From: Promethearchaeati archaeon
Lineage (GTDB): Archaea; Asgardarchaeota; Heimdallarchaeia; JABLTI01
Assembly: GCA_013166835.1 (NCBI GenBank)
Contig: JABLTI010000079.1
Location: 1 to 12,131 of the forward strand
Direction: 5' to 3'
Length of the DNA: 12,131 nucleotides
How positions within the stretch are numbered: the stretch's first letter is position 1; every line of letters starts with the position of its first letter. The translations under genes and the position numbers were made by a program. Shown in pieces: positions 1 to 12,131 of this stretch. The notes under the pieces were generated by a model. It was not told where the DNA came from, did not search any database, and saw only the letters and a program-made list of their open reading frames with translations.

Positions 1-181
1 CTAAGATTGGATCTACTGGTGAAAAAGCGACTTCCCTTACACGCCAACCATGCCCTCGCAACGTAGCAAAATTATTATTGTAAACACCTCTATCTACTAG
101 AAGAAAAATACCAAGAATTCCAGAAGAAACAACAACAAGAATGATAGATATTGAAACTAATATTTTGTATTTTCTTTGCAT
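1..181 (-). CDS. N-terminal part of a membrane-anchored WD40-repeat protein (continues beyond the left edge; alternative in-frame ATG at 193)
   Basis: Manual translation of the minus strand from ATG at 181: MQRKYKILVSISIILVVVSSGILGIFLLVDRGVYNNNFATLRGHGWRVREVAFSPVDPIL. Basic N-terminus, one hydrophobic helix, then a canonical WD40 start (TL-x-GH-x3-V-x2-VAFSP). The frame stays open to the window edge. Not in the supplied ORF track. Confidence 0.85.
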   Translation of the reverse strand, partial: MQRKYKILVSISIILVVVSSGILGIFLLVDRGVYNNNFATLRGHGWRVREVAFSPVDPIL

Positions 182-207
182 TACTAACCACATACCTTAA
201 TTATGAA

Positions 208-292
208 TGACAATAACTTGGAAATACTTATAAATATTTTCTCAGTTATGTTGTCCATATGATTCTCAAGTAAGTTGTCCAAAAGAATCCTA
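208..292. promoter_or_regulatory. Divergent promoter region with TATA-like box and repeated GTTGTCCA motifs (putative operator)
   Basis: TTATAAAT at 228-235; GTTGTCCA at 250-257 and 274-281; related inverted copy TGACAATAACT at 208-218. Lies between the divergent WD40 and wHTH genes. Confidence 0.4.
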
Positions 293-307
293 TAAGAAGG
301 TGTAGAA

Positions 308-958
308 ATGACAGATTCAGAAAAATTCATTCAAGATAATATTGGGTATCGAGAAAAGCCATTCGTTGTTCTTACTGATCCTAAAGCTACAAAGTGTCTT
401 TATGATAAAACAACTAAACCGGTTCTTGATTTGCTAAAAGAGAAACCCATGACAAGATATGATTTAGAAATAGAACTTAATAAATCACAAAAAACCATTT
501 ATCGTTATTTGAAAAAACTTGAGGAAGCGGGACTCATCGTTAAAGGAGGAAAAAGGATAATTAATGAAAAAGGAGAATACAAAGTTTATACTCTTTTCAG
601 TAGAACTGCAAAGATCTACTATGATAACTATAGTACAAAATTTGTAGATGAAGAGCTAAAGATAGAGACAAAGGCAGAACATCGCAACAAAATTATGAGT
701 CTTGTCGCCAAATTACTAGGACAACTTTATGAAAATCAAAAAGGAGACATAGGAATGCTTTGGACTCTTTACAAGGACATCGAAATAAAGAAACTAGAAT
801 ACATTGAGAGATTAATGAGCAGTGCAGATGATGAGATGTTAGATTTTATCAGCACATTAACTACTCTTGAAGTAGCGTTCATTATTGAAATGATAGGGAT
901 TTTTGCTATACTAAGAGAAAAGCAATGGGAAAAACAAGTTTTGGATAGTTTTTATTAA
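308..958 (+). CDS. Winged helix-turn-helix (ArsR/HTH_20-like) transcriptional regulator with helical C-terminal domain
   Basis: VLDLLKEKPMTRYDLEIELNKSQKTIYRYLKKLEEAGLIVKGGKR...LFSRTAKIY is a typical wHTH plus wing. AAGGTG-type RBS upstream. Confidence 0.85.
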   Translation: MTDSEKFIQDNIGYREKPFVVLTDPKATKCLYDKTTKPVLDLLKEKPMTRYDLEIELNKSQKTIYRYLKKLEEAGLIVKGGKRIINEKGEYKVYTLFSRTAKIYYDNYSTKFVDEELKIETKAEHRNKIMSLVAKLLGQLYENQKGDIGMLWTLYKDIEIKKLEYIERLMSSADDEMLDFISTLTTLEVAFIIEMIGIFAILREKQWEKQVLDSFY

Positions 959-964
959 GACATT

Positions 965-1456
965 TCAATATTCTAGGAGAGAATTGATATTATTTGGAAG
1001 GTGATCTATCCCATTAAATTCCTTTATTATGATTGACTTAATTTTCTGTTTAATTTCAGATTTCACATGAGTTATTGATAATTTATCTTTACCACCAATA
1101 CTCTCACAATCATCTTCTACTAACAAATCAGGAATTATTCTTTCAACAACATTTTTGTATGTTTCTTTATTTTGACGAAAAACTATGATCCCTGTTGGAA
1201 AATTATTTTTTTTAAGAACCTCTGTTATCTGATCTATTTCAAAGATTTGTGTTCGAGAAGTTAAATAAAGTATTTCTAATCCTTGATCCACCCATTTCCT
1301 TAATTTGTTTACAGCCCCACCAATTGGAATATATGTTTTGAAATCAGAAACCGATTCGAGGTTTTTTTTGACTTGTTTAATTATCTCCTCTCGAGTATAA
1401 CCAAGCCCTTGCTTGTGCATAAGGATAGTTCCTTCTGTGAAGATTAATAGACGCAT
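965..1456 (-). CDS. HAD-superfamily-fold protein with degenerate motif I
   Basis: Motif I-like LLIFTEGTIL, motif II YLTSR, motif III Lys (ETYKNV), motif IV LLVEDD, plus PIGGAVNKLRKWVDQGLEILY matching the HAD core helix-strand. Convergent with the wHTH gene. Confidence 0.65.
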   Translation of the reverse strand: MRLLIFTEGTILMHKQGLGYTREEIIKQVKKNLESVSDFKTYIPIGGAVNKLRKWVDQGLEILYLTSRTQIFEIDQITEVLKKNNFPTGIIVFRQNKETYKNVVERIIPDLLVEDDCESIGGKDKLSITHVKSEIKQKIKSIIIKEFNGIDHLPNNINSLLEY

Positions 1457-1632
1457 AATGAATTATTGGATGGTTAATTCTTATAATATTGTGGTTTAAG
1501 AAGAAGCAAAATTTGCTTTGTAAAAGAAATGTATATATTTTTTCTACAAATACTTTTTCTTTAAGAGTGAGTAATCCAATCAATGGGGACACGTTGAAGT
1601 GGCAAATGAAAGTAAGAAAAGATCTTATTTCT

Positions 1633-2448
1633 CTAAATCTTATCTAGGTCATCTAGATAGGTAGTCTCTCCCAGCAATTTTGATACATGAGAAATAAATC
1701 TAGCACCGGGAGCTCCATCAATGATATCATGATCAACCATAAAAGCAGTGCAAAGGAGATGCCTTTCTTCTACCTTACCATCACGTAAAACAAGGTGATT
1801 CTTTATACCACCTGTGGAAACATTCAAAGTTTTGTCACGAAAAGGTATGAGCCAACCACCTTGGCCTTTAATGAACATTCCCATCGAAGTAAGTCCAACA
1901 GTGCCAGCCAATTTTTTTAGTCGATAGGGATTAGTTATCATTTTTCTGATGATAAATTTCCGGAGAAATTTTGGTACGTAAGTATATAATGACGTATATT
2001 TGGTCTGACCTCTTGCAAGTTGTTCCCTTTCTTCAATTTTTTTATCTTGATATGATCTAATTTCGTCTGTTATTGTTCTAACACTTTTTTTATCCGCATT
2101 ACGGATAACATAATTGTACGGAACCTTTTTCCCTTCTTTAGTAGTAATTTCAATAATTACACTTACGTCTACATCATCAAAAACGATGAGTTTTCGACCT
2201 TTACGAAAGGTGTTCAAAGGTCTGTTTACTTGACAGGTTATACCGAGACACTTAGCTGTAAAAGCAGTCATCGAGACCTTGTAGTTTTGTTTTTCCTTAA
2301 TTTCCTCTATCTTAGCTAAAGAATCTGTAACATCTACTTCAATTAATCCATAAACTTTAGGCATAGTAGAAGCTACAGCATTGTAATCCGCTAGAATCAT
2401 TCTATTAGCTGATATCTTTCTTTTGTGATATTTCTTTTCTTTTGGCAT
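1633..2448 (-). CDS. 2-oxoacid dehydrogenase E2 acyltransferase catalytic-domain-only protein (CAT-like fold)
   Basis: EVDVT, KVSMTAFTAK, VIRNADKKSVRTITDEI, GTVGLTSMG and catalytic DHDIIDGAPGARF (HxxxDG). No lipoyl or E3-binding domain in 271 aa. Confidence 0.9.
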   Translation of the reverse strand: MPKEKKYHKRKISANRMILADYNAVASTMPKVYGLIEVDVTDSLAKIEEIKEKQNYKVSMTAFTAKCLGITCQVNRPLNTFRKGRKLIVFDDVDVSVIIEITTKEGKKVPYNYVIRNADKKSVRTITDEIRSYQDKKIEEREQLARGQTKYTSLYTYVPKFLRKFIIRKMITNPYRLKKLAGTVGLTSMGMFIKGQGGWLIPFRDKTLNVSTGGIKNHLVLRDGKVEERHLLCTAFMVDHDIIDGAPGARFISHVSKLLGETTYLDDLDKI

Positions 2449-2668
2449 GCAGATTAATTTGTTTCCAGCTCATTTATAAATTTCGCATTTATACAGAAAA
2501 AAGTAGATTCAATTCACTCACTTCTTCTTTCAAGACGAGTAGTTTGGCTCGGGAGGACATGATTTAATGATAAACTAACAGTATTCAAATAAAGGAATCT
2601 GTTTGACACAAGTAGCGTTAAGCTTTTTTAGTATAGAACCATTAAATATTACATTTGGAAGGTTAGTA

Positions 2669-3328
2669 ATGAGTAGAACATTGAGCAATTTATTTCGCAT
2701 CAATCTTGGAGAATATTTCCTCATAGATGATTATGGTGCAAACAAACGCATAACTCCGCGTCCGAGAATACTCTTTGATAATGATGCCTTAGTTATTGTT
2801 TCGAAACTTGATCAAAAGGTTTACGATTTTACCGGTGTTAATGCTTCTGAAAAGAAGCAAAACGCTTCTAGCAAATTAGCTAAGGATTTAGGGGCAAGAC
2901 GTGGCTTCTCAGTAGAACGAATTATCTTTCCCTCCGAAAGCATTTCTCCGGAGCATCTTCAATTCATTGAATACTTTGTAGATGAACACTATTTTGCTAA
3001 AATGTCAATAGACACTTCAGAGTATTATCGGTGCTATTTTTGCGAGGAATTATTAGGAGACAGTGGCAAGTCTTGTGCTTCTTGTGGGAAAGAGATCATT
3101 GAGTGTTTTATCTGTAATAGTCCCATTTTATATGGCGATCTCGTTGGGAAATGCAGCTTATGTGGAGCAGCAGCTCATCTCGTTCACTTCTATGAATGGC
3201 TAAAAGCTTTAGGAATGTGTGCAAAATGCAATGAGAAACTTCATCCTGAAGGAATTATACCCATAATTGAAGATAATAAAGAGACTTTCTTTGAGGATCT
3301 TCACCCAGAAGAAATCCAAGAGGATTAA
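2669..3328 (+). CDS. Gelsolin-like domain fused to zinc-finger + RING-like (C4-H2-C2) domain
   Basis: ATG at 2669 preferred over TTG at 2603. N-terminal LFDNDALVIVSKLDQKVYDFTGVNASEKKQNASSKLAKDL fits the gelsolin-repeat pattern (L-x2-D-hhhh...h-h-W/F-x-G-x2-S...A-x2-A). C-terminus has 5 CxxC pairs plus HLVHFYEW. Confidence 0.75.
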   Translation: MSRTLSNLFRINLGEYFLIDDYGANKRITPRPRILFDNDALVIVSKLDQKVYDFTGVNASEKKQNASSKLAKDLGARRGFSVERIIFPSESISPEHLQFIEYFVDEHYFAKMSIDTSEYYRCYFCEELLGDSGKSCASCGKEIIECFICNSPILYGDLVGKCSLCGAAAHLVHFYEWLKALGMCAKCNEKLHPEGIIPIIEDNKETFFEDLHPEEIQED

Positions 3329-3395
3329 TTATTGGCAATATTTTTTTATATTGTAGAAAGCATTCTTTCTCTGATTTTGATTGGTTGTAGGTTAT

Positions 3396-3731
3396 ATGAA
3401 TGAAGAACATGTTAAGAAACAGATAGCTTTCATGGAAAAATGTGCAAGTATGAACTGGGATGAAGTAGATTCTGAATCCCAAGACCAAACTATGGAAGAA
3501 CTGTATCTAGCACTATATGAGTTACGAAAGCAGATAAGTGAAATCGTTGTGATGCTTCCTCTCCCCCTACTAGTACGTTTTGCGAAAGCATTACAAGCTT
3601 TAAATGATAACCAGGATAACCTTACTAGTGATGTTCAGGAAGAACTCGAGATGTACTTCTTCTATGAAAACATTGAGGAGAAGATAGAAGAGAATAGAGA
3701 GTTGTCTTGGGAGGAACTCCTAGATAAATAA
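3396..3731 (+). CDS. Hypothetical acidic, helical protein
   Basis: Open frame of about 111 aa from ATG 3396 (track start TTG 3381); E/D-rich, amphipathic helices; closely followed by the next gene. Confidence 0.7.
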   Translation: MNEEHVKKQIAFMEKCASMNWDEVDSESQDQTMEELYLALYELRKQISEIVVMLPLPLLVRFAKALQALNDNQDNLTSDVQEELEMYFFYENIEEKIEENRELSWEELLDK

Positions 3732-3750
3732 GCAGTAGTTGATGATTACT

Positions 3751-4065
3751 ATGGTTGAACCACCACGTTTACAAGTACAGTTTGATGCGAGGGAAAAGAT
3801 TATACCTATTCTTTATGAGAAATATTGCAAAGATAAATACAAATTTGTGACAATTCCACCAACCATAGAAAAGGACCCAAAACCTGGACCAATTAAAAGA
3901 TTATCGTTTCATTTACGAGATGATTCCGGAGAAGTGGTTGCTTCTTTTAATCCATGGGGAATTGCATCATGTTATAAAGAAGATTTCAAGCACATCTTTG
4001 ATAAAATGGTCGAAGAAATGAATCAAGCTGCAAAAGATGCTCTCGAGGAATTTGAAGGGATTTAA
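3751..4065 (+). CDS. Hypothetical protein (alpha/beta, ~104 aa)
   Basis: ORF MVEPPRLQVQFDARE...FNPWG...; alternative starts at 3739/3742; protein-like composition and operon-like spacing. Confidence 0.75.
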   Translation: MVEPPRLQVQFDAREKIIPILYEKYCKDKYKFVTIPPTIEKDPKPGPIKRLSFHLRDDSGEVVASFNPWGIASCYKEDFKHIFDKMVEEMNQAAKDALEEFEGI

Positions 4066-4104
4066 TGACTTAATCTCTTGATAGAATCTGATTGAGGTGA
4101 AAAA

Positions 4105-4566
4105 ATGGTATTATTACTTGTACTCTATCATTCACAGGAATATGGGAACACAAAAGCAATGGCTGAAGCAGTAGCTGAAGGAGCACAAACTACAGGAACC
4201 AAAATAACTTTAGTCAATACGAATGAGAACCGACTTGATATAGAGCAGTTTAGGCAATTTGATGTAGTAGCTTTTGGTTCTCCTGATTATTACAGCTATA
4301 TTGCTGGAGGATTAAAGGTATTCGTAGATGATTTTTACATTGCTCGAAAAATCAATCGACAAGGATTGGAAGATAAGCCTTATGGATTATTTTACTCTCA
4401 CGGAGGTGGAGGATCCGTTCGAGAACCATTCGAGAAACTTTTCAGGATGTTGAGGATTGGTCCAAAGATTGGTAAAACAGTTGAATCATACGGGAGTCCT
4501 AATAGCAAGGTACTAGAAGAGTGTCGGGTATTGGGCCAACAACTAGTAGAAAATTCTAAGAAATAG
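4105..4566 (+). CDS. Flavodoxin / WrbA-like FMN-binding protein
   Basis: Phosphate-binding loop YHSQEYGNTKAMAEAVAEG, FGSPDYYSYIAGGLKVFVD and FYSHGGGGG. GAGGTGA RBS upstream. Confidence 0.9.
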   Translation: MVLLLVLYHSQEYGNTKAMAEAVAEGAQTTGTKITLVNTNENRLDIEQFRQFDVVAFGSPDYYSYIAGGLKVFVDDFYIARKINRQGLEDKPYGLFYSHGGGGSVREPFEKLFRMLRIGPKIGKTVESYGSPNSKVLEECRVLGQQLVENSKK

Positions 4567-4645
4567 TTGGTGCTCAAGACTTCTTGTTTTTTATTTTAAA
4601 AAATCAAAATTAAAATGAAAGAACAGAAAAAAGAAATACTAAGAA

Positions 4646-5233
4646 TTATCCCATATATATCATATCAATTGCTTGTATTGCTAGATAATACAATTCAGTA
4701 TTCATTTCTTTTCTAGAAATTTCAGTTAGAGGACCAAGGGCTTTTTTGTTTTTCAGATTTCCTAAAGCTCGTGCTGCTTGATGCCTGACAAATTTATCTT
4801 CGTCATTTCGCAAGATGTGAATCAATGAACCAACGACCCTATCGTCACCAATATTTCCTAAAGCTGTAACCAGTTCTGATCTGAATATTGGATTACTTTT
4901 CTTTCCCTTCAATTTTTTTAGAATTGGATTTATTGCTTTGGTGTCACTTATATCTCCTAAAGCTAAGGCTGCATGATAAATTACTCCATCATCTGCATCA
5001 TTAAGGCACTCGATTAATACATCAACAGCTTCTTTTGCTTCCAGCTTACCAAGAACTCCACATGCCCCCTCACGAAATTGGGCGCTAGTGTCTTCTTTCA
5101 GAAGTGAAATCAAAAGCTGTACGGTTTCTGTGTTATGCTTTTCTGAGAGGGATTTAATTGCTGCAGCTCGTTCCTCGCCATTCTCACTTTCAAGTTTAAC
5201 TATTTGTTTTTTTGTATCTACTGTTATTGTCAT
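4646..5233 (-). CDS. HEAT-repeat (PBS lyase/HEAT_2-type) alpha-solenoid protein
   Basis: About 5 repeats of ~31 aa: FREGACGVLGKLEAKEAVDVLIECLND, VIYHAALALGDISDTKAINPILKKL, FRSELVTALGNIGDDRVVGSLIHIL, VRHQAARALGNLKNKKALGPL. Confidence 0.92.
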   Translation of the reverse strand: MTITVDTKKQIVKLESENGEERAAAIKSLSEKHNTETVQLLISLLKEDTSAQFREGACGVLGKLEAKEAVDVLIECLNDADDGVIYHAALALGDISDTKAINPILKKLKGKKSNPIFRSELVTALGNIGDDRVVGSLIHILRNDEDKFVRHQAARALGNLKNKKALGPLTEISRKEMNTELYYLAIQAIDMIYMG

Positions 5234-5546
5234 AATATCATCTCAAATTAGCAATCATTTAATGATTATTGGTTAAAATATCATAGCTAACCTAAAAGGA
5301 AATTGCATTTTGCATTTCAAAATAAGAGTCAATTAATCAAGCTATCATATTTGCTAGGTATTAATTTATTGCTTACTAGTATTAAGTATTTGCTTAATTT
5401 AAATGAATTTTAAAAAAATTAAATGTTTTTTTAAGTAAATTCTTGAGAAAATTGGTTGTATCATTCATCACAAATTAGTTCTTATCTTTTCCTAGAAATA
5501 CCGATGCTTAGACTCGTATTTTTTAACGCTTCATTATTCATTAATT

Positions 5547-6650
5547 TTAAATTGGTAATGTCTTTTTTACAATATTTATTAGCTGGTACACTAATCTAAT
5601 TGACTTTGAAGAAGAATTTGCTTGATTAATAGAACCAGCTATATACAAGTCAAGATCTTTTGAGTATAAAAGAAAAGCACCCGTGGAACCAAGATGACCG
5701 ATTAATGAGGGAAGTTTTCTAAACATAGTCATAAATATTGGCAATTCAATATACATTGTTCCGAAACCATATTTTAATGGAAAGTCAATACCTCTCCATT
5801 GATGCATTAAAGGTAGTGTTGTTTTTTTATCAATAATTTTGCCAGTTAGTAGAGCACTCAGAAAAGTCAAACAATCGTTTCCTGTAGAAATCAATCCCCC
5901 ATCAGCCCATGAAGACTCAAATGGCTTATTATATGATATTACTTGATCATTAAAATAAAACTCAGCAACTGGCATGTCAAGCTTTTCTATTGGTTCGGAT
6001 CGTTTATAGAACCAAGTGTTTTTCAAACCCAAAGGAGAGAAAAGATTGTCTTGAAATACTCGAGATAATTTTTTGCTTTCTACTGATTCAATTATTTTGC
6101 CTAAAAGCTGGTAGTTAGTGTCCGAGTATTTTGCTTTTTGTCCAGGTTTAAAATTAGCTTTAAGTTTGTCACGTGCAATAGCTATTGTCTGATCTACTGT
6201 AATGGTTCTCTCAGGATTGTTTAAAATATAATTAAAGAAATTTGATCCTCCTTGAGATTTTTCAAGATAATAATCAGCAATACCGGAGGTGTGACTCAAC
6301 AAATGTTTTATTGTGATAGAATTTGTATAATCAATACTTTTGTAAATATGAATTCCATTAACAAGTGTTTTTGGTAGAAAACTAACTATAGGAGCATCTA
6401 AATCAATTTTTTTTTCTTCGTAAAATTTCATTATAATTGCTGCAGTAAACATTTTAGTAATGCTTGCTATAAAAAATGGTGTTTCGGGAGTTATTGAAAT
6501 TTCTTTTTCCTTGTTAGCAATCCCGGATGCACCAGACCAATTGAATTTTCCATCACCACTTGAAATTGATAGAATTGCACTATGGATATTTTTATCTTTT
6601 TCAAAAGTTGTATTAATAAAATCATGAAGTTTAGATTTTATAGGATTCAT
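5547..6650 (-). CDS. Serine hydrolase, beta-lactamase class C / D-Ala-D-Ala peptidase-like family
   Basis: FFIASITKMFTA (SxxK), ITIKHLLSHTSGI, KYSDTNYQLLGKIIE (YxN equivalent), ADGGLIST, IGHLGSTG (HxG). No evident signal peptide. Confidence 0.93.
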   Translation of the reverse strand: MNPIKSKLHDFINTTFEKDKNIHSAILSISSGDGKFNWSGASGIANKEKEISITPETPFFIASITKMFTAAIIMKFYEEKKIDLDAPIVSFLPKTLVNGIHIYKSIDYTNSITIKHLLSHTSGIADYYLEKSQGGSNFFNYILNNPERTITVDQTIAIARDKLKANFKPGQKAKYSDTNYQLLGKIIESVESKKLSRVFQDNLFSPLGLKNTWFYKRSEPIEKLDMPVAEFYFNDQVISYNKPFESSWADGGLISTGNDCLTFLSALLTGKIIDKKTTLPLMHQWRGIDFPLKYGFGTMYIELPIFMTMFRKLPSLIGHLGSTGAFLLYSKDLDLYIAGSINQANSSSKSIRLVYQLINIVKKTLPI

Positions 6651-6827
6651 CTAATTTGCACCATTGATAGATTTCATTTCTGTTCTATTTTAATTAGTGA
6701 TACTAAATTATATCATTTTAATTTTTCTTAAGAAATTTTTTTATTAAATTTGTAAGTAAATTAAGATGCTAATTATAAAGCATGGAAAATGCAAACTAAG
6801 ATATAGTTAAAGTGGAGATTAAATTCA

Positions 6828-7703
6828 ATGAAAATTGAAATACTGGGCACTCCTTTCAATGGTATTGGTTCACCCCCGAATATTGAAAATACAGCAGATG
6901 GTCTACGAGAGTTGAAACTGGTGGAACTTTTGGACTCAAAAGGGTGTTCAGTAAAAGATCTTGGCAATTTAGAAGGATTTCAAATACAAGATATCAAAGA
7001 TTCTAAAACCGGAATTATGGATTTTGATCTCTGGGTTAACTTGTCCAATAGCTTATCGAAAAAGCTCGAAGGAATACTCAGCCGAAAAGGATTTCCTTTA
7101 CTTCTTGGTGGTGACTGTAGAATGTTAATCGGAGTCTTCTCAGCTTTTGCACAAAGGAATGAAGAAATTGGCCTTATTTTTCTTGATGGTCACGCTGATT
7201 TCCATACTATTGAAACATCTCCTACTGGTGATCCTGCGGATATGGAATTAGCAGTATTAACTGGACGTGGTCCTGATAAAATTACGAGAATTGCAAAAAA
7301 ATACCCTTTACTTGAAGAAAAGAATATCCTAGTTTACGGTATCAGAGCATGGGATCAAATTGCAGAATCAAATATAAAGGTCTTCGATTGTAAACAAATG
7401 AAAGAAAAGGGAATAAGAACTGCATTGGATGAGGGAATAGAAAGCTTTCCCGGTAAAGAACTTCCTGTTTGGCTTCATCTAGATGTTGATGTTCTGGATC
7501 CGAAACTAATGCCAGTTATGTTTCCTGAATCTGATGGATTATCTATTGAAGAATTACAGGAATTCCTCAGTCATGAATGGCTTTTGGGACAAACCATTGG
7601 ATTGAATATTGCTTGTTATCATCCAGTTTTGGATAAAGACGGTAGTGCAGGATCTCGCTTAGTTTCATTGATTGCAGAATTTCTCTCACAGCAGAATATA
7701 TAA
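6828..7703 (+). CDS. Arginase/ureohydrolase family protein (non-canonical active site)
   Basis: LLLGGDC, LIFLDGHADFH, VYGIRAWD, VWLHLDVDVLDP, DGLS motifs of the ureohydrolase fold. Confidence 0.9.
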   Translation: MKIEILGTPFNGIGSPPNIENTADGLRELKLVELLDSKGCSVKDLGNLEGFQIQDIKDSKTGIMDFDLWVNLSNSLSKKLEGILSRKGFPLLLGGDCRMLIGVFSAFAQRNEEIGLIFLDGHADFHTIETSPTGDPADMELAVLTGRGPDKITRIAKKYPLLEEKNILVYGIRAWDQIAESNIKVFDCKQMKEKGIRTALDEGIESFPGKELPVWLHLDVDVLDPKLMPVMFPESDGLSIEELQEFLSHEWLLGQTIGLNIACYHPVLDKDGSAGSRLVSLIAEFLSQQNI

Positions 7704-7916
7704 TCAGGTTCAGGTAAGATGTGATGATTCACTAATGGAGAAAAATCTACTTCATGAATCTTCTAAAATTCTTTGTATAGAAGTTTTATCGGTGAAGAAT
7801 CAAAAAGGCGGAACTGAAATCAATAATATTCCCAACTTGACATTTCTTTTTTTGCTGAAATGTTTTTAAGTTCATAATCCAAATATTATCATTGGTTATT
7901 TCAAGTAAAAGGGTGG

Positions 7917-9716
7917 GTGTATTTGAGTTCTAAAGAGAAAATAGCTCAGCTTGTTGATATTAAAAATGAAAATGATTGTTCTTTATCTTTAATTGAAGAT
8001 GGTTGGGTAATTAATGGTGTTCTAGTGAGAAAGGATGAGTTTGAGCAAATTCTACCTTTAGTTTTTCGAGATATTCCCTCAGAGAAAAAAAGAACAAATT
8101 TCTTAATCGTATTAAAAAAACTTGAGAAGGATGCTATCGTTTATCTTCCATTTATTACCAATATCATATTAAAAAAATGGTTTGTTGAGAAAAAATTTAT
8201 TCAGAAATTTATCGAAATGATTATTTCAGTTACTGGTAATATTTCTGAGTATATCGATAAACTAAACGATATTAGATATCTTTCTGATTTAGGATCTCTA
8301 CTTGAAATTGATAGAAAATTTGACCTTTCTCTTTCTTGTTGGAAGAAAGCAGTTGATACAACACCAGCATTCTTCTTTGGTTGGATTAGATTGAGTTTTA
8401 ATCACATTCAATTAGGTGATCTAAATGAAGCTATACAAGCACTTTGGTATGGTGTTGTTAATAATAAGTACGATATTCCAGCTGGGAAGTTAAAAGGTAG
8501 GATAGATAAGAAATACCAACTTGAAATGGAAACTTTACTGAATAAATTACAAAAAAAAGAAAAACAAAATTACATGTTATTTTATATTCGGGGATTAATG
8601 GAAAATTATTTCCATAATGATCACAAATCAGCCATTGAATGTTTTAAGAAAAGTTTGAAATTAAATCCTCTTTTTACGGAAGCAGAAATACATCTAGCTA
8701 AATCCATCGGAAAAGCTGGAGATAAAGTTGGACAAATAAAAACTTATAAGAAAATCCTTGAAAGAGATGCGAAAAACACAAGAGCATTAAAAGAATTAGG
8801 ATTATATCACAAAAATAAAACAGATTATGATTTAGCAGTCCATTATTTTGAAATACTTCACAATCTTGAACCTAAAAATAAGAATTGGATTGCTGAACTT
8901 GCTTTTCTATACAGAACTTCGTCTCAAAAAGTAGGGGCTAGGTCCAAAAAATCATGGAAACGTGATTTAAAAAAATCGTATTCTTATTATAAAAAACTCA
9001 TTGCTATCGCTCCTTATGATGGTGAATATGTTTCCGGCTTTAATGGATTATTAATAGAACTTGCAAGATTCGTAGAAGCAAAAGATATTTTGTTCAACTA
9101 CATGACACTCAAAGGACCATCAAAGACTTTTATCCAAAAATTAGATGCAGCATATCAATGGCTGAAAGTACCATTTGATGAGCAAGAAGTTATAGAAGAA
9201 ATAAATTATAGAAGAAACAAGGATTCAGCTTATCCAAGAATACTAGAGTTCTTATCAACCGTCCGACCGGATATTCCTATCACACTTCCAAGAATAGCAA
9301 AATTTGTAGATTTTCCAGAAAAAAGAATGCAAGAAATATTAATAGAACTTGTTGAAGAAAATCCTGAAGTTGGGGAATATCTTGAATTGGAACAAGTTTT
9401 TATTCGAAAGCAAGATACTGATGAAATTATAAGTGATCTCAAGGTTAAGTATTCAACTTGTTATTATTGTGGTATGCCAATTGATTCTACTGATTTGTTT
9501 AATTGTTCTGCTTGTGACAAAGAGTTTCTCAAATGTAACGTATGCAAATTGCCGGTATCCTTCGGAGAAGAATTAGGGCAATGCAGTTTATGTGAAGCAT
9601 TAGGTCATCTTACGCATATTGAAGAATGGGTTAAGACTCAAGGAAAATGCCCTACATGTTTACAAGAAATACCTCTTCTAGGTGTAATTCCTTTGATAGA
9701 GGATTTGAAAAAATAA
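7917..9716 (+). CDS. TPR-repeat + PCI-like winged helix + zinc-finger/RING-like protein
   Basis: TPRs such as AIECFKKSLKLNP and ALKELGLYHKNKTDYDLAVHYFEILHNLEPKN; winged helix ITLPRIAKFVDFPEKRMQEILIELVEENPEVGEY (~9228-9410); C-terminal 5x CxxC plus GHLTHIEEW...CPTC (9459-9716). GTG start. Confidence 0.88.
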   Translation: MYLSSKEKIAQLVDIKNENDCSLSLIEDGWVINGVLVRKDEFEQILPLVFRDIPSEKKRTNFLIVLKKLEKDAIVYLPFITNIILKKWFVEKKFIQKFIEMIISVTGNISEYIDKLNDIRYLSDLGSLLEIDRKFDLSLSCWKKAVDTTPAFFFGWIRLSFNHIQLGDLNEAIQALWYGVVNNKYDIPAGKLKGRIDKKYQLEMETLLNKLQKKEKQNYMLFYIRGLMENYFHNDHKSAIECFKKSLKLNPLFTEAEIHLAKSIGKAGDKVGQIKTYKKILERDAKNTRALKELGLYHKNKTDYDLAVHYFEILHNLEPKNKNWIAELAFLYRTSSQKVGARSKKSWKRDLKKSYSYYKKLIAIAPYDGEYVSGFNGLLIELARFVEAKDILFNYMTLKGPSKTFIQKLDAAYQWLKVPFDEQEVIEEINYRRNKDSAYPRILEFLSTVRPDIPITLPRIAKFVDFPEKRMQEILIELVEENPEVGEYLELEQVFIRKQDTDEIISDLKVKYSTCYYCGMPIDSTDLFNCSACDKEFLKCNVCKLPVSFGEELGQCSLCEALGHLTHIEEWVKTQGKCPTCLQEIPLLGVIPLIEDLKK

Positions 9717-9718
9717 TT

Positions 9719-9808
9719 GATGCTCGAACTCACACTGCTCCTTGAAGAACTAGCAGGACGGTTTAGGAAGGACCTGCTTAGTTGGGATTTACCAGTAGAT
9801 TGAGCATC
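9719..9808. ncRNA. Candidate structured RNA / long imperfect hairpin between convergent genes
   Basis: GATGCTCGA (9719-9727) pairs with TTGAGCATC (9800-9808); ACTG/CAGT; AACTA-GCAGG (9748-9757) pairs with CCTGC-T-TAGTT (9773-9783). About 48% GC by manual count in an AT-rich context. Family not recognised. Confidence 0.4.
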
Positions 9809-9833
9809 CTGATAAAATAATGATAGATTTCAC

Positions 9834-12131
9834 TCATTCTATGATAGCAGATGCTAGTTTTTGCTTTTGAAGCAATCGTATACTTGGTGAAGCCGATATC
9901 AATATACATCCTATTGCAAAACCAAGAATTAACAGATAATCTCCCCAAAAATACACAGAATCCAATTTGAAGAAAAACTGACTAATGAAATATTGAATCA
10001 TTCGACCCAAACCTTCTCCACCAACTGCTATTCCAAAAAGAACAGCAAAAGTGATCAGAAAACCCAGCTCCAAGATGATTTGAAACCAAATTTGTCCTTT
10101 TTGAAATCCAAATGTTCTCTGCAATGCTATCTCACGTGTTCGTTCAATTATTGAAACAAAGGCTGTAACAAAGATAATTAGAAATGAAATAATCAAAGCT
10201 AAAATAATTGTTACTTTTACGATAAAGAGCTGTGTGTTAACCATGTGAACCATACGAGCTTCGTAAGTATCTTTCGTAATCGCATATTGAATTTGTATAT
10301 TTTCATTCAAATCTAAGAGAATTGAGTCTAAAGCTTCTGAACTCAAAGAATCTATATTATTCAATTGAAGAAAGGCATTATTTATCGCAGAAAATCCTAT
10401 TGTTTCTTCAATGGCAGGTATTAACATGAAGCATGAATTTGGTACGTCTAAATCACGGACTATACCAACAATTTCAATTCGAAACTCAGCACCGAATGAC
10501 GAGAAGTTAAAATAATCACCGATTTCAAGCCCCAAGGGTTTTGCAGAATAACTTGAGATTATCCCTTCTTGAGCCGTTGCATTAGAAAACATTGTACCTT
10601 CCTCAAGATTTAGTGAGAATAATGATGAATTGTGTTGTAACCCTCTGATTTCTAAACCGTAATCAGGCGTGTCCGGTATCTCAGCATTTCCATGTAAATA
10701 TGGTTCATAATTCTTGACAAAGATGTAATTTTCAAAAATACTCTCGATCTCAACTTCTGATTTGAAGGAATCAAATCGAGTTTGCACATCCCAATGGATC
10801 TGATCATTAAAGTAATTATCAAATGTTCCATTTATGGAAGACTGTGTTTGGATTAAGGCGAAGGAAATCGCAATAGCACCAATAAACGCACAAGTAATTA
10901 GAGTACCTCTTGCTCGATTTCGAGAAATATTGCGTAATGGATACTTTAGTGAAATGGATAAGATTGAATTTGGTTTTTGTGTTCTCTTCAAATTGGTTGG
11001 ATCTTTCTTCTTAGTCTTAACTTTATACTCAGATTTCCCTCGAATTGCTTCGTAAGGGGTCATTTTTACGTTACTTCGACAAGCAACATATGTGAAGACT
11101 TGGGAGGTAAGAACTACAAGAGCAGGAACAATACCTAGCGCTATGGGTGAGAATTGAGTCAATATCTGAGGGATCCCCCATCGGGAGACCAAGACACGAA
11201 CCATAATCTCTAATACACCATATGATCCAAGGATACCAATAAGAATAGAAAATAATGAGATAATTAACGTGCGGAGCATAAAAACCCGTAAGATGATTTT
11301 CGGTTTATAACCAAAAGCATACAACATACCAGTCTGTTTTCTCTGTTCAACAGCATATCGTTTAGTGATCAAATAAATGACGATTCCTGCACCCAAAATT
11401 ATTGCACAAGCCATAACGAAAAGTACTTGAGAGGTTAGATTGAGGACATCTTGGAATAAGGAACTAATGCTGAATTCTCGAACATACCAGGAATAGAGCA
11501 TTTGTGCTTCGATAGGATTGACTGCTTCGGATAAATCTGTTGCAAACGCTTCTACAAAGTCAAGGTCAGGATCATTTGGGAAATAAAATGCTATACTATC
11601 GAATTGAATTTCTGACCATTCATTAAATTCTTGGAAAGTATTGTAGTTAACATAGATGGCTCCTTCTAAGGATAAATCATAACTTAGAAATTCAATGGAT
11701 TTCACCAAGCCAACAATTTCTACTTCTTTCTCACCAGCTAAGGTATAAAGGGTAATCGAACTACCAATCTCAACATCTAATTCCTTGGCAAATGATTCCA
11801 GAATAAAAGCTGTATTATTTCGCAATTCTGAAAATGCTGTATCTGAACTTATCTGATTGACAACTGGAGGAGCGGTTGCATTAATTCCAATAATACTTGT
11901 ATAATACCAATTTGAAGCATGATACAACTGAAAACTACAAGAAGGGCGAATATCATATGAAACACCACTAAAGTTTAAATTGGTATTAATCAAATCATCC
12001 ACACTAGAGCGAACTTCATCAACATTTCCTTGAAAACCCATTTCCAAGTATGTCAATTTATATGATTCATTGCTTTCAATGACAGAAGCATTGATACTAG
12101 GATCAATTGAGAACATAGCTAACGGAAATGA
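9834..12131 (-). CDS. FtsX/MacB-type ABC transporter permease with duplicated extracellular + FtsX domains (5' end beyond the window)
   Basis: Two FtsX signatures (VEQRKQTGMLYAFGY; IIERTREIALQRTFGF), internal LRNISRNRARGTL, two extracellular domains with IVG-x-V. The frame is open upstream of ATG 12116 to the window edge (SFPLA-MFS). Confidence 0.92.
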   Translation of the reverse strand, partial: SFPLAMFSIDPSINASVIESNESYKLTYLEMGFQGNVDEVRSSVDDLINTNLNFSGVSYDIRPSCSFQLYHASNWYYTSIIGINATAPPVVNQISSDTAFSELRNNTAFILESFAKELDVEIGSSITLYTLAGEKEVEIVGLVKSIEFLSYDLSLEGAIYVNYNTFQEFNEWSEIQFDSIAFYFPNDPDLDFVEAFATDLSEAVNPIEAQMLYSWYVREFSISSLFQDVLNLTSQVLFVMACAIILGAGIVIYLITKRYAVEQRKQTGMLYAFGYKPKIILRVFMLRTLIISLFSILIGILGSYGVLEIMVRVLVSRWGIPQILTQFSPIALGIVPALVVLTSQVFTYVACRSNVKMTPYEAIRGKSEYKVKTKKKDPTNLKRTQKPNSILSISLKYPLRNISRNRARGTLITCAFIGAIAISFALIQTQSSINGTFDNYFNDQIHWDVQTRFDSFKSEVEIESIFENYIFVKNYEPYLHGNAEIPDTPDYGLEIRGLQHNSSLFSLNLEEGTMFSNATAQEGIISSYSAKPLGLEIGDYFNFSSFGAEFRIEIVGIVRDLDVPNSCFMLIPAIEETIGFSAINNAFLQLNNIDSLSSEALDSILLDLNENIQIQYAITKDTYEARMVHMVNTQLFIVKVTIILALIISFLIIFVTAFVSIIERTREIALQRTFGFQKGQIWFQIILELGFLITFAVLFGIAVGGEGLGRMIQYFISQFFFKLDSVYFWGDYLLILGFAIGCILISASPSIRLLQKQKLASAIIE

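Follow-up and report, generated by a model that had tools for sequence, protein, structure and literature searches.

A gelsolin-fold domain joined to a zinc ribbon-RING module in a Heimdall-group archaeon: a putative actin-directed RING-type E3

In a 12,131-nucleotide stretch of DNA from a Heimdall-group Asgard archaeon (contig JABLTI010000079.1, analyzed over its full length and hereafter the window), we identified an open reading frame, P0001, encoding a soluble protein of two parts: an N-terminal domain that is predicted to have the gelsolin fold, and a C-terminal module composed of a zinc ribbon and a RING variant. We propose that P0001 is a putative actin-directed RING-type E3, a reading to which we would assign a probability of roughly 0.4. 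This combination of domains appears not to have been described before; the earlier note on this DNA knew of no characterized gelsolin-RING fusion, and we likewise found none in the open-access PMC and bioRxiv literature.

The P0001 frame opens with an ATG at 2669 and closes with a stop codon at 3326-3328 of the plus strand (Table 1). An alternative, longer frame would start at a TTG at 2603; however, because 23 of 28 homologues begin at the position of ATG-2669, we take the latter to be the true start. These 28 homologues, all encoded by Heimdall-group MAGs, are 54-89% identical to P0001 and have an identical architecture. The two sequence strings quoted by the earlier note, LFDNDALVIV... and KVYDFTGVNASEKKQNASSKLA, are both present in the translation, and the gelsolin-like part indeed adjoins a zinc-finger/RING region, in which all 12 Cys/His ligands are strictly or almost strictly conserved across 29 orthologues.

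Table 1. Positions of P0001, its parts and a paralogous module in the window
Feature	Positions	Strand	Basis or remarks
Possible ribosome-binding site GGAAGG, 6 nt upstream of the ATG	2657..2662	+	Read from sequence
Whole ORF P0001: gelsolin-fold domain, zinc ribbon and RING variant	2669..3328	+	219 aa + stop
Residues ~9-105, single ProGel-type gelsolin/cofilin-fold domain (predicted)	2693..2983	+	AF2, Foldseek, VIA-align, hhalign
Residues 106-119, short linker	2984..3025	+	pLDDT 74 (blocks 101-120); variable in alignment
Residues 120-141, zinc ribbon CxxC (C122, C125)...CxxC (C136, C139)	3026..3091	+	Cys invariant or nearly so
Residues 144-190, RING variant	3098..3238	+	Ligands and W177 invariant in 26 orthologues/paralogues
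Residues 191-208, conserved tail PEGIIPI.E.NK..FF, short strand	3239..3292	+	Orthologue alignment
Residues 209-219, acidic end, probably disordered	3293..3325	+	pLDDT <50 (212-219); missing in most homologues
Paralogous zinc ribbon-RING module, C-terminus of TPR protein (7917-9716)	9441..9713	+	BLASTP, profile match

The earlier note had proposed, from sequence patterns, that the N-terminal part is a gelsolin-type domain, and had suggested AlphaFold and Foldseek as a check; the AF2 model and two structural aligners, Foldseek and VIA-align, all bear this out, pointing to a ProGel-type fold. The structural evidence comes from one AF2 model, computed from 29 fairly similar sequences (mean pLDDT 85.3, pTM 0.79; pLDDT 90-97 over residues 11-90), and the five AF2 models of P0001 agree (mean pLDDT 74.9-85.3). 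In the model, four strands are followed by a long helix (61-78), a strand (81-87) and a short helix (94-103), the long and the short helix flanking a central mixed sheet. Foldseek ranked gelsolin domains first, the best match being the actin-bound Thorarchaeota ProGel (7c2f_B; E 2.9e-6, TM (target) 0.85, rmsd 1.8), and 50 of the 50 listed matches are gelsolin-family domains. Against 48,161 representative chains, VIA-align also placed ProGel first (Z 11.9, rmsd 1.8 Å, 87 of 88 residues); ranks 1-18 are all occupied by gelsolin-family domains (Z 8.0-11.9), including a 2DGel domain with a Z of 10.4, and the gelsolin-like domain of Sec23a reaches 7.8.

At the level of sequence, the Pfam gelsolin model PF00626 did not match P0001 at E<=1. 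A six-frame scan of the genome with this model (E<=0.01) matched other loci and not that of P0001, and no P0001 orthologue was among the matches listed for the class. When profiles were compared using hhalign, with the Pfam-positive gelsolins of P0001's own class as targets, the domain aligned with ProGel-like proteins plus 2DGel domain 1 over 82 gap-free columns (P 2.9e-5, probability 74%), with ProGel-like proteins alone at P 1.6e-4, and with 2DGel at P 0.024-0.028. An HMM profile search of the domain against ProGel yielded a weak match in the correct register (E 0.092), and the nearest clusters in the ESM Atlas are Asgard proteins of ~100 aa that are partly labelled PF00626. A match to the alpha-glucosidase 1obb_A (E 0.07-0.09) was taken as chance. 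The sequence-profile tie to gelsolins appears marginal to fair, and the likeness of the modelled domain to gelsolins exceeds what chance would give. In the profile-profile alignment, the gelsolin WxG signature corresponds to F54-T-G56, in which G56 is near-invariant and F54 occupies the W column, as the earlier note had stated; the change is conservative.

P0001 lacks a gelsolin calcium site. D39, the counterpart of the G-D motif aspartate in class gelsolins, is a serine in most members of the P0001 family, and K63 occupies the column of the acidic residue that opens the long helix; we take these columns to hold the gelsolin type II calcium ligands (the Asp before strand 3 and the Glu that starts the long helix), and neither ligand is retained across the family. 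Two elements other than the long helix make up the best-conserved surface of the domain, namely the segment FRINL near the N-terminus and the short helix, PEHLQFIEYF; alternatively, both could pack on the RING module. A search of 1.84 billion representatives with the domain returned nine matches, seven of which are orthologues, a paralogue type or fragments. The other two, P0033 and P0036, were discarded as translations of tandem repeats, and no other architecture containing the domain was found with that query.

ProGel, the nearest known structure (7c2f; Akil et al. 2020, PMC7444086), is a single gelsolin/cofilin-fold domain of ~90 residues whose strands and helices follow one another as in P0001. 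It differs from the P0001 domain, however, in that the two are only 18-20% identical, P0001 is unmatched by PF00626 and has F for W, and ProGel stands alone whereas the P0001 domain is fused to a zinc ribbon-RING module. In the same source (PMC7444086), ProGel is described as having no calcium sites and as binding rabbit actin very weakly, with a Kd of 337 uM; P0001 is comparable in lacking the residues at the two acidic positions.

A first alternative is that the gelsolin-fold domain binds a target other than actin, as in Sec23/24, so that P0001 would be a RING-type ligase or adaptor for a non-cytoskeletal target. Sec23/Sec24 carry a gelsolin-like domain of this fold that is not known to bind actin, and Sec23a is among the fold matches; the failure of the Pfam gelsolin model, the altered WxG tryptophan and presumed calcium-binding acidic positions, the concentration of conservation outside the long helix, and the presence of a canonical two-domain gelsolin in the same genome all fit such a role. 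However, the actin-binding ProGel and 2DGel domains stand clearly ahead among the structural matches (Z 11.9 and 10.4, as opposed to 7.8 for Sec23a, which also has another domain context), and the sequence profile ties the domain to the ProGel-like proteins of the class. We regard a non-actin target as a serious but rather improbable alternative to the actin-directed E3.

The C-terminal part (residues ~120-208), for which the earlier note had claimed a RING-like domain, proved to be of RING type by module profile, Pfam and fold comparisons. It is a three-zinc unit, consisting of (i) a zinc ribbon, (ii) a cross-brace RING variant (C4-H2-C2) and (iii) a conserved tail, which is near-invariant in orthologues and similar in the paralogues of the genus. 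Ten Cys, two His and one Trp are invariant in the module, and the 12 ligand positions are invariant across 26 orthologues and paralogues. The RING ligands are C146, C149, C162, C165, H170, H173, C184 and C187, accompanied by the invariant W177; from their spacing in the alignment, we infer that these eight pair into two cross-brace sites. For P0001 alone, Pfam returned DZR (E 5.1e-4 for the whole protein and 1.1e-4 for residues 112-219, both below the curated cut-off) and two weak RING matches, Prok-RING_1 (E 0.46) and zf-C3HC4_3 (E 0.64). Among 26 module sequences, zinc_ribbon_16 was found in 11 and zf-RING_16 in 16; zf-RING_2 was detected at E<=0.01 in 16 of the 26, P0001's own module not being one of these, and it exceeded the Pfam cut-off in two of ten full-length module paralogues. 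Structurally, the module matches the Prp19 U-box (Z 7.9-8.1, rmsd 1.2-1.9 over 56 residues) as well as RNF4, TRAF6 and Ring1b (Z 6.5-7.1), middling values that are supportive jointly with the sequence evidence.

Two groups of eukaryotic proteins resemble the module. The first comprises RING-H2 ligases of the zf-RING_2 type (Arkadia/RNF111, RNF165, RNF24 and RNF38), which the module profile matches in the PDB at E-values of 2.2e-7 to 1.5e-5 (Arkadia 2.2e-7, RNF24 7.1e-7, RNF165 1.8e-6). Shared features are the cross-brace spacing of the eight ligands, the hydrophobic residue between the first two cysteines and the pattern H-x2-[H/C]-x3-W; many module paralogues also end in C-P-x-C, like RING-H2 ligases. 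In contrast to the latter, ligands 3 and 4 of the module form a C-x2-C located four residues before the first His, rather than C-x-H, ligand 6 is a His, and the RING has an additional zinc ribbon in front of it. In the alignments, the residue separating the first two RING cysteines (position 148) stays V or I, and a Trp is likewise retained after the second His; we take both to be E2-contact positions in RING-H2 ligases. Pro185 is variable, and the last RING Cys is followed in the gelsolin-fused family, unlike RING-H2 ligases, by Asn188 (Asp in two relatives), at what is presumably the Arg/Lys 'linchpin' position of many active RINGs.

The second group, the C-terminal modules of IFT-A (WDR19/IFT144, IFT122) and GATOR2/SEA (WDR24, WDR59, MIOS), is alignable with the Asgard module over its full length, including ribbon, RING and tail. 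The WDR19/IFT144 match covers the whole module (profile E 3.3e-7, positions 7-90), the P0001 ribbon corresponding to the initial zinc knuckles in the C-terminal part of WDR19/IFT144, and is supported structurally (Z 9.7 over 89 residues; model residues 5-98 against chain residues 1248-1337, conserved tail included). WDR19/IFT144 takes Foldseek ranks 1-3; by profile, the Tetrahymena IFT-A chain 8hme_E scores 2.9e-6 and GATOR2 follows (WDR59 9.6e-6, MIOS 9.8e-6, and WDR24 1.7e-5 to 5.3e-5 for four deposited sequences). In both the eukaryotic proteins and Asgard archaea, a ribbon followed by a RING-like domain lies at the extreme C-terminus, often after a solenoid. However, the IFT-A/GATOR2 proteins are built from beta-propellers and long solenoids whereas P0001 has a gelsolin-fold domain, and WDR19 lacks the two His that the P0001 module keeps in the alignment. 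We take the eukaryotic modules to serve mainly as structural junctions, not as established ligases.

In Asgard archaea, the module is appended exclusively to the C-terminal end of interaction scaffolds (TPR, HEAT, PCI/winged-helix); of 301 sampled genomes, 209 encode TPR, HEAT and PCI proteins that end in it. The genome containing P0001 has at least 16 copies, on TPR, HEAT/PCI and large proteins without assigned identity. One of these copies lies within the window, on a protein with TPR Pfam matches, and is 34% identical to P0001 over 113 aa (BLASTP, E 1e-21). PDB sequence searches matched this TPR-RING protein in its TPR repeats only and returned no match for a module-bearing protein of 1006 aa. 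No paper on an Asgard RING/zinc module of the GATOR2 or intraflagellar type was found in open-access PMC or bioRxiv.

These relationships raise a second alternative, namely that P0001 is a non-catalytic adaptor whose module is a hetero-oligomerization junction, its partners being the cell's other module-bearing proteins as in GATOR2 and IFT-A, and whose gelsolin-fold domain ties the assembly to actin filaments. The best whole-length matches, which are to WDR19/IFT144 and WDR24/WDR59/MIOS, the multiple copies in the genome and the Asn in place of the usual Arg/Lys are consistent with this. However, unlike WDR19, the module still has the full set of RING ligands, eight in number, together with the Trp and a hydrophobic residue separating the first two cysteines, which fits a working RING, and we consider an adaptor of this kind unlikely. 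As to a third alternative, that structure prediction produced the gelsolin likeness as an artefact or that a widespread alpha/beta arrangement matched by chance, the dependence on a single model and the weakness of the sequence evidence alone (E 0.092 against ProGel; P 0.024-0.028 against 2DGel) are outweighed by the agreement of five models, the first ranks given to gelsolin domains by both aligners, the hhalign P of 2.9e-5 with unchanged register and the gelsolin-labelled Asgard clusters among the protein-language-model neighbours, which together make it highly improbable.

Fusions of gelsolin domains to other C-terminal parts have been published for Asgard archaea. The Lokiarchaeota Loki2DGel/MKD1-2DGel (Akil et al. 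2022, PMC9433394) likewise has gelsolin domains followed by a C-terminal zinc-binding domain, which in that lineage is also attached, invariably at the C-terminus, to unrelated proteins of several domains; there, two canonical calcium-binding gelsolin domains are joined by a linker of 69-79 aa to a one-zinc (CxxC)2 domain, whereas P0001 has one divergent domain, a linker of ~14 aa and a three-zinc ribbon and RING. Against the module HMM, searched without any filters, five Loki-type 2DGel-Link-Zn ORFs reached just 1.1-3.2 bits; we therefore rejected the (CxxC)2 domain as a homologue of the module, and the two fusions look independent. Thorarchaeota 1DGelX, as described in PMC7444086, resembles P0001 in combining one gelsolin domain with a C-terminal extension that changes its activity. 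Its domain X is a predicted coiled coil, zinc and RING being unmentioned in the main text, and it was rejected as a P0001-type architecture.

Among the matches listed, the gelsolin-module fusion is confined to one genus, in which it occurs in 8 of 11 genomes, and no ORF combines a Pfam-positive canonical gelsolin with the module. The neighbours of P0001 at 1633-2448, 3381-3731 and 3739-4065 are kept only in its two closest relatives; three more distant loci have unrelated neighbours (radical SAM, DNA methylase and restriction enzyme, Ldh_2, DUF2229, APH). Across the compared loci of P0001 homologues, we found no conserved gene context involving actin or ubiquitin, and because the neighbours differ between loci, no operon argument can be made. 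The genome itself encodes actin (379 aa, 448 bits), the canonical two-domain gelsolin, an E2 (113 bits) with an HPN motif and downstream Cys, ubiquitin and three ThiF-family E1-like genes.

If P0001 is an actin-directed E3, the gelsolin-fold domain would be the targeting part and would dock on actin, to which actin-binding gelsolin and ProGel proteins attach, in G- or F-form, between subdomains 1 and 3. Docking by a monomer would probably be weak, as has been reported for ProGel; the RING module would recruit a charged E2, which is plausible because the genome encodes both E2 and ubiquitin, and actin or actin-bound proteins might then be modified. Counting for this reading are (i) the ProGel-nearest N-terminal domain, the RING profile matches and the invariant ligands; (ii) the retention of V/I148 and W177, at the presumed E2-contact positions; (iii) the actin, gelsolin, E2, ubiquitin and ThiF-family genes of the genome; and (iv) the recurrence of an interaction domain followed by a C-terminal RING with TPR, HEAT and PCI, as would be expected of substrate-adaptor E3s. 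Counting against it are (i) the PF00626 non-match, F for W and the D39/K63 changes; (ii) the conservation peak outside the long helix; (iii) the low affinity of ProGel for rabbit actin; (iv) Asn188 at the linchpin position; (v) the closest whole-module relatives, IFT-A and GATOR2, if these are junctions; and (vi) the absence of an actin or ubiquitin neighbourhood together with the restriction of the fusion to one genus. That P0001 is, in full, a dedicated Heimdall-group actin ubiquitin ligase, with a RING module that is the archaeal counterpart of the IFT-A/GATOR2 modules, we regard as doubtful.

To our knowledge, Asgard archaea are the only prokaryotes with a regulated actin cytoskeleton, and ubiquitin systems are also present in them. 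By fusing an actin-regulator fold to a RING, P0001 provides a compact, 219-residue candidate link between the archaeal actin skeleton and ubiquitin-type signalling; if true, a ubiquitin system would here be coupled directly to the actin cytoskeleton for the first time outside eukaryotes. For the origin of eukaryotes the fusion carries limited weight, given that, among the matches listed, it is confined to a single genus. The wider point may be the zinc ribbon-RING module itself, which is common on Asgard solenoid proteins and whose full-length alignment with the IFT-A and GATOR2 modules is relevant to how these eukaryotic scaffolds arose.

Since 23 of the 28 aligned homologues of the protein under study (P0001) begin at the position of its ATG at 2669 (MSR...), we take this codon, and not an upstream TTG at 2603 that would add 22 residues, as the start of the gene. 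These homologues (E ≤ 0.001, among 154 scored candidates) share 54–89% identity with P0001, are 158–230 residues long and are all annotated as 'hypothetical protein'; those with a taxonomic label come from Heimdallarchaeota or Asgard metagenome bins, except for one labelled Bathyarchaeia and one labelled Thorarchaeota. The presence of 28 homologues in metagenome bins shows that the fusion is not an assembly artefact. Gene neighbours are common to the two closest relatives only and are unrelated at other loci; the two small downstream ORFs stay beside the gene only in these two relatives. The divergent acyltransferase-like gene also adjoins it in close relatives.

Features discussed in the text, with positions in the window unless a locus is named
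Feature	Position	Strand	Remarks
Stand-alone protein, 271 aa	1633–2448	-	catalytic domain only of 2-oxoacid dehydrogenase acyltransferases, 9.1e-19
GGAAGG	6 nt upstream of ATG 2669	+	read from sequence
ORF of P0001	2669–3328	+	219 codons plus stop
Small ORF, 116 aa	3381–3731	+	directly downstream of P0001; no Pfam match
Small ORF, 108 aa	3739–4065	+	downstream of P0001; Pfam E 0.057–0.16, not significant
TPR protein with C-terminal module, 599 aa	7917–9716	+	TPR_2 4.2e-13
Further window genes by Pfam			ArsR/TrmB-type regulator; 2-oxoacid-dehydrogenase-acyltransferase-like, flavodoxin-like, HEAT-repeat, beta-lactamase-family and arginase-family proteins; FtsX-type permease
Module-bearing protein, same genome, 821 aa	L088:562–3024 (contig C60)	+	Pfam-free before module
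Module-bearing protein, same genome, 1006 aa	L089:391–3408 (contig C142)	+	Pfam-free before module
Single-domain ProGel-like proteins, 110–118 aa	L111–L117		Pfam-positive; another family of the same class

A Pfam search (E ≤ 1) found no gelsolin (PF00626) match in P0001, and a six-frame PF00626 scan of the whole genome containing the window left the P0001 ORF unmatched; what it did pick up, elsewhere in the assembly on a different contig, is a canonical gelsolin with two domains (55 and 33 bits). When residues 1–115 were compared by phmmer with 1.84 billion representative proteins, nine matches were obtained: two proved on reading to be translated tandem repeats and were discarded, and the remaining seven comprised orthologues, fragments and a single type of paralogue. 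The AlphaFold2 model, which rests on a 29-sequence alignment, has a mean pLDDT of 85.3 (block means 90–97 across residues 11–90) and a pTM of 0.79, and in its N-terminal domain four strands lead into an 18-residue helix, which is followed by a further strand and a helix of 10 residues. All of the best 50 Foldseek matches listed from the PDB were gelsolin-family domains, headed by ProGel, the Thorarchaeota single-domain gelsolin (7c2f_B; E 2.9e-6, TM 0.85 normalised to ProGel, rmsd 1.8 Å over 87 columns, 20% identity). ProGel also came first with VIA-align, a method independent of Foldseek, against 48,161 representative chains (Z 11.9, 87 of 88 residues, rmsd 1.8); scores were 10.4 for Thor 2DGel3, 9.2–10.2 for domains of villin, gelsolin, adseverin and fragmin, 8.8 and 8.4 for Heimdall and Loki 2DGel, and 7.8 for the gelsolin-like domain of Sec23a. 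The gelsolin-like domain that an earlier note had read from sequence pattern is thus borne out by both structural searches.

The evidence from sequence comparison for this relation is weaker than the structural evidence and points to the same register. The P0001 family profile matched ProGel at E 0.092. With hhalign, the N-terminal domain aligned to gelsolins that we took from other Heimdallarchaeia, the class to which the window belongs, at P 0.024–0.028 for two-domain gelsolins and 1.6e-4 for the seven ProGel-like proteins, its closest sequence relatives by this method; against both sets combined, P was 2.9e-5 (probability 74%, 82 gap-free columns). In this alignment F54 occupies the column of the WxG tryptophan, just as the earlier note had remarked. 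An ESM Atlas feature search placed Asgard clusters of ~100 residues on top (scores 0.93 and 0.92), with PF00626 on 28% and 13% of their members. We conclude that residues ~9–105 form a divergent ProGel-type domain of the gelsolin/cofilin fold. D39 aligns with the conserved aspartate of the G-D motif of the class gelsolins and is serine in most orthologues, and the acidic column at the helix start is filled by K63; we take these columns to be the type II calcium ligand positions of gelsolins. ProGel, too, is described as being without calcium sites in the excerpts of PMC7444086.

Downstream of this domain, residues ~120–208 form a module with 12 invariant or nearly invariant ligand positions (C122/C125, C136/C139, C146/C149, C162/C165, H170/H173 and C184/C187) and an invariant W177. 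In an alignment of 26 module sequences (that of P0001, window positions 3002–3325, with six of its orthologues and 19 paralogues found within the class), the ten cysteines, two histidines and the tryptophan are the only invariant columns. The module profile matched RING-H2 ligases in the PDB (Arkadia 2.2e-7, RNF24 7.1e-7, RNF165 1.8e-6, RNF126 2.5e-6), and all eight ligands are kept, which supports the RING-like domain proposed behind the gelsolin part. Judging from the Arkadia alignment, the module is a zinc ribbon with a cross-brace RING behind it; in this RING, C162-x2-C165 would supply ligands 3 and 4, while ligands 5 and 6 would be H170 and H173. At E ≤ 0.01, Pfam detected DZR in 21 of the 26 sequences, zf-RING_2, Prok-RING_1 and zf-RING_16 in 16 each and zinc_ribbon_16 in 11; the module of P0001 reached DZR alone (1.1e-4), and two of ten full-length paralogues passed the zf-RING_2 cut-off.

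Over nearly its whole length, the same profile matched C-terminal zinc modules of WDR19/IFT144 (E 3.3e-7, positions 7–90), a Tetrahymena IFT-A protein (2.9e-6), WDR59 (9.6e-6), MIOS (9.8e-6) and WDR24, of which four PDB sequences scored 1.7e-5 to 5.3e-5. IFT-A chains were also the top Foldseek matches of the stand-alone module model (pLDDT 84.4; E 9.8e-4, TM 0.58–0.67 over 93 columns), and VIA-align gave Z 9.7 over 89 residues for WDR19, 8.1 over 56 residues for the Prp19 U-box and 6.5–6.8 for RNF4, TRAF6 and Ring1b. The module, matching IFT-A and GATOR2 modules over its whole length, may be their archaeal counterpart, a link that we did not find in the open-access PMC and bioRxiv literature.

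The module is promiscuous. At E ≤ 1e-6, 209 genomes out of 301 sampled across the Asgard phylum have a match to its profile, often on solenoid proteins, whereas one family has none in 76 genomes; among the matches listed it lies at the C-terminal end of open frames of about 90 to 1,691 codons, behind TPR, HEAT plus PCI, several winged-helix/PCI-like domains or large Pfam-free regions. The genome of P0001 has at least 16 matches, with 17 of 74 candidates scored, and other proteins of this genome also end in the module; the 1006-residue one had no sequence match in the PDB. The module of the TPR protein, whose gene lies 4.6 kb from that of P0001, is 34% identical to it over 113 residues (E 1e-21). 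A protein of ~690 residues (range ~656–716) recurs across the class (L090–L096, L099–L101, L106; e.g. L092:185-2269:-), with several winged-helix/PCI-like matches (TrmB, PCI, DDRGK-like) before the module and often Arg or Lys directly after its last cysteine.

When the architecture was surveyed with the full-length profile in 83 genomes of the class, as the earlier note had suggested, complete matches were confined to the genus of the window (8 of 11 genomes including its own, one match being truncated at a contig end); the three members without the fusion are 69%, 82% and 90% complete, and outside the genus the best E-value per genome came from the module alone. In two members of the genus there is a further gelsolin-fold-RING gene (L108:275-901:+, L109:205-831:-), a paralogue encoding 209 aa whose N-terminal domain is about 41% identical, and a fragment of this type, cut by the contig end, lies in the window's own genome (C31:1-216). 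In another genome, an N-domain copy split over two matches and interrupted by in-frame TAG, TGA and TAA stops (G001:C264:2014-2348) may be decayed; the ORFs listed for the stretch examined include no intact one of this type.

Among the other proteins encoded by the genome are an actin of 379 aa (448 bits), an E2 (113 bits) whose HPN motif is followed downstream by a cysteine, ubiquitin (50 bits) and three ThiF-family proteins. The gelsolin-fold domain would dock on actin and the RING would recruit an E2 or, alternatively, join other module-bearing proteins. We tentatively predict an actin-directed ligase (probability roughly 0.4). For this reading count the eight ligands, V/I148 and W177, all kept, the latter two presumably at positions that contact E2 in RING-H2 ligases; against it count Asn188, at a position held by Arg or Lys in many active RINGs, and the closest whole-length relatives of the module, which we take to be mainly structural junctions. 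That the gelsolin-fold domain has a target other than actin seems less likely, though worth keeping in view, and a non-catalytic adaptor tethered to actin, the reading closest to such junctions, more doubtful still. That the gelsolin resemblance is an artefact is scarcely credible beside the two structural searches. The earlier interpretation is supported in its structural part, and its functional part, a predicted actin-directed role, stays a proposal.

According to excerpts of PMC7444086, ProGel binds rabbit actin weakly (Kd 337 µM), and activity is higher in proteins with an extension (1DGelX, Kd 7.7 µM). In P0001, the fusion to a module that possibly dimerises could plausibly have a bearing on putative actin binding. 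The 1DGelX extension is a predicted coiled coil, and the main text of that paper does not mention zinc or RING. In Loki2DGel and MKD1-2DGel, a linker connects two gelsolin domains to a C-terminal (CxxC)2 zinc domain which, like the module, is promiscuous and strictly C-terminal, was not found beyond Loki and showed no F-actin association (PMC9433394, in excerpt). We rejected it as a homologue of the module: five Loki-type ORFs score 1–3 bits against the module profile, so that the two fusions appear, from these scores, to represent like solutions reached independently. The parts consulted of a 2026 preprint on structural clusters (10.64898/2026.10.28.762692) link Asgard solenoid clusters to RING-type E3 ligases and mention no gelsolin-RING protein; consistent with the earlier remark that no such fusion had been characterised, we found none in open-access PMC and bioRxiv. 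What is new here is the partner that the ProGel-type domain has acquired and, seen from the other side, the targeting domain of the RING module; the combination is restricted to one genus.
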